NCBI GenBank assembly: GCA_947447945.1
Contig: CANFLR010000001.1
Location: 23,299 to 87,298, forward strand
DNA length: 64,000 bases
From: Burkholderiaceae bacterium
GTDB lineage: Bacteria > Pseudomonadota > Gammaproteobacteria > Burkholderiales > Burkholderiaceae
Direction: 5' to 3'
The notes under the pieces were generated by a model that saw nothing but the letters and a program-made list of their open reading frames with translations, was not told where the DNA came from and ran no database searches. The stretch's first letter is position 1. The number at the start of each line of letters is the position of its first letter. The position numbers and the translations under genes are program-made. Of the stretch, positions 1-64,000 are shown piece by piece.

Positions 1-2
1 AT

Positions 3-110
3 TTAAATATTCCCGTCACTTATCTTGATGCACCAGAATTTGATAAGTTTTGGAAGGCGGATGCAGCCAAAATTAGTGAGGTGTTGAAGAAAATCGGCAG
101 AGTGGATTAA
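3..110 (+). CDS. C-terminal fragment of a Bug/TctC tripartite tricarboxylate transporter substrate-binding protein (begins before window)
   Basis: Hand translation LNIPVTYLDAPEFDKFWKADAAKISEVLKKIGRVD* closely matches the C-terminus of the Bug protein at 19336-20310 (SPIQYMDAPEFKVYWDKESAQMVEVVKKIGKVE). Confidence 0.8.
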   Translation, partial: LNIPVTYLDAPEFDKFWKADAAKISEVLKKIGRVD

Positions 111-161
111 GAATGAATGAATTGTGCCAAATTAGGCAATACAACCATAACCTAAGGAGAG

Positions 162-749
162 ATGATGAAAGGTCTGGATATTAGCCCAGCAGAAATGGAG
201 CATAACGTTGCGCGGTTTAAAGATTTATCGCCCAGCAAAAAAAGCTTCAAAGTTGACAATACTGGAATCCCTGGGGAGGCCTATGAGCTGATTGCTGCTC
301 ACAGCGTTTATTCAGTGATGGCTCCAGAGGGGAATACTCGTAAAGCTGCCAAGCCTGGCGTCATTGGAGCCCCTGGCCTTGAAGTAGCGATTGCTGAATG
401 CCCCCAAGGAAATGGCCCCGCACTCCATAATCATCAGCGCACAGTGGAAACTTTTATGTGCTTAAGTGGTAAGTATGAAATTATTTGGGGCAATGATGGT
501 GAGCACAGTGTTGTTTTAGAGCCATTTGATTTGTGCTCTATTCCTCCCGGTGTTTATAGAAGATTTAAAAATATATCAGCGCTGGATGATGCAAAGCTGC
601 TCGTATTAGTACAAGGGAAGGTTGAAGATACTTTCGGCGACGTCGCTTTCGATCCAAAAATCGCTACTGAAGTTGAGCGTCGCTGGGGGGCTAAGGTTGT
701 GGAAAATTTTAAAAATATCGGAATTACTTTTGCCGAAGATAAAGCCTAA
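162..749 (+). CDS. Cupin domain protein
   Basis: Cupin motif 1 GNGPALHNHQRTVETF and motif 2 DLCSIPPGVYRRF; AGGAG RBS (start may be 165). Confidence 0.85.
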   Translation: MMKGLDISPAEMEHNVARFKDLSPSKKSFKVDNTGIPGEAYELIAAHSVYSVMAPEGNTRKAAKPGVIGAPGLEVAIAECPQGNGPALHNHQRTVETFMCLSGKYEIIWGNDGEHSVVLEPFDLCSIPPGVYRRFKNISALDDAKLLVLVQGKVEDTFGDVAFDPKIATEVERRWGAKVVENFKNIGITFAEDKA

Positions 750-793
750 TCTCGCCATTTAGTAGTTGTAGTGAGATATACCACTTTAAAGGA

Positions 794-1777
794 ATGGCAA
801 TAGTGAGTCCAATTAACCAAGATTTATTGGCGCTACAGAAAGAGATGAGCGCTATGGGTTTAGGCGCCCCTGATATTTTCTCAATTTCCTTAGATGCTGC
901 TAGGCAGCAACTAGCAAAACAATATGAATATCTAAACAAGGACCTGCTTGACCAAGTTGAGGTACTCGACTTGGGTATTTGGTACTCGGACCAAGAGGTT
1001 GGCTGCCGTTGTTATTTTCCGGATGGCATTGGAACTTTCCCAAGAAACACCTTGTTAGTGTATATCCATGGAGGAGGGTGGAGCTTCGGCGATCAATATA
1101 CCCATCATGCGATTGCGCAATCGTTTGCCAAAGCAAGTGGCCTGAGTTTGGTATCCATTGGATATTCTTTAGCGCCACAAAAAAAGCATCCCCATCAAAA
1201 TGATGAATGCACTCATGTCCTGCAAGAGCTATTAAAAATGTTTGCAAAGAACTACGGCAGTGAGCTTGATTGCATTTTGATTGGCGACTCTGCAGGAGCC
1301 AATATTGCATTGAGCGCTTATCTCAATCTATTTGATGCTGATCTAAAGCAGAAAGTGCTTGGGCTTGCACTGTTCTATGGCGTATATGATTCTGGTCCGA
1401 TATCGCAATCTTGGCAGGATCTAGGAGGCGGTCAATATGGCCTATCTATTAAATCCATGAATTGGTATTGGGATCAGTTTTTATCGAATCCCGAGGATCG
1501 CTTAACGCCCTTAGCCGCCCCTCTTCATAGTCGTCTCGAGAATTTACCCCCTGTTTGGATTGCTATTGGAGATTTAGATCCGCTGATTGACGAAAATTTG
1601 GCATTGGTTGCAAGGGTCAAAGCAACTGGTGGGAAATGTGACCATCTTATTGTCGAGGGATATACCCACGGTTTTTTGAGGTTTTGCAATCACCTAGAAG
1701 AAGTTAAGGGGCTAATAAATCAGTTTTCTTTGGCCGTTCATTCCATGATCAATGGGATTGATGTAGAGCGCTCTTAA
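794..1777 (+). CDS. Alpha/beta hydrolase, HSL/family IV esterase
   Basis: HGGGW oxyanion motif, GDSAG nucleophile, DPL Asp and HGF His. Confidence 0.9.
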   Translation: MAIVSPINQDLLALQKEMSAMGLGAPDIFSISLDAARQQLAKQYEYLNKDLLDQVEVLDLGIWYSDQEVGCRCYFPDGIGTFPRNTLLVYIHGGGWSFGDQYTHHAIAQSFAKASGLSLVSIGYSLAPQKKHPHQNDECTHVLQELLKMFAKNYGSELDCILIGDSAGANIALSAYLNLFDADLKQKVLGLALFYGVYDSGPISQSWQDLGGGQYGLSIKSMNWYWDQFLSNPEDRLTPLAAPLHSRLENLPPVWIAIGDLDPLIDENLALVARVKATGGKCDHLIVEGYTHGFLRFCNHLEEVKGLINQFSLAVHSMINGIDVERS

Positions 1778-1832
1778 TCGATTTCAATGAGAATTTTTTT
1801 GTACATTTCATAAAAAATATAACGAGATACCA

Positions 1833-2819
1833 ATGCATAAATCTACCCTGATAACTAAAACCCTAAGCTTAGTTCTGTTGGTTTTTATTTCAAGTCTCAG
1901 TCATGCGCAATCATCTACAGATGATTCGAGGACCATGAAAATCATTATCCCTTGGCCTTCAGGGGGTGCAAACGATTTGTTGGGAAGGGATTTCGCTTTT
2001 TTTCTTGGTGAGAGAATCGGTAAAAAAATTGTTATCGACAATAAAGGTGGTGCAAATGGTTTGATAGGAGCGGAAGCAGTTGCGCGCTCGATTCCAGATG
2101 GAAATACGATGATGTTCCATAGTATTTCATCACATGCTACCAATGCAATCCTTGTGCCTAAGTTGCCGTACGACACTTTTAAGGATTTCACACCAATCTC
2201 TCAAATTGCTTCCTTAGATTTGGTATTGGTAGCCCATCCTGGGGTTCCTGTTAAAAATATTTCTGAGCTTATTGCGCTGGATAAAGCCAAACCACATTCT
2301 ATTAGCTATGCTTCATTTGGTAATGGCAGCATGGCACATTTGGCCGGCGAGCTCTTGAATCAAAAATCTGGGATGGATCTTCAGCACGTTCCCTATAAGG
2401 GTGGTGGACCTGCTTTAGCGGACACACTTGCTGGTCATGTTCAGCTTTATTTTGCAGGTATTGATGTAGCCTTGCAGCACATACAATCAGGCGCTTTAGT
2501 GCCTATTGCTGTCACTGGCTCAACTCGCTCATCTTTATTACCAAATGTACCAACAATTGCCGAGACTCCAGGCTTATCAGATTATGAGGCGCGTATTTAT
2601 TACGGCCTTTGGGTTCCTGGGGGAACCCCAGCTAGCACTGTGAATAAGCTCTACCAGCAAACAGCAGTAGTTATCTCCAGTCCAGCATTTAAGAAAAAGA
2701 TTGAATCTGAAGGTTTTATTACTGTGAGCAGTAGCTCGCCTGAAAAAATGGCTGCGACTATAAATTCACAGATGGAAATACTTGGAAAAGTGATCAAACA
2801 GGCAAAAATTTCGCAATGA
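1833..2819 (+). CDS. Bug/TctC family periplasmic substrate-binding protein
   Basis: Signal peptide; PWPSGGANDL, NKGGANG, PDG and HVPYKGGGPA motifs. Confidence 0.92.
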   Translation: MHKSTLITKTLSLVLLVFISSLSHAQSSTDDSRTMKIIIPWPSGGANDLLGRDFAFFLGERIGKKIVIDNKGGANGLIGAEAVARSIPDGNTMMFHSISSHATNAILVPKLPYDTFKDFTPISQIASLDLVLVAHPGVPVKNISELIALDKAKPHSISYASFGNGSMAHLAGELLNQKSGMDLQHVPYKGGGPALADTLAGHVQLYFAGIDVALQHIQSGALVPIAVTGSTRSSLLPNVPTIAETPGLSDYEARIYYGLWVPGGTPASTVNKLYQQTAVVISSPAFKKKIESEGFITVSSSSPEKMAATINSQMEILGKVIKQAKISQ

Positions 2820-2846
2820 ATCATCAGTAGCTTAAAAGGAGAAAAT

Positions 2847-3374
2847 ATGTCAGTGCTACCAGAGGAAATGGAAAAAAATAGAATTGCACGCTGGGGAAAG
2901 GTCGCTCCCTATGGTGAATCTTTTATTGAAAGTCGTATACCCGGCTTTCAAAAAAATCTTTATAAGATTATCAACAAGGGCGTTCTTGAAAATAAAGGGG
3001 TAGAACCTGCGATCAAGGGTGACCATCGTTTTGGCGTCAGCCTAATAGAAGTGATGCCTGGCCAAGGCGCGAACTTGCATGCTCATGACACTGAAGAGGT
3101 TTTCTTTCCTTTAAATGGCAAGATGATTGTTTTTTGGGGTGATAACGCAGAGCACGAAGTCGTCTTGAATCAGTGGGACTGTTTTTCAGTGCCCATTGGA
3201 TTGATGCGAGGCTTTAAAAATCCCAATGACTTTAATTTAGTTGTGTATTCCATCGTTGGTGGCAGAGATGCGGAAGTTGGTCATATCACCTGGCATCCAA
3301 AAGTCTTAGAGCTAGCCGAAGAGACGGGGCTAACTTTTGGTAATGATGGATTTTTAAAAGATAAACAATCTTAA
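2847..3374 (+). CDS. Cupin domain protein (paralog of 162-749)
   Basis: GQGANLHAHDTEEVF and WGDNAEHEVVL..DCFSVPIGLMRGF; AGGAG RBS. Confidence 0.85.
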   Translation: MSVLPEEMEKNRIARWGKVAPYGESFIESRIPGFQKNLYKIINKGVLENKGVEPAIKGDHRFGVSLIEVMPGQGANLHAHDTEEVFFPLNGKMIVFWGDNAEHEVVLNQWDCFSVPIGLMRGFKNPNDFNLVVYSIVGGRDAEVGHITWHPKVLELAEETGLTFGNDGFLKDKQS

Positions 3375-3391
3375 TTGGGGTATTAATCAAA

Positions 3392-4354
3392 ATGACTTAT
3401 CTTTCTAGATTACTAGCTTTAGGCTTGCTCCTTTTTGTCTTTGGCGCAAATTTGCAGGCGCAAACTTATCCCAATAGACCTATTAAAATGGTGATAGGTT
3501 ATCCACCGGGTGCTGCTACGGATTTGTTTGGCAGAGCTATTGCTAAGCAAATGCAAGATAGCTTGGGACAAGCGATTATTGTTGAAAATAAAGTTGGCGC
3601 TGCAGGAACCGTTGCTGCGGAAGCGGTCGTTAGATCTGCTCCTGATGGATATACCCTGTTAAATAGCGCTTCACAAATTGTCATAAATCCATTTGTTCAA
3701 AAGCTGCCATTTAATACCGAAAAAGAACTTATCCCAGTAGCTCAAACAATTACGGTTTCCTATGTGTTGATTGCTAGCCCTAATTTTTCTGCGAATAGCG
3801 TTGCCGATCTCGTTGAATACGCCCAAAAAAATCCTGGAAAAATTAATTATGGATCCTACGGAAGTGGTTCTGGGCCACATTTGAGTATGGCTATGCTAGA
3901 AAAGGTTGCAGGAGTTAAGATGCAACATATTCAATATCGTGGCTCTCCACAGCTATTGACTGCGCTGATGGCCGGAGAAATTGATGTGGCGTTTGATACG
4001 ACTACTTCGACATTAGCACTCATTCAGGCTGGCAAAATCAAGCCATTGGCAATCGGTGGTCCAAAGCCATCCGAGTTGTTACCAAACGTCCTGCCCGTTG
4101 CTAAATCTTATCCAGGATTTGATTCTGATGGCTGGCAGGGAATTTTCCTTCCAGCAAATACTCCTGGTGAGTTGGTTAAAAAGCTCAATCTAGAGGTAAA
4201 TAATGCTTTAAAAAGCCCAACATTAAAGTCCTTGGCTGAAAGCAGAGGCGTCAAAATTACGGGCGGTAGCAGCGAGCAATTTAGCGCAATTATGAAACAA
4301 GAATTAAAGAAATATGAGCAGGTAATTACTGAAAATAATATTAAGATGGACTGA
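3392..4354 (+). CDS. Bug/TctC family periplasmic substrate-binding protein
   Basis: YPNRPIKMVIGYPPGAATD, APDGYTLL, YGSYGSGS and HIQYRGS motifs. Confidence 0.92.
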   Translation: MTYLSRLLALGLLLFVFGANLQAQTYPNRPIKMVIGYPPGAATDLFGRAIAKQMQDSLGQAIIVENKVGAAGTVAAEAVVRSAPDGYTLLNSASQIVINPFVQKLPFNTEKELIPVAQTITVSYVLIASPNFSANSVADLVEYAQKNPGKINYGSYGSGSGPHLSMAMLEKVAGVKMQHIQYRGSPQLLTALMAGEIDVAFDTTTSTLALIQAGKIKPLAIGGPKPSELLPNVLPVAKSYPGFDSDGWQGIFLPANTPGELVKKLNLEVNNALKSPTLKSLAESRGVKITGGSSEQFSAIMKQELKKYEQVITENNIKMD

Positions 4355-4534
4355 GGTTTTTGTAGGCATGAAGATAAAAAAATAGTCTTTTATGGGGTTC
4401 GTTAGGCTGATTTCTCTTGTTTTAGATTGAGTTTCTAAGAGTTATCCCTGATCCGACCCCTTAAATTTTGACGTTTTTATGGCTATATACTGATTTTGCT
4501 TTTGTAATTGAACATTAAATCATGAGGAGACAAG

Positions 4535-4723
4535 ATGTCACAACACGATACATTGCTAGCTGCTTTTGAGACGTATAAGGCAGAGAATGAAAAGTTTATT
4601 GAAAAAGGTATTAAGGCATCCGCTGCTCGTGCCCGTAAAGCATTGCAAGAGATTGCTGGTGCATGCAAGGAGCGCCGTAAAGAAATTACTGCTACCAAAG
4701 AGGCCATGGAAGCTAAGAAGTAA
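4535..4723 (+). CDS. Small basic helical protein, histone H1-like (Hc1-type) nucleoid-associated protein
   Basis: Strong GAGGAG RBS, downstream terminator; EKGIKASAARARKAL.EI...KERRK resembles Hc1-family small proteins. Confidence 0.7.
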   Translation: MSQHDTLLAAFETYKAENEKFIEKGIKASAARARKALQEIAGACKERRKEITATKEAMEAKK

Positions 4724-4740
4724 ATTCCTTTTGCATTCTG

Positions 4741-4774
4741 AAAAGCCTAGCTCCGTAATGGACTGGGCTTTTTT
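4741..4774 (+). terminator. Rho-independent terminator
   Basis: AAAAGCCTAG-C-TCC GTAAT GGA-CTGGGCTTTT plus T run after the small ORF. Confidence 0.75.
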
Positions 4775-4845
4775 ATATCCGCTGATTTGGATTAAGGCAA
4801 AGTCAGCTCTTGCAAAGCTCATGAGCGGAAGAGCGAACGGACATC

Positions 4846-5916
4846 CTAGCGAGATATCACAAGTGGTTTATCTAGTTTTGTGCTGATTTGACCAATTACG
4901 CTAGCGTCTGAGAAGTTGTGGCGCTTAAAGATATCCAGTACTTTTTGTACGGTATCTTCGCTGCAAGCAACCAGTAGGCCGCCACTGGTTTGTGGATCGG
5001 TTAATAGGGCTTGTTGTGCTTTGCTAAAAGATGCTGGTAAAGCAACATCACTACCATAGCTTTGCCAATTACGATCAGAGGCCCCGGTGACGATCTCTTG
5101 CTCAGCCAGTTCTTGTACTTGAGAAAGTAAAGGGACTTGACTCCAGTTAATCTGTGCAGTGCAATCAGAGCCACGGGCAAGCTCAAGCACATGTCCTGCC
5201 AAGCCAAATCCTGTGATATCGGTTAGGGCGTGCACTCCAGGAAGTTTGGCTAGGTCGGGGCCGGCAGAATTGAGTTTGGTGGTATTGATGATCATTTCTT
5301 GATAGCCCTGCGCACTGAGAAGATCCTTCTTTAATGCTGCCGAAAGAATACCAACCCCAATCGGTTTTCCCAGAATTAAGATATCACCAGGTTTCGCTGC
5401 GGCATTACTTTTAACTTGTCTTGGGTCAACGATCCCGATTGCCACTAAGCCGTAGATAGGTTCTACAGAATCAATGGTGTGACCACCGGCGATGGGTATG
5501 CCAGCGCTACGACAGGCTTCTGCACCACCCTCCAAAATGCGGGCGATAGTCCTGTTGGATAAGACCTTAATAGGCATGCCCACAAGGGCTAGTGCAAAGA
5601 GGGGTGTAGCGCCCATTGCGTAGATATCGCTGATGGCATTGGTGGCTGCAATTTTGCCAAAATCAAATGGGTCATCCACAATTGGCATAAAAAAATCAGT
5701 GGTGGCAACAATGGCCTGTGATTCATTGATTTGATAGACCGCCGCATCATCGGAGGTTTCAATGCCGATCAGTAGCTCCTTGGGAAAAGGTAATTGCGGC
5801 ACCCCCTTAAGAATCTCCGAGAGAACTCCTGGAGCGATTTTGCAGCCACAACCACCCCCATGGGACAGTGACGTGAGGCGTGGTTCTGAAGTGGCTGAGG
5901 AATTGGTTTGGTTCAT
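4846..5916 (-). CDS. selD: Selenide, water dikinase (selenophosphate synthetase), Cys-type
   Basis: HGGGCGCK, SDDAAVY, TTDFFMP, GGHTI, DITGFGL and DPQTSGGLL motifs. Confidence 0.96.
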   Translation of the reverse strand: MNQTNSSATSEPRLTSLSHGGGCGCKIAPGVLSEILKGVPQLPFPKELLIGIETSDDAAVYQINESQAIVATTDFFMPIVDDPFDFGKIAATNAISDIYAMGATPLFALALVGMPIKVLSNRTIARILEGGAEACRSAGIPIAGGHTIDSVEPIYGLVAIGIVDPRQVKSNAAAKPGDILILGKPIGVGILSAALKKDLLSAQGYQEMIINTTKLNSAGPDLAKLPGVHALTDITGFGLAGHVLELARGSDCTAQINWSQVPLLSQVQELAEQEIVTGASDRNWQSYGSDVALPASFSKAQQALLTDPQTSGGLLVACSEDTVQKVLDIFKRHNFSDASVIGQISTKLDKPLVISR

Positions 5917-5958
5917 ATCACCTCTTATGAGAGCATTCAGTTGCAGTAAATGGGTCTA

Positions 5959-6510
5959 TTATTGACGTAGTAAGACTTCGATTTTGCTACTCACTTCAGC
6001 GCTATCGGCATTATCAATGGCACCAATCCAAACGCCCTCTATTTTTCCCTGCTTATTGAGTAGATAGCTCGTCGGTATGCCGCGCGCTTTCCAAGTTTTA
6101 TAAATAATACTATTGCGATCTTGCAAGATTTCAATACTATTTTCAGAAATACCATTACCCTTTAAAAATTGGGCAATACGGGGCTTCATCTCCGCTAAGT
6201 TGAGTGCCAATACTTTGAGACCCTGAGGGCCATACTTTTCCTGCAAGTGAGTTAGCTCAGTAAATTCTTCTCTACAAGGCTCACACCAGCTGGCCCAAAA
6301 ATTCACAATGACGACCTTGCCTTTGTAGGTATTGATGTTGACCGATACATCAGCCAAATTATTTAGTTGTAGTGGGGGTGCCTGACTCAAGCCAACTTGG
6401 CTAATAGGGCGCCATTGCGCAAAAGCAGAACCCGCCGTAAGACTAAGGCAAGTAAAAAACAGTGGGAGGATGATCTCTCTCGCTAGCCCTCTTCTTATTG
6501 GGTCTATCAC
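5959..6510 (-). CDS. TlpA-family periplasmic thioredoxin-like disulfide reductase
   Basis: NFWASWCEPC motif, GIPTSY cis-Pro loop, N-terminal export signal. Confidence 0.88.
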   Translation of the reverse strand: MIDPIRRGLAREIILPLFFTCLSLTAGSAFAQWRPISQVGLSQAPPLQLNNLADVSVNINTYKGKVVIVNFWASWCEPCREEFTELTHLQEKYGPQGLKVLALNLAEMKPRIAQFLKGNGISENSIEILQDRNSIIYKTWKARGIPTSYLLNKQGKIEGVWIGAIDNADSAEVSSKIEVLLRQ

Positions 6511-6532
6511 TCTGAATTCCTATAGGCCTAAA

Positions 6533-7642
6533 CTAGCCAATCAGTCGGCTGGTAATTTTGTATTTAAAGTTATCGGGATCCAGTGAGTCATAGCGACCCT
6601 CTTTGCTCTCAGCTTGCGGATACATAAGGAAGGGAATATCACCATTCTTACCTAGCTTAGAGCCAGGCAGCGCAATATCATGATCGTAGTTGTAGGCTAA
6701 CCAATTCATTTCCCAGTTACCAAATAAATAATCGCGGATTGCCAATACCTTCGGATCATTCACGGGTAGACCACCAGTTTCTTCCAGGATAACTTTACGA
6801 ACATCTGCAGGGTCGACGGGAACCCAGCCATAGCCATTCGCATAAAACTCAGCGCGGCAATGTTGCGCTTTGGTAATATCGCTCGACTTGCCAAGACTCT
6901 TATAGCCGCGAGCGGAGTCAGCAATTCGAATTCCGTAAACATCGCGAGCGGCAACGCCTACTGAGCGAGCTAAGGCAACAAAGACGGCGTTGATATCGGC
7001 GCATTTGCCACCAAGATTATTAGTTTCAAGCATTAGCTTGACATCGCCCTGACCGCAACCGCGCGTTTTTGGGTCGCGATGGGTATTGTCTACTACCCAG
7101 TTATAAATCGCCTTAGCTTTTTCAAGATCACTTGCATTGGCAGGCAGGCTTGAAATACATTCTAACGCCTTAGCCTTCACTAGACCATCGGTTGGCAAAT
7201 AGACGGTAGCCCGTGTCCAGAATTTTTGTTCCTCTTTCGATAACTTGAGGGCTGGATTTGGGTTTGAGAATTCAAGATGGCGATTACGAGTGCTCACCAG
7301 CATTGAGATCTTTACTGAGTGATCAGTTTCTGCTTTGTCCCATTTTGTCCAAAGCATGCGTGCTTGCTTATCGGGTGTCTCATAGATTTTGCTTGCAGAT
7401 TTTGAATCACTAGCTTCTAGCCTAATGGCAAGTGTCTTAAAGTAGTCAGTATTTAAAACCAAAGACAAGGGGATCCAAGCTTCTGCTGCCCCGTTGGCAT
7501 TTGTCAGATTGACCTCAGTGACTATTTCATAGCTTGTCCACTCTGATGAAGTTTGCGCGAAAACAGACGCGATTGGGTTAAATGCTGGTAATGCAAATGC
7601 GCTGGCAATGGTTTTGATGGCTGAGCGACGAGTAATGGTCAT
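6533..7642 (-). CDS. Tat-exported transglutaminase-like cysteine protease-fold protein
   Basis: TRRSAIK twin-arginine signal; catalytic triad GGKCAD / QHCRAEF / VPVDPAD. Confidence 0.85.
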   Translation of the reverse strand: MTITRRSAIKTIASAFALPAFNPIASVFAQTSSEWTSYEIVTEVNLTNANGAAEAWIPLSLVLNTDYFKTLAIRLEASDSKSASKIYETPDKQARMLWTKWDKAETDHSVKISMLVSTRNRHLEFSNPNPALKLSKEEQKFWTRATVYLPTDGLVKAKALECISSLPANASDLEKAKAIYNWVVDNTHRDPKTRGCGQGDVKLMLETNNLGGKCADINAVFVALARSVGVAARDVYGIRIADSARGYKSLGKSSDITKAQHCRAEFYANGYGWVPVDPADVRKVILEETGGLPVNDPKVLAIRDYLFGNWEMNWLAYNYDHDIALPGSKLGKNGDIPFLMYPQAESKEGRYDSLDPDNFKYKITSRLIG

Positions 7643-7705
7643 AGGATCTCTTCTAGTAAGTAAGCTGGTATTAAAAGAATTTCACGGAAGAATTTTAGTG
7701 GTTTT

Positions 7706-8986
7706 TTAGCGGTTAAAGCTTCTTTTGGATGGAGCAGAGCGTTTCACTGCGGGCTTGCCTGCGGCACCTGCATTTCCAGCCTGTCTAGGCTTTCTGGCTT
7801 GTTGATGTTGCTGACTACGCAATTGAATGGGTTGGGCTACCGCATGAGGATCGGGCTCGAATCCAGCAATGATTTCTTGCGGAAGTTTTTGCTTAATCAG
7901 TTTTTCGATATCTCTTAACATTTGATGCTCATCTACGCAGACTAAAGAGATCGCCACACCATTTGAACCAGCTCTGCCGGTGCGACCAATGCGATGAACA
8001 TAGTCTTCCGAAACATTCGGTAAGTCATAATTTACAACGTGAGGGAGTTGGTCAATATCGATACCTCGTGCAGCAATATCGGTTGCAACGAGAACGGCAA
8101 TTTTTCCAGCTTTGAAATCCGCCAGCGCCTTAGTGCGCGCACTTTGGCTTTTATTACCATGGATTGCCATACTGGTAATACCATCCTTCTCTAATTGCGT
8201 AACTAGCTTGTTGGCGCCATGCTTGGTGCGAGTAAAGACTAAGACTTGTTGCCAACCATTACTTTTGATAAGGTGCGCTAATAGCGGGTGCTTTTGGGTT
8301 CTATCTACAGGGTGAATCAGCTGCGCAATCGCTTCGTTGGCGCTGTTACTGCGAGCCACTTCAATCAGGGCAGGAGAGTTCAGAAGGCTATCGGCTAGTG
8401 TTTTAATTTCTGTAGAAAATGTTGCGGAGAACAGAAGGTTCTGACGTTGTTTTGGTAGTGCTGCCAAGATCTTTTTGATATCGCGTAAGAAGCCCATATC
8501 TAGCATGCGATCAGCCTCATCCAACACCAGAATCTCAATGGCATTTAGCGATACGCAGTTTTGTGACATTAAGTCCAAAAGACGCCCTGGTGTAGCAACC
8601 AATATATCTAAGCCCCCCTGAATGGCTTTGATTTGAGGATTTGCTCCCACGCCACCAAAGATGACCGTGGATTTAAGCCCAGTATATTTTCCGTAAGTGG
8701 TAACGGATTCTTGAACCTGCGCCGCTAACTCACGAGTTGGAGTCAAAATTAACACCTTGAGTTGGCGTTTCCCTGCGCTAGGTTTGCTGTTGCTAATTAA
8801 GCGTTGCAGGATGGGCAGGGTAAAGCCAGCGGTTTTGCCCGTGCCGGTTTGCGCAGCGGCAAGCAAATCTCCTCCTTTGAGGACTGCAGGTATCGATTTT
8901 GCTTGAATAGGGGTCGGGCTGGTATAGCCATGCTCCTGAATGGCACGCAGGATGGAGTCAGATAAACCGAGTTCAGTGAATAACAT
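7706..8986 (-). CDS. rhlE: DEAD-box ATP-dependent RNA helicase, RhlE-like
   Basis: [26 protein letters not shown] and [10 protein letters not shown] motifs; ATG at 8986 preferred over the ORF-track start 8995. Confidence 0.9.
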
Positions 8987-9105
8987 AAGGACCAATGAAA
9001 AATTGACCCGTATTCAATAAAAAGACTGTCCCGGCCAATGGGGTGAGCTGCCACACTAAGATGTTTGCAGTAAGAGGGCTTATTTTAAGCTATTGCAAGC
9101 GATAT

Positions 9106-9537
9106 TCACTCAGATAAGGGAAATAGCCAGTCAGGCAGCCCTTTGGGCTTAATGGTGGTGGTGTCTACACAGACAATGTGAATCAGTACGCTAGCAATGA
9201 ATTCTTCCGCTTGGTTTAGATTATCTGGGTTCACACGCCTAGCAGTTTGCTTGACTGTAACCTGAGTGCGGCCACGATGCTCTATCTCTTGATCAATACT
9301 GAGTAGGTCATCGAGTCGACCCGGTTTATGAAAATGCATAGTGAGCTCGCGAATGGGTAGCAGGATGCCGAAGTCATGGGCAAGCTTTGCTGGGGAATGC
9401 CCCATCTGATGGAGCCACTCCGTGCGGCTGCGTTCAAATATCTCGAGATAGCGAGCATGATGAACAAAGCCAGCGGCATCGGTATCGGCGTAACACACTC
9501 GGAATAAGTATGGGGTTAGTGTTGGGGATGACGGCAT
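9106..9537 (-). CDS. YbgC/FadM family acyl-CoA thioesterase
   Basis: RVCYADTDAAGFVHHARYL hotdog-fold motif. Confidence 0.88.
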   Translation of the reverse strand: MPSSPTLTPYLFRVCYADTDAAGFVHHARYLEIFERSRTEWLHQMGHSPAKLAHDFGILLPIRELTMHFHKPGRLDDLLSIDQEIEHRGRTQVTVKQTARRVNPDNLNQAEEFIASVLIHIVCVDTTTIKPKGLPDWLFPLSE

Positions 9538-9543
9538 CAGATC

Positions 9544-9984
9544 TCAATCATTTATTTTTGATAGCAGAATCATATTACGGTGCGGTATTCCTGCTTCGTC
9601 ATAGACCTCACCGTGGGGTATAAAGCCCAATTTTTCATAAAAAGAAATGGCGCTAACTTGGGCGTGTAGCTCGAATTCGACTATCCCTCGGGATTTTCCA
9701 AGAAGAATCAGGGCCCTCAGTAACTGGCGACCCACCCCTTTTTGACGGAATTCTCTCAGAACAGCCATTCGCCCAATTTGAGCGCGCCCATCTGACCGCA
9801 AAATCAATCTCGCAGTGCCTACACATTGATTTTGTATATAAGCGAGAGCATGGTCTGCAGATGAATCAAACTCATCAAGCTCCAACTCCTCTGGGACGCC
9901 TTGCTCTTGAACAAATACCTGCATTCGTATGATAAGGGCCTCTGATATAGCTTGAGACCAGGGTTTAATCGTAATTATGAACAT
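9544..9984 (-). CDS. GNAT family N-acetyltransferase (ElaA-like)
   Basis: R..VFVQEQGVP, IGRMAV, RQKGVG, HAQ..A..FYEKLGF and EAGIPH motifs. Confidence 0.9.
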   Translation of the reverse strand: MFIITIKPWSQAISEALIIRMQVFVQEQGVPEELELDEFDSSADHALAYIQNQCVGTARLILRSDGRAQIGRMAVLREFRQKGVGRQLLRALILLGKSRGIVEFELHAQVSAISFYEKLGFIPHGEVYDEAGIPHRNMILLSKIND

Positions 9985-10095
9985 CCCAGTTAGTATGTAC
10001 CCTAAATTGTCATAAAAAATATCTATATCAAAGATACAATGAAAATGCGTTATGGCGATCGGGCTTAACCAGCAACCTTTTATTTAGGAGTTATC

Positions 10096-10677
10096 TTGAA
10101 GAAATCATTTCTTACTGCACTATTTGTACCACTCGGTTTAACCATTGCATCCCTTGCCTTTGCGCAATTACCAGCCAAGATGATCCCTTTGGCAGCTGAT
10201 GTAGCGGTGATTAGCGCTACTGTAGATTCAGTTGACGCTAAAAAACGGATTGTTATGCTCAAAGATGCTAATGGTAATTTAGTTCAGATGAATGTATCCA
10301 AGCAGGTGAATGATTTGGATAAGGTAAAGAAAGGTGATGTATTTGTAGTTGAGCATGCGCAAGCAATTGCAGTTGGCTTAACAGCGGTTAGCAAGGATGC
10401 AAAACCAGGCGTTTCAGGTGTTCGCTCCCTTGTGATTTCTGGCAAAGGATCTGCCAAGCCTTTTGAAGAAAGCACAGACACTATTTATGCAACTGTAAAA
10501 ATTAGCACGATTGATGCTAAGACACGTATCGTGACTTTTACTTTACCTGGTGGTGAAAAGCAAAAGGTTAAAGTGGATCAAAGTGTTCTTGGTCTTGAGA
10601 AATTCAAAGCAGGTGATGATGTCATGATTGAATTTATTGATGACACAGCGATTGGCTTTGTAACTCCCAAGAAGTAA
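10096..10677 (+). CDS. Exported hypothetical protein with two tandem OB-fold-like repeats
   Basis: AGGAG RBS, TTG start, signal peptide; internal repeat (DAKKRIV..KKGD / DAKTRIV..KAGD). Confidence 0.75.
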   Translation: MKKSFLTALFVPLGLTIASLAFAQLPAKMIPLAADVAVISATVDSVDAKKRIVMLKDANGNLVQMNVSKQVNDLDKVKKGDVFVVEHAQAIAVGLTAVSKDAKPGVSGVRSLVISGKGSAKPFEESTDTIYATVKISTIDAKTRIVTFTLPGGEKQKVKVDQSVLGLEKFKAGDDVMIEFIDDTAIGFVTPKK

Positions 10678-10709
10678 GTCTTAAAGCAGAAGTATCTGCT
10701 GTAATTCAG

Positions 10710-10740
10710 AATGCCCCTTAGCTCACTAAGGGGCATTTTC
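10710..10740. terminator. Bidirectional terminator between convergent genes
   Basis: AATGCCCCTTAG-CTCA-CTAAGGGGCATT perfect 12-bp stem. Confidence 0.85.
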
Positions 10741-10760
10741 TTTGCGGCTTATTAGAGGCC

Positions 10761-11576
10761 TTATTTTTTGGCATTCGGGAAGAATAATGGTTCGCCACCC
10801 ACTTTGTAGGCTGCAATAGTATCTTGACCGTCTTTCGAAATCAGCCAATCAATAAAAGCTTGACCCTCAACTTTTTTAACTTGGGGGTATTTTGCAGGAT
10901 TCACTAGCATCACACCATATTGGTTAAATAGCTTAGGGTCGCCTTCAACTAGGATGGCTAGATCACCGCGATTCTTGAAGGTCAGCCACGTAGCGCGATC
11001 AGACAAAACGTAGCCGTTCATTGCTGATGCAGTATTGAGGGCTGGGCCCATGCCAGAGCCGGTTTCTCTATACCAAGACATGGATGGAGAAACCGTAATA
11101 CCAGCGTCTTTCCAATAGCGAAGTTCGGCTGCGTTCGTGCCGCTCTTGTCGCCTCGTGAAATAAATGGTGACTGACTACTGGCGATCTTCGCAAAAGCAG
11201 CCTGTATCTCTTTGCCACCACTAATTTTGGCTGGGTCTAACTTCGGTCCAATCAATACAAAGTCGTTGTACATCACCTCGTATCGTTTGGTGGAGTATCC
11301 CTCCGCAAGGAAGATTTCTTCTGCAGGTTTATCGTGAACAAATACAACATCAGCATCACCACGTCGAGCAATATCAAGAGCTTGTCCAGTCCCAACGGCA
11401 ACCACCTTTACCTGGATCCCAAACTTCTTTTCAAAGACAGGAAGTAGTTGACTAAAAAGACCGGATTGCTCAGTAGAGGTTGTGGAAGAAACCACAATGC
11501 TCTTCTCTTGGGCCAGGGCGATGACACTATTATTTAAAAAGAGGAGGGCAAGAATGCTTGAGCAGAGCTTTTTCAT
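10761..11576 (-). CDS. tupA: Tungstate ABC transporter substrate-binding protein
   Basis: STTSTEQSG, VGTGQAL, SRGDKSGT and SDRATW motifs typical of TupA. Confidence 0.88.
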   Translation of the reverse strand: MKKLCSSILALLFLNNSVIALAQEKSIVVSSTTSTEQSGLFSQLLPVFEKKFGIQVKVVAVGTGQALDIARRGDADVVFVHDKPAEEIFLAEGYSTKRYEVMYNDFVLIGPKLDPAKISGGKEIQAAFAKIASSQSPFISRGDKSGTNAAELRYWKDAGITVSPSMSWYRETGSGMGPALNTASAMNGYVLSDRATWLTFKNRGDLAILVEGDPKLFNQYGVMLVNPAKYPQVKKVEGQAFIDWLISKDGQDTIAAYKVGGEPLFFPNAKK

Positions 11577-11631
11577 CGGTACTTTTCTTGAAAAATTAAG
11601 ATAATATCATCGCATATCGATAAGTTAGGTA

Positions 11632-11652
11632 CCTATATAAAGTTTTATAAGG
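11632..11652. promoter_or_regulatory. Candidate ModE-like operator between divergent tupA and modA
   Basis: CC-TATAT-N7-TATAA-GG; 9/10 match to the TATAT-N7-TAYAT ModE core; context fits. Confidence 0.45.
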
Positions 11653-11691
11653 GCTTGGTTCTTTGGTTAGCATTTTCTGAGAGGGGTTCTG

Positions 11692-12450
11692 TTGTTAGTT
11701 TTGCTTCGTTGGATTTTCCTAGTGTTTATGCTAACTGGCGGGTCTGCGCAGGCTCAGACCGCATTGATAGCGGTTGCTGCCAATATGAAAGACGCCTTTA
11801 CTGAGATCAATGCTGCTTTTCAAGAAACTGGCAAGACAGACTTAAAGATCATTTATGGCTCATCCGGTAATTTTTATACACAGATCATGCACGGAGCCCC
11901 ATTTGATCTTTTGATTTCTGCCGATGAAAGTTTTCCATTGGAGCTCTATAAAAATGGAAAAACACCCAACGAAGGCAGGGTGTATGCCATTGGGAAGATG
12001 GTGATGTTGGTCAATAAATCTTCCGGCATCAAACTTGGTACAAATCGAACCGAATTGCTAAATGCCCTAGCAAAAGCCAATAAGGTGGTTATTGCCAAGC
12101 CTGACTTGGCGCCCTATGGTAGGGCAGCAGTTGCGTATTTGAAGGCCGAGGGTCTTTGGGAGTCCACCAAGAATAAATTGGTTTATGCCGATAACATCGG
12201 CATGGCGACGATGTTTGTTGCCTCTGGCGCTGCAGCCATAGGATTAACTGCGCTGTCTTTAGCAAGGTCTCCAGAGCTTGCTAAAGAAACAAATTATCTT
12301 GAGCTTAACGAGAAGCTGTATCCGCCGATTTACCAGAGAATGGTTCTGATCAAAGGTGCTGCCCAGGGGGCGGTAGACTTATACGCCTTTCTACAAACTA
12401 CGCAGGCTAAAAACATATTACTCAAATATGGGTACACTTACCCCCAATAG
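11692..12450 (+). CDS. modA: Molybdate ABC transporter substrate-binding protein
   Basis: AVAANM, YGSSG, GAPFDL..SAD and APYGRAA motifs. Confidence 0.9.
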   Translation: MLVLLRWIFLVFMLTGGSAQAQTALIAVAANMKDAFTEINAAFQETGKTDLKIIYGSSGNFYTQIMHGAPFDLLISADESFPLELYKNGKTPNEGRVYAIGKMVMLVNKSSGIKLGTNRTELLNALAKANKVVIAKPDLAPYGRAAVAYLKAEGLWESTKNKLVYADNIGMATMFVASGAAAIGLTALSLARSPELAKETNYLELNEKLYPPIYQRMVLIKGAAQGAVDLYAFLQTTQAKNILLKYGYTYPQ

Positions 12451-12462
12451 GCATTGGCCCTT

Positions 12463-12492
12463 AATCCCTATGTAAACCCTAATAGGGATTTT
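12463..12492 (+). terminator. Hairpin/terminator after modA
   Basis: AATCCCTAT-N10-ATAGGGATT followed by TT. Confidence 0.5.
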
Positions 12493-12504
12493 ACTCTAAC
12501 TCAC

Positions 12505-12518
12505 TTGATAATAATCAA
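12505..12518. promoter_or_regulatory. FNR/CRP-FNR family binding site upstream of the OFA transporter
   Basis: Perfect TTGAT-AATA-ATCAA, extended palindrome ACTTGAT..ATCAAGT; a TAAAGT -10 at 12542-12547 gives class II (-41.5/-42.5) geometry. Confidence 0.75.
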
Positions 12519-12634
12519 GTAGAACTGTTGGGATAGTTTTTTAAAGTACCGTGTTTGTAGATCAGAGTTATTAGCGTAGTAGTGGACATTCATGTATGAA
12601 TAAAAATAGTATGCCCACCTTAAAAGGAGACACC

Positions 12635-14272
12635 ATGTTTCATTTGTTAGATAAAGAGAGAACGATTGCAGGCCCTGGATTCAATCGCTGGTTGGTCCCG
12701 CCGGCAGCACTTGCAATTCACTTATGCATTGGCATGGCCTATGGCTTTTCAGTCTTTTGGCTGCCATTATCTAAAGCGCTTGGGGTCTCTCAGGGATTAA
12801 CCGAGGCAATCAAGTGTGCGCCAGATGTTGGCTTCATTGGGCAGTTATTTACGACTACCTGTGATTGGCAGATTTCCACCTTAGGCTGGATGTATACCTT
12901 GTTCTTCGTATTTCTTGGTGTGTCTGCTGCAATTTGGGGTGGATGGTTGGAACGCGTTGGGCCTCGTAAAGCCGGTGTGGTTTCTGCTTTCTGCTGGTGT
13001 GGCGGCATGCTCTTTTCTGCGTTGGGTGTTTATCTCCATCAATTTTGGATGATGATCTTGGGGTCGGGCGTCATTGGCGGCATTGGTCTGGGTCTTGGCT
13101 ACATCTCCCCAGTCTCAACCCTAATTAAGTGGTTTCCAGATCGGCGCGGTATGGCAACTGGTATGGCAATTATGGGTTTTGGTGGCGGCGCTATGATTGG
13201 TTCACCATTGGCTGCTCTACTCATGAAGAATTTCTCCTCACCAACAGATGTTGGCGTAATGCAAACTTTCATTGTGATGGCTTTGGGTTATTTTGTTTAC
13301 ATGATGTGCGGTGCATTTGGTTACCGTATTCCTGCAAGTGATTGGAAGCCAGAGGGTTGGACAGCTCCAGCTGCTCAAACTAGCAACGCCATGATCACAA
13401 CCCGCAGTGTGAATGTTAAAAAAGTATGGGGCATTCCACAGTTTTGGCTGGTTTGGATGGTACTTTGTATGAATGTGTCTGCTGGTATTGGTGTTATTGG
13501 CATGGCTTCACCAATGTTGCAAGAGATTTTTGCGGGCAGTCTGATTGGTGTCACTCAAACCTTCACAGAACTCGATAAGACCCAATTAACTGCGATTGCC
13601 GGAATTGCGGCTGGTTTTACCGCGCTGCTTAGTCTCTTTAACATTGGCGGTCGGTTCTTCTGGGCAAGCTTGTCAGATAAGTTGGGGCGTAAGCTAACCT
13701 ACATCATCTTCTTTGTGCTGGGTGGTATTTTGTACTTTAGCGTCCCTAGCAGTGCAGCCGCAGGCAACCTTGCTTTATTTGTTGGCGCATTTTGCATTAT
13801 CTTAAGTATGTATGGTGGTGGGTTCGCAACTGTACCAGCGTACCTTGCAGACTTATTTGGCACTCAAATGGTTGGCGCTATTCACGGTCGTTTATTAACT
13901 GCATGGGCTACGGCAGGTATTTTGGGTCCAGTAGTGGTGAACTACATGCGCGACTATCAATTGAGCCTAGGCTTGCCGCGTGCACAGGTTTATAACCAAA
14001 CGATGTATATCTTGGTTGGCATGCTTGCTATTGGCTTAATCTGTAATTTAATGGTCCGTCCAGTTGCTGATAAATGGTTTATGACCGATGCCGAACTTGC
14101 AGAAGAAAAGCGTCTGGCTCATGAAAAAGCACTTAGCTCTGTAGTCTCTGGCGGTGGTGGTGCTGAGAAAACCTCATCATTGACTGTGCTGCTAGCCTGG
14201 GCAGCGGTAGGAATTCCATTGTCCTGGGGCATCTACAAAACATTCTTAAGCGCTATGAAATTATTCACTTAA
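12635..14272 (+). CDS. OFA family (oxalate/formate antiporter-like) MFS transporter
   Basis: HLCIGMAY, KWFPDRRG.ATG.AIMGFGGG and GRFFWASLSDKLGRK motifs; AAGGAG RBS before ATG 12635; extra C-terminal TM (LAWAAVGIPLSWG). Confidence 0.9.
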   Translation: MFHLLDKERTIAGPGFNRWLVPPAALAIHLCIGMAYGFSVFWLPLSKALGVSQGLTEAIKCAPDVGFIGQLFTTTCDWQISTLGWMYTLFFVFLGVSAAIWGGWLERVGPRKAGVVSAFCWCGGMLFSALGVYLHQFWMMILGSGVIGGIGLGLGYISPVSTLIKWFPDRRGMATGMAIMGFGGGAMIGSPLAALLMKNFSSPTDVGVMQTFIVMALGYFVYMMCGAFGYRIPASDWKPEGWTAPAAQTSNAMITTRSVNVKKVWGIPQFWLVWMVLCMNVSAGIGVIGMASPMLQEIFAGSLIGVTQTFTELDKTQLTAIAGIAAGFTALLSLFNIGGRFFWASLSDKLGRKLTYIIFFVLGGILYFSVPSSAAAGNLALFVGAFCIILSMYGGGFATVPAYLADLFGTQMVGAIHGRLLTAWATAGILGPVVVNYMRDYQLSLGLPRAQVYNQTMYILVGMLAIGLICNLMVRPVADKWFMTDAELAEEKRLAHEKALSSVVSGGGGAEKTSSLTVLLAWAAVGIPLSWGIYKTFLSAMKLFT

Positions 14273-14291
14273 TAAAAATATTGGTGCTCTT

Positions 14292-14317
14292 AAACCACCC
14301 TGCGGGGTGGTTTTTTT
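14292..14317 (+). terminator. Rho-independent terminator
   Basis: AAACCACCC-TGCG-GGGTGG followed by T7. Confidence 0.85.
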
Positions 14318-14323
14318 ATTTCT

Positions 14324-14950
14324 TCACTCGGGTTTTTGCATTAGCTCGTACATCGCTTGTAAATTTTTAGCAGATGCTTTTTGGAGTTCACTTACTACAC
14401 CAGTGTATTCCGCCGGAGTGCGATTTTGGCTAAGTTTAAATTTGCCAACTGAGCTGTTTACGTTAATCTCAATACCGATGATAGCTCTGAGCATCATTTG
14501 GACATACTCCTCTGGGGCGTCATCTAATTTCCAGTGGGATTGATAAGTAGGCTCATGAGTATCTGTCATCTGGGAAACGTGTTGTCGTATCCAGTTTGCA
14601 TCCTTGATGAGGCTAAGATTACCTTGCACATGAACAACCGCATAATTCCATGTGGGAACAACTTTGCCAGTTTCCTGTTTGGTGGGATACCAAGCGGGAG
14701 TAATGTAGGCATGAGGACCATGAAAGACTGCGGTGACTGAGTGATTTTCTTGCTCAGCAACTTTGACTAGTGGATTGGTCTTGGCAATATGGCCAAAAAG
14801 GGTTCTACCATCCTCACTCATCATTAAGGGGAGGTGGTTAATTTCAAGATTGCCATCTAGATTCCCAATAAGTGTTGCTAGTGGGTGATGTTTGATGAGC
14901 TGTGCAAGCACTTTGGGGTCATCTACTTGAAAGTGTTTTGGTAGATACAT
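14324..14950 (-). CDS. PaiB-family FMN-binding negative transcriptional regulator-like protein
   Basis: MYLPKHF, GHIAKTNP, HAYITP.WY, VPTWNY and KFKLSQNR motifs. Confidence 0.9.
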   Translation of the reverse strand: MYLPKHFQVDDPKVLAQLIKHHPLATLIGNLDGNLEINHLPLMMSEDGRTLFGHIAKTNPLVKVAEQENHSVTAVFHGPHAYITPAWYPTKQETGKVVPTWNYAVVHVQGNLSLIKDANWIRQHVSQMTDTHEPTYQSHWKLDDAPEEYVQMMLRAIIGIEINVNSSVGKFKLSQNRTPAEYTGVVSELQKASAKNLQAMYELMQKPE

Positions 14951-15044
14951 ATGGGGCAGTCAATGGTTTGAAGGGTATTGCTACAGTTAAGAACATATCA
15001 GAAATCAGCATCTAATCGATGGTATTTCATTTGATTCGCCTATT

Positions 15045-15063
15045 TTTAATGATAATCATTATC
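15045..15063. promoter_or_regulatory. Fur box 1 upstream of feoA
   Basis: TTTAATGATAATCATTATC, 17/19 match to GATAATGATAATCATTATC. Confidence 0.9.
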
Positions 15064-15075
15064 AATTGTTAGGTA

Positions 15076-15094
15076 TATAATGAGAATCGTTCTT
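15076..15094. promoter_or_regulatory. Fur box 2, overlapping a TATAAT -10 element
   Basis: TATAATGAGAATCGTTCTT, 14/19 match to the Fur consensus. Confidence 0.65.
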
Positions 15095-15122
15095 ATTAAA
15101 TCGTCAAAAGTGATACATCGCG

Positions 15123-15368
15123 ATGTTTTTAGATCAAGTCGATATCAATTGGCCCTGCAGAGTTAGTGGGGTGAGTACCCCTCAAGGCGCTTCCCAAATC
15201 AAGGGGCAGTTGGAAGACATCGGCTTTCTCCCCGGAGAGCAAGTTACCCTATTGCGCAAAGGCCTGCTTGGAAGGGGTCCGTATATGGTCCGTGTGGGCG
15301 CTTCTACCTTTGCTTTGCGTCAATCCGAAGCCTGCATGATTGAAGTTGAGTGTGAGCACAATGTCTGA
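15123..15368 (+). CDS. feoA: Ferrous iron transport protein A
   Basis: L..IGFLPGEQV...FALRQSEA FeoA pattern; directly upstream of feoB. Confidence 0.9.
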   Translation: MFLDQVDINWPCRVSGVSTPQGASQIKGQLEDIGFLPGEQVTLLRKGLLGRGPYMVRVGASTFALRQSEACMIEVECEHNV

Positions 15369-17274
15369 ATCTAAGGTTCACTTTTTCCCGAATGAGCCGC
15401 TAGTTGCGCTACTGGGGAATCCTAATTGCGGCAAGACAGCACTGTTCAACTTATTAACTGGTAGCCGTCAAAAGGTCGCGAATTACTCAGGCGTCACTGT
15501 TGAGCGTAAGGAGGGGCGCCTTAGCCTAGAGTCAGGCAAGCAGATTCGCGTATTGGATTTACCGGGGGCATACAGTCTTTACCCAAGGTCCTTAGACGAA
15601 AAAGTGACCTGCAATGTTCTGCTTGGTAGAGCTGAAGGAGAGAAGAGGCCCGACCTGGTTATTTGTATTTTGAGCGCCATGAATCTGCGTCGTAATTTGC
15701 GCTTGGTGCTTGCTGCAAAGCGCTTGGGCTTGCCTTGTGTAGTGGTATTAAACATGTTGGATATTGCCAAGCGTCAAGGTTTAGAGATTGATACAGTTGC
15801 TTTATCTCAAGAGCTTGGCTTACCAGTACTAACCAGCATTGGCATTCAGGCGCACGGTGCTGATGAGATTAAGGATTTTCTCAATCAATTGGATTGGCAT
15901 GATCTTCATTCAATGCGCACGGGAACGAGCGATGCTACCTTAGAGAATGTGGCCTCACATATCGCCCATTCTGAATCTGACAATATTCAAGTGCAGCGGA
16001 TTCTTCGCAGCCTGAACTTAGACCAAATTATTCCTGATCGTTTGAGTGATCGTTTAGATGCTGTGTTGCTTCATCCCATTATTGGCCCAATCATTTTGAC
16101 AGTCCTGCTGTTCTTGATCTTTCAAGCAGTCTTTAGCTGGGCAACTTTGCCAATGGATTTAATTAAAAGCGCGATTGAATATTTTGGCGGTCAGTTGGGG
16201 GATTTGTTGCCTAATAATTGGGTGCGCAGCCTATTGATTGACGGTGTGCTTGCTGGACTTGGTGGCGTAGTAATTTTCTTGCCGCAAATTCTGATCTTGT
16301 TCTTCTTTATCTTGCTGTTGGAAGAGTCTGGTTATTTGCCACGTGCCGCTTACTTATTGGACCGCGTGATGGGCTCAGTTGGCTTATCTGGTCGATCTTT
16401 TATTCCTTTGCTTTCTAGCTTTGCCTGCGCTATCCCGGGAATTATGGCAACTAGAAGCATTTCAAATGCGCGGGATCGAATGGTAACGATTTTGATTGCG
16501 CCAATGATGACGTGTTCTGCCCGACTGCCAGTCTATGCACTACTAATATCTGCTTTTATACCGGAGAGAAAACTGTGGGCAGGAATGGATTTGCAAGGAT
16601 TAGTTTTGTTTTTACTCTATCTTGCTGGGATTTTCGGGGCCATGGGGGTGGCATGGGTATTGAAGCGATTTACTAGCGAGCACTTCAAAATGAATGCATT
16701 GATGATGGAGTTGCCTAGTTATCACATGCCACGTTTGGGTAATTTAGCCATCAGCCTATGGCAGCGGGCAGAAATTTTTCTGCGTCGGGTTGGTGGAATC
16801 ATTTTGATCATGACCTTAGCGCTTTGGGTTTTATCCAGCTTTCCCTTGCCCCCTGGAGGTGCGACTGGCTCACCAATTCAATACAGTATTGCCGGTATGT
16901 TAGGGCAGGGTCTGGCCTATCTCTTTGCTCCTATTGGATTTAATTGGCAAATCAGCATTGCTTTAGTGCCCGGTATGGCAGCGCGTGAAGTAGTGGTGAG
17001 CTCCCTCGCAACAGTTTATGCCCTATCAAGTTCTAGCGCTAATGCTGCCGATGCATTGGTTCCTTTAATTTCTTCAACCTGGTCTTTAGCTACAGCTCTC
17101 TCTTTGTTGGCATGGTTTGTTTTTGCGCCACAATGCCTATCGACGATAGCCGCAGTCAAGCGTGAAACTGGTAGCTGGAAGGTGCCCATCATCATGTTGA
17201 GCTATCTTTTTGGTTTGGCTTACCTTGCCTCATTCTTGACCTATCAATTGGCGCTTTTTTTTGGGGCGGGGTAA
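15361..17274 (+). CDS. feoB: Ferrous iron transport protein B
   Basis: G1 GNPNCGKT, VANYSGVTVE, DLPGAY, NMLD; membrane gate motifs FACAIP and CSARLP; ATG 15361 overlaps the feoA end. Confidence 0.95.
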   Translation: MSESKVHFFPNEPLVALLGNPNCGKTALFNLLTGSRQKVANYSGVTVERKEGRLSLESGKQIRVLDLPGAYSLYPRSLDEKVTCNVLLGRAEGEKRPDLVICILSAMNLRRNLRLVLAAKRLGLPCVVVLNMLDIAKRQGLEIDTVALSQELGLPVLTSIGIQAHGADEIKDFLNQLDWHDLHSMRTGTSDATLENVASHIAHSESDNIQVQRILRSLNLDQIIPDRLSDRLDAVLLHPIIGPIILTVLLFLIFQAVFSWATLPMDLIKSAIEYFGGQLGDLLPNNWVRSLLIDGVLAGLGGVVIFLPQILILFFFILLLEESGYLPRAAYLLDRVMGSVGLSGRSFIPLLSSFACAIPGIMATRSISNARDRMVTILIAPMMTCSARLPVYALLISAFIPERKLWAGMDLQGLVLFLLYLAGIFGAMGVAWVLKRFTSEHFKMNALMMELPSYHMPRLGNLAISLWQRAEIFLRRVGGIILIMTLALWVLSSFPLPPGGATGSPIQYSIAGMLGQGLAYLFAPIGFNWQISIALVPGMAAREVVVSSLATVYALSSSSANAADALVPLISSTWSLATALSLLAWFVFAPQCLSTIAAVKRETGSWKVPIIMLSYLFGLAYLASFLTYQLALFFGAG

Positions 17275-17374
17275 ACTCAATTTTTACACAGCATCATTTT
17301 TGGGTATGATTTACGATGCAATCATTCGCTAAGCTTGGCTCTATAGCAGTGATCTTTTTATAGGCTCTTCTAAT

Positions 17375-18274
17375 ATGATTAAAAATAGCAAAATTCTGTC
17401 AATTCTCAATACCGATGGATCAGAGACCTTGGGCGTAGTCACATCTAGAGGTGTCATTGATGTGCGTGCCGTTGCTAACAAGATGAAGATTGATGCTCCC
17501 TTAACCCTTGATCAATTGTTGCAGGAAGGTAATACCGCGGGATTTGATAGTGTGGTTGCTCACGCTGATCAGTCGGGCGTTGCATATTTAAACGAAGCCA
17601 ACATTACCTTTGGCCGTCTCTTTAAAAATCCGGGAAAAATTATTTGTGTGGGCCTGAACTATCGAGGACATGCTGATGAGGTCGGAATGGCTCGCCCTCA
17701 TGTGCCACCTTTATTTAATAAGTACAACAATAGTTTGGCGGCCCATCAATGTGTTTTGAAAATTCCTCCTCCCGAAGTCTCCCATAAGCTTGACTATGAG
17801 ACTGAGCTCCTGATCGTGGTAGGCAAGAAGATGCGTAACGTCTCTGAAGCTGATGCCTTAAGTTATGTTGCAGGTTATTGCAATGCGAATGATTTTTCAT
17901 CGCGCGATATTCAGCTTGAACTTCCTAGCGGCCAATGGATGATTGGTAAAACTTTGGATCAGTACGCGCCGATTGGCCCCTATTTTGTGACTGCTGATTT
18001 AGTGGGTGATCCCAACAATCTGCAATTGCAAACCTTTGTGAATGGTGAGATGCGTCAGAATTCTAATACGGCGGATTTTATTCATAACACTCAAAAGATG
18101 TTGTCTTACATTAGCACTTATTGGGCGCTTGAGCCCGGCGATATTATTTTTACAGGAACACCTCAGGGTGTTATTGCGGGGATGCCAAAAGATAAACAAG
18201 TCTGGCTGAAGAAGGGCGACAAAGTTGTCAGTCGTATTGAGAAGTTAGGCGACCTAGAATTTACTTTAGGCTAA
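17375..18274 (+). CDS. Fumarylacetoacetate hydrolase (FAH) family protein
   Basis: KIICVGLNY, DYETEL, ANDFSSRD and PGDIIFTGTP motifs. Confidence 0.9.
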   Translation: MIKNSKILSILNTDGSETLGVVTSRGVIDVRAVANKMKIDAPLTLDQLLQEGNTAGFDSVVAHADQSGVAYLNEANITFGRLFKNPGKIICVGLNYRGHADEVGMARPHVPPLFNKYNNSLAAHQCVLKIPPPEVSHKLDYETELLIVVGKKMRNVSEADALSYVAGYCNANDFSSRDIQLELPSGQWMIGKTLDQYAPIGPYFVTADLVGDPNNLQLQTFVNGEMRQNSNTADFIHNTQKMLSYISTYWALEPGDIIFTGTPQGVIAGMPKDKQVWLKKGDKVVSRIEKLGDLEFTLG

Positions 18275-18293
18275 TGCCTACTATATTTGAGTG

Positions 18294-18325
18294 AACCCCT
18301 CGACACTTTTTCGTGTGGAGGGGTT
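18294..18325. terminator. Hairpin between convergent FAH genes
   Basis: AACCCCTC..ACAC-loop-GTGT..GAGGGGTT. Confidence 0.6.
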
Positions 18326-18340
18326 GTAACTCTAGTAGCC

Positions 18341-19228
18341 TTACTCGGCTATAAAAGTATTTTCTAGTTTGCCGATACCACCCATTTCTACAACGACTAC
18401 ATCCCCATTGACTAGATACTTAGGGGGTTTAAAGCCAATACCAACACCTACCGGAGTACCTGTTGCAATGATATCTCCAGGATAAAGAGTGATACCAGCA
18501 GAAACGGTGGCAATCATATTAGGGATATCAAAAATCAAATCCTTAGTATTGGAGTTTTGACGGAGTTCGCCGTTTACCCAACATTTCACAGAAATGTCTT
18601 CTGCGTTTACTTGGTCCGCTGAAACTACCCAAGGACCCATAGGGCAGAAAGTATCAAAGCTTTTTCCAAGGAACCACTGCTTATGGCGTTGTTGCCAGTC
18701 TCGAGCAGTAACATCATTAATGGCGGTATAGCCCCAGACATGTTTCATCGCATCGGCCTCACTAATACCTTTGCCACCCCGACCAATGATGATAGTGAGT
18801 TCAGCTTCATAGTCAATCGCCGTTGAAACAGCTGTTGGGATAATGACATTTGTGTTTGGTCCAGTGACAGACTCTGGCGGCTTGGTAAAGAAGATCGCAT
18901 GAGATGGTATGTCTTCGCCAGGTTTGGCGCTACCATCAAATCCGCTGTTTGAGAATTCTTTGGCATGCTCATGATAGTTTTTACCAACGCAGAAAATATT
19001 TCTTCTGGGTCTTGGAACGGGGGCCAGTAAACGAATAGTACTCAAGTCGTGAGTGGCGAAAGGTTTTGGTAATTTATCTGCTAGGTCTGCGCGTAAAATA
19101 GCAACGACACCATCCTCACTAACATCGACCCCTAAATCAAATTCTTCGACAGTTTTACCATCGGCCGAAATAGAGCCAACACGGGTTTTTTGTGGGTCAT
19201 TTAGCAAGGAAAAGGCAGCGTATTTCAT
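18341..19228 (-). CDS. FAH family protein
   Basis: NIFCVGKNY, DYEAEL, NDVTARD, GKSFDTF and PGDIIATGTP motifs; start at 19228 (MKYAAF) after GGAG. Confidence 0.9.
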   Translation of the reverse strand: MKYAAFSLLNDPQKTRVGSISADGKTVEEFDLGVDVSEDGVVAILRADLADKLPKPFATHDLSTIRLLAPVPRPRRNIFCVGKNYHEHAKEFSNSGFDGSAKPGEDIPSHAIFFTKPPESVTGPNTNVIIPTAVSTAIDYEAELTIIIGRGGKGISEADAMKHVWGYTAINDVTARDWQQRHKQWFLGKSFDTFCPMGPWVVSADQVNAEDISVKCWVNGELRQNSNTKDLIFDIPNMIATVSAGITLYPGDIIATGTPVGVGIGFKPPKYLVNGDVVVVEMGGIGKLENTFIAE

Positions 19229-19335
19229 GATTAATATCTCCAGTGGGGTCAAGGTCTAAGGTGGCCCACAGTTAAGTTATATAGTCCAAATGTGTAGTAG
19301 GATTAAAGAAATCAAATAATAACGAAATTAATACC

Positions 19336-20310
19336 ATGAGACAAAAAATCGCAGCAATATTGGCTTTTATTGGTTTGGCATTCTTCTCGGGCGTTTCACT
19401 TGCTCAGGAATCTTGGCCTACTCGCCCAATCACGATGATCGTGCCATTTCCGCCTGGTGGGGTGGCGGATGCCGTGGGGCGTCCCGTGGCTGAGGCGATG
19501 TCGCGTATTTTGGGGCAGCCAGTGATTGTTGAAAACAAGGCTGGGGCAGGTGGTGGTATTGGTATGGCCGCAGTTGCCAAATCTAAACCTGATGGATATA
19601 CCATTTTGATGGCTTTATCATCCATTTCTATTATTCCTGAGGCCGACAAGATTGTCGGGCGCGAGCAATCTTTTCAATTAAATCAACTCAAGCCAATTGC
19701 CCGCTTTACTGCTGATCCAACCGTTTTGGTGGTTAGGGCTGATAGCCCTTGGAAGGATTACAAGTCGTTTGTGGCTGCCATGCGCGCCAATCCTGGTAAA
19801 TACAACTTTGGATCTTCCGGAAACTATGGGACCATGCATGTACCCATGGAAATGTTGAAGTCTTCTCAGCAATTTTATATGGTCCATATTCCATATACGG
19901 GTGCTGGTCCGGCGATTGTGGGCTTGCTTGGTGGGCAAGTGGATGCACTAGCTACCGGCCCCTCTTCGATTGTCCAGCAAATCAAAGCGGGTAAGGTTCG
20001 TGCCCTAGCGCATTGGGGTGACGGCCGGCTTGCCAGTTTGCCTGATGTCCCCAGCCTTAAGGAGCTAGGTGTCAAGATTGAGTTTGCACAATGGGCCGGC
20101 CTCTTTATCCCGAGCGCAACTCCGGATGCGATTACTAATAAATTGCGTGAGGTAGCTAAATTAGCAGCTAATGATGAGCGCGTGCGTGCGGTGATTACTG
20201 GCGCAGGAAGTCCAATACAGTATATGGATGCCCCTGAATTCAAAGTCTATTGGGATAAAGAATCTGCACAAATGGTTGAGGTTGTGAAAAAAATTGGCAA
20301 GGTCGAGTAA
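19336..20310 (+). CDS. Bug/TctC family periplasmic substrate-binding protein
   Basis: WPTRPITMIVPFPPGGVAD, KPDGYT and HIPYTGAGPA motifs. Confidence 0.92.
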   Translation: MRQKIAAILAFIGLAFFSGVSLAQESWPTRPITMIVPFPPGGVADAVGRPVAEAMSRILGQPVIVENKAGAGGGIGMAAVAKSKPDGYTILMALSSISIIPEADKIVGREQSFQLNQLKPIARFTADPTVLVVRADSPWKDYKSFVAAMRANPGKYNFGSSGNYGTMHVPMEMLKSSQQFYMVHIPYTGAGPAIVGLLGGQVDALATGPSSIVQQIKAGKVRALAHWGDGRLASLPDVPSLKELGVKIEFAQWAGLFIPSATPDAITNKLREVAKLAANDERVRAVITGAGSPIQYMDAPEFKVYWDKESAQMVEVVKKIGKVE

Positions 20311-20396
20311 TCGAGAGTCTACCAACTGTACTACTCTAGCCTTTGGCATGGGGGTCTGTATTCAAGAATATTGAATCATTGATAAACTGCTTAACC

Positions 20397-21185
20397 ATGT
20401 TAATGCGATTCCATTTTTTACCCCACTTTTTCTTTTTAGCTGCTTTGCTTGTGCTTCCCAGCACTGCTTATGCGGTGTTACAGGATGAGGTTCAGGTTTA
20501 TGATGACGCGATCAATGAGAAGGGTGAGTCTAGCTTAGAGTTGCATGTCAATAACACCCCTAGAGGCTTACAAACACCGACCTATCCAGGTGAGGTGATG
20601 AATAATAGCAATACCCGCATTACCCCAGAGTTTGCCTACGGATTGGGACATGATCTTGAGGCTGGTCTTTATATCAATACCGTTGTGAACAATAGCACCT
20701 GGAATTACGCGGGTGTAAAAGTTCGCTTAAAGTGGTTGCCTTATCAAGAGGAAAAAGGAGATCCTTTTTTTGCAGGTCTCAATGTGGAGTTATCTAATAT
20801 TTTGCCTCAGTACGAGGAGTCACGCTATAACTCCGAGGCTCGCTTTATATTTGGTAAACATATTGATAAATGGTTAGTCGTTGTAAACCCAATTTTTGAT
20901 CAACCGCTGTCTCAGCCCTATGTGCATCAAACCCCGTATTTCAATACGGCAGCACGCGTTTCACGCGAGGTGGCTCAGGATTTAGCCCTCGGGGTTGAGT
21001 ATTACTCAAATTACAACCAATTGGGTACTGGACCGGTTTCTTGGCCCAATACAGAGCAGATGGGATTTTTAACCATGTATTACGATGGTGGCCCATTACC
21101 TTTTCAGGCCGGCATCGGTAAGGGGTTTACCAATAGCAGTGATTCCTTGACGCTCAAAGCAATCTTTTCTATTCCTTTGCCCTAG
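20397..21185 (+). CDS. Exported hypothetical protein, probable outer-membrane beta-barrel
   Basis: Signal peptide ending AYA; DEVQVY N-terminal motif; alternating beta-strand pattern (EFAYG, EAGLY, LGVEYY, QAGIGKG); start could be 20403. Confidence 0.6.
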   Translation: MLMRFHFLPHFFFLAALLVLPSTAYAVLQDEVQVYDDAINEKGESSLELHVNNTPRGLQTPTYPGEVMNNSNTRITPEFAYGLGHDLEAGLYINTVVNNSTWNYAGVKVRLKWLPYQEEKGDPFFAGLNVELSNILPQYEESRYNSEARFIFGKHIDKWLVVVNPIFDQPLSQPYVHQTPYFNTAARVSREVAQDLALGVEYYSNYNQLGTGPVSWPNTEQMGFLTMYYDGGPLPFQAGIGKGFTNSSDSLTLKAIFSIPLP

Positions 21186-21208
21186 GCTGTACGGCTTAGA
21201 AAAACAAA

Positions 21209-21228
21209 GTCTAGACGAAAGTCTATAA
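21209..21228. promoter_or_regulatory. Candidate GntR/HutC-type operator upstream of the molybdoenzyme genes
   Basis: GTCTAGAC palindrome (GT-N-TA-N-AC) inside an AAAGTCTA direct repeat with 12-bp period. Confidence 0.35.
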
Positions 21229-21282
21229 AAACCAGTAAGCTATCTCTTATAAAAAATAAGTAGAAATCATCAGGAGATCAGA

Positions 21283-21744
21283 ATGGCTGTGAAGCTAACG
21301 GTTAACGGGCAGAGTCTCGAGGTAGATGTCGATCCCTCAACCCCCTTACTATATGTATTGCGGAATGACGCAATGATCAATTCAGCAAAGTATGGTTGTG
21401 GTGTGGGGCAGTGTGGTGCTTGTGCCGTGCTATTAGATGATCAGGTAGTTTTATCTTGTACTTTGCCAGTAGGCAATGTCAAAGGCAATATTAAAACACT
21501 CGAGTCTTACGAGAGTGATCGCACCCTAAATGCTTTAAATAAAGCGTTTATTGCAGAGCAAGCCGTTCAATGCGGTTATTGTATTTCTGGAATGATGATT
21601 CGTGCTAAATCCTTGCTTGATGTTAATAAGCATCCTAGTGTTCAACAAATTAAAGATACCCTGCAAGGACATTTATGCCGCTGCGGTACTCATACACGGA
21701 TTATTAAAGCAATTCAGCGCGCTTCTCAGGAGTTATCAGCATGA
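21283..21744 (+). CDS. (2Fe-2S)-binding small subunit of an aldehyde/isoquinoline oxidoreductase (IorA/CoxS-like)
   Basis: GCGVGQCGAC..SC, QCGYC and LCRCG clusters. Confidence 0.93.
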   Translation: MAVKLTVNGQSLEVDVDPSTPLLYVLRNDAMINSAKYGCGVGQCGACAVLLDDQVVLSCTLPVGNVKGNIKTLESYESDRTLNALNKAFIAEQAVQCGYCISGMMIRAKSLLDVNKHPSVQQIKDTLQGHLCRCGTHTRIIKAIQRASQELSA

Positions 21745-23984
21745 TGCATTCATCAAACGTTGCGCGCCGCCATTTCTTAAAAAGTAGCTTGGGTATAGCG
21801 ATTAGTTTTGCTTGGGCGCCAGCATTACTGGCGCAATCTTCAGCAAGCGCTTTGCCTGGCAGCTTAAATGCAAATCCAAAGCTTGATAGCTGGTTGCACA
21901 TTCAACCTGACGGCAAGGTTGTTGTCTTGGCAGGTAAGGTCGAATTTGGACAAGGCATCACTACTGCACTGATGCAGATTGTGGCTGATGAGTTAGAGAT
22001 CGACATGTCACGGATTGTGATGGTTCCAACCACCACTGGTATTTCTCCTGATGAAGGCGTTACTTCCGGCAGTCAATCCATTGAGTACGGTGGAATTGCT
22101 TTGCGCTACGCTGCGGCTGATGCAAGGGAGCTCTTATTAGAGCGAGCTTCTGTTAAGTTAGGCACACCTGTTTCTGAGCTGAAAGTGCGCGATGGTGAGA
22201 TTCGTACTGCGTCTGGCCAGTTGCTTACCTATTGGAATTTAGCAGATAGCGAACTCTTTCAGAGGCCGGTTAATGCTAAAGTAGCACTCAAGAAAACACA
22301 TACCACGATTGGCAAATCTATCCAGCGCGTAGATATTCCCGCCAAGGTATCAGGTAAGCCTGCGTATGTTCAAGATATGAAGATGCCAGGGATGCTGCAT
22401 GCCAGAGTGATTAGGCCGCCATCACCACGTGCGAGCATTCTGAGTGCAGATGCTGTTGCAATAGAAAAAATGCCTGGGGTAGTGGCTGTTGTTCAGAATG
22501 GCAGCTTCCTTGCAGTGGTTGCACAACGTGAAGATCAGGCTATTCGGGCTCGAGAAGCCTTAAAGAAGAGTACTCAGTGGAAACTAGCAAATGATCTGCC
22601 AACCTCTCTGCCGTCTTGGTTTAGGGAGATGAAGCAAAAGCCTTCGGTCGATAGTACCGTTAGCCTGAAGCAGAATGCTGCCAATCCGGGGACTAAAGTG
22701 CTGAGCGCCCAATTTACAAAACCATTTATTGCCCATGCTGCGATTGGTCCTTCATGTGCAATTGCCTTGATGAAGGACGGTGGGATTACTGCCTGGACTC
22801 ACAGCCAAGGCATGTACCCCTTAAGAACCGATTTAATCAAGACCCTAGGACTAGCTCCCGACAAAATTGTTTGCATACATCAAGAAGGTTCGGGTATGTA
22901 TGGTCAGAATGGTGCTGATGACGTCGCGCTAGATGCGATGCTAATCGCAAAAGCACTGCCTGGAAAACCCATTCGCGTTCAGTGGATGCGCGATGATGAG
23001 TTCAAGTGGGAGCCCTACGGATCAGCGATGATTATTAATATGCAAGCCTCGCTTGATCAAGAGGGAAATATTGTCGATTGGCAACATGAGCTTTGGAGTA
23101 ATACCCACAGCACCAGGCCGGGGGAGGCCACCGGCGACAATTTGATGGCGAGTTGGTATCTTGAAAAACCTTTCAAGCCTAGCCCGGTGAAAAATATTCC
23201 CCAGCCTGCTGGCGGGTCTGATCGTAATGCCGTACCTCTCTATGTGTTCCCAAATCAAAAGGTAGTGAATCATTTGCTGATTGATATGCCTTTACGGGTC
23301 TCAGCTTTACGTACGCTTGGAGCATATGCCAACGTTTTTGCTGTTGAATCGATGATGGATGATTTGGCTAAGGCCGCCAAGATTGATCCGGCTCAATTTC
23401 GATTGAAGTACTTGCAAGATCCACGCGCACGTGATGTTATAACGCACGTATCAACCATGTCAGCATGGCAAAAAATGCCACTCAAGTCTCAAAAGCAGGG
23501 TAAGTTGCATGGACGTGGCATAGCTTTTGCAAAATATAAAAATCTCTCCGCTTATGTTGCTTGTGTAGCTGATGTTGAAGTAGATCCTAAAACTGGAAAA
23601 GTTCGGGTGACTGATTTATATGCTTCAACTGATGGCGGCTTGGTCATCAACCCCAATGGTATTCAGAATCAGATTGAAGGGGGCTTAATTCAAACAACCA
23701 GTTGGACATTGTTTGAATCAGTGCCTTTTAATCAGGATGGTATTCAAGTGAGTTCATGGGCTGAATATCCAATTCTGCGTTTTTCTGACTTACCCAATGT
23801 GCATGTCGAGATTATTAATCGTGAGAATGAGAAGTCCCTTGGGGTTGGAGAGGGCTCTCAAGGGCCGGGTTGTGCCGCTATTGCCAATGCAGTCGCCAAT
23901 GCGATTGGTCAAAGAGTCTTTGATTTACCTTTGACCCCTGAAAGGATTAAGGCGGCCATAGAACTAGGCAAGCAGACCGCCTAG
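21741..23984 (+). CDS. Xanthine dehydrogenase-family molybdopterin-binding subunit (IorB-like), Tat signal
   Basis: ARRHFLK twin-arginine; GKVEFGQG, TSGSQS, NQIEGG and GVGE motifs; ATGA overlap with the small subunit. Confidence 0.9.
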   Translation: MMHSSNVARRHFLKSSLGIAISFAWAPALLAQSSASALPGSLNANPKLDSWLHIQPDGKVVVLAGKVEFGQGITTALMQIVADELEIDMSRIVMVPTTTGISPDEGVTSGSQSIEYGGIALRYAAADARELLLERASVKLGTPVSELKVRDGEIRTASGQLLTYWNLADSELFQRPVNAKVALKKTHTTIGKSIQRVDIPAKVSGKPAYVQDMKMPGMLHARVIRPPSPRASILSADAVAIEKMPGVVAVVQNGSFLAVVAQREDQAIRAREALKKSTQWKLANDLPTSLPSWFREMKQKPSVDSTVSLKQNAANPGTKVLSAQFTKPFIAHAAIGPSCAIALMKDGGITAWTHSQGMYPLRTDLIKTLGLAPDKIVCIHQEGSGMYGQNGADDVALDAMLIAKALPGKPIRVQWMRDDEFKWEPYGSAMIINMQASLDQEGNIVDWQHELWSNTHSTRPGEATGDNLMASWYLEKPFKPSPVKNIPQPAGGSDRNAVPLYVFPNQKVVNHLLIDMPLRVSALRTLGAYANVFAVESMMDDLAKAAKIDPAQFRLKYLQDPRARDVITHVSTMSAWQKMPLKSQKQGKLHGRGIAFAKYKNLSAYVACVADVEVDPKTGKVRVTDLYASTDGGLVINPNGIQNQIEGGLIQTTSWTLFESVPFNQDGIQVSSWAEYPILRFSDLPNVHVEIINRENEKSLGVGEGSQGPGCAAIANAVANAIGQRVFDLPLTPERIKAAIELGKQTA

Positions 23985-23991
23985 CAAGGCA

Positions 23992-24429
23992 TTATTTTTG
24001 GACTGGTTCTTCGAGGTTTGCGCGCTCTTGAGCACGAATATCAGCCGTGTAGAACTTGCCGGTATCTACGAGGGTAATCTTTTTAAGTGCACCCCCTTTA
24101 GTTCCGTTGCGTAGGGGATTAAAGTCTATAACTGCCTTATCTCCAGCCTTTACCACGTTCCTAGACCAGCCACCACCTCGGGTCAGGTTGCCTGGGCTGG
24201 TCATTTCCATTAACCAAAGTGCTGGGGTATCCCCGTCTTTAAAGGTGCCCTCTATAAAGATGGCAACATGGGGATTAGTCCATTGCACTTCTTTCACTAC
24301 TCCGGTAATCGTAGTAATCTTATCTTTATCAAACATAGTAGTCGAGTGATGCGCCATCACTGGAGCATTGCTTAGCATGCCAACTGTTATTGCAGTCATG
24401 GGCAATAGTTTTTTGAAGTTTAATTTCAT
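23992..24429 (-). CDS. Exported protein with N-terminal HHS and WTNPH motifs (DUF6152-like)
   Basis: Signal peptide ending VMA directly before HHSTTMFD; G.VKEVQWTNPH..W..EM..P. Confidence 0.75.
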   Translation of the reverse strand: MKLNFKKLLPMTAITVGMLSNAPVMAHHSTTMFDKDKITTITGVVKEVQWTNPHVAIFIEGTFKDGDTPALWLMEMTSPGNLTRGGGWSRNVVKAGDKAVIDFNPLRNGTKGGALKKITLVDTGKFYTADIRAQERANLEEPVQK

Positions 24430-24446
24430 CGTATTTACCTTTTCAT

Positions 24447-25274
24447 TTATTTTGGTGGGATGCGGTTTCCGCCAACATCGTGCTGGATTGGGACATAAAT
24501 ATCATTACCGTATTTATCTTTACCAGGGGCAAAGTAGCCCTCTAAGCAAACGCCTTCAACAATATCAAATTTTCTAGCGCGCTGGCGGAAATAGACACGG
24601 GTAGTTTTCCATGGTTTTGTGAGGATTTTCGGTGCAATTACTTCAATGTCGTCGTGCAGCTCATCTTTTCCAACCAAGTGAATGCGCTCAATAACGCGCA
24701 TGTCACCATTATTGGGAACGCCGGCCGCTTCGCTAATAGCAAGCAGAGATTGCGGCGAAATGCCGACCGTATCCACGACTAAAGTATCGCCTTCCCACTT
24801 GCCGATTGAATGCCCATGGAATGTTGGATCTGGATCCTCTGGGTGTGGGCGACCATCAGTGTAAATTCGCCTTAAGCGGTTTCCATCTGACTCACCAAGG
24901 ATGGTGACTCTGCCCGGGGTGAATAGCACCTCCATTGCATTATGCGTAATGAGCATCCAGGATGGCATTGCCTCTGGAAGGCAATTGACAAAGAGAGGCG
25001 GCGGTCTGCCAGCTTTTTCTTCAGCCAATTGAAATTGAATCAATTCATTTGCCTGAGGATTCCAAGGCGGCATATTTGTTTTGGCTTGCTTATCTTGGTC
25101 TGTAACAAATGGGTTCCATACACCACTCCAGTCCGGCAATTTTGCAAGATTAGCCCAATCCTTGGCAGTGGGGGGTGGATTGATGATGGGTTTATTGCTT
25201 GTTTGCGCAGCCGCGCCCAATGCAAGGCAGCCAAAGCTAATAGCCACTGACAATACGAGAAACTGTTTTTTCAT
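24447..25274 (-). CDS. Exported conserved hypothetical protein (DWSGVW / GHSIGKWEGDTLVVDT family)
   Basis: Signal peptide; lipocalin-like GxW; CLPEAMP, RRIYTDGR.HP and C-terminal Cys. Confidence 0.7.
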   Translation of the reverse strand: MKKQFLVLSVAISFGCLALGAAAQTSNKPIINPPPTAKDWANLAKLPDWSGVWNPFVTDQDKQAKTNMPPWNPQANELIQFQLAEEKAGRPPPLFVNCLPEAMPSWMLITHNAMEVLFTPGRVTILGESDGNRLRRIYTDGRPHPEDPDPTFHGHSIGKWEGDTLVVDTVGISPQSLLAISEAAGVPNNGDMRVIERIHLVGKDELHDDIEVIAPKILTKPWKTTRVYFRQRARKFDIVEGVCLEGYFAPGKDKYGNDIYVPIQHDVGGNRIPPK

Positions 25275-25283
25275 TCTTATTCC

Positions 25284-25796
25284 TTATGAAACAGCAAAAA
25301 CCGGTTCTAAAGTAAATCCAATCCAACGCCCACAAATAACGATAGCAATCCAAAGGGTGATCGAAACGAGTCCGGCTAACCTAGCTTGAAGTGGAAGTTG
25401 GAGCGCGTGATCCCATTGCTCTAAATTATTGCCAATGATGAATTGAAAAACCACCATGTTAATACCTGCTAGAGCCAATAAAAAAAGTTTACTTAGAAAA
25501 TAAAAATTTTGACTGTAGCCAATTGCGTTAGAGCTAAATAAAATCGCTCCCGATATTGCCGCAATCACGAAAGCGCACCAAGTAATTGGCAGAAGCTCTT
25601 TGCTAATCTTGCTAATAGGTCGATCAAGAGAGCGGACGCCAATTAAGCGCAGATCGACTAATGCAATGGAACCTAATACTAGGGTGATAGCCAATACATG
25701 CAAGGTTTCAAGCCATGGAAATAGCAACTCGTTTTCTCGAATAGTCAGAGCTAGTGGATTGTTGTGCAGATTCTGCAGAATAGAAGTTAGGTTCAT
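25284..25796 (-). CDS. 4-TM membrane protein (DUF6644-like)
   Basis: ETLHVL..DLRL.G..F..K..GRWIGF pattern; four hydrophobic segments. Confidence 0.72.
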   Translation of the reverse strand: MNLTSILQNLHNNPLALTIRENELLFPWLETLHVLAITLVLGSIALVDLRLIGVRSLDRPISKISKELLPITWCAFVIAAISGAILFSSNAIGYSQNFYFLSKLFLLALAGINMVVFQFIIGNNLEQWDHALQLPLQARLAGLVSITLWIAIVICGRWIGFTLEPVFAVS

Positions 25797-25814
25797 GCTG
25801 AAATTGAGGTCATG

Positions 25815-26312
25815 TTAGGTGTAAGCAATCCAGCGACCGCAAGACACAATGCCAATCCAAAGTGCGATGGAGCAAACTGCTAAGGTAGAGGCCAAGCTTC
25901 TTTTTTTGGGGCTAGCATTCCAGAAGAAAGAATCCCGATCGCTGACTCGAAGCAGCCAGTAGTGAAGAACAAGCACTATACACAGCATCAGCATTTTTAA
26001 TTGAAACGCAGCATTGGCTAAAGAGCGTGCCGGCTCTGCAATGATGAGAATGGCCCCTGTTGCCAGCAGCATCGGGACGGTAAACCACATGATTGGGGTA
26101 TATCGAGAAATGACGCTTGCGATGGAGAGCTCATTGCCGCTTATTCTCAACAATCGCAAATTGATCATTAGCGAAGCAATCAGGGTGGCAGCAATTGCCA
26201 AAATATGAATTGATTGTGCACTAGGAATAACCCAGCTTGTATCCTGAAATGCTAGGCTTAGCGGGGTATTTTCAAGGTAGTAACAAAAGTCGAGTAATAA
26301 AGGGGTGCGCAT
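25815..26312 (-). CDS. 4-TM membrane protein (DUF6644-like), paralog of 25284-25796
   Basis: QSIHIL..NLRLL..AFQLKM..GRWIAY pattern. Confidence 0.72.
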   Translation of the reverse strand: MRTPLLLDFCYYLENTPLSLAFQDTSWVIPSAQSIHILAIAATLIASLMINLRLLRISGNELSIASVISRYTPIMWFTVPMLLATGAILIIAEPARSLANAAFQLKMLMLCIVLVLHYWLLRVSDRDSFFWNASPKKRSLASTLAVCSIALWIGIVSCGRWIAYT

Positions 26313-26391
26313 TCAGCTAAACAAGTGTTTAATATTCTGAAAAGAGTGTATATCACTCCTACTGAATGTTCATTATTTTTTGGAGATGGCT

Positions 26392-27384
26392 ATGTTTCGC
26401 AGGCACCCACAGCATCTGTTGAGTGGCATTATTTTTGCTGCAACTGCAGCAATTATCTCCCTCTCTCACGCAGCACTTGCTGCTGATGAATTTCCCAGTA
26501 AGCCGATTAAAATTATTGTTACCGCTGCACCGGGCGGCACTACTGATATTGCGACTCGCCAGCTAGGGGTGGTGCTCGCGAAAGAGCTTGGTCAATCTGT
26601 GATTGTTGAAAATAAGGCTGGCGGCGCTGGAATTATCGGTCTGCAGGCTCTATTAGCGGCCCCAGCGGATGGATATACCATGGCGATGGGTAATATCGGC
26701 ACCAATGCTATTAACTACAGTCTTTATAAAACGCTGCCATACAAGGTTGAGGATATGGAGCCTATCACCATTGTTTTAGCGAATCCGAATGTCTTGGTGG
26801 TTAATCCCGATTTTCCGGCCAAGACGGTTGCTGAGTTAATTGCCTTGGCGAAGGCGAATCCCGGTAAATACTCCTTCGCATCTTCAGGGCGTGGGCAGTC
26901 GATTCATATGTCTGGCGAGCTATTACGTGTTGAAGCTGGGATTGATATTTTCCATGTACCTTACAAAGGGGCTGGACCAGCCTTAGCAGATTTATTGGCA
27001 GGACAGGTCAATATGATGGTTGATAACCTTCCAAGCTCAATGCAATATATTAAGACTGGAAAATTGAGAGCCTTAGCGCTTACTAGTAAAACGCGCGTAC
27101 CAGAGTTGCCTGATGTTCCTACGATGATTCAATCTGGCTTTCCTGGCTTTGAGGTCACCGCCTGGTTTGGTTTATTTGTTCCAGCAGGCACTCCCAAACC
27201 CGTCATTGATAAGCTTTATATGGCAGTGAAGAAGTCTCTTGAGACGCCTGAAATGAAGCAACGCTGGAAGGATCTTGGTGGTTGGGCGGTTGGCGATACT
27301 CCGGCCAATACAAAACTATTTCTTGCTAGCGAAAAGAAAAAGTGGGAACAAGTTGCCGCTCAGGCAAAAATTGAGAAGGAATAA
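26392..27384 (+). CDS. Bug/TctC family periplasmic substrate-binding protein
   Basis: FPSKPIKIIV..PGGTTD, PADGYT and HVPYKGAGPA motifs; GGAG 6 nt before ATG 26392. Confidence 0.92.
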   Translation: MFRRHPQHLLSGIIFAATAAIISLSHAALAADEFPSKPIKIIVTAAPGGTTDIATRQLGVVLAKELGQSVIVENKAGGAGIIGLQALLAAPADGYTMAMGNIGTNAINYSLYKTLPYKVEDMEPITIVLANPNVLVVNPDFPAKTVAELIALAKANPGKYSFASSGRGQSIHMSGELLRVEAGIDIFHVPYKGAGPALADLLAGQVNMMVDNLPSSMQYIKTGKLRALALTSKTRVPELPDVPTMIQSGFPGFEVTAWFGLFVPAGTPKPVIDKLYMAVKKSLETPEMKQRWKDLGGWAVGDTPANTKLFLASEKKKWEQVAAQAKIEKE

Positions 27385-27450
27385 TCGATTCGTCCCACCT
27401 TTTGGTGCTGCCGTCTAAAACTACGGAAAACTAATCACTACAATGGCAGC

Positions 27451-27735
27451 ATGAATGTAGATGCTTATTTCACGGAAATCATTGGTTACTGCGCCGCCGT
27501 TCTGACAACCTTTGCCTTTTTACCGCAGGCTATTCAGTCATGGCGTAGTCGTGATTTGTCGGGCATCTCATTGGGTATGTATAGCTTTTTTACATTCGGC
27601 GTTGGTTTATGGCTTTTCTACGGGATCATCATCAATAAGTGGCCCATTATTTTAGCGAATGCGACAACTTTTGTATTAGCGCTAAGCATTCTCATTTTAA
27701 AATTGCAGCATATTTATCATCACAAGAAGAAATAG
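27451..27735 (+). CDS. SemiSWEET/PQ-loop transporter
   Basis: LTTFAFLPQ, ISLGMY, WLFYG and PIILAN; three TM helices. Confidence 0.9.
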   Translation: MNVDAYFTEIIGYCAAVLTTFAFLPQAIQSWRSRDLSGISLGMYSFFTFGVGLWLFYGIIINKWPIILANATTFVLALSILILKLQHIYHHKKK

Positions 27736-27756
27736 CAGATTACGAAAGGCAGTTGA

Positions 27757-28641
27757 ATGCGTTTATTTACTTATTACCCAAACCCATCGAATAAAAAAGA
27801 AACTCGCGTCGGTATTTTTAAAGACGCCAAGCAAGCAGAATTCATTCCCGTTTCTGATGCAGATGCTAGTCTGCCTGGCACTCTGATGGAAATCATTGCT
27901 TCTCCGGCATTCATGAAGAGGGCAACAGAGATTCAGGGTCAATCAAATCTTACGTGGAAGTCAAGCGATGGAGTTGCTTATGCGCCCGTGATCCCTAAGC
28001 CTGAAAAAATTGTTTGTATGGGGCTGAACTATGCAGATCATGCAAAAGAAGGTGGTAACGCCCGCCCTGAATACCCATCTTTCTTTATGAGGGTGCCTAG
28101 TTCACTATTGGGTCATCAGCAAGCCATGATTCTCCCGCCAGTTTCTGATAAGTTGGACTATGAAGCTGAGCTAGCATTTGTGATTGGCAAGCAATGTCAT
28201 CGCCTCACTAAAGAAAATGCTTTGGAGTCCATTGCAGGCTACAGCATCTTCAATGACGGCAGTTTGCGTGACTATCAACGCAAAACCAATCAATGGACGA
28301 TTGGCAAAAATTTTGATTACACCGGCGGATTTGGTCCTTGCCTAGTGACTCCCGATGAATTACCTAAAGGTGCACATGGCTTACGTATTCAGTCTCGCCT
28401 GAATGGCAAGATCATGCAGGATAGCAATACTGAGCATTTTTTATGGGGCGTGATTGAGACACTGGTATTGATTACTGAGGTTATGACTTTAGAGCCTGGT
28501 GATGTGGTGATTACTGGTACACCAGCCGGCGTAGGTTACGCTCGTACGCCACCAGTCTTCATGCAAGCAGGAGATACGATCGAAGTTGAAATTGATGGCA
28601 TTGGTATTTTGAAAAATACTATCGCCAAGGAAGGTAAGTGA
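27757..28641 (+). CDS. FAH family protein
   Basis: KIVCMGLNY, DYEAEL, FNDGSLRDYQ, GKNFD and TGTPAGVG motifs. Confidence 0.9.
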   Translation: MRLFTYYPNPSNKKETRVGIFKDAKQAEFIPVSDADASLPGTLMEIIASPAFMKRATEIQGQSNLTWKSSDGVAYAPVIPKPEKIVCMGLNYADHAKEGGNARPEYPSFFMRVPSSLLGHQQAMILPPVSDKLDYEAELAFVIGKQCHRLTKENALESIAGYSIFNDGSLRDYQRKTNQWTIGKNFDYTGGFGPCLVTPDELPKGAHGLRIQSRLNGKIMQDSNTEHFLWGVIETLVLITEVMTLEPGDVVITGTPAGVGYARTPPVFMQAGDTIEVEIDGIGILKNTIAKEGK

Positions 28642-29333
28642 TGAGTTCGGGATATGTTATTGATCCACCCATAGTGCCTACATTGCCAGTTGTTGGTGAC
28701 ACTCGGCGTTTTGCAGTCAATCGCATCTTTTGTGTTGGCAGAAATTATGCTGATCATGCACGCGAGATGGGGCATGATCCCGATCGTGAGCCCCCATTCT
28801 TTTTTATGAAGCCGGCAACTGCCATCGTGGCCGATGGAAAAGACATGTCCTACCCGAGTCTATCGAATGACGTGCACCATGAGATTGAGATGGTAGTAGC
28901 GATTGCCCAGGGCGGCACTAATATTCCTGCCGCTAAGGCACTTGAACATGTATATGGTTATGGTGTGGGCTTGGATATGACGCGTCGGGATTTGCAGGGT
29001 GAGGCCAAAAAAATGGGTCGCCCCTGGGACACTGGTAAAGCCTTTGATCAATCAGCCCCTTGTGGACCTCTCACCCCAGTTGCTCAGGTTGGTCATCCAA
29101 GTAAAGGCAGCGTTAAGCTTTTGGTGAATGGTGAAGTACGCCAAGAGGGTGATCTCACGCAACTGATCTGGAATATACCTGACACAATTGCGTATTTATC
29201 AACCCTGTTTGCTCTAGAGCCTGGAGACCTGATTTTCTCTGGTACACCTGCAGGCGTAGGGCCAGTAAAACTTGGGGATGTTCTTGAAGGTAGTGTAGAA
29301 GGCTTAGTTTCTTTAAAGACAAAGATTACCTAA
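28638..29333 (+). CDS. FAH family protein, fumarylpyruvate/acylpyruvate hydrolase-like (NagK/YcgM type)
   Basis: RIFCVGRNYADHAREMG, HHEIEM, GLDMTRRDLQ and KAFDQSAP motifs. Confidence 0.88.
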   Translation: MMSSGYVIDPPIVPTLPVVGDTRRFAVNRIFCVGRNYADHAREMGHDPDREPPFFFMKPATAIVADGKDMSYPSLSNDVHHEIEMVVAIAQGGTNIPAAKALEHVYGYGVGLDMTRRDLQGEAKKMGRPWDTGKAFDQSAPCGPLTPVAQVGHPSKGSVKLLVNGEVRQEGDLTQLIWNIPDTIAYLSTLFALEPGDLIFSGTPAGVGPVKLGDVLEGSVEGLVSLKTKIT

Positions 29334-29361
29334 AAAGACCGCAGCAGGAAGCTCAGAGAAC

Positions 29362-29385
29362 ATTGGGGGCTATAAAGCCCCCAAT
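29362..29385. terminator. Terminator hairpin between convergent genes
   Basis: ATTGGGGGCT-ATAA-AGCCCCCAAT. Confidence 0.8.
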
Positions 29386-29415
29386 TAAAACCCTAACCGA
29401 ATGCTTGCTTAAGGA

Positions 29416-30936
29416 CTACTTAGAAGTAGGCATTACAAACTCTGCCCCTTTAGCAATACTTTCTGGCCAGCGTTGCATCACACTTTTTTGTTTGGTGTAG
29501 AACCGCACGCCTTCTTTACCATAAGCATGCATATCGCCAAAGAGTGACTTCTTCCAACCACCAAAACCATGCCAAGCCATTGGTACTGGAATGGGTACAT
29601 TGATGCCAACCATACCCACCTGAACACGACGGGCAAATTCACGGGCAATATTACCATCGCTCGTGAAGCAGGCAACGCCGTTGCCAAACTCGCAAGAGTT
29701 AACAAGGTTTAAGGCATCCGTAAAGTTTGCAACACGCAAGCAAGCTAGTACTGGTCCGAAGATTTCTTCTAAATAGATCTTCATGTCAGGGGTGACATTG
29801 TCAAATAAAGTGCCACCGATAAAGAAGCCGTCTTCATGACCTGCAACCTTGAGGTCGCGACCGTCAACCAATAGTTTTGCACCAGATGCTACACCGCTCT
29901 CGATATAGCCAGTAATGCGTTCGAGAGCAGCTTTAGTGACGATGGGGCCCATTTCTGCATCGAGCTCCATACCATTTTTGATCTTCAAGGTCTTAGCGCG
30001 TTCAATGAGTTTAGGCATGATTTTGTCGCCAGTGTCGCCAACTAAGACTGCCACAGAGATCGCCATGCAGCGCTCACCAGCAGAGCCGTAAGCTGCGCCA
30101 ATTAAGGCATCAATTGCCTTATCCATATCCGCATCGGGCATGATGACCATGTGGTTCTTAGCGCCACCCAATGCTTGGGAACGTTTTCCAAAGTGAGCAC
30201 AACGCTCGTAAATATAGTTTGCAATTGGAGTTGAGCCAACAAAGCTCACCGCTTTAACATCAGGATTTTCAATCAAAGCATCAACCGCTTCTTTATCGCC
30301 TTGAACAACGTTAAATACACCATCGGGTAAGCCGGCCTCTTTGAGAAGTTTAGCCATAAACAATGAAGCTGATGGATCAGTTGGGCTAGGCTTTAAGATA
30401 AAAGCGTTACCGCAAGCAATCGCCACTGGGAACATCCACATCGGAACCATGACAGGGAAATTAAATGGTGTGATTCCAGCTACAACACCTAAAGGTTGAC
30501 GCATGACCCAATTATCAATGTCCGTAGAGACCTGTTCGGTGTAATCGCCCTTGAGTAACTCTGGAATGCCGGTAGCAAACTCTACAATCTCAATACCGCG
30601 AGTCACTTCACCTTGAGCGTCTGTAAAGACCTTGCCATGTTCTGCAGTAATGATGGCAGCCAATTCATCGCGATTGGCATTGAGGAGCTCAAGGTACTTA
30701 AACATGATGCGGGCACGACGCAGTGGTGATGTTTGTCCCCAGGTTTCAAATGCTGCCTGTGCAACTGCAACGACACCATCGACCTCTTGACGACTCGCCA
30801 GCGCTACGCGCCTAGCAAGCTTTCCCTTTGCTGGGTTAAAGACATCGCCAAAGCGTCCATCCTGAGGATTGACGACCTTACCGCCAACATAGTGACCGAT
30901 ATCTTCTTTGGATTCAAAGGCTTGCGTTGGATTCAT
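29416..30936 (-). CDS. mmsA: CoA-acylating (methyl)malonate-semialdehyde dehydrogenase
   Basis: [29 protein letters not shown] and GINVPIPVP motifs. Confidence 0.93.
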
Positions 30937-31109
30937 AGTGTTAATTTGTAAGTATTTGGGTTATGGGTTCTAGCCAAGTTGCTCAAAAATAGGACCTGAG
31001 TGGCTGGGCTGTCTCGTTTATTCTCGTTTTAAGTATTCTATCGCTTTCGGCAAATTTCAGTATTTTCCTACTGTTTTGGGTGCTGAGAGCTTATCTAAGA
31101 GGTTATTTC

Positions 31110-32231
31110 ATGAGTCTATTATTTTCAAATTACACCCTCCATTCCCCGAAGGGAAATTTAGAGTTGGCCAACCGTATTGTGGTTGCGCCGATGTGCCAAT
31201 ATGCTGCCGTTAATGGCGAGGCATCCGACTGGCATTTGATGCACTGGGGTAATTTACTGAATAGTGGGGCTGCTTTATTTATTATTGAGGCGACTGGAGT
31301 TACTCCTGAAGGCCGCATTACTCCGGGCTGCTTAGGATTATGGAATGATGCTACGCAAGCAGCACTTCAGGATAAGTTAACTCGGGCTCGCCAATTGGCT
31401 CCAGCGATGCCGGTCTTTATTCAATTGGCACATGCTGGCCGTAAAGCCTCGAGTGCAGTCCCTTGGAAGGGCGGTCAATTGCTCTCCTTAGAACAAGGTG
31501 GCTGGGAAATGGAAGCGCCTTCAGCAATTCCGCAATTAGAGGGTGAGCGTTTGCCGCATGAGCTCTCTAAGAAGGAGTTGCAAGGTCTCATCCAAGCATT
31601 TGTACAAGCTGCGCAACGAGCAGAAAAAATTGGTATTGACGGTATCGAGTTACATGGCGCACACGGATATTTATTGCACCAGTTTCTTTCACCGATTGCA
31701 AATCAAAGAACTGATGAATACGGTGGCTCGTTCGAAAATCGCATACGCTTTCCTTTAGAACTATTTACGGCAGTGCGTGCAGCATATCCTGGTGTATTAG
31801 GCATTCGTATATCTGCGACTGATTGGGTGGAAGGGGGTTGGACCCCCGAAGAGACTGCGGAGTTTGCCAGCCGTTTAAAACCGCTTGGTTGTAATTTTGT
31901 GCATATTTCTTCTGGTGGTATTTCACCAAAGCAAAAAATTGCGATTGGTCCAAATTATCAGGTACCTTTTGCCAAGATTGTGAAGGATCAATCGGGCTTA
32001 CCAACGATGGCAGTGGGTCTCATTACCGATCCTCACCAGGCCGAAGCAATTCTTGAGCAGGGCAATGCCGATTTAATTGCATTGGCTAGAGCTTTTTTGT
32101 ACAAACCGCGTTGGGCTTGGGAGGCGGCAGCATTGCTAAATGGAGTAGTAGCTTCGCATGAGCGTTATTGGCGTTGTTTACCGCGTGAGGCGCAAGTGAT
32201 CTTTGGTAATGTCAAGGTAGGCCAAAGATGA
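31110..32231 (+). CDS. NADH:flavin oxidoreductase (old yellow enzyme, YqjM-like)
   Basis: APMCQY, QLAHAGRKAS and ELHGAHGYLLHQFLSP..NQRTDEYGG motifs. Confidence 0.92.
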   Translation: MSLLFSNYTLHSPKGNLELANRIVVAPMCQYAAVNGEASDWHLMHWGNLLNSGAALFIIEATGVTPEGRITPGCLGLWNDATQAALQDKLTRARQLAPAMPVFIQLAHAGRKASSAVPWKGGQLLSLEQGGWEMEAPSAIPQLEGERLPHELSKKELQGLIQAFVQAAQRAEKIGIDGIELHGAHGYLLHQFLSPIANQRTDEYGGSFENRIRFPLELFTAVRAAYPGVLGIRISATDWVEGGWTPEETAEFASRLKPLGCNFVHISSGGISPKQKIAIGPNYQVPFAKIVKDQSGLPTMAVGLITDPHQAEAILEQGNADLIALARAFLYKPRWAWEAAALLNGVVASHERYWRCLPREAQVIFGNVKVGQR

Positions 32232-32240
32232 TAATTGGTT

Positions 32241-33551
32241 CTATGCTTGATCGCGCGTCACCGGATCAGAAAGCGAGCGTGCAAATGCGCGCGCTGCGCT
32301 CATGAGAAAATGATCTTTTCCTGGCCCTGCAATCAGTTGCACTCCAACTGGTAAACCATGAGGGCCACTGGTGATATTGAGGTTTATGCAAGGTAAGCCT
32401 AGCAAATTCCAGCTTCTGCAAAAAATGGGGTTCCCGGTTGTTTCTTTAGAATTGGGAGCCTCGCCAACTGCACTGGGCGCAATGATGAGGTCAAGATCAT
32501 TTCTAAAGATCAGACTGATAGCGGCATGTGCTTCTTGGGTATGCAATAAATCTTTTGTATATTGCTCATAGGAAATCGCAGCACCATCAGTGAGCTGTTT
32601 GGTGAGCTGAGCGCTTAATCTTTTGGGAAAGTGTATTCGCTCAAACAGTAGGCTACGCGACATTTCTACCGACATGATGCGGGATTGTGTTTCTGAGAAA
32701 TGATCAAATACCGCTGGTAGTTTGAGATCGCTAACAACGCCTTTAGCAATGACTTCTGCAGCAAATCGTGCTAGCGCCAGGGCAGAGATGGTTTCTTGTT
32801 GAACCAAGGACCATTCTGGGGTTTTGCAAATGGCAATGCGCGGCTTGTTGTGAAGATCTTCAATTTTTGCTAGAGCGTGATCGGTGCTCATTGCCGCAAC
32901 ACACAAAGCAACATCACCAATTGTTCTGCCAAAACAACCCATCGTATCCTGAATCGGAGAAAAGCTTTTTACTCCAGCGACACTGATTTTTCCAAAGCTT
33001 GGCTTATAGCCCACTACACCACAAAATGAGGCTGGGCGAATAATCGATCCTGCGGTTTGACTGCCCGTAGCTAGTGGCACCATGAAGTCTGCAACGGCTG
33101 CTGCTGAACCGCTCGAAGATCCTCCGGGGGTGTGCTTTGGATTGTGGGGATTTGAGGTGACAGAGCTTTTAAAAGAGGCAAATTCAGTGGTAACAGTTTT
33201 CCCCAAAATGATGCCACCAGCTTGGCGCATTAAGGTAACTGATACGGCATCCGTGGCTGGGTGGTAATCGCTGTAAATCGGCGAACCACAGGAAGTTGGC
33301 AGATCAAAGGTGTCAAAGAGGTCTTTGACCCCAATAGGCAGGCCATGCAAGAGTCCCTTGATGGCGCCTTTATCGAGCTCTCTAGCCCTAGTCAAGGCAT
33401 TCTCTTTGCCAAGACTGGCCCAGGCTCTGATGGTACTTTCACGTTGTCCAATACGGTCTAAGCAGGCTAATAATAGGTCGGTAGCTTTAATTTCTCTTTT
33501 AGCAAGGGCTTTTGCTGCTTCCGAGGCGCTTAGGCTTTCTAGGTCTTTCAT
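32241..33551 (-). CDS. Amidase signature family protein
   Basis: GVKD Lys, PGGSSSGS and GSQTAGSIIRPA (Ser-cisSer-Lys triad). Confidence 0.9.
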   Translation of the reverse strand: MKDLESLSASEAAKALAKREIKATDLLLACLDRIGQRESTIRAWASLGKENALTRARELDKGAIKGLLHGLPIGVKDLFDTFDLPTSCGSPIYSDYHPATDAVSVTLMRQAGGIILGKTVTTEFASFKSSVTSNPHNPKHTPGGSSSGSAAAVADFMVPLATGSQTAGSIIRPASFCGVVGYKPSFGKISVAGVKSFSPIQDTMGCFGRTIGDVALCVAAMSTDHALAKIEDLHNKPRIAICKTPEWSLVQQETISALALARFAAEVIAKGVVSDLKLPAVFDHFSETQSRIMSVEMSRSLLFERIHFPKRLSAQLTKQLTDGAAISYEQYTKDLLHTQEAHAAISLIFRNDLDLIIAPSAVGEAPNSKETTGNPIFCRSWNLLGLPCINLNITSGPHGLPVGVQLIAGPGKDHFLMSAARAFARSLSDPVTRDQA

Positions 33552-33620
33552 AGAGTAATTCTACTGATGGTGGCGTATGATCGCAATTCACCGTTTTAAT
33601 AAACAAGCAAAATACGCAAT

Positions 33621-34283
33621 ATGAAGCAACATTCTGTCCGTGAAGCCTGGCTTGAAGATGCCATTAGGCATTTAGAACCAGTCTTCTCAAAGGCTGGCTA
33701 TGCCATTCCTCCAGTTCGAGTTTCCTGCGGGTTTCCCGCCTCCAGCAGTCCAAGAACGACCCTTGGGCAGTGTTGGCCACGCGAACGTTCTGGCGGCGGG
33801 GTTAATGAAATCTTTATATCCCCGAAGCTCGATGACCCAGTTCAACTTCTGGACACCTTAGTGCATGAGTTATGTCACGCAGTTGATGACTGTTTTAGCG
33901 GTCATGGCGAGGATTTCAAGGGTATTGCCCAGACTGTTGGTCTTGAAGGGCCAGCTAGGATGGCTCATGCCACAGAGGAATTGGTTGTCAAACTGATGAT
34001 GATTAGTCAAGAGTTGGGACCATACCCGCATCAAGCTATTGTTTTTCCGCCTCCAAGGCCAAGCAATGCCAGTCGCAGCAAGGCGAAGTGCGCTCAGTGC
34101 GGCTATGAAGTCACCTTACTCAAGCGCTGGGCTAGTTATGGCGCACCGATCTGCCCTAAGGACAATATTCGGATGCAAGAGGCTGTACCCGAGACTATTG
34201 AGAACACTCCCAACCACGATAGTGAGTCAGTCAAGGGTGACAAGAAAAGCCAAGCAGATGACATTCGTCGCGCTATCAGCTAA
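33621..34283 (+). CDS. SprT-like zinc metalloprotease with C-terminal zinc ribbon
   Basis: HELCH (HExxH) plus downstream GHG; CAQC..CP motif. Confidence 0.75.
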   Translation: MKQHSVREAWLEDAIRHLEPVFSKAGYAIPPVRVSCGFPASSSPRTTLGQCWPRERSGGGVNEIFISPKLDDPVQLLDTLVHELCHAVDDCFSGHGEDFKGIAQTVGLEGPARMAHATEELVVKLMMISQELGPYPHQAIVFPPPRPSNASRSKAKCAQCGYEVTLLKRWASYGAPICPKDNIRMQEAVPETIENTPNHDSESVKGDKKSQADDIRRAIS

Positions 34284-34348
34284 TCCAAACCCATTAACTA
34301 GTAAAATCATCAAATTCATCAGAACATTTGACTTTAAGAGACTAAAAC

Positions 34349-35440
34349 ATGAACGCAAAAAAGATTGTTAAAAACCCAAAAATTGCAGTTATTGCTGGTG
34401 ACGGCATTGGTAAAGAGGTGATGCCTGAGGGAGTGCGTGCCTTAGAAGCCGCTAGCAGTAAATTTGGCATTGGTATGCAGTTTGACCATTTTGATTTTGC
34501 TAGCTGCGACTACTACCTCAAGCATGGCAAGATGATGCCGGATGACTGGTTTGATACTTTAATGAAGTATGACGCAATTTTCTTTGGCGCAGTAGGTATG
34601 CCAGCCATCCTACCTGACCATGTCTCTTTGTGGGGTAGTTTGATTCAGTTTCGTCGCTGCTTTGATCAGTATGTCAATTTGCGCCCAGTCCGTCTTCTTC
34701 CCGGAGTTCCTTGCCCATTAGCAAATCGCAAGCCGGGAGATATTGATTTCTTTGTCGTGCGCGAGAACACGGAAGGTGAGTATTCTAGTGTTGGCGGAAA
34801 AATGTTCCCCGATACGGACCGCGAGGTCGTTATTCAAGAATCCATCTTTACTCGACAAGGTGTTGATCGTATTTTGCAATACGCCTACGACTTGGCTCAG
34901 AGCCGCCCTAAAAAGCATCTCACTTCAGCAACGAAGTCTAATGGTATCGCCATCACGATGCCTTATTGGGATGAGCGTGTTGAGGCCATGTCTAAGAAGT
35001 TTGCCGATGTGAGAACCGACAAGTATCACATTGATATCTTGGCCGCACATTTTGTCATGAACCCAGATCGTTTCGATGTCGTAGTAGCAAGTAACTTATT
35101 CGGCGATATCTTGTCGGACTTGGGTCCAGCCTGTACTGGCACCATTGCGGTTGCTCCTTCAGGCAGTATTAATCCTGAAGGCAAATTCCCATCACTCTTT
35201 GAGCCAGTCCATGGCTCTGCTCCTGACATTTACGGCAAGATGATTGCTAACCCCATTGGTCAAGTCTGGAGCGGTTCAATGATGCTTGATCATTTAGGTT
35301 ATCCAGAGGCTGGCAAGGCAATTTTTACAGCGATTGAAAAAACACTCACTGCTGGTCCTGGACATGCGCCTTTGACACCTGACGTTGGTGGTACGGCCAA
35401 AACAGATGATCTTGGAAAAGCAATCGCTGCTGCAATTTAA
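34349..35440 (+). CDS. dmlA: Tartrate / D-malate dehydrogenase (decarboxylating)
   Basis: GDGIGKEV, PDHVSLWG, RENTEGEYS, SATKSNG and EPVHGSAPD motifs. Confidence 0.9.
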   Translation: MNAKKIVKNPKIAVIAGDGIGKEVMPEGVRALEAASSKFGIGMQFDHFDFASCDYYLKHGKMMPDDWFDTLMKYDAIFFGAVGMPAILPDHVSLWGSLIQFRRCFDQYVNLRPVRLLPGVPCPLANRKPGDIDFFVVRENTEGEYSSVGGKMFPDTDREVVIQESIFTRQGVDRILQYAYDLAQSRPKKHLTSATKSNGIAITMPYWDERVEAMSKKFADVRTDKYHIDILAAHFVMNPDRFDVVVASNLFGDILSDLGPACTGTIAVAPSGSINPEGKFPSLFEPVHGSAPDIYGKMIANPIGQVWSGSMMLDHLGYPEAGKAIFTAIEKTLTAGPGHAPLTPDVGGTAKTDDLGKAIAAAI

Positions 35441-35461
35441 TATTCGCTAGTTTTTTCTTGA

Positions 35462-37528
35462 ATGGCACAGCCGTATGCGCCGTTAGTCCAGCAGATGTTG
35501 CGGGACTTCCAAAATCAACAGCTTGAACCTGCGGAGCGGATGGCCCAGTCCATCCTCCGCCTCAATCCTAAAGATCTGATTGCACTGCAAGTGCAAGGTT
35601 TAATCTTTGCTATGCAAGGCCGTAGTGCTCAAGCAGTAGAGCCACTTTCTAGAGCCGCCCAGCAAGACCCCAAAAATCCTGAGCTCTTGTCTAATTTAGC
35701 TAAGGCACAGCATGGCGCCAACTTGTTTGAGCAGGCAGTTCAGACTTATGAAAAGCTTAGTCGGCTTGTCAAAAATAATCCGCAGATTTTGACGGATATG
35801 GGAACTTCTTATGCCAAGCTGAGATCACATGATCAAGCAGCAGCTTGTTATGAAAAAGCTATTGCGCTACAGCCCAATTACTTTCTAGCGCATTCGAATC
35901 AAGGAAACTTATTGGCTGAGTTGGGTTATGCAGCGCAAGCTGTCGAGAGTTATGAGTTGGCATTGAAATTGAATCCTAATTATCCAGAGGCCTGGACAAA
36001 TTACGGTAATGCGCTTTTTAAGCTTGATAGGTTAGATGATGCGCGCCAAGCCCACGAAAAAGCCCTGGAAATAGATTCTCAATATGGTGAGGCTTGGTCT
36101 AATCTGGGCAATACCTTTGTTGAGCTAAAGCTAGGCGATGAGGCATTCGAATGCTATCAAAAAGCATTTGCACTAAAGCCTTTCCATCCATATTTGATGG
36201 GACAATTTTTAGCGGCCAAGCTGACAACCTGTGACTGGGATTCTGTTGACTCATTTACTGTAGACATGATGCATGGGGTCGAACAACAGCGTGCTGTATG
36301 CATTCCATTTGCTTTGCTACAAACGCCAGCCGCATTAGATTTGCAAAAACGCTGCGCCCAAATATATGTGGCTGATCGATACTCGCAAATGCAGAAACCC
36401 TCTTTTTCGTTTCCCAAAAAAGGACCTGGAAAAAAAATTCGGATTGGATATTTTTCTTCGGATTTTAAAAACCACCCTGTTGGGATTTTGATGGAAAATC
36501 TCATTCGCTTGCATGACCGATCTGCATTTGAGGTTTTTGGATTCTTCTTGAGTGCCCGTTGTGCTGATGCCGTTGAGACTAGGCTAAATGGTTTATTTGA
36601 TCAGACGGTTGATTTATTCGGATTGGCAGATCCAGAGGCTCAAAGACTAGTGCTGGAGAAGCAGATTGATATTGCGATTGACCTCAATGGTCATACCTCA
36701 GGGGCAAGAACTGCTTTATTTGCTATGAGACTAGCCCCTGTGCAGGTCAATTACTTGGGTTATGCAGGCACTTCTGGCGCCAATTTCTACGATTGCTTAG
36801 TAGCAGATCAAGTGGTCATTCCTTCACAAGACCAGGCTCACTACACCGAAAAGATTGCCTACCTACCCCATTGTTTTTTCCCGGTTGATACCAGTATCAG
36901 ACCTGAACAATTTGGCGCTTTACCTAGTAAGGTGAGTCAAGGCCTACCTGAAACAGGTTTTATCTTTACCTGCTTCAATAATATTTACAAACTCAATCCT
37001 GCAATTTTTAGTATTTGGATGGACTTGCTAAAGCAAGTTCCCGGTAGTGTTTTATGGCTCTCCAAACCCTCTGAAAAAGCCATCCGAAACCTACAGAAAG
37101 AGGCTGAAGCACGAGGTATAGATTCTGCGAGATTGGTCTTTGCCATCCGTGTACCTGAGAGAGTCGATCACTTAAGTCGTTTGCGTTTGGCAGATCTATT
37201 CTTAGATACACCAAACTACAATGCCCACGCTACTGCAGCAGATGCCCTCTGGACGGGGGTGCCGGTACTAACTATTCAGGGAAATACCTTTGCTGCTAGG
37301 GTGGCCGCAAGTCAACTCACCGCCTTGGAATTGCCTGATTTGATTACCCATTCCACTAAGGAATATCAAGCGAAGGCTCTTGAGTTAGCTCGTTATCCAG
37401 AGCGTCTTAAAGTGCTTAAAGAGCGTATAGAGACTCACCGCAGTCTGACACCTTTGTTTAATACTAGGCAGTACCTGCACGATTTAGAAGGTCTGTATAA
37501 AGACCTTCTAGAAAATTTGCCTAATTAA
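35462..37528 (+). CDS. TPR-containing GT41 (OGT/SPINDLY-like) protein glycosyltransferase
   Basis: Multiple N-terminal TPRs; RIGYFSSDFKNHPV, DLNGHT, APVQVNYLGY, FNNIYKL and DLFLDT..YNAH motifs. Confidence 0.88.
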   Translation: MAQPYAPLVQQMLRDFQNQQLEPAERMAQSILRLNPKDLIALQVQGLIFAMQGRSAQAVEPLSRAAQQDPKNPELLSNLAKAQHGANLFEQAVQTYEKLSRLVKNNPQILTDMGTSYAKLRSHDQAAACYEKAIALQPNYFLAHSNQGNLLAELGYAAQAVESYELALKLNPNYPEAWTNYGNALFKLDRLDDARQAHEKALEIDSQYGEAWSNLGNTFVELKLGDEAFECYQKAFALKPFHPYLMGQFLAAKLTTCDWDSVDSFTVDMMHGVEQQRAVCIPFALLQTPAALDLQKRCAQIYVADRYSQMQKPSFSFPKKGPGKKIRIGYFSSDFKNHPVGILMENLIRLHDRSAFEVFGFFLSARCADAVETRLNGLFDQTVDLFGLADPEAQRLVLEKQIDIAIDLNGHTSGARTALFAMRLAPVQVNYLGYAGTSGANFYDCLVADQVVIPSQDQAHYTEKIAYLPHCFFPVDTSIRPEQFGALPSKVSQGLPETGFIFTCFNNIYKLNPAIFSIWMDLLKQVPGSVLWLSKPSEKAIRNLQKEAEARGIDSARLVFAIRVPERVDHLSRLRLADLFLDTPNYNAHATAADALWTGVPVLTIQGNTFAARVAASQLTALELPDLITHSTKEYQAKALELARYPERLKVLKERIETHRSLTPLFNTRQYLHDLEGLYKDLLENLPN

Positions 37529-38234
37529 TTTCTTGCTCATCTGGACTCCAAACAGCACTTCTTTTGCTGGCCTTGGCAATCTCAGACAAAATCTTTTCAT
37601 GGATAGCGCACTCTTCATTACTCGCCTTTAAGAGTTTGAGGGTGCTAGGCAATGGTTTGCTGTGTCCGCTAGAATCCGTGTCAACAGTGTAATCAACCAA
37701 ATCAATCGTGAGGTCTTCTTGACCGCGAGTCATCGACAAATAGACTTCTGCCAATAATTGTGCATCGAGCAAGGCGCCGTGCAGAGTGCGGTGTTTATTG
37801 CTGATCGCAAAGCGATCGCATAGCGCATCTAGAGAATTGCGTTTGCCAGGAAACATTTGGCGCGCATCTAATAGGGTATCCGTAATTTTGGCTGCCAGAC
37901 CCCTAAAAGCAGGGCGCTTGAGCAGGGCGAATTCGTTATCGAGAAAGCCTAAGTCAAAAGCTGCATTGTGGATAACGATCTCCGCTCCATCGACAAACTC
38001 AATCAACTCTTCAATAATATTGGCAAAGATTGGCTTGTCGGACAAGAACTCGCGAGAGAGACCGTGAACGGCAAACGCACCTGCGTCGATATCCCGCTCT
38101 GGATTGATGTAGTAATGAAAGGTGCGGTCTGTGAGACGGCGACCAATCATTTCTACGCAACCAATTTCAATAATGCGATCACCAGTAGCTGGATTTAAGC
38201 CAGTAGTCTCAGTATCCAGAATCACCTGACGCAT
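37521..38234 (-). CDS. dnaQ: DNA polymerase III epsilon subunit
   Basis: LDTETTG, HNAAFD and LHGALLDA exonuclease motifs. Confidence 0.96.
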   Translation of the reverse strand: MRQVILDTETTGLNPATGDRIIEIGCVEMIGRRLTDRTFHYYINPERDIDAGAFAVHGLSREFLSDKPIFANIIEELIEFVDGAEIVIHNAAFDLGFLDNEFALLKRPAFRGLAAKITDTLLDARQMFPGKRNSLDALCDRFAISNKHRTLHGALLDAQLLAEVYLSMTRGQEDLTIDLVDYTVDTDSSGHSKPLPSTLKLLKASNEECAIHEKILSEIAKASKRSAVWSPDEQEIN

Positions 38235-41200
38235 TTAGGTACCTTCTAATGCGGAAGCTGGAATATCCATTGGCCCATTGCCTGCATATTTATCTAGGTA
38301 AAGATAAATCACCGGGGTAACAATCAAGGTGACAAATTGCGAGAAAATCAGTCCGCCAGCAACACTAATACCCAAAGGTTGGCGCAACTCAGCACCCGCA
38401 CCGATACCTAATGCAATCGGCAGCGCTCCCATCAAGGCCGCAAAAGTCGTCATCATGATGGGGCGGAAACGCAGGATACAGGCCTCACGAATTGCTTTTT
38501 CAGGAGTCATGCCCTGGTTGCGTTGCGCGTCTAAAGCGAAGTCGATCAACAAAATAGCATTCTTTTTGACAATACCAATAAGCAGCAAGATGCCAATCGA
38601 AGCAATGATGGTTAGTTCGAATCCAAAAACACGCAGTGAGAGAATTGCACCAATTGCTGCAGAGGGTAGTCCAGCAAAAATAGTCAACGGATGAATATAG
38701 CTCTCGTACAGAACGCCCAGCAAAATATAAATAACACCTAGAGCCGCCAAGATCAAGATCACTTGACCAGACTGATTATTCTTAAATACCGCGGCATCGC
38801 CACCATAACTAGTAATAATAGAGGGGGGTAGGTCAATCTCCTTGGTATAAGCCTCAATCTTTTTAGTGGCGTCTCCAAGGAAGACATCAGGAGCGAGGTT
38901 GAAGGACAGGGTCACCGCAGGAATTTGACCTTGATGGTTAACAGCGGTTGGGCCAACAGACCTGGTAAAGCTGGCAATACTCGAAAGCGGGATGAGCTTA
39001 TCAGTCACTCGGCCGCGTACAAAAATCTTATTTAAGTCGGTTTCGTATTGGCGATCTTCTTCAGCTGCCTCCATGATGACGTAGTAAGTGTTAACCGGTG
39101 TATAAATAGTCGAAACTTGTTTTTCGCCATACGACGTATATAGGGCAGTGCGGATATCGGAAATAGTCACTCCAGAGCTAGCAGCCTTTTCGCGATTGAT
39201 ATCGATCTTTACATTCAGGCCTTTAATTTGAGAGTCACTTGTAACGTCTCGGAACATTGGATCGGCACGCAGTTTTTGCATTAACTTATCGGACCATTCA
39301 TTAACACCTTCAAACCCAACGCTTTGCAGAGTGAACTGATAGCGACTCTTACTGGAGCGACCACCCAGTTGTAAGTTTTGGATCGGGCGCATATAGACAT
39401 TGAGCCCCGGAATTTCTTTGAATTTGGCTCGCAAACCTTCCATGACCTGCGCCATTTTGGCGCGGTCACCTTTAGGTTTGAGGATGATAAATATCCTGCC
39501 GGTATTGCCGCCTGAGCTAGCGCCTCCGCCGACAACTGAGATAGAGCTATCCACGTTTGGATCAGCGCTCACAATTGCAGCTGCACGATCTTGCAAGGCC
39601 ATCATGGCCCTAAAGGAAATATCCTCAGAGGCTTCAGTAGTTGCTTGAATTTGCCCAATATCTTCTTCGGGAAAAAAGCCTTTAGGGCTATTGATAAATA
39701 AAGCGATAGTGATAAAAAAGCTGGCAATCGCCCCCCACAGCACTTTCTTGCGGTTATGCAGGGCTAAATCTAAATAATGAATATAGGTTTTGAGCATCCA
39801 ATCAAAAAATCGATCAAACTGTTTATTGATGGCATATTCCTTGGCATGCACCCCAGGCTTAGGAAGGAAGCGACTACATAGCATTGGGACGACGGTCAGC
39901 GAGACGATTGCTGAAACCAGAATTGAGAGAGCCACAACCACGGCAAACTCTCTAAATAGCAGGCCGATAGGACCCGCCATAAAGAACAGGGGGATAAACA
40001 CCGCAACCAAAGAGATGGAGATGGAGATAATCGTAAAACCAACTTCTTTACTGCCCTTGAGAGAAGCCTTGAGGGGGTCCATGCCCTCTTCAATGTAGCG
40101 CATGATGTTCTCAAGCACCACAATCGCATCATCAACTACAAGACCTACCGCCAATGTAATACCTAGGAGAGAAATGTTATCTAGGCTATAGCCCATGAAG
40201 TACAGCAGGAAAAAAGCACCAATGAGAGAAATTGGCAGACTGATTGACGGAATGATGGTTGCCGAGAGATGCTTTAGGAACAAGAAAATCACTAACACCA
40301 CCAATAAGACAGTTAGGGCTAAGGTGAGGTTGACGTCATGGATTGCTTCAATAATTGATAGCGAGCGATCATTGAGTAGTTGCATCTTAATCGACGCAGG
40401 CATTTGTTTTTGGAGCTCAGGCAGAAGATCCTTTACGGCCTTGACTACTTCAACTGTATTTGCGCTAGGTTGTCGCAATATCGCAATCGCAATCGATCTT
40501 TCGCCGTTTGCACTTGCAAAGTTCTTTACGTCTTCATAGCTTTCAACAACCTCAGCGACATCTTTCAAGTAGATTGGTAAGCCATTTTTTTGACTAATAA
40601 TCAGGTTAGCGAATTCTTCGGGCCTGACAAGCTGCGGATTGGCATAAATAGTGATCGCTTGACGTGGCCCATCTAATACGCCAACGGGACTATTCGAGTT
40701 CGCCTTATTGATTGCTAACGCAACCTCATCAACGGTGAGATTGCGGCTACTCAGTGCGTCAGGGTGAATGCGTACTCGAACCGCATAGCGCTTAGCGCCA
40801 TAAACCAAAACCTGTGCAACACCGCTAATGGTTGATAAATTGGGCGAGAGTAAATTTTCAGCATAAGCATTTAATTCAGAGAGGCTGATTGACGGTGATT
40901 GCATTCTCACCACCAACACTGGCGTGTCTGCTGGATTAATCTTTCGATAGGATGGCGGAATCGTCATCTCTATCGGCATACGTTTTTGTGCCCTTAAAAG
41001 AGCGGCTTGCACGTCGACGGCGGCTTTATCAATATCGCGATTGTTGTTGAACTCAAGCGTAACGTTGGTACTACCGAGGTAGTTGGTTGAGCTAATAACG
41101 GTAATGCCATCAATAGTGGAAAATTCTTTTTCAAGTGGCAAGGCAACCGATGCCGCCATATTTTCGGGTGACGCTCCCGGCAGCGAAGCACTGACGGAGA

Positions 41201-41333
41201 TAATGGGAGAGTTGAAACTGGGGAGTGCCGAAACAGGAATTTTAAGATAGGCGATAGAGCCTGCTACGACCGTTGCTATTGACAGCAAGGTCGTCATTAC
41301 AGGGCGCCGAATGCATAACTCGGAAAGCGTCAT
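38235..41333 (-). CDS. RND efflux transporter permease (MdtB/MdtC-like)
   Basis: RRPVMT, GLVVDDAIVVLEN, GIVKKNAI and RFRPIMMTT motifs. Confidence 0.93.
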   Translation of the reverse strand: MTLSELCIRRPVMTTLLSIATVVAGSIAYLKIPVSALPSFNSPIISVSASLPGASPENMAASVALPLEKEFSTIDGITVISSTNYLGSTNVTLEFNNNRDIDKAAVDVQAALLRAQKRMPIEMTIPPSYRKINPADTPVLVVRMQSPSISLSELNAYAENLLSPNLSTISGVAQVLVYGAKRYAVRVRIHPDALSSRNLTVDEVALAINKANSNSPVGVLDGPRQAITIYANPQLVRPEEFANLIISQKNGLPIYLKDVAEVVESYEDVKNFASANGERSIAIAILRQPSANTVEVVKAVKDLLPELQKQMPASIKMQLLNDRSLSIIEAIHDVNLTLALTVLLVVLVIFLFLKHLSATIIPSISLPISLIGAFFLLYFMGYSLDNISLLGITLAVGLVVDDAIVVLENIMRYIEEGMDPLKASLKGSKEVGFTIISISISLVAVFIPLFFMAGPIGLLFREFAVVVALSILVSAIVSLTVVPMLCSRFLPKPGVHAKEYAINKQFDRFFDWMLKTYIHYLDLALHNRKKVLWGAIASFFITIALFINSPKGFFPEEDIGQIQATTEASEDISFRAMMALQDRAAAIVSADPNVDSSISVVGGGASSGGNTGRIFIILKPKGDRAKMAQVMEGLRAKFKEIPGLNVYMRPIQNLQLGGRSSKSRYQFTLQSVGFEGVNEWSDKLMQKLRADPMFRDVTSDSQIKGLNVKIDINREKAASSGVTISDIRTALYTSYGEKQVSTIYTPVNTYYVIMEAAEEDRQYETDLNKIFVRGRVTDKLIPLSSIASFTRSVGPTAVNHQGQIPAVTLSFNLAPDVFLGDATKKIEAYTKEIDLPPSIITSYGGDAAVFKNNQSGQVILILAALGVIYILLGVLYESYIHPLTIFAGLPSAAIGAILSLRVFGFELTIIASIGILLLIGIVKKNAILLIDFALDAQRNQGMTPEKAIREACILRFRPIMMTTFAALMGALPIALGIGAGAELRQPLGISVAGGLIFSQFVTLIVTPVIYLYLDKYAGNGPMDIPASALEGT

Positions 41334-42631
41334 TTTTTGTCTGCTGCTGAAGGGGTTGGGGTGGAGTTTTGTTTGGCAGGTGATGATTCTTTTGCTTCTC
41401 GTACCTTGCTGCCTGGGCGAAGATTTTGCTTGCCTTCTACAACCACTTTATCGCCAACCTCAATGCCAGTGACAACTGTTGAGCCTTGGTATTCATAGAC
41501 CACCTTAATGGGTTTGGAAGCTACTTTGCCATCCTTATCGACAACATAAACAATTTTCCCTCTTGAATTCATGATGATCGACTGTGAAGGAACAACCAAG
41601 GCATCTTTTAGATCACTCGCAACAAGCGATACCCTAGCAAACTGGCCTGGTAATAGTGTCATTGCATCATTGGGGATTTGCGCTTTTACCCGAACAGCTG
41701 CAATGGCAGGATCCACTTGGTTATCAATCACTAGGACCTTACCTTCATAAACTCTCTTACTGGCATCGCCAACGCTTACTTTTACTTTGAGTACTTCGCC
41801 AGTCCGTTGATTCTCAAGCAGAGTAGGAATTTCTTTTTCAGGAATGACAAATTGCACATTAATTGGATTCAATTGGGTAATCGTGACCATAGACCCAACA
41901 CTGGACGTCGCTGTTGAGTTAGTTGCGGTGGTCACAACGTTACTTGCCTGAACCAAGGAGCCCGGGAAGACATTCACAATTCCAGCTCTTCCATCAATCG
42001 GTGAGCGAATAGAGTCAAAGGAGAGTTGTACTTCTGCAGAGCGAGCCGCCGCCTGGGTTGATCTTGCATTGGCTAGAGATGTTTCCAGTCCCGCCTTAGA
42101 AATAAAGTTTTTTTCCACCAACTCTTTTGCGCGGAGATATTGCTTTTGCGCATCATCTGCAAGTGCCTTGAGTTTCTCGTAATTAGCCTTGTCGTTGCGA
42201 TCATCAAGTGTAAATAGCAGATCACCGGCCTTTACCTCTTGCCCATCTTTAATATTAATTTTTGCGACGGTATTGGTGACCATGGGGCGAATGTCAACAA
42301 TGCTATTAGAGACAATCGTGCCAGTAGCTTCAATAATGAGGGGAATATCTTTTTTGTCGACTATCACTGTGGTTACAGTGATGGGACCACCCGCTTTATC
42401 AGCTGCTGGGAAAAAATAGTCGTAGGCCTTTGAGGCTGCATATAAAGCAATGAGAATGAGCAGAATGCGCCACTTATATTTCAGACTGAAGGCCTTCACC
42501 TGAGAGAAATTGATTTTCTTTAAATAAGGCGAGTATTTTTGCCATAGGGCACAAAGCCGAGCTAGGCCCCAGTTTTTCAGTGTTAATAATTTGTTCAATA
42601 GCTTATTGGCTAAGTTTTCAATTTTTGACAC
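41330..42631 (-). CDS. RND efflux periplasmic adaptor (membrane fusion protein)
   Basis: GQEVKAGDLLF, IRSPIDGR and LLPGQF motifs; probable GTG start at 42631 (ORF track begins at 42697). Confidence 0.9.
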   Translation of the reverse strand: MSKIENLANKLLNKLLTLKNWGLARLCALWQKYSPYLKKINFSQVKAFSLKYKWRILLILIALYAASKAYDYFFPAADKAGGPITVTTVIVDKKDIPLIIEATGTIVSNSIVDIRPMVTNTVAKINIKDGQEVKAGDLLFTLDDRNDKANYEKLKALADDAQKQYLRAKELVEKNFISKAGLETSLANARSTQAAARSAEVQLSFDSIRSPIDGRAGIVNVFPGSLVQASNVVTTATNSTATSSVGSMVTITQLNPINVQFVIPEKEIPTLLENQRTGEVLKVKVSVGDASKRVYEGKVLVIDNQVDPAIAAVRVKAQIPNDAMTLLPGQFARVSLVASDLKDALVVPSQSIIMNSRGKIVYVVDKDGKVASKPIKVVYEYQGSTVVTGIEVGDKVVVEGKQNLRPGSKVREAKESSPAKQNSTPTPSAADKK

Positions 42632-42734
42632 GGTCTCTTTTTTCTTTGATTTATATATTGATTTAGCAGAATTTATAGCAGCTCTGCCAGCTCGCATATT
42701 CTCTCATAAGCCTATAAAAATAGCCTTACGCCCC

Positions 42735-43202
42735 CTAAGGCAGAAACTCTTCTACCCCACGGTTTGCCAAAAGGTCGGCCAGCTCATTTCCGGGGTGGCC
42801 GTTATGACCCCGAACCCAATGCCACGAAATTTGGTGACTTGGCAGTAGGGCGTCCAATTCTTGCCATAAATCAGCATTTTTCACGGGATCTTTGCTGGCC
42901 GTCTTCCAGCCCCGTTTTTTCCAGCCCTCTAGCCATTCTGTTACCCCTTTTTGAACATATTGGGAGTCAGTCCAGAGTTCAACCGTGCTCGTTTGCTTGA
43001 GGCTCTTAAGGGCATGAATGACGGCGCTAATCTCCATGCGGTTATTGGTGGTGAGTTTTGCCCCACCATGGATATGCTTTTCATGCTCGCCAGAGCGCAA
43101 CACCGCCCCCCAGCCACCAGGACCTGGATTGCCTTTACACGCTCCATCGGTGTAAATAACGATATGGGGGAGGGTTTTAGTATGGGGCATAGCGTTACTC
43201 AT
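42735..43202 (-). CDS. rnhA: Ribonuclease HI
   Basis: [22 protein letters not shown] and [12 protein letters not shown] motifs. Confidence 0.96.
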
Positions 43203-44005
43203 CCGTCTTGAGAAGGCTTTAGTGTATTGCGCTCAGCCACTGGGGTGAGCTGCGGAATGGCAGGAATGCGTTTGGACTGGGCTTGACCAATTAGGCGAAT
43301 GCCTTGTTGGCGTTTAATTGCAGAAACCAGAAATACCGCCCCAAAGATCGGCCACCAGCGGTTGCCCATGGTCTCAAGAAAATCCATCCTGGCAATACCA
43401 GATTGACTCTGAAGCGGGAGCTTGTAGCACCCAAAGTGACCTCGATCGAGCGAAAAGTTCAGGAGTTGCAACCAATCTTTGACCCTAATAAGACTAATAA
43501 ATTGACCATCTCGAGGGAGGTAAGGGCTAGCAATGAGGCGGCTCAGGTACTGGCGAATTCCCCAAAGACTAGTGGGATTAAACCCAGAAATCACCAGCCT
43601 ACCTTCTGGACGAAGAACTCGCTCAGCCTCTCGCAAAATCTGGTGGGGATCAGCAGCAAACTCTAAAACATGGGGGAGCACTATTAAATCAATGCTTTCG
43701 CTGGCAAACGGTAACTCATTCGGGGTGGCTTCTATTGGATGCCAATGAAATCGTCTGACCTGCCCAAGGTTATCGTGAGATTGAATTAAGATCGCTTGCA
43801 AAGGCATCCGATTTTCACTCAGGGCGTTCAATTGGGGCATGCCTACCTGCACAGCGTAAAAGCCAAAAACATCCGCCACAATCCTGTCAAAGCATTGTTG
43901 CTCCCAAGCCAATACATATTTTCCGGGCGGTGATTGCAGCCATTTCTCCCATGAACTCCATGGTGGCGCTGGGTGCTGAGAGGGTGGAGTAGGGATTGGT
44001 ATCAT
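43199..44005 (-). CDS. Class I SAM-dependent methyltransferase-like protein (YafS-like)
   Basis: LPFASESID...[14 protein letters not shown]; conserved position between gloB and rnhA. Confidence 0.85.
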
Positions 44006-44011
44006 CGCTTT

Positions 44012-44818
44012 ATGGTGAAGAATACTTTATTGCAAGTTTGGCCCATACCGGCCTTTGATGACAACTACATCTGGTGTATCCATGATGGGGAATCCGCCTT
44101 GGTGGTTGATCCAGGAGATGCTAGCCCAGTCATCCAGTATTTGAATGAGCAAAAATTGGCTTTGATGGGGATTTTAATTACCCACCATCATGCTGATCAT
44201 ACGGGCGGCATATTGCAGCTCTTGCAGACATTTGGCTCAATACCAGTCTTTGGGCCTGCAACGATCGATATTCCAGGTCGAACCCAAGCAGTGATGGAAG
44301 GCGACAAAATCGAAATTGCCGCTCCCAGACTCAGCCTTAAAGTGTTGGAAGTTCCGGGTCATACCCTCAGTCACATAGCCTATTTCGCGAATATGCAGGC
44401 TAACGTAGTTGAACCGATGCTCTTTTGTGGCGATACCTTATTTGCTTGCGGCTGTGGACGCTTATTCGAAGGCAGCCCAACCCAGATGAGCGAGTCTTTG
44501 GCTAAATTTGCAGCGTTACCAAAAAATACCTTGGTTTACTGCACGCATGAGTACACCTTATCGAATATTCGATTTGCGCTCGCAGTAGAGCCAAATAATG
44601 CCAACTTAATTTCTTGGGCACAAAGAGCGCAAGAGTTGCGCGATAAAAAACTACCTACCTTACCAAGTACCATTGGCCAAGAACTTCAGGTCAACCCTTT
44701 TATGCGTTGTGATACCAAAGAGGTGATTGCATCGGCATCTGAGATTTCTGGCGAAGTCAATTTAAAGACGCCTGCTCATGTGCTTGCAGTAATTCGTGCG
44801 TGGAAAGACCGTTTCTGA
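44012..44818 (+). CDS. gloB: Hydroxyacylglutathione hydrolase (glyoxalase II)
   Basis: DNYIW, THHHADH, PGHT, GDTLF and HEYT motifs; ATG at 44012. Confidence 0.94.
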   Translation: MVKNTLLQVWPIPAFDDNYIWCIHDGESALVVDPGDASPVIQYLNEQKLALMGILITHHHADHTGGILQLLQTFGSIPVFGPATIDIPGRTQAVMEGDKIEIAAPRLSLKVLEVPGHTLSHIAYFANMQANVVEPMLFCGDTLFACGCGRLFEGSPTQMSESLAKFAALPKNTLVYCTHEYTLSNIRFALAVEPNNANLISWAQRAQELRDKKLPTLPSTIGQELQVNPFMRCDTKEVIASASEISGEVNLKTPAHVLAVIRAWKDRF

Positions 44819-46212
44819 TGCTCTGGAAATATGCAGCAGTCTTGATGATTGCTGTGTTATCGGGGTGCGCCACAACTGGAGATTGGTCATCTAATACTTC
44901 GACCAAAAACAATCCTCTTGCTAGTAAGGCAACGCGGGTAAATTTAAATAATCAATCCGTCAGTAAAGTCTACGCTCCATCGAGTAATTTATGGATTCGG
45001 ATTCGGGATGGCTTTCAGATGGAGCCCATGAACTCGCCACTAGAGATTGAGCAAGTGCGTTGGTTAGCTTCCCGACCTGATTACGTCAATCGTTCGATGG
45101 CGCGATCTTCCCGCTACCTCTTCTATATTGTTCAAGAGGTCAATGCCCGCAACATGCCAACTGAAATTGCTTTACTACCTTTTGTGGAGAGCGCCTTTGT
45201 TCCTCAGGCAAAGTCGGGCGCCAAGGCGATGGGTCTTTGGCAGTTTATGCCGGCTACTGGTAAGGATTTTCAATTGACACAAAATGTCTTTAGAGATGAG
45301 CGACGTGATGTATTGCAATCGACCGATGCAGCGCTGGATTATTTACAAAGACTCAATAATCAATTTGGTAGCTGGGAACTTGCATTAGCCGCTTACAACT
45401 GGGGGGCAGGAAATATTTTGAAGGCCCAGAAAAAAAATCTTGCTGCAGGCTTACCGACAGATTATGCAAGCTTGCAGTTGCCAAAAGAAACGCGGAACTA
45501 TGTTCCCAAGTTAATGGCCTATCGTCAGATTGTCTTGGATCCCGAAGCGTACGGCATCATTCTGCCAGACCTTGAGAACCACCCGTACTTTGTAGCAATT
45601 GATGTCAATAACGATATCGATGTGGCATTGGTAACCAAGTTAGCTGAAATACCACCTGAAGAGTTTCAAGTGCTAAACCCCTCGTTTAATAAGCCAGTTA
45701 TTTTGGCTGCTGCTGGTCAGCAGATCTTGTTGCCATTTGGTCATGCAGAAGTGTTTCAATCAAACTTAAAGCAATACAGCAAGCCTCTGTCATCCTGGAC
45801 CGCAGTTCAGGTCGGCAAAACAGAGCTGGTTGATCAGGCCGCTAAAACCCTAGGGGTTGATGTGGATACGTTGCGCAGCATTAATGGCATTCCAAAAGGG
45901 ATGCGGATTCGGGCGGGTTCAACGGTGATCATTCCAAAAACCGCGCGTCGCCCAGGCGATATTTCGACCACTTTGGCTGATAACGCCAGTTTGAGTCTTG
46001 ATAAGCCTCCGCCACCACCTCCACCACCTAAAAAATGTAAAAAAGGGTCAAAATGCCCTCCTGCAAAGTCTGCTAATGGCAGTACTAAGGGTAATTCTTC
46101 TATAAAAAATGCTGCATCTCAGCATAAATCCGCATCGACAGGGCTTGCAAAATCTGCGAAAAATAGTCCTATTCAGGCCTCTAGTGATAAAGGGGTCGGC
46201 AAAATCCAGTAA
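44818..46212 (+). CDS. mltD: Membrane-bound lytic murein transglycosylase D-like lipoprotein (SLT + LysM)
   Basis: LSGC lipobox, PFVESAF, GLWQFM, AAYNWG and ETRNYVPK; TGATG coupling to gloB. Confidence 0.88.
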   Translation: MLWKYAAVLMIAVLSGCATTGDWSSNTSTKNNPLASKATRVNLNNQSVSKVYAPSSNLWIRIRDGFQMEPMNSPLEIEQVRWLASRPDYVNRSMARSSRYLFYIVQEVNARNMPTEIALLPFVESAFVPQAKSGAKAMGLWQFMPATGKDFQLTQNVFRDERRDVLQSTDAALDYLQRLNNQFGSWELALAAYNWGAGNILKAQKKNLAAGLPTDYASLQLPKETRNYVPKLMAYRQIVLDPEAYGIILPDLENHPYFVAIDVNNDIDVALVTKLAEIPPEEFQVLNPSFNKPVILAAAGQQILLPFGHAEVFQSNLKQYSKPLSSWTAVQVGKTELVDQAAKTLGVDVDTLRSINGIPKGMRIRAGSTVIIPKTARRPGDISTTLADNASLSLDKPPPPPPPPKKCKKGSKCPPAKSANGSTKGNSSIKNAASQHKSASTGLAKSAKNSPIQASSDKGVGKIQ

Positions 46213-46238
46213 CTTTTACTTTATTAATCAGGTTAACT

Positions 46239-48122
46239 ATGTCCTATAAATCAGAACACGAACGCTCCATTAAGGATCCCGATGGCTTTTGGGGGGAGCA
46301 GGCAAAGTTAATCCATTGGGAAAAACCATTTAATAAAGTACTGAGTTATGACCAGCCACCATTTGCGAAATGGTTTGAGGGCGGCCTTACCAATCTTTGC
46401 TACAACGCCGTAGATCGTCATCTCAAAGATCGCGCAAATCAATTAGCCTTAGTAGCGGTTTCTACAGAAACGAATATCGAAAAAGCCTATACATACAAAG
46501 AGCTTTACGAAGAAGTCAATCGTATGGCTGCAATTTACAAGGCTAATGGTGTTCAAAAGGGCGATCGCGTCTTAATTTATATGCCCATGATTGCTGAGGC
46601 GTGTTTTGCAATGTTGGCTTGTGCGCGGATTGGCGCTATTCACTCTGTGGTATTTGGTGGTTTTGCATCCCACAGTTTGGCCTCACGTATCGATGATGCT
46701 AAGCCTAAAATGATTGTGACTGCAGAGGCGGGTGCACGCGGTGGCAAGGCCGTTCCTTACAAACCCTTGCTGGACGAGGGCATCTCCCTTGCTCAATTTA
46801 AGCCTGAAAAAGTATTGATCGTCAATCGTGGTTTAACGGAGTTCACTGTGCTTGCTGGGCGCGATTTGGACTATGCGACTGAACGCCAAAAACATTTGAA
46901 AGACATTGTGCCGGTGGAGTGGGTAGATGCTACCCATACTTCATACATTCTCTACACATCGGGTACCACGGGTAAGCCGAAGGGTGTGCAACGTGATACC
47001 GGTGGGTATGCTGTTGCCTTGGCGTCTACCATGAATCATATTTTCTGTGGCAAGCCAGGTGAAACTATGTTCTGCACATCTGATATTGGCTGGGTAGTGG
47101 GCCATAGCTACATCATTTATGCCCCATTACTCAATGGCATGGCAACGATCATGTACGAAGGTACGCCATTGCGTCCTGATGCTGGCATCTGGTGGCAGTT
47201 GGTTGAAAAATATAAAGTCGCCGTCATGTTCTCTGCGCCAACGGCGGTACGCGTACTGAAGAAGCAGGATCCTGCTTTCTTGACCAAATATGACCTTTCG
47301 AGCCTGAAAGCCTTGTTCTTAGCGGGTGAGCCATTAGATGAGCCAACGGCAACCTGGATTCATGGTGCGATTCAGAAGCCGATTGTCGATAACTACTGGC
47401 AAACAGAAACTGGTTGGCCAATGCTCGCGATTCAGCGGGGCGTAGAAGTGATGCCGCATAAGTTTGGTTCACCAGGTGTGCCATCCTTTGGCTATAACAT
47501 GAAGCTTTTGGATGATGCGACCACTGAAGAGTTGGGGCCAGACCAGAAAGGGGTGATTGCAATTGAAGGCCCATTGCCTCCAGGTTGTATGCAAACCGTT
47601 TGGGGTGACGACAAGCGCTTTGTCAGTACCTACTGGGAAACCATCCCAGGGAAGATCATCTACTCCACGTTTGACTGGGGTATTAAAGACAAAGATGGCT
47701 ACTTCTTTATCTTGGGTCGTACCGATGATGTGATTAACGTTGCAGGTCACCGCTTAGGTACTCGTGAAATCGAAGAGAGTATCTCTGGTCATCCAAATGT
47801 TTCTGAAGTTGCTGTAGTGGGTATCGAAGATAAGTTGAAGGGTCAGGCTGCGATAGCCTTTGTGATTCCGAAGGATGCTACCAATACTGCCACCTTGGAA
47901 GCGGAATGCATGAAGACAGTTGACACTACCTTAGGTGCCATTGCGCGTCCTGGCCGTGTATACGTGGTAACCGCTTTGCCGAAGACCCGTTCAGGCAAGA
48001 TTGTCCGCCGCTCATTACAGGCAGTTGCTGAAGGGCGCGATCCTGGCGACATTAGCACCATGGAGGATCAAAGCGTTTTAGCGCAAATTAAGACGGTCAT
48101 CGAGCAGGGTACAAAGTCCTAA
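46239..48122 (+). CDS. prpE: Propionate--CoA ligase
   Basis: YTSGTTGKPKGVQRDTGGYAVAL, YWQTETG and PKTRSGK motifs. Confidence 0.9.
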   Translation: MSYKSEHERSIKDPDGFWGEQAKLIHWEKPFNKVLSYDQPPFAKWFEGGLTNLCYNAVDRHLKDRANQLALVAVSTETNIEKAYTYKELYEEVNRMAAIYKANGVQKGDRVLIYMPMIAEACFAMLACARIGAIHSVVFGGFASHSLASRIDDAKPKMIVTAEAGARGGKAVPYKPLLDEGISLAQFKPEKVLIVNRGLTEFTVLAGRDLDYATERQKHLKDIVPVEWVDATHTSYILYTSGTTGKPKGVQRDTGGYAVALASTMNHIFCGKPGETMFCTSDIGWVVGHSYIIYAPLLNGMATIMYEGTPLRPDAGIWWQLVEKYKVAVMFSAPTAVRVLKKQDPAFLTKYDLSSLKALFLAGEPLDEPTATWIHGAIQKPIVDNYWQTETGWPMLAIQRGVEVMPHKFGSPGVPSFGYNMKLLDDATTEELGPDQKGVIAIEGPLPPGCMQTVWGDDKRFVSTYWETIPGKIIYSTFDWGIKDKDGYFFILGRTDDVINVAGHRLGTREIEESISGHPNVSEVAVVGIEDKLKGQAAIAFVIPKDATNTATLEAECMKTVDTTLGAIARPGRVYVVTALPKTRSGKIVRRSLQAVAEGRDPGDISTMEDQSVLAQIKTVIEQGTKS

Positions 48123-48138
48123 GAAATGGGGCAATCCA

Positions 48139-48164
48139 CTCCCTTGACCCAAGGGTTAAGGGAG
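48139..48164 (+). terminator. Hairpin after prpE
   Basis: CTCCCTTGACC-CAAG-GGTTAAGGGAG; no clear U-tract. Confidence 0.5.
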
Positions 48165-48269
48165 GTCTATCCCTGCAGAGCCCAATAGGCTGGGGATTCA
48201 AGGATTTGGGGCGCAAAACTGGTATGATTGCTAGGTTCGAAACTTAATAAATTACCCTAGCGCTTAAAG

Positions 48270-48347
48270 ACACTCACCTCCCGCACAAACAGCCTCGGGT
48301 TAGTCTTTTTTGAGGGTTTTGAGCGTCGGATGGAGCAGGGACTGGAG
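48270..48347 (+). ncRNA. Structured carA 5' leader RNA (riboswitch candidate)
   Basis: Extended imperfect hairpin (CTCC/GGAG, CGC/GCG, CAAAC/GTTTTG, CCTC/GAGG) ending just before the GGAG RBS; matches my recollection of a described Polynucleobacter carA RNA motif. Confidence 0.6.
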
Positions 48348-48352
48348 ATGGT

Positions 48353-49546
48353 TTGTCACCCTTGCTTCCTTCTTTTCCCCCCGCCGTGTTGGCTCTTGCC
48401 GACGGCACAATATTTCCTGGTTTTAGCATTGGTGCTTCTGGTGAAACTTCTGGCGAAGTGGTTTTCAACACTGCGCTCACGGGTTATCAAGAGATCATTA
48501 CCGATCCAAGTTATGCCCGTCAAATTGTGACCTTAACGTATCCCCACATTGGTAATGTTGGTGTGAATGCGCAGGATTCTGAATCTGCACAAATCTATGC
48601 AGCGGGCTTAGTGGTGAAGGATGTACCGCGCCGCTTATCCAACTTCCGCTCTGAATCTAGCCTGGAGGATTACCTCAGCACTTCAGGTGTTGTTGGCATC
48701 TCCGGAATCGATACCCGCAAGCTCACCCGCATCTTACGAGATAAAGGCGCTCAATCTGGGGCAGTAGTAGCCGGTAAACGTGGCGATGATGTTGAGGCGT
48801 TAGGTCTAAAAGCCTTGGTATTGGCAAAAGCCTTTCCTGGTATGGCTGGCCTGGACTTGGCAAAAGTAGTGACAACCAAGGCCGCATATGAGTGGCGCGA
48901 AGCAGAATGGGAGTTGCATGGCCCTGATGGTAAGCCCGCCTATAAAACGCTAGACACGAGCAAACCCCTGAAAAAAGTTGTGGCCTATGACTTTGGTGTA
49001 AAGCGCAACATCTTGCGGATGCTCACCGAGCGCGGTTGTCAGTTGACGGTAGTGCCAGCGCAAACTAGCGCCTCTGAAGTGCTGGCGATGAATCCTGATG
49101 GCGTATTTTTCTCAAACGGCCCTGGTGATCCCGGGCCTTGCGATTACGCCATAGTTGCAGCAAAAGAGTTGATTGAGAAGGGTGTGCCTACTTTTGGTAT
49201 TTGCTTAGGACATCAAATTATGGGATTGGCTGCCGGTGCCAAAACCTTGAAGATGAAGTTTGGTCATCATGGTGCCAATCATCCTGTGAAAGATCTGGAC
49301 ACAGGGCGCGTAGCAATTACTTCTCAGAACCATGGTTTTGCGGTTGATGCTAATACATTGCCTGACAACATTCGAGTCACGCATGTCTCCTTGTTTGATG
49401 GGTCTTTGCAAGGTCTTGCCTGGAAAGATAAGCCTGCATTATGTTTTCAAGGCCATCCAGAAGCATCACCAGGCCCTCATGACATTGCTTATTTATTTGA
49501 TCGTTTTGTAGAACTGATGAACGCTACCCAGAAGGAGGGCAAATAA
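48353..49546 (+). CDS. carA: Carbamoyl-phosphate synthase small subunit
   Basis: [26 protein letters not shown] and QGHPEA motifs; TTG start. Confidence 0.96.
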
Positions 49547-52500
49547 TGCCTAAGCGTAGCGACATTAAGAGCATCTTAATTATTGGTGCCGGCCCAATTG
49601 TGATTGGTCAAGCTTGTGAGTTTGACTATTCAGGAGCGCAAGCATGTAAAGCGTTGCGTGATGAAGGTTATAAAGTCATTTTGGTTAACAGTAATCCTGC
49701 CACGATTATGACTGACCCCGAGATGGCTGATGTGACGTACATCGAGCCAATTACATGGGAGGTAGTAGAGCGGATTATTGCCACAGAAAACCCCGATGCC
49801 ATTTTGCCTACGATGGGCGGTCAAACTGCCTTGAACTGCGCTCTTGATTTGCATCGCCATGGCATTTTGGAAAAATATGGTTGTGAATTGATTGGTGCTT
49901 CACCAGAGGCCATTGATAAAGCGGAAGACCGTCAGAAGTTTAAAGATGCAATGACTAAGATTGGCCTAGGCTCTGCGAAGTCAGGTATTGCACATTCGAT
50001 GGATGAGGCCCATGAAGTTCAGCAGCGCATTCAGATTGAGACTGGTAGTTTAGGTTTCCCGGTGGTGATTCGTCCTTCATTCACCATGGGTGGATCTGGT
50101 GGTGGTATTGCATATAACCGCGAAGAGTTTGAAGAGATTTGTAAGCGCGGTTTAGATTTGTCGCCTACCCGAGAACTCTTGATTGAAGAGTCGCTTTTGG
50201 GTTGGAAAGAGTTTGAAATGGAAGTAGTACGTGACCGTGCCGATAACTGCATTATTGTCTGCTCGATTGAGAACTTAGACCCCATGGGCGTACATACGGG
50301 CGACTCGATTACTGTTGCTCCGGCTCAGACCCTCACGGATAAGGAATATCAATTGATGCGAAATGCATCGATTGCAGTATTGCGTGAGATTGGGGTGGAT
50401 ACCGGAGGTTCAAATGTGCAGTTCTCGATCAATCCTGTAGATGGTCGCATGATTGTGATTGAGATGAACCCGCGTGTCTCTCGTTCATCCGCATTGGCTT
50501 CTAAAGCAACTGGTTTTCCAATTGCGAAGATTGCAGCAAAATTGGCGGTTGGCTACACCCTTGATGAGTTAAAGAACGACATTACTGGTGGAGCAACTCC
50601 AGCATCCTTTGAGCCTTCCATCGACTATGTTGTGACGAAGATCCCACGCTTTGCTTTTGAGAAATTTCCGCAAGCGGATTCTCGTTTAACAACCCAGATG
50701 AAATCGGTGGGCGAAGTGATGGCGATTGGCCGCACATTCCAAGAATCATTTCAAAAAGCCTTGCGCGGCTTAGAGGTTGGAGTTGATGGCTTAGATGAAC
50801 TCTCAACAGACTTGGACGACATTATTCAAGAGATTGGGGAGCCTGGGCCAGATCGCATTTGGTACCTAGCTGATGCCTTCCGCATGGGTATGGATTTGGA
50901 TGAAGTGTATGCTGAGACTAAAATTGATCCTTGGTTCTTGGAGCAAATTCAAGAACTGATTTCAATTGAAGGCGAATTGAAGTTACGCAAAATTGATGCT
51001 TTATCTGCCGCTGAATTGCGCTTTGTAAAGCAAAAAGGTTTTTCCGATCGCCGCCTAGCAAAATTATTAGGCATTGATGCTTCTTCGGTCCGCGCTGCAC
51101 GTCATCGCTTAAAAGTGGTCCCTGTTTATAAGCGCGTGGATACTTGTGCTGCTGAGTTCTCAACGAATACAGCTTATCTCTATTCAACATATGAAGCCGA
51201 GCATGGTGAGTGTGAATCACAGCCAACGACCCGTGACAAGATCATGGTTTTGGGCGGTGGTCCAAATCGTATTGGGCAGGGTATCGAGTTTGACTACTGC
51301 TGTGTCCATGCCGCCTTAGCGATGCGCGAAGATGGTTATGAAACCATTATGGTGAACTGTAATCCAGAAACCGTTTCAACGGACTACGATACTTCAGATC
51401 GCTTGTACTTTGAGCCATTGACGCTTGAGGATGTGTTGGAAATCGTTGCCAAAGAAAAACCAAAGGGTGTAATTGTTCAGTACGGTGGTCAAACGCCTCT
51501 GAAATTGGCTCTGGATCTTGAAGCCAATGGCGTACCAATTATTGGTACTTCACCCGATATGATTGATGCTGCTGAAGATCGCGAGCGCTTTCAAAAGCTG
51601 TTGCAGAGTTTAAATTTACGTCAGCCACCCAATCGCACCGCACGCGCTGAAGATGAGGCGCTCAAACTTGCCGAAGAAATTGGCTATCCATTGGTAGTGC
51701 GTCCATCATATGTACTTGGTGGCCGTGCAATGGAGATTGTTCACGATGGTCGCGATCTTGAGCGATATATGCGTGAGGCTGTCAAGGTTTCGCATGATTC
51801 ACCGGTTTTATTGGATCGTTTCTTGAATGATGCTATCGAGTGCGATGTTGATTGCATTAGCGATGGCCAACACGTCTTTATTGGTGGCGTGATGGAGCAC
51901 ATTGAACAAGCTGGTGTTCATTCTGGTGATTCCGCATGCTCATTGCCGCCGTATTCACTCTCAGATGTCACCGTGGCAGAGATTAAGCGTCAAACTGCAG
52001 CGATGGCTAAAGGTTTGAGTGTCATTGGCTTAATGAACGTTCAGTTCGCGATTCAAAATGTTGATGGACAGGACGTGATTTATGTTCTCGAAGTCAATCC
52101 TCGAGCATCCCGCACTGTGCCTTTTGTTTCCAAGGCGACAGGTTTGCAATTGGCGAAAATAGCGGCTCGCTGTATGGTCGGTCAGACTTTGGATCAGCAG
52201 GGCATCCATAATGAAGTGAAGCCACCTTATTTCTCGGTGAAAGAGGCGGTATTCCCATTCAATAAATTTCCAGGGATCGATCCGATTCTGGGGCCTGAGA
52301 TGCGCTCCACTGGCGAGGTGATGGGAGTTGGCAAAACTTTTGGTGAGGCGCTGTTTAAATCCCAACTGGGTGCTGGCATCAAGTTACCCAAAAGTGGCAC
52401 AGTGCTTTTGACGGTTAAGGATAGTGATAAGCCCAAGACCGTCGAGGTGGCTAAGCTCTTACATCAGTTAGGCTTCCCAATGGTTGCGACTAAAGGAACT

Positions 52501-52809
52501 GCGGCAGCAATTGAGGCAGCTGGCTTGCCGGTTCGCGTAGTCAACAAGGTTAAGGATGGCCGTCCTCACATTGTTGATTTAATCAAGAATGGTGAAATTT
52601 CCTTAGTATTTACTACCGTTGATGAGACCCGTACTGCGATTGCAGATTCTCGCTCGATTCGTACCAGTGCACAAGCTAACAATATTACGTATTACACGAC
52701 TATTAGCGCTGCACGTGCGGTGATGGATGGATTGATGGCTTCTCAAAATGGTAGTAAAGAGTCGCTTGAGGTGTATTCCTTACAAAATTTACATCGAGCG
52801 CTTAATTAA
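49546..52809 (+). CDS. carB: Carbamoyl-phosphate synthase large subunit
   Basis: [18 protein letters not shown], duplicated ATP-grasp domains, MGS domain. Confidence 0.98.
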
Positions 52810-52874
52810 TCTAAAATCATTTCTTAATCGCGCAAACTTGCGCATGAACAGCATATTTAGGTTAGGTTAGCGGT

Positions 52875-53351
52875 ATGAGCACAATCCCCATTACCAAGCG
52901 TGGTGCAGAGCTTCTCAAAGAGGAGTTGCACCGCCTCAAACATATTGAGCGACCCTCCGTGATCAATGCGATTTCTGAGGCTCGCGCTCAAGGCGATCTC
53001 TCTGAAAATGCAGAATACGATGCCGCAAAAGAAAAACAAGGTTTTATCGAAGGCCGCATTCAAGAATTAGAGAGTAAGTTATCTGCCGCTCAAATCATTG
53101 ATCCTGCGACTTTGGATGTTGCTGGCCGCATCGTCTTTGGTGCTACTGTTGATCTTGAAGATCTAGAAGATGGTACTAAATTCACCTATCAAATTGTTGG
53201 CGATGATGAGGCAGATATTGCCTCGAATATGATTTCCATCAGCTCCCCCATTGCGCGCGCCTTAATTGGTAAAGAAGAGGGGGATGTTGTAGCAGTTCAG
53301 GCCCCTGGCGGAAACCGTGAAGTCGAAATCTTAGCGGTACGTTATATCTAA
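52875..53351 (+). CDS. greA: Transcription elongation factor GreA
   Basis: [13 protein letters not shown] and [11 protein letters not shown] motifs. Confidence 0.96.
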
Positions 53352-53818
53352 TGCGCCATCAGCGCCTGCAACAGATCCTTTCCATTGTTGCTGGCCTTTG
53401 GGTAGGCGGTTTTATTACCGTAGGCTATTTAGTCACCCCCAGCCTTTTTACTACTCTAGGTGATCGCCAGGTGGCGGGTATTGTCGCTGGCAATCTCTTT
53501 CGTCTTGAAGCCTATCTGAGTATTGCCTTGAGCTTGGCGCTCATGATCGTCGCCAATTTTCTGGTGGCCCGAGGTAATGATCTATTTCGACGGGTTCGCT
53601 GGATCTTGCTCGCTATCTTGGCTTGCGCTATCGTCGCTGGCCTGATTCTCATACCCTGGATGAGCTCCTTACGGGATCAGGCTAATGCCGAAGGAATATC
53701 GGTGATGGCGTCATCTTCTGCAAGCTTGTTCTCTTCTCTACATGGGGTCTCCAGCATCCTCTATATTATTCAGAGTCTTTTCGGTATTGCTCTGCTATGG
53801 CGTCTGTCTCAAAAGTAA
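53351..53818 (+). CDS. DUF4149-like membrane protein
   Basis: 4 TM; P.LF..L.DR..AG..AG..F and F..LHG.SS patterns; usual position after greA. Confidence 0.75.
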   Translation: MRHQRLQQILSIVAGLWVGGFITVGYLVTPSLFTTLGDRQVAGIVAGNLFRLEAYLSIALSLALMIVANFLVARGNDLFRRVRWILLAILACAIVAGLILIPWMSSLRDQANAEGISVMASSSASLFSSLHGVSSILYIIQSLFGIALLWRLSQK

Positions 53819-53840
53819 TGTGCTGATGGCGGCAATATAA

Positions 53841-53864
53841 AAAAGCAGCTCAAGGGCTGCTTTT
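53841..53864. terminator. Bidirectional terminator
   Basis: AAAAGCAGC-TCAAGG-GCTGCTTTT between convergent genes. Confidence 0.8.
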
Positions 53865-53887
53865 CATTTAGGTAAGATAGGTTTAAT

Positions 53888-54523
53888 TTAGGAGCCCAGT
53901 GATTTTTTCTTGGTGCTACTCATGCGCGCTTTCCGTTTTTTAATCGGTGCTGGAGCTGCGCTTGCCTTGCGATAGCCAGGCGACGACCAACCAATCTTTG
54001 ATTCAGCAGCATCTGCGCGTAAAACCCGTTTCTTAGGGGTGGCTGATGCAGATGTCTTGACTGCTGCAGCTCTTGCAAAAGGAGATTTTCCAGATACAGA
54101 ACGGCGTTCTGATCTTTCTGAAGTGCTGGTTCTAACCCCACTCTTAGTAGGTGCGCGATTAGGCTGGCGCTTAGTGCGTGGAGCCTGTAAAGTTTTTTTG
54201 GTTTGCTTGCTCGAACGACCCAGTTTGGTGGAGGCCTCCTCAATCTCGTCTTTTGGTTTCCAAAGGACTAGCAATTTACCGATGTGTTGAACGGGGGCGG
54301 CATCAAGCTTGTCGCAAAGTTCTTCGTAAATTGCAAGGCGTGTTTCGCGGTCATCCCCAAAAACACGGATCTTGATCAGGCCATGGTGTCCAATGGCAAG
54401 TTTTGCCTCTTTAATTACTGCAGGTGTTAGACCATCATTGCCAATCATGACAACTGGCTTGAGATCGTGAGCGTCGCCTTTAAGGGTTTTGCGTTGTGTG
54501 GGGGTGATGGTAAGTGCAGTCAT
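53888..54523 (-). CDS. yhbY: YhbY/CRM RNA-binding protein with long basic C-terminal tail
   Basis: AHDLKPVVMIGNDGLT, HGLIKIR and VQHIGK motifs; divergent from rlmE. Confidence 0.88.
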   Translation of the reverse strand: MTALTITPTQRKTLKGDAHDLKPVVMIGNDGLTPAVIKEAKLAIGHHGLIKIRVFGDDRETRLAIYEELCDKLDAAPVQHIGKLLVLWKPKDEIEEASTKLGRSSKQTKKTLQAPRTKRQPNRAPTKSGVRTSTSERSERRSVSGKSPFARAAAVKTSASATPKKRVLRADAAESKIGWSSPGYRKASAAPAPIKKRKARMSSTKKKSLGS

Positions 54524-54662
54524 GGCTCAGATGATAGAGCATTGAACATCCCAAATCGGGTCTTACTGAGGTATGTTGCGCTCCGATGACGGCTTTTTGA
54601 GTCGATTCTTTTTGCCTTACTGTCCGGAAACAAGGAAAATGGGCAATGAAAGTGGGTAAGTT

Positions 54663-55340
54663 GTGGCAAAGAATAAATTTAATAAAAGTTGGTTGCAGGA
54701 TCACTTACAGGATCCCTATGTGAAGATGGCTCAAAAAGAGGGCTATCGGGCTAGGGCGGTCTATAAGCTCAGTGAAATTGATGAGCAAGAGCGCCTGATT
54801 AAGGCCGGCATGACTATTGTGGATCTGGGTAGCGCCCCTGGAAGTTGGTCTCAATATGCGCGCAATCGCCTTACTGAGCTGGGCAAAAATAACCCGAAAA
54901 TTGAATCTGGTAAGCCTGATGGAACCATCATTGCGATTGATATCTTGCCGATGGAGGACATTGCAGACGTCAGCTTTATTCAGGGTGATTTTCGGGAAGA
55001 TGAGGGTTTGAAGGCCCTTGAAGCCCTATTGCCGGCTGGCTCTGATGGTAAGGTTGACCTTGTTTTATCGGATATGGCGCCCAATCTATCGGGTGTAGGT
55101 GTGGCAGACGCTGCTCGCATGGCCTTTTTAGCTGAAATTGCACTTTATTTTGCTGTTGAGCATCTCAAACCTGAGGGTGCTTTATTAATTAAATGTTTTA
55201 ACGGGAGTGGATATAGCCAAATTGTGGAGTCCTTTAAAAAGGTTTTTAGGAATGTTAGCTCTAAAAAGCCCAAAGCCTCTAGAGCCCGTTCATCAGAAAT
55301 CTTCTTATTGGGCAAAAACCTCAAAGTCACGAAATCTTGA
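54663..55340 (+). CDS. rlmE: 23S rRNA Um2552 methyltransferase RlmE/FtsJ
   Basis: [24 protein letters not shown] and [11 protein letters not shown] motifs. Confidence 0.95.
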
Positions 55341-55485
55341 CCCATTTTTACTAAATAACCCCCTAAGAGTAGGGGTTTATGAAATAAATACGCTATTTGG
55401 TCTTGAAAAAGCCTAGTAGTAGAATCAAATACTTAGGTATAGCAATTCGCTTTAACTCCCGGATTAATTCGGCAAAGGACTCATT

Positions 55486-57366
55486 TTGAACAGCAATATG
55501 TTTCAAAAAATCGGTGTATGGCTCATTGTGGGTCTCGTGCTGTTTACGGTTTTTAAGCAGTTTGATAAGCCAAAAGACCAAAACCAGGTGACTTACTCCC
55601 AATTCATGGACGATGCCAAGGCTGGCAAAGTCAAGCGTGTGGATGTGCAGGGACGGACCTTGCAAGTGACGCCTAATGATGGCGTTAAATATTCCATCAT
55701 TTCTCCAGGTGATATCTGGATGGTGGGTGATCTTATGAAGTACGGTGTTCAGGTAACTGGTAAAGCAGATGATGAGCCAAATATGCTGGTCTCTGCTTTG
55801 TATTACCTTGGACCCACTTTATTGATTATTGGTTTTTGGTTCTTCATGATGCGGCAAATGCAAGGCGGCGGAAAAGGGGGGGCATTCTCCTTTGGTAAAT
55901 CCAAGGCGCGCTTGATTGATGAGAATAGCAATACCGTTACCTTTGCCGATGTAGCTGGTTGTGATGAGGCCAAGGAGGAAGTTTCAGAGTTAGTTGACTT
56001 CTTAAAAGATCCCCAAAAATTTCAGAAGCTTGGTGGCCGCATTCCGCACGGCGTATTGCTGGTCGGCCCTCCTGGTACTGGTAAGACCTTGTTGGCGCGT
56101 GCCATTGCTGGCGAAGCGAAGGTGCCATTCTTCTCTATTTCAGGCTCTGACTTTGTAGAGATGTTTGTGGGTGTAGGTGCTTCACGCGTGCGCGATATGT
56201 TTGAGAACGCCAAGAAAAATTCCCCCTGCATTATTTTTATCGACGAGATTGATGCTGTTGGGCGTCATCGCGGTGCAGGCATGGGCGGTGGTAACGATGA
56301 GCGTGAACAGACCCTTAATCAAATGCTAGTAGAGATGGACGGTTTTGAAAGCAACAGTGGTGTCATCGTCGTTGCGGCAACAAACCGTTCGGATGTGTTG
56401 GATAAAGCCTTATTACGCCCAGGTCGCTTTGATCGACAAGTGCATGTTGGTTTGCCAGACATTCGTGGTCGTGAGCAAATTTTGCAAGTGCATATGCGCA
56501 AAGTACCAATTGATCCTGATGTCGATGCAGCGGTATTAGCTCGGGGGACGCCGGGTTTCTCAGGTGCTGATTTGGCAAATTTGGTAAATGAATCTGCCTT
56601 GTTTGCAGCTCGTCGCAATAAACGGGCGGTTGATATGAAAGACTTTGAAGACGCTAAAGACAAGATCTACATGGGGCCTGAGCGTAAGTCTGCGGTAATG
56701 CGTGAAGAAGAGCGTCGCAACACCGCTTATCACGAGTCTGGCCATGCAGTCGTTGCAAAAGTTTTGCCTAAAGCTGATCCGGTACACAAGGTGACTATCA
56801 TGCCGCGTGGCATGGCCCTTGGTGTGACTTGGCAGTTGCCTGAGTTTGATCGTGTCAATCTTTATAAAGATCGCATGTTAGAAGAATTGGCGATCTTATT
56901 TGGTGGCCGTGCTGCTGAAGAGATCTTTTTACACTCAATGAGTACTGGCGCTTCAAATGACTTCGAGCGCGCCACCAAGATGGCTCGCGACATGGTAACG
57001 CGTTATGGCATGAGCGATAGCTTAGGCACGATGGTTTACGTCGACACCGAATCTGAAAGCATCTTTGGCCGAAATAGTACGAAGACTGTATCTGAGTTGA
57101 CCCAGCAAAAAGTCGATGCTGAAATTCGGACCTTGATTGATAGTCAGTACAACTTAGCGAGATCGATTCTGGAGCAAAATCGCGATAAGGTTGAGGCGAT
57201 GGTTGCTGCCTTGCTTGAATGGGAAACCATTGATGCAGAGCAGATCACGGACATCATGGAAGGTCGTCCGCCACGGGTACCCAAGCCCCCACCTGCAACC
57301 CAGTTCGGTAATTCTGCAGGAGGAACACCGGGTCCAGCAGCGGGTAGCGCGCCAGCCACTGCATAA
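55486..57366 (+). CDS. ftsH: ATP-dependent zinc metalloprotease FtsH
   Basis: [17 protein letters not shown] and HESGH motifs. Confidence 0.98.
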
Positions 57367-57380
57367 GACTAGCGCTGAGC

Positions 57381-58232
57381 ATGGTGATATCACGTCAGCC
57401 CGCAACATGGCGTTGCGGGCGTTTTCTTTTTGATTTGAGCAAACGCAAGCGCCCATTGGTTATGGGTATTTTGAACATTACGCCGGATTCTTTTTCTGAT
57501 GGCGGCCAATTCAAAAGCGCTGGGGATGCAGTTGCGCAAGCCGAACGCATGATTCACGGTGGCGTAGATCTGATTGATATTGGTGGTGAGTCGACGAGAC
57601 CGGGCGCCACCCCAATTTCTCTTGAAGAAGAATTAGAGCGCGTCTTGCCTGTGATTGAGGCACTCAAAGATTGTGGGGTTGCTTTATCGATCGATACCTA
57701 TAAAGCAGAAACGATGCGGCAAGCCTTAAATGCAGGAGTCGATTGCGTGAATGATATTTGGGCCTTACGACAAAGTGGTTCTATTGAGGCGGTCATGGAG
57801 AGCAGTGATTGCGGTGTCGTTCTCATGCATATGCAACGCGATCCCCTGACGATGCAATTTAATCCTGAGTACCAAGATGTAGTTGGCGAAGTAAATGCTT
57901 TTTTGAAGGAGCGTTCAGCATTTCTGATTAAAAAAGGGGTGGATTCTAGTCGTATTGCAATTGATCCTGGTTTTGGTTTTGGAAAAAGTTTGGAGCATAA
58001 CTTGCAGATGCTGGCTCATTTTCAACAATTTTCAAGTTTGGGCTATCCAGTGCTCGCAGGAATTTCACGCAAGTCCATGTTGGGAAAAGTAGTCGGTAAA
58101 GAGGCGAATGAGCGTTTGGCTCCCAGCATTGCCGCAGCGGTGATGGCTGCTGATCGAGGGGCTCAGATCGTTCGGGTGCACGATGTACCTGAGACGGTTG
58201 ATGCTCTCAAACTCTGGGAAGCAATTCAATAG
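57381..58232 (+). CDS. folP: Dihydropteroate synthase
   Basis: [28 protein letters not shown] and RVHDV motifs. Confidence 0.95.
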
Positions 58233-58255
58233 CAGTCAGTTTTATAATGAATCCT

Positions 58256-59599
58256 ATGAAAAAACAATACTTTGGCACCGATGGTATTCGCGGTGAAGTG
58301 GGGCAGTTTCCAATTGTTCCGGAGTTTATGACCCGCCTTGGTTATGCAGCGGGCAAGGTATTGATGCGCGAAGCAACAGCAGGTGAGCGCTGTAAGATTT
58401 TGATTGGTAAAGATACGCGGGTATCTGGTTATTTGCTGGAAGCTGCGCTGGAGGCTGGCTTCGCTGCCGCAGGTGTAGATGTGATGCTGTGCGGCCCCAT
58501 TCCAACCCCGGGGGTTGCCTACCTGACAAAAGCCCTGCGCCTATCTGCCGGCTTAGTCATTTCTGCCTCGCATAATCCTTATCAAGATAACGGCATTAAA
58601 TTTTTCTCTGCGATGGGGGATAAGTTATCGGATGATTTTGAGTTGGCGATTGAGGCGGAGTTAGAAAATCCGATGGGCTGCGTAAGCTCTGAACAATTGG
58701 GCAAGGCATTTCGCTTAGATGATGCTGCAGGACGCTATATTGAGTTCTGTAAATCGACTTTCCCGGGCGACTTAAACCTCAAAGGCTTGAAGTTGGTAGT
58801 CGATTGTGCCAATGGTGCTGCATATCACACAGCCCCCCATGTGTTTCATGAGCTAGGCGCTGAGGTAATTTCTATTGGAGTGAGTCCAGACGGTCGAAAT
58901 ATTAATGATGGTTGCGGCGCGACTGATCCAGCAGCATTAATTGCCAGGGTGAAAGAGATAGGCGCAGATATTGGCATTGCCTTAGATGGCGATGCAGATC
59001 GCTTGCAAATGGTAGATGCCACTGGCAGATTATTTAATGGAGATGAACTTCTCTATGTCCTTGCTAAGAATCGCCTTGCTCGCGGTCACGTACTAGGTGG
59101 AGTTGTGGGGACCCTGATGACAAACTTAGCAGTTGAAAATGCTATCAAAGCCCTAGGAATTGATTTTGTCCGCGCCAAGGTTGGCGATCGTTATGTTTTA
59201 GAGGTGCTCAAAGAAAAAGGCTGGATTATTGGTGGCGAGGGCTCAGGCCATTTGCTGTGCTTAGATCAACACTCTACAGGTGACGGCACGATTGCAGCCT
59301 TGCAAGTGCTAGCTGCTATGAGCCAAAAGCAGCAGAGCTTGGCCCAATTGTTAGATGCGGTCAACATCTTCCCCCAGGTTCTACTCAATATCAAATTCAA
59401 AGCGGGATATGACTGGAAGTCTGATCAGATCCTCAAACAGCAAATTGCCAAAGTAGAAAATGAGCTTAAAGATATTGGCAGGGTTCTTATTCGCCCCTCA
59501 GGTACAGAGCCTGTCCTTAGGGTCATGGTGGAAACAAAAGACGCAGAGATCGCCATGAAAGCAGCCAAGAGCATTGCTGATTTAGTACCAAGAGCTTAA
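58256..59599 (+). CDS. glmM: Phosphoglucosamine mutase
   Basis: [15 protein letters not shown] and DGDADR motifs; ATG 58256 preferred (58247 alternative). Confidence 0.95.
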
Positions 59600-59654
59600 T
59601 ATCGAAAAATCTCTAAGTTATTGAAAAAATTGAGTTAATTCATCTATGAAGAGA

Positions 59655-59672
59655 TTGTCATAAAACGGTCAC
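59655..59672 (+). promoter_or_regulatory. Pho box (PhoB site) upstream of pstS
   Basis: TTGTCATAAAACGGTCAC, 16/18 match to CTGTCATA(A/T)A(A/T)CTGTCA(C/T). Confidence 0.85.
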
Positions 59673-59733
59673 ACTCAAGCCGTATCGTCCTTATACCGCG
59701 CTGTTGCGCTAAATCTATTTAAGGACCGAATAA

Positions 59734-60756
59734 ATGAAATCATTTTTCAAAAAGGCGTTGGTGATTGGCGCCATTTCTCTCGCTCCGGCAGCCTTCGCCG
59801 TCGATATGACTGGCGCTGGCGCAACATTCCCTTACCCAATTTATGCCAAATGGGCAGAAGCCTATAAGGCCAAGACTGGTTCAAATTTGAACTACCAGTC
59901 AATTGGTTCATCGGGCGGCATTAAGCAGATTAAGGCGAAAACGGTTGATTTTGGTGCAACTGACAATCCAGTAACCTTCGATGAATTGGAAAAAGATGGC
60001 ATGGTTCAGTTCCCAGCCATTATTGGCGGCGTAGTTCCTGTGATTAACGTCGATGGCGTTAAGCCTGGTGAAATTAAATTAGATGGCCCGACTCTGGCCG
60101 ATATTTTTCAAGGAATCATCTCTGATTGGGGTGATAAGCGTATTGCGATTATGAATCCAGGTGTGAAGATTCCTTCTGGCCCGATTACTGTTGTGACTCG
60201 TGCTGATGGCTCTGGAACAACAGCGATTTTTTCTGATTACCTAGCAAAAACCAGCAAGCTCTTCAAGGACGCTGTTGGTTCTGGTGCTAACGTCAAATGG
60301 CCAGCAGCTTCTACTGTTGGTGGTAAAGGCAACGAAGGGGTTGCAGCAAACGTAACCCGCGTGAAGAACTCAGTTGGCTACGTAGAATATGCATACGCCA
60401 AGAAAAACAAAATGACTTTTATTTCCTTGAAGAACAAGGCTGGAAATTTTGTTTCTCCTGACGATTCGACTTTTGCAGCTGCAGCAGCTGGTACTGATTG
60501 GTCAAAAATTCCAGGTATGGGCACATTCATCACTGATGCCCCTGGTGCTAAATCATGGCCAATCACAGGTGCTTCTTTTATCCTGCTCTACAAGAACCCA
60601 GAGAACAAAGCGAATGCTGCTGAAGTCATTAAGTTCTTTGACTTTGCATTCAAGGATGGTAAAAAAATGGCTGAAGAGTTAGATTACGTACCAATGCCTG
60701 ATGCAACCACTGAATTTATTCGCAAGAATGTCTTCACCAAGGTAGTGACTAAATAA
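59734..60756 (+). CDS. pstS: Phosphate ABC transporter substrate-binding protein
   Basis: GAGATFPYP, YQSIGS and RADGSGTT motifs. Confidence 0.96.
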   Translation: MKSFFKKALVIGAISLAPAAFAVDMTGAGATFPYPIYAKWAEAYKAKTGSNLNYQSIGSSGGIKQIKAKTVDFGATDNPVTFDELEKDGMVQFPAIIGGVVPVINVDGVKPGEIKLDGPTLADIFQGIISDWGDKRIAIMNPGVKIPSGPITVVTRADGSGTTAIFSDYLAKTSKLFKDAVGSGANVKWPAASTVGGKGNEGVAANVTRVKNSVGYVEYAYAKKNKMTFISLKNKAGNFVSPDDSTFAAAAAGTDWSKIPGMGTFITDAPGAKSWPITGASFILLYKNPENKANAAEVIKFFDFAFKDGKKMAEELDYVPMPDATTEFIRKNVFTKVVTK

Positions 60757-60790
60757 GTTTTGAGATTGGTCGTTCACTCTCAGGACTAAT

Positions 60791-60818
60791 AAACAGCCTC
60801 ACTAAAGTGAGGCTGTTT
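60791..60818 (+). terminator. Intercistronic hairpin after pstS (terminator / mRNA stabiliser)
   Basis: AAACAGCCTCAC-TAAA-GTGAGGCTGTTT perfect 12-bp stem. Confidence 0.8.
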
Positions 60819-60841
60819 CAATATTTAAATAAGCTCAATTT

Positions 60842-61831
60842 ATGATGGATATCACCCAATCAAGCTCGATGCCAACCCCGCAAGCGCTCAGAGTTGCCAA
60901 GTTACAGCGTGTTCAGGATGCCCTATTTCATGGCATTACCCAATTCTTTGCAGTGTCTGTTCTTATTGCTTTGCTGGGTATCATTATTTCTTTGTTGATT
61001 AATGCATGGCCTGCTTTACATACCTTTGGTCCAGGCTTCTTCTTTACGCAAGAGTGGGATGTTGTCAATGGACAGTTTGGCGGCCTGATTGCTATTTATG
61101 GAACCTTGGCAACCTCGATCATTGCTCTGCTGATTGCTGTGCCATTGAGCTTCGGTATTGCTGTTTTTCTGACTGAGCTCTGTCCTAGCTATCTTCGTCG
61201 ACCTCTTGGAACTGCAGTTGAGCTTCTAGCCGCAGTGCCATCAATTATTTACGGTATGTTTGGGCTATTTATCTTTGCACCACTTTTTGCTGAATATGTT
61301 CAGCCTGTTTTAGCTGCTACTCTAGGAAAAATTCCGGGACTGGGAATTTTATTTTCTGGAGCCTTTAATGGCATTGGCATTTTGTGTGCTGGCTTGATTT
61401 TGGCAATGATGATTTTGCCCTTTATTGCTTCAGTGATGCGAGACGTATTTCAAATTGTTCCACCGGTTTTAAAAGAGTCTGCCTACGGCATTGGATGCAC
61501 TACCTGGGAAGTCGTTAAAAATGTGGTCCTGCCGTACACAAAAGCGGGTGTCATTGGTGGTGTGATGCTGGGTCTGGGTAGGGCGCTTGGCGAAACCATG
61601 GCAGTGACCTTTGTGATTGGTAATGCACATCGTTTATCCCCATCCTTATTTTCTCCAGGCACCTCGATTGCTTCAACCTTAGCAAATGAATTTGGTGAGG
61701 CGGAGGCGGGCAACCACCTTTCTTCTTTGTATGTGCTTGGTTTGGCATTGTTCATCATTACTTTTATTGTGTTGGCATGTGCTAAGTGGATGCTAAGCAA
61801 TATGGAGAAAAAGCAAGGACTCAAAACATGA
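60842..61831 (+). CDS. pstC: Phosphate ABC transporter permease PstC
   Basis: [19 protein letters not shown] and RALGETMA motifs. Confidence 0.95.
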
Positions 61832-62694
61832 GCAAGCTTTCTAATATGGATTCAGCACTTTTTTCCAGGAGAAAGCGTTCGAACAAGATTGGCTTAACGC
61901 TTTCCATGTCAGCAATGGTTTTGGGAATGATTTTTCTCTTTTGGATTCTGGGCGTACTGTTTTACAAAGGTTTTTCATCGATTGACTTATCCATCTTTAC
62001 CCATAGCACTCCCGCTCCTGGATCAGAAGGTGGGGGTCTTGCAAATGCGATTGTTGGAAGTCTAATGTTGGTTGGGACTTGTACACTCATTAGCACCCCT
62101 GTCGGTGTGCTAGCAGGCTTATATCTTTCGGAGTATGGTGACCGTAGTCGAATTGCCTCTGTCACTCGTTTTGTTACAGACATCATGCTCTCAGCACCGT
62201 CGATTGTTATTGGTTTGTTCGTATACGCTTTAGTAGTGGCGCAGTTACGTCATTTCTCTGGTTGGGCAGGTGCTATTGCTTTGGCTTTAATTGCTGTTCC
62301 GGTGGTAGTACGCACTACTGAAAACATGTTGCGTCTAGTTCCAGGTAGTTTGCGCGAAGCGGCTTATGCCTTGGGTGCGCCCAAATGGAAAGTGGCTTTC
62401 ATGATTACTTTGAGAGCAGCTCAATCGGGCGTAATGACTGGTATTTTGTTGGCCTTAGCGCGTATTAGTGGCGAAACGGCACCTCTGCTCTTTACGGCAC
62501 TGAATAATCAATTCTTTTCCACAAACATGAATGCACCTATGGCAAATCTACCGGTGGTGATTTTTCAATTTGCAATGAGTCCTTATGAGAACTGGGTTGA
62601 TCTTGCATGGGCTGGTGCGCTATTAATTACCATTGCAGTATTGGGCTTGAATATTTTGGCTCGAGTGATATTTCGAGAAAAGGTCCAAGGATGA
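61828..62694 (+). CDS. pstA: Phosphate ABC transporter permease PstA
   Basis: [16 protein letters not shown] and RISGETAP motifs; ATGA overlap with pstC. Confidence 0.95.
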
Positions 62695-63539
62695 TGGCTA
62701 ATATGAAAACAATGTTTGACTTAAATCAGATTGATAGTCACGGGGGCAGTATGAACTTAGTAGCCGATGATCAGCCAGTAGTGGCGAAAAATGCACTGGA
62801 AGTGCGTAACTTAAACTTTTTTTACGGTTCCTTTCAGGGCCTAAAAGAGATCAACTTAGACATTGAAGAGGGTAAGGTCACAGCCTTTATTGGACCCTCT
62901 GGTTGCGGTAAATCGACATTACTGCGCACCCTCAATCGGATGTATGACCTTTATCCTGGTCAGCGTGCTGAAGGTGAGATTAATTTTTATGGCCAAAATA
63001 TTTTGGAGCCAGGTCAGGACTTAAACTTACTGCGCTCAAGAATAGGGATGGTTTTTCAAAAGCCAACACCGTTCCCAATGTCTATTTATGAGAATATCGC
63101 TTTTGGTGTGCGCTTATATGAAAACCTTTCTCGCTCTGAAATGGATGAGCGTGTTGAGTGGGCCTTAAATAAAGCCGCTTTATGGACTGAGGCAAAAGAT
63201 AAGTTAAATCAAAGCGGCTTATCGCTCTCTGGCGGTCAGCAACAGCGACTCTGTATTGCCCGTGGCGTGGCAGTAAAGCCTTCCGTGATCTTGTTGGATG
63301 AGCCTACTTCAGCTCTAGACCCCATTTCTACGGGGAAAATCGAAGAGTTGATTAATGAACTTAAGCATGAATACACGATTGCTATCGTGACGCATAATAT
63401 GCAGCAAGCCGCTCGCGTCTCAGATTACACTGCCTATATGTATCTTGGAAGTTTGATTGAGTATGGTAAGACAGATGAAATTTTCATTAAGCCTAAGCGC
63501 AAAGAAACTGAAGATTACATTACCGGACGCTTTGGTTAA
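62691..63539 (+). CDS. pstB: Phosphate ABC transporter ATP-binding protein
   Basis: [28 protein letters not shown] and YITGRFG; ATGA overlap with pstA (start could be a downstream Met). Confidence 0.95.
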
Positions 63540-63551
63540 TTGGAGATAAGA

Positions 63552-64000
63552 ATGCCAGATAAACACCTTTCATCACAATTTGACGCTGATTTAAACGCGC
63601 TTTCTAGCCGCCTATTAGAGATGGGCGGCTTAGTTGAATCGCAGATTTCAAGCGCTATGCGTGCTTTTACGCAAATGGATTTAGAGACCTGCAATATTGT
63701 GATCGAGAATGAGAAGTTGGTAAATGATCTCGAAATTCAAATTGATAATGCTTGTATTGAAGTAATTGCACGCCGTCAACCTGCAGCCCGAGATCTGCGC
63801 TTAGTAATGGCCGTTTCAAAAGCCATTACCAATTTAGAGCGGGCTGGTGATGAGGCTGAGCGTGTTGCCAAGAGAACAAAGCGTCTGATTGAGTTTGGCG
63901 CTCCTCACAATATTAATGTTGCAGAAATTCGCTTGTCAGGTCAAATGGCCATTTCTCTGTTGCGCCGAAGCTTAGATGCTTTTGCACGCCTCGATACCGT
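63552..64000 (+). CDS. phoU: Phosphate signalling protein PhoU (runs off the window end)
   Basis: Hand translation MPDKHLSSQFD...RRQPAARDLR...LERAGD; GGAG RBS. Confidence 0.93.
   Translation, partial: MPDKHLSSQFDADLNALSSRLLEMGGLVESQISSAMRAFTQMDLETCNIVIENEKLVNDLEIQIDNACIEVIARRQPAARDLRLVMAVSKAITNLERAGDEAERVAKRTKRLIEFGAPHNINVAEIRLSGQMAISLLRRSLDAFARLDT

Follow-up and report, generated by a model that had tools for sequence, protein, structure and literature searches.

A Polynucleobacter envelope operon encoding a remotely CopD-like membrane pair and an exported OB-fold protein with a predicted His-His N-terminus

Introduction

How bacteria deliver copper and other metals from the periplasm to their inner membrane is poorly known. 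Import by a CopD-type protein was reportedly first shown in 2025, for YebZ of Escherichia coli. In the CopC–CopD system and in the AZY operon of E. coli (YobA-YebZ-YebY), an exported protein with an N-terminal histidine is encoded beside a membrane protein of the CopD superfamily; copD lies beside copC in about 70% of cases, and the exchange H154A in YebZ abolishes copper uptake (PMC11923076). In Bacillus subtilis, YcnI and YcnJ are encoded in one operon and have extracytoplasmic N-terminal-His Cu(II) sites, and metal is exchanged between these extracellular partners of a CopD-type importer (PMC12362106; PMC8424229). The N-terminal histidine is a Cu(II) ligand in CopC/YobA, in the CopC domain of YcnJ, and in YcnI (PMC12362106, PMC11923076).

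The operon described here stems from a freshwater Polynucleobacter and follows a similar plan. Like the AZY and CopC–CopD systems, it combines an exported protein with a predicted N-terminal histidine, whose metal binding would be analogous, with a membrane protein of the CopD-like superfamily. The latter has an invariant histidine that would lie on its periplasmic face, where essential histidines are located in the known systems, and the eight helices of the membrane unit would again be made up of two four-helix bundles, here in a predicted heterodimer. A third small periplasmic protein is likewise present, possibly also as a modulator. In contrast to the described systems, the exported protein (DUF6152) is predicted to have an OB fold instead of the CopC fold, the membrane proteins (DUF6644) score below the Pfam cut-off of CopD, the eight helices are encoded by two paralogous genes (or by one gene in the minimal form), and the third protein is a putative calycin barrel of 250 aa, whereas that of the AZY operon belongs to DUF2511. 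The resemblance to YcnI and YcnJ extends to the candidate Cu(II) site and to the exchange of metal between extracytoplasmic partners, which may have a counterpart here; however, YcnI belongs to DUF1775 and YcnJ is a CopC–CopD fusion, and no relation in sequence or fold was detected with either DUF6152 or the barrel protein.

Organization of the operon

The window, i.e., the whole stretch of 64,000 nucleotides that was analysed, carries the operon at positions 23992–26312 of the minus strand (Table 1). As described in the initial annotation, it consists of four tightly packed genes with gaps of 18, 9, and 17 bp, and the coordinates of the open reading frames agree. The protein families that had been named there were recovered by Pfam, with genes 1 and 2 matching DUF6644 (PF20349; 31.1 and 43.3 bits) and gene 4 matching DUF6152 (PF19649; 88.6 bits), each above the gathering cut-off of 27 bits that applies to both models. 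DUF6152 is the sole Pfam match of gene 4, which is present in a single copy in the genome, and gene 3 has no matches in Pfam, NCBIfam, or the sequences of the PDB. The families were also rightly called uncharacterized: a literature search for the DUF names found no paper on DUF6152 or DUF6644, and sequence and profile searches of the PDB with all three families retrieved no solved relative. The ESM Atlas returned only unnamed clusters and a weak lead to DUF3471. A sulfur-sparing composition was not seen in the four proteins (2.4–6.1% Cys+Met, compared with 4.1% in neighbouring genes).

The element GAGTGATATACACTC, located 32–46 nt upstream of the ATG of gene 1, is probably the promoter or an operator of the operon. 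It contains an extended −10-like motif (TGnTATACA) enclosed by a GAGTG/CACTC inverted repeat, and its ATATA.ACT core is invariant across six upstream regions from Polynucleobacter; it was not called in a scan for consensus promoters.

Table 1. Positions of genes, key residues, and the candidate regulatory element in the window
Feature	Position	Strand	Description
Gene 1	25815–26312	−	165 aa; DUF6644 paralogue, g1 type
Gene 1, His36	26205–26207 (codon)	−	Invariant; predicted periplasmic start of helix 1
Gene 1, K106	25995–25997 (codon)	−	Predicted periplasmic start of helix 3
Gene 2	25284–25796	−	170 aa; DUF6644 paralogue, g2 type
Gene 2, His33	25698–25700 (codon)	−	Invariant
Gene 2, K103	25488–25490 (codon)	−	Invariant
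Gene 3	24447–25274	−	275 aa; secreted, putative calycin-like beta-barrel, no Pfam/NCBIfam model
Gene 3, C98	24981–24983	−	Invariant Cys pair
Gene 3, C243	24546–24548	−	Invariant Cys pair
Gene 4	23992–24429	−	145 aa; secreted DUF6152 protein, predicted OB fold
Gene 4, signal peptide	Residues 1–26	−	Predicted
Gene 4, His27-His28	24346–24351	−	Predicted mature N-terminus
Gene 4, H54	24268–24270	−	NPH motif; 99% conserved
Gene 4, E75	24205–24207	−	97% conserved
GAGTGATATACACTC	26344–26358	−	Candidate promoter/operator; conserved among Polynucleobacter upstream regions

DUF6152 and DUF6644 form the core of the system

In a sample of 401 genomes of Pseudomonadota, DUF6644 never occurs without DUF6152 (24 of 24 genomes, at a DUF6152 base rate of 36/401), which provides a simple annotation rule. 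DUF6152 is encoded within 8 kb of DUF6644 at 18 of 20 loci and elsewhere in the genome in the case of the other two; at 12 of the 20 loci, DUF6152 followed by DUF6644 forms a tight two-gene unit. This adjacency mirrors that of copC and copD. The barrel family represented by gene 3 is absent from the entire genome in five cases that possess the bare DUF6152–DUF6644 unit, and where a barrel/DUF6152 pair has no adjacent DUF6644, the latter is encoded elsewhere (5 of 5 genomes), mostly as tandem pairs. The universal core of the system is DUF6152 plus DUF6644.

The full order of g1-type DUF6644, g2-type DUF6644, barrel, and DUF6152 recurs in Alpha-, Beta-, and Gammaproteobacteria and in eight species of Polynucleobacter. 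It is extremely improbable that the four genes are chance neighbours or share an operon without a joint function: the highly variable flanks and the small fraction of loci at which the DUF6644 pair adjoins a barrel/DUF6152 pair (only 12 of 80) would fit such a situation, but the recurring gene order, the strict co-occurrence among genomes, and the gaps of 9–18 bp all speak against it. Barrel and DUF6152 genes also occur in tandem arrays, the largest, from Acidobacteriota, having nine genes within 16 kb; such arrays look more like a substrate-diversified system than like metal homeostasis.

A census of 126 flanking genes found no family in more than five cases and neither a copper-homeostasis gene nor a molybdoenzyme that recurred. 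On sphingomonad plasmids bearing the module, copper-homeostasis genes do not recur either; the plasmid-borne module lies outside copper islands and has regulators of the TetR or MarR type, a TonB receptor, and fatty-acid genes as neighbours. That copper-homeostasis genes do not recur in the flanks or on the plasmids counts against a metal relay. When neighbours were clustered, TonB-dependent receptors were the only recurring family.

A coupling of the operon to the adjacent Tat molybdoenzyme (21283–23984, converging on the operon), as considered in the initial annotation, is not borne out. Five other genomes of Polynucleobacter lack the gene pair at the corresponding site, and a 280-aa gene directly abuts DUF6152 there; at loci elsewhere, molybdoenzymes are not a recurring neighbour of the module. 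From the comparison of these sites, the molybdoenzyme appears to be a local insertion and not a partner.

The membrane proteins are predicted to form a heteromer

The products of genes 1 and 2 have four transmembrane helices each and share 26% identity. All of their 20 aligned homologues match the DUF6644 model, and the helix-1 His (H36/H33), the LR(L) motif, the Lys (K106/K103), and the C-terminal GR(W)I that had been noticed in the two paralogues are invariant among these homologues in their LR, Lys, His, and GR(W)I positions, as are an Asn and a Phe. The counts of Lys and Arg predict an N-out/C-out topology for gene 1, and the positive-inside rule would place H36, N100, K106, and G159-R160 on the periplasmic face.

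The g1 and g2 types fall into separate clades (support of 100/100 and 100/98), and each locus has one member of either type; judged by their sequences, the paralogy of genes 1 and 2 is ancient, and both of the well-supported clades are represented in the operon. Two natural fusions, P0273 and P0274 (344 and 341 aa), combine g1 and g2 in gene order and have eight helices, as does CopD, and gene 2 shares 45% identity with the C-terminal half of P0273. Because each locus has one member per paralogue clade and because the natural fusions preserve the gene order, it is very probable that the two proteins function as a heteromer, which strengthens the case for the membrane heterodimer originally suggested.

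DUF6644 as a presumptive remote relative of CopD and HemJ

Profile comparisons identify DUF6644 as a presumptive remote member of the CopD-like superfamily. Gene 1 scores 20.2 bits (21.5 bits in a second search) against the CopD model (PF05425), which is below the cut-off of 32.1 bits, and sub-threshold matches among the 20 homologues are found to CopD in seven cases (best E 1.2e-4) and to DUF2214 in eleven. In a profile–profile comparison, DUF6644 matches four-helix proteins of the CopD family with a probability of 81% (E 1.2e-5); the alignment pairs H36 with their helix-1 His and LRL with LRP. The helix-1 His of the four-helix CopD proteins and that of HemJ align to H154 of YebZ (E 0.0057 and 1.2e-4). 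The resulting correspondence between DUF6644 and His154 of YebZ is transitive, with individually weak steps, and a direct profile comparison of DUF6644 with full-length CopD or YebZ is not significant. No DUF6644 equivalent of His135 of YebZ was identified. The initial annotation had considered the operon CopCD-like in logic but built from unrelated parts. The logic remains the best available analogy, and it is even better than assumed there because DUF6644 is apparently a remote relative of CopD, which also means that the parts are not all unrelated.

Homology alone does not single out copper because the superfamily also includes HemJ (the protoporphyrinogen dehydrogenase PgdH2; PF03653, HemJ/UPF0093), a b-type haemoprotein that forms a stable dimer (PMC13564367), scores above the CopD cut-off, and gives a better match to the CopD model than DUF6644. 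HemJ is a four-helix membrane protein like each DUF6644 protein, with an invariant His near the start of helix 1 that is followed by L-P/R-R about 15 residues on, and its helix-1 His falls into the same alignment column as that of the four-helix CopD proteins. The main alternative to a metal relay is a transmembrane electron relay that feeds a periplasmic redox enzyme. Haem b would be held between the two helix-1 His of the DUF6644 heterodimer, as is thought for dimeric HemJ/PgdH2, electrons would pass between the quinone pool and a metal centre of DUF6152, and the latter would oxidize or reduce a small hydrophobic substrate bound inside the calycin barrel. However, the direct alignment of DUF6644 with HemJ (hhalign) is not significant (E 0.13 over 16 columns), the HemJ model is touched by only 4 of the 20 DUF6644 members (best E 0.027), and the conserved His is located at the periplasmic end of helix 1 and not in the middle of the membrane.

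Class II cytochrome c lipoproteins, which adjoin the DUF6644 pair at 3 of 12 loci, hint at electron transfer and count against a metal relay; the same direction is indicated by the only domain fusions of DUF6152, namely two read-through products of one member each, in which the cytochrome c' domain is missing the CxxCH motif, whereas the operon in the window contains no cytochrome. The many barrel paralogues per DUF6152 suggest diversified substrates, and the calycin fold typically holds hydrophobic ligands, including tetrapyrroles, but the minimal two-gene form is free of barrels, so that turnover of a barrel-bound substrate cannot be the general function. We consider an electron relay unlikely. 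HemJ itself differs from the module by the lack of an exported partner and by its near-universal presence among relatives (24 of 26 related genomes, compared with 8 of the 80 species of the genus for the four-gene module), and a genuine HemJ is encoded elsewhere in the genome that carries the operon. The same genome (85% complete) encodes no CopC and no CopD above threshold, an absence that we count in favour of the metal relay.

The DUF6152 protein and its candidate metal site

Cleavage of the signal peptide of gene 4 is predicted to expose a His-His N-terminus, as had been proposed. A corresponding A|HH cleavage site after a typical signal peptide is predicted for 86 of 88 homologues and is the most conserved feature of the family; the His-His start is common to both of its subtypes (HHS.. 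and HHGW..). The NPH and Glu motifs, which had also been pointed out, are nearly invariant among the 88 homologues (N52 95%, P53 invariant, H54 99%, E75 97%), and gene 4 contains no His other than H27, H28, and H54. With a histidine as the first residue of the predicted mature protein, gene 4 resembles the Cu(II) proteins of the histidine-brace type (CopC, YcnI, LPMO).

The AlphaFold2 model of gene 4 (pLDDT 89) has an OB fold. Its structural matches are OB folds that include CusF (3e6z, 1zeq), SilB (2l55), and CcmE, but those to CusF and SilB are no better than those to SSB or PriB. CusF and the C-terminal domain of SilB are periplasmic Cu(I)/Ag(I) chaperones and also small OB folds; in contrast to the N-terminal His-His of gene 4, the site of CusF (Met2-His-Trp) lies inside the barrel, and there is no sequence similarity. 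Gene 4 does not match the CopC model (PF04234), and the presence of an OB fold instead of the beta-sandwich of CopC counts against a metal relay.

The barrel protein and the question of haem uptake

Gene 3 belongs to a very large family of 7117 clusters (50% identity; E ≤ 1e-3), for which neither a Pfam nor an NCBIfam model exists. Conserved motifs are LPDWSGxW and GxSxGxWEGDTLVVDT, and most of the conserved residues are charged (D48, R135, D140, E196, R197, and E240). The two Cys of the mature region that had been noticed, C98 and C243, are both present in 327 of 333 homologues. The His-rich motif HPEDPDPTFHGHSIG, in contrast, is poorly conserved (H153 47%, H155 64%) and is not supported as a functional site; the family has no invariant His or Tyr.

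The lipocalin-like appearance of gene 3 holds at the level of the fold. Its AlphaFold2 model (pLDDT 86) yielded 45 Foldseek matches at E ≤ 1e-3, and the top 50 listed are all calycin-type lipid-binding proteins (iLBPs such as CRABP/CRBP; a tardigrade SAHS protein). A VIA search, which is independent of Foldseek, had calycin-type proteins in 14 of the top 16 positions (Z 6.3–8.1). The structural neighbours include FABP, CRBP, nitrobindins, Rv2717c, bilin lyases, UnaG, and a haemophore. Based on the model, gene 3 is a calycin-like barrel, a membership by fold only, without a sequence signal. The fold shared with calycins (FABP, CRBP, CRABP, nitrobindin, Rv2717c) covers residues 39–237 (Foldseek E 5e-5, target TM 0.5–0.58; VIA Z 7–8.1); unlike these sequence-unrelated proteins, gene 3 is secreted and has an additional helical region at its N-terminus, as well as an extension at its C-terminus that is tied by the invariant Cys pair.

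The structural neighbours of the barrel, the presence of CcmE among the OB-fold matches of DUF6152, and the TonB-dependent receptors encoded beside about 14 of 80 barrel/DUF6152 pairs and on a Croceibacterium plasmid would be compatible with a system that takes up or traffics haem, a different tetrapyrrole, or some other hydrophobic nutrient. The ligand would cross the outer membrane through a TonB-dependent receptor, bind to the barrel, be ligated by the His-His tip (cf. CcmE), and be moved into or across the inner membrane by the DUF6644 pair. We regard this as quite improbable: the barrel lacks an invariant His or Tyr for the ligation of haem, the fold matches are generic (Z about 8 or less), the minimal form has no barrel, the phyla in question have a great many TonB-dependent receptors, and no receptor gene is present beside the module in the window or at the other Polynucleobacter loci.

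A possible metal relay and its implications

As our best guess, the operon may encode a periplasm-to-membrane metal relay on the CopC/CopD plan, most likely of the copper type; we regard this reading as plausible, if still short of probable. Metal binding, the identity of the metal, the direction of its transfer, and the role of the barrel are all points that we infer. Exported DUF6152 would expose its His-His tip after cleavage of the signal peptide and, together with the His of the NPH motif and the Glu, create a site of high affinity for a divalent metal, with Cu(II) as the most plausible candidate. The DUF6644 proteins would assemble into a heterodimer of four-helix bundles with the eight helices of a full-length CopD, and each bundle would present its invariant His, together with Asn, Lys, and Arg, on the periplasmic face. 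Docking of the DUF6152 tip on this face would allow the metal to be handed over, either for import or for delivery to a membrane enzyme. The calycin barrel would be a second periplasmic partner of DUF6152 that is confined to the 'type I' branch of the system, probably as a store, donor, or receptor (e.g., of a metal–ligand complex) or as a modulator like YebY/YcnI.

In a wider reading, which is possible but rather doubtful, the OB-fold protein with the His-His tip is the hub of a widespread, unstudied envelope system and always serves a split CopD-like membrane unit and, in one large branch, also diversified calycin barrels. The module represents a naturally 'split' CopD-like unit whose periplasmic partner is of a different kind and easily purified, and it offers a hypothesis at the level of individual residues that centres on the His-His tip together with the helix-1 His in either membrane subunit. 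If the protein is indeed such a hub, the system would be either a second, independent invention of metal import of the CopC/CopD type or a new redox system of the periplasm that depends on a metal and is connected to the membrane via a haem- or metal-binding four-helix pair; in either case, a new branch would be added to the copper or redox biology of bacteria from soil and fresh water.

Organization and genomic context of the operon

The operon is real, conserved, and uncharacterized. The initial annotation had described four tightly packed genes on the minus strand, and both the open reading frames and the gaps between genes 1 to 4 (18, 9, and 17 bp) were found exactly as claimed. Its family assignments agree with Pfam searches, which place genes 1 and 2 in DUF6644 (31.1 and 43.3 bits; cut-off, 27 bits) and gene 4 in DUF6152 (88.6 bits); a literature search found no paper mentioning either family. 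The core of an element upstream of gene 1 (GAGTGATATACACTC) is invariant in six Polynucleobacter loci, and the element is consistent with a four-gene operon under a putative promoter of its own. The operon shows no sulfur-sparing composition, as Cys+Met makes up 2.4–6.1% of the four proteins and 4.1% in genes nearby.

Features of the operon and its surroundings (window positions)
Feature	Position	Strand	Description
TctC-family (Bug-type) periplasmic receptors	19336-20310 and 26380-27384	+	two genes flanking the region
Secreted protein	20343-21185	+	280 aa; no Pfam or NCBIfam match
Molybdoenzyme pair	21283-23984	+	2Fe-2S small subunit and Tat-signal molybdopterin large subunit; xanthine-dehydrogenase/aldehyde-oxidase family, IorAB-like, without cytochrome subunit
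Gene 4	23992-24429	-	145 aa; DUF6152
Gene 3	24447-25274	-	275 aa; family without Pfam or NCBIfam model
Gene 2	25284-25796	-	170 aa; DUF6644
Gene 1	25815-26312	-	165 aa; DUF6644
GAGTGATATACACTC	32-46 nt upstream of gene 1		resembles extended -10 box
carA ncRNA motif (Rfam RF04192)	48160-48361	+	full-length match, 212 bits (gathering score, 100)

The host assembly is Polynucleobacter-like (1.9 Mb, 85% complete), and the module is accessory in this genus, occurring in 8 of 80 other species. Five of the eight carry it at the same position but without the molybdoenzyme genes that converge on the operon in the window. Because the gene pair is missing from this site in five other Polynucleobacter genomes, it is best read as a local insertion, apparently a recent one, and the proposed coupling of the module to the adjacent Tat molybdoenzyme was rejected. 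In the five genomes without the pair, the gene of the 280-aa secreted protein, which may be an outer-membrane protein, abuts the DUF6152 gene directly; it is kept beside the module and convergent with DUF6152 (65–72% identity). One of the TctC-family genes (at 26380) points away from the operon, its start codon only 67 bp from that of gene 1, a position kept in three other genomes. Apart from the carA motif, the window contains no Rfam matches and no tRNA genes.

Of the families represented among 126 module-flanking genes in other taxa, none reached more than five loci. TonB-dependent receptors flank the gene 3/DUF6152 pair in about 14 of 80 loci, and in three of 12 loci a class II cytochrome c lipoprotein adjoins the paired DUF6644 genes; in two read-through products, DUF6152 is fused to a cytochrome c' domain. 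On sphingomonad plasmids, where RefSeq names the products “DUF6152 family protein”, “DUF6644 family protein”, and “hypothetical protein”, the module does not sit in copper islands; around it are regulators, a TonB receptor, and genes of fatty-acid metabolism.

Core and accessory components

DUF6644 is present in 24 of 401 sampled genomes of Pseudomonadota. DUF6152 occurs in 36 of the same genomes, including all 24 with DUF6644 (both, 24; DUF6152 only, 12; DUF6644 only, 0; neither, 365); related genomes in these counts are not independent, and the positives cover 18 genera. The universal core of the module is therefore DUF6152 plus DUF6644. Among 20 DUF6644-centered loci, 12 are a tight two-gene unit of DUF6152 followed by a single DUF6644, with a DUF6152 protein that starts HHGW, not HHS. 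Six others have both DUF6152 and the barrel protein (the gene 3 family) alongside DUF6644 (five pairs of paralogs, one single), and the remaining two consist of a DUF6644 pair alone, in genomes that encode DUF6152 elsewhere.

Joint occurrence of the four genes held for DUF6152 with DUF6644 in 24 of 24 genomes but not for the barrel, which is absent genome-wide from five of five searched genomes that carry the minimal unit of two genes. Only one branch (type I), which includes the operon in the window, has added the barrel. The gene 3 family was also used to collect 80 loci, which come from Alpha-, Beta-, and Gammaproteobacteria, Acidobacteriota, and Gemmatimonadota; DUF6152 adjoins the barrel gene in 65 of them, often in arrays of several barrel and DUF6152 genes. 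DUF6644 is adjacent in only 12, in 11 of them as a pair, and seven loci have the order g1-g2-barrel-DUF6152, as in the window. Where the barrel/DUF6152 pair has no adjacent DUF6644, five of five searched genomes encode DUF6644 elsewhere, mostly as tandem pairs.

The periplasmic proteins

Gene 4 encodes a standard signal peptide with a terminal Ala, after which the predicted mature protein begins with His-His; N-termini of the form NH2-Xaa-His generally bind Cu(II) and Ni(II) strongly. Conservation among 88 homologs is high (A26, 91%; H27 and H28, 98% each; N52, 95%; P53, 100%; H54, 99%; E75, 97%), and A26, H27, H28, P53, H54, and G96 are invariant in a 56-row alignment. H27, H28, and H54 are the only histidines of the protein. 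AlphaFold2 predicts an OB fold (pLDDT 89) that matches SSB, PriB, and tRNA-synthetase N-domains; CusF, SilB, and CcmE are among the matches, none prominently.

Gene 3 and ten of its distant relatives lack family matches, and gene 3 matches no sequence in Pfam, NCBIfam, or PDB, although its family comprises 7117 clusters at 50% identity (E ≤ 1e-3). The protein is modeled as a calycin-type barrel (pLDDT 86); Foldseek matches it to FABP/CRBP at E 5e-5, and calycin matches in a VIA search reach Z 8.1, with nitrobindins at Z 7. These generic fold similarities, together with the receptor adjacency, would fit trafficking of tetrapyrroles or hydrophobic nutrients, a role that we regard as very unlikely. 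The Cys pair C98/C243 is kept in 327 of 333 homologs; the His-rich motif noted in the initial annotation is weakly conserved (H153, 47%; H155, 64%).

In Acidobacteriota and a Bordetella-labeled MAG (L054, L059, L068, L077, L085, and L089), arrays combine up to five or six barrel genes with one to four genes for DUF6152, and proteins of about 500 aa contain two barrel domains (P0137, P0165, P0184, P0217, and P0255). In one Polynucleobacter genome (L100/L101; G627:C1:318170-318995), the barrel gene lies in two frames matching residues 1–203 and 195–275 and is thus either frameshifted or decaying, whereas the rest of the module looks intact.

A probable membrane pair with remote similarity to CopD

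Genes 1 and 2 share 26% identity. Among 20 DUF6644 homologs, the helix-1 His (H36/H33), G86, F103, K106, and G159-R160 are invariant, and L52-R53, N100, and W152 nearly so. The Lys+Arg counts of successive loops (1.2, 3.6, 0.8, 3.5, and 1.0) predict four helices with an N-out/C-out topology. The conserved His, Asn, Lys, and Gly-Arg would then face the periplasm, and the LR would lie where helix 1 reaches the cytoplasmic side.

In a maximum-likelihood tree of 50 DUF6644 proteins, the g1 type (100/100), the g2 type (100/98), and the singles of two-gene units (97/86) form separate clades, and every locus with a pair has one protein of the g1 type and one of the g2 type. Two natural proteins (344 and 341 aa) contain two DUF6644 domains in the gene order g1–g2, their N-terminal halves resembling g1 (30% identity to gene 1) and their C-terminal halves g2 (45% to gene 2); the predicted topology would permit such a fusion, giving eight helices. 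Taken together, clade pairing, ordered fusions, and topology support well a heteromer of the gene 1 and gene 2 products, as had been proposed. A divergent pair (L166 and L168; G893 and G1015) stands apart in the tree as a separate clade with long branches (100/100); one of its members has about 300 aa, with additional hydrophobic segments preceding the DUF6644 core.

Sub-threshold Pfam matches of 20 DUF6644 members were to DUF2214 (11), CopD (7), and HemJ/UPF0093 (4). In profile–profile comparison, DUF6644 matches four-helix CopD-family proteins (probability 81%, E 1.2e-5), with H36 on their helix-1 His and LRL on LRP. The helix-1 His of these four-helix proteins aligns with His154 of Escherichia coli YebZ (E 0.0057), as does that of HemJ (E 1.2e-4). 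Since direct comparisons of DUF6644 with YebZ, full-length CopD, and HemJ were not significant, the equivalence of H36 and His154 is transitive and moderately supported. YebZ is a copper importer whose uptake is abolished by H154A and reduced by H135A, both residues lying near the periplasmic face (PMC11923076).

The CopD model matches only HemJ (genuine; 23.3 bits) and gene 1 (21.5 bits) in the host genome, and no CopC was found in this 85% complete assembly; about 70% of copD genes are located near copC (PMC11923076). HemJ proteins of other Burkholderiales exceed the CopD cut-off, so HemJ and CopD belong to one superfamily. Genuine HemJ (PF03653) at L112, L115, and other HemJ loci scores 38–41 bits on PF05425 (gathering cut-off, 32.1 bits), so CopD-family counts from this model include HemJ.

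Implications for function

A CopC/CopD-like relay is the best-supported mechanism, with a probability that we place somewhat below even. The exported DUF6152 protein would bind a metal with its exposed N-terminal His-His and dock on a split eight-helix CopD-like unit with one periplasmic-face His per subunit; this hub protein would have the barrel as its other partner in the periplasm. Copper is the favored metal, since CopC, YobA, YcnJ-CopC, and YcnI all ligate Cu(II) through an N-terminal His (PMC12362106, PMC11923076). The main rival is that the helix-1 histidines hold heme b as in HemJ (PMC13564367) and that the system is a redox relay, which would fit the occasional cytochromes near the module and the expanded barrel arrays; we consider it unlikely.

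The description in the initial annotation was confirmed and its interpretation supported in part: the module is best regarded as a variation on the CopC/CopD type of system and not as something unprecedented, although it is built from three experimentally uncharacterized protein families.
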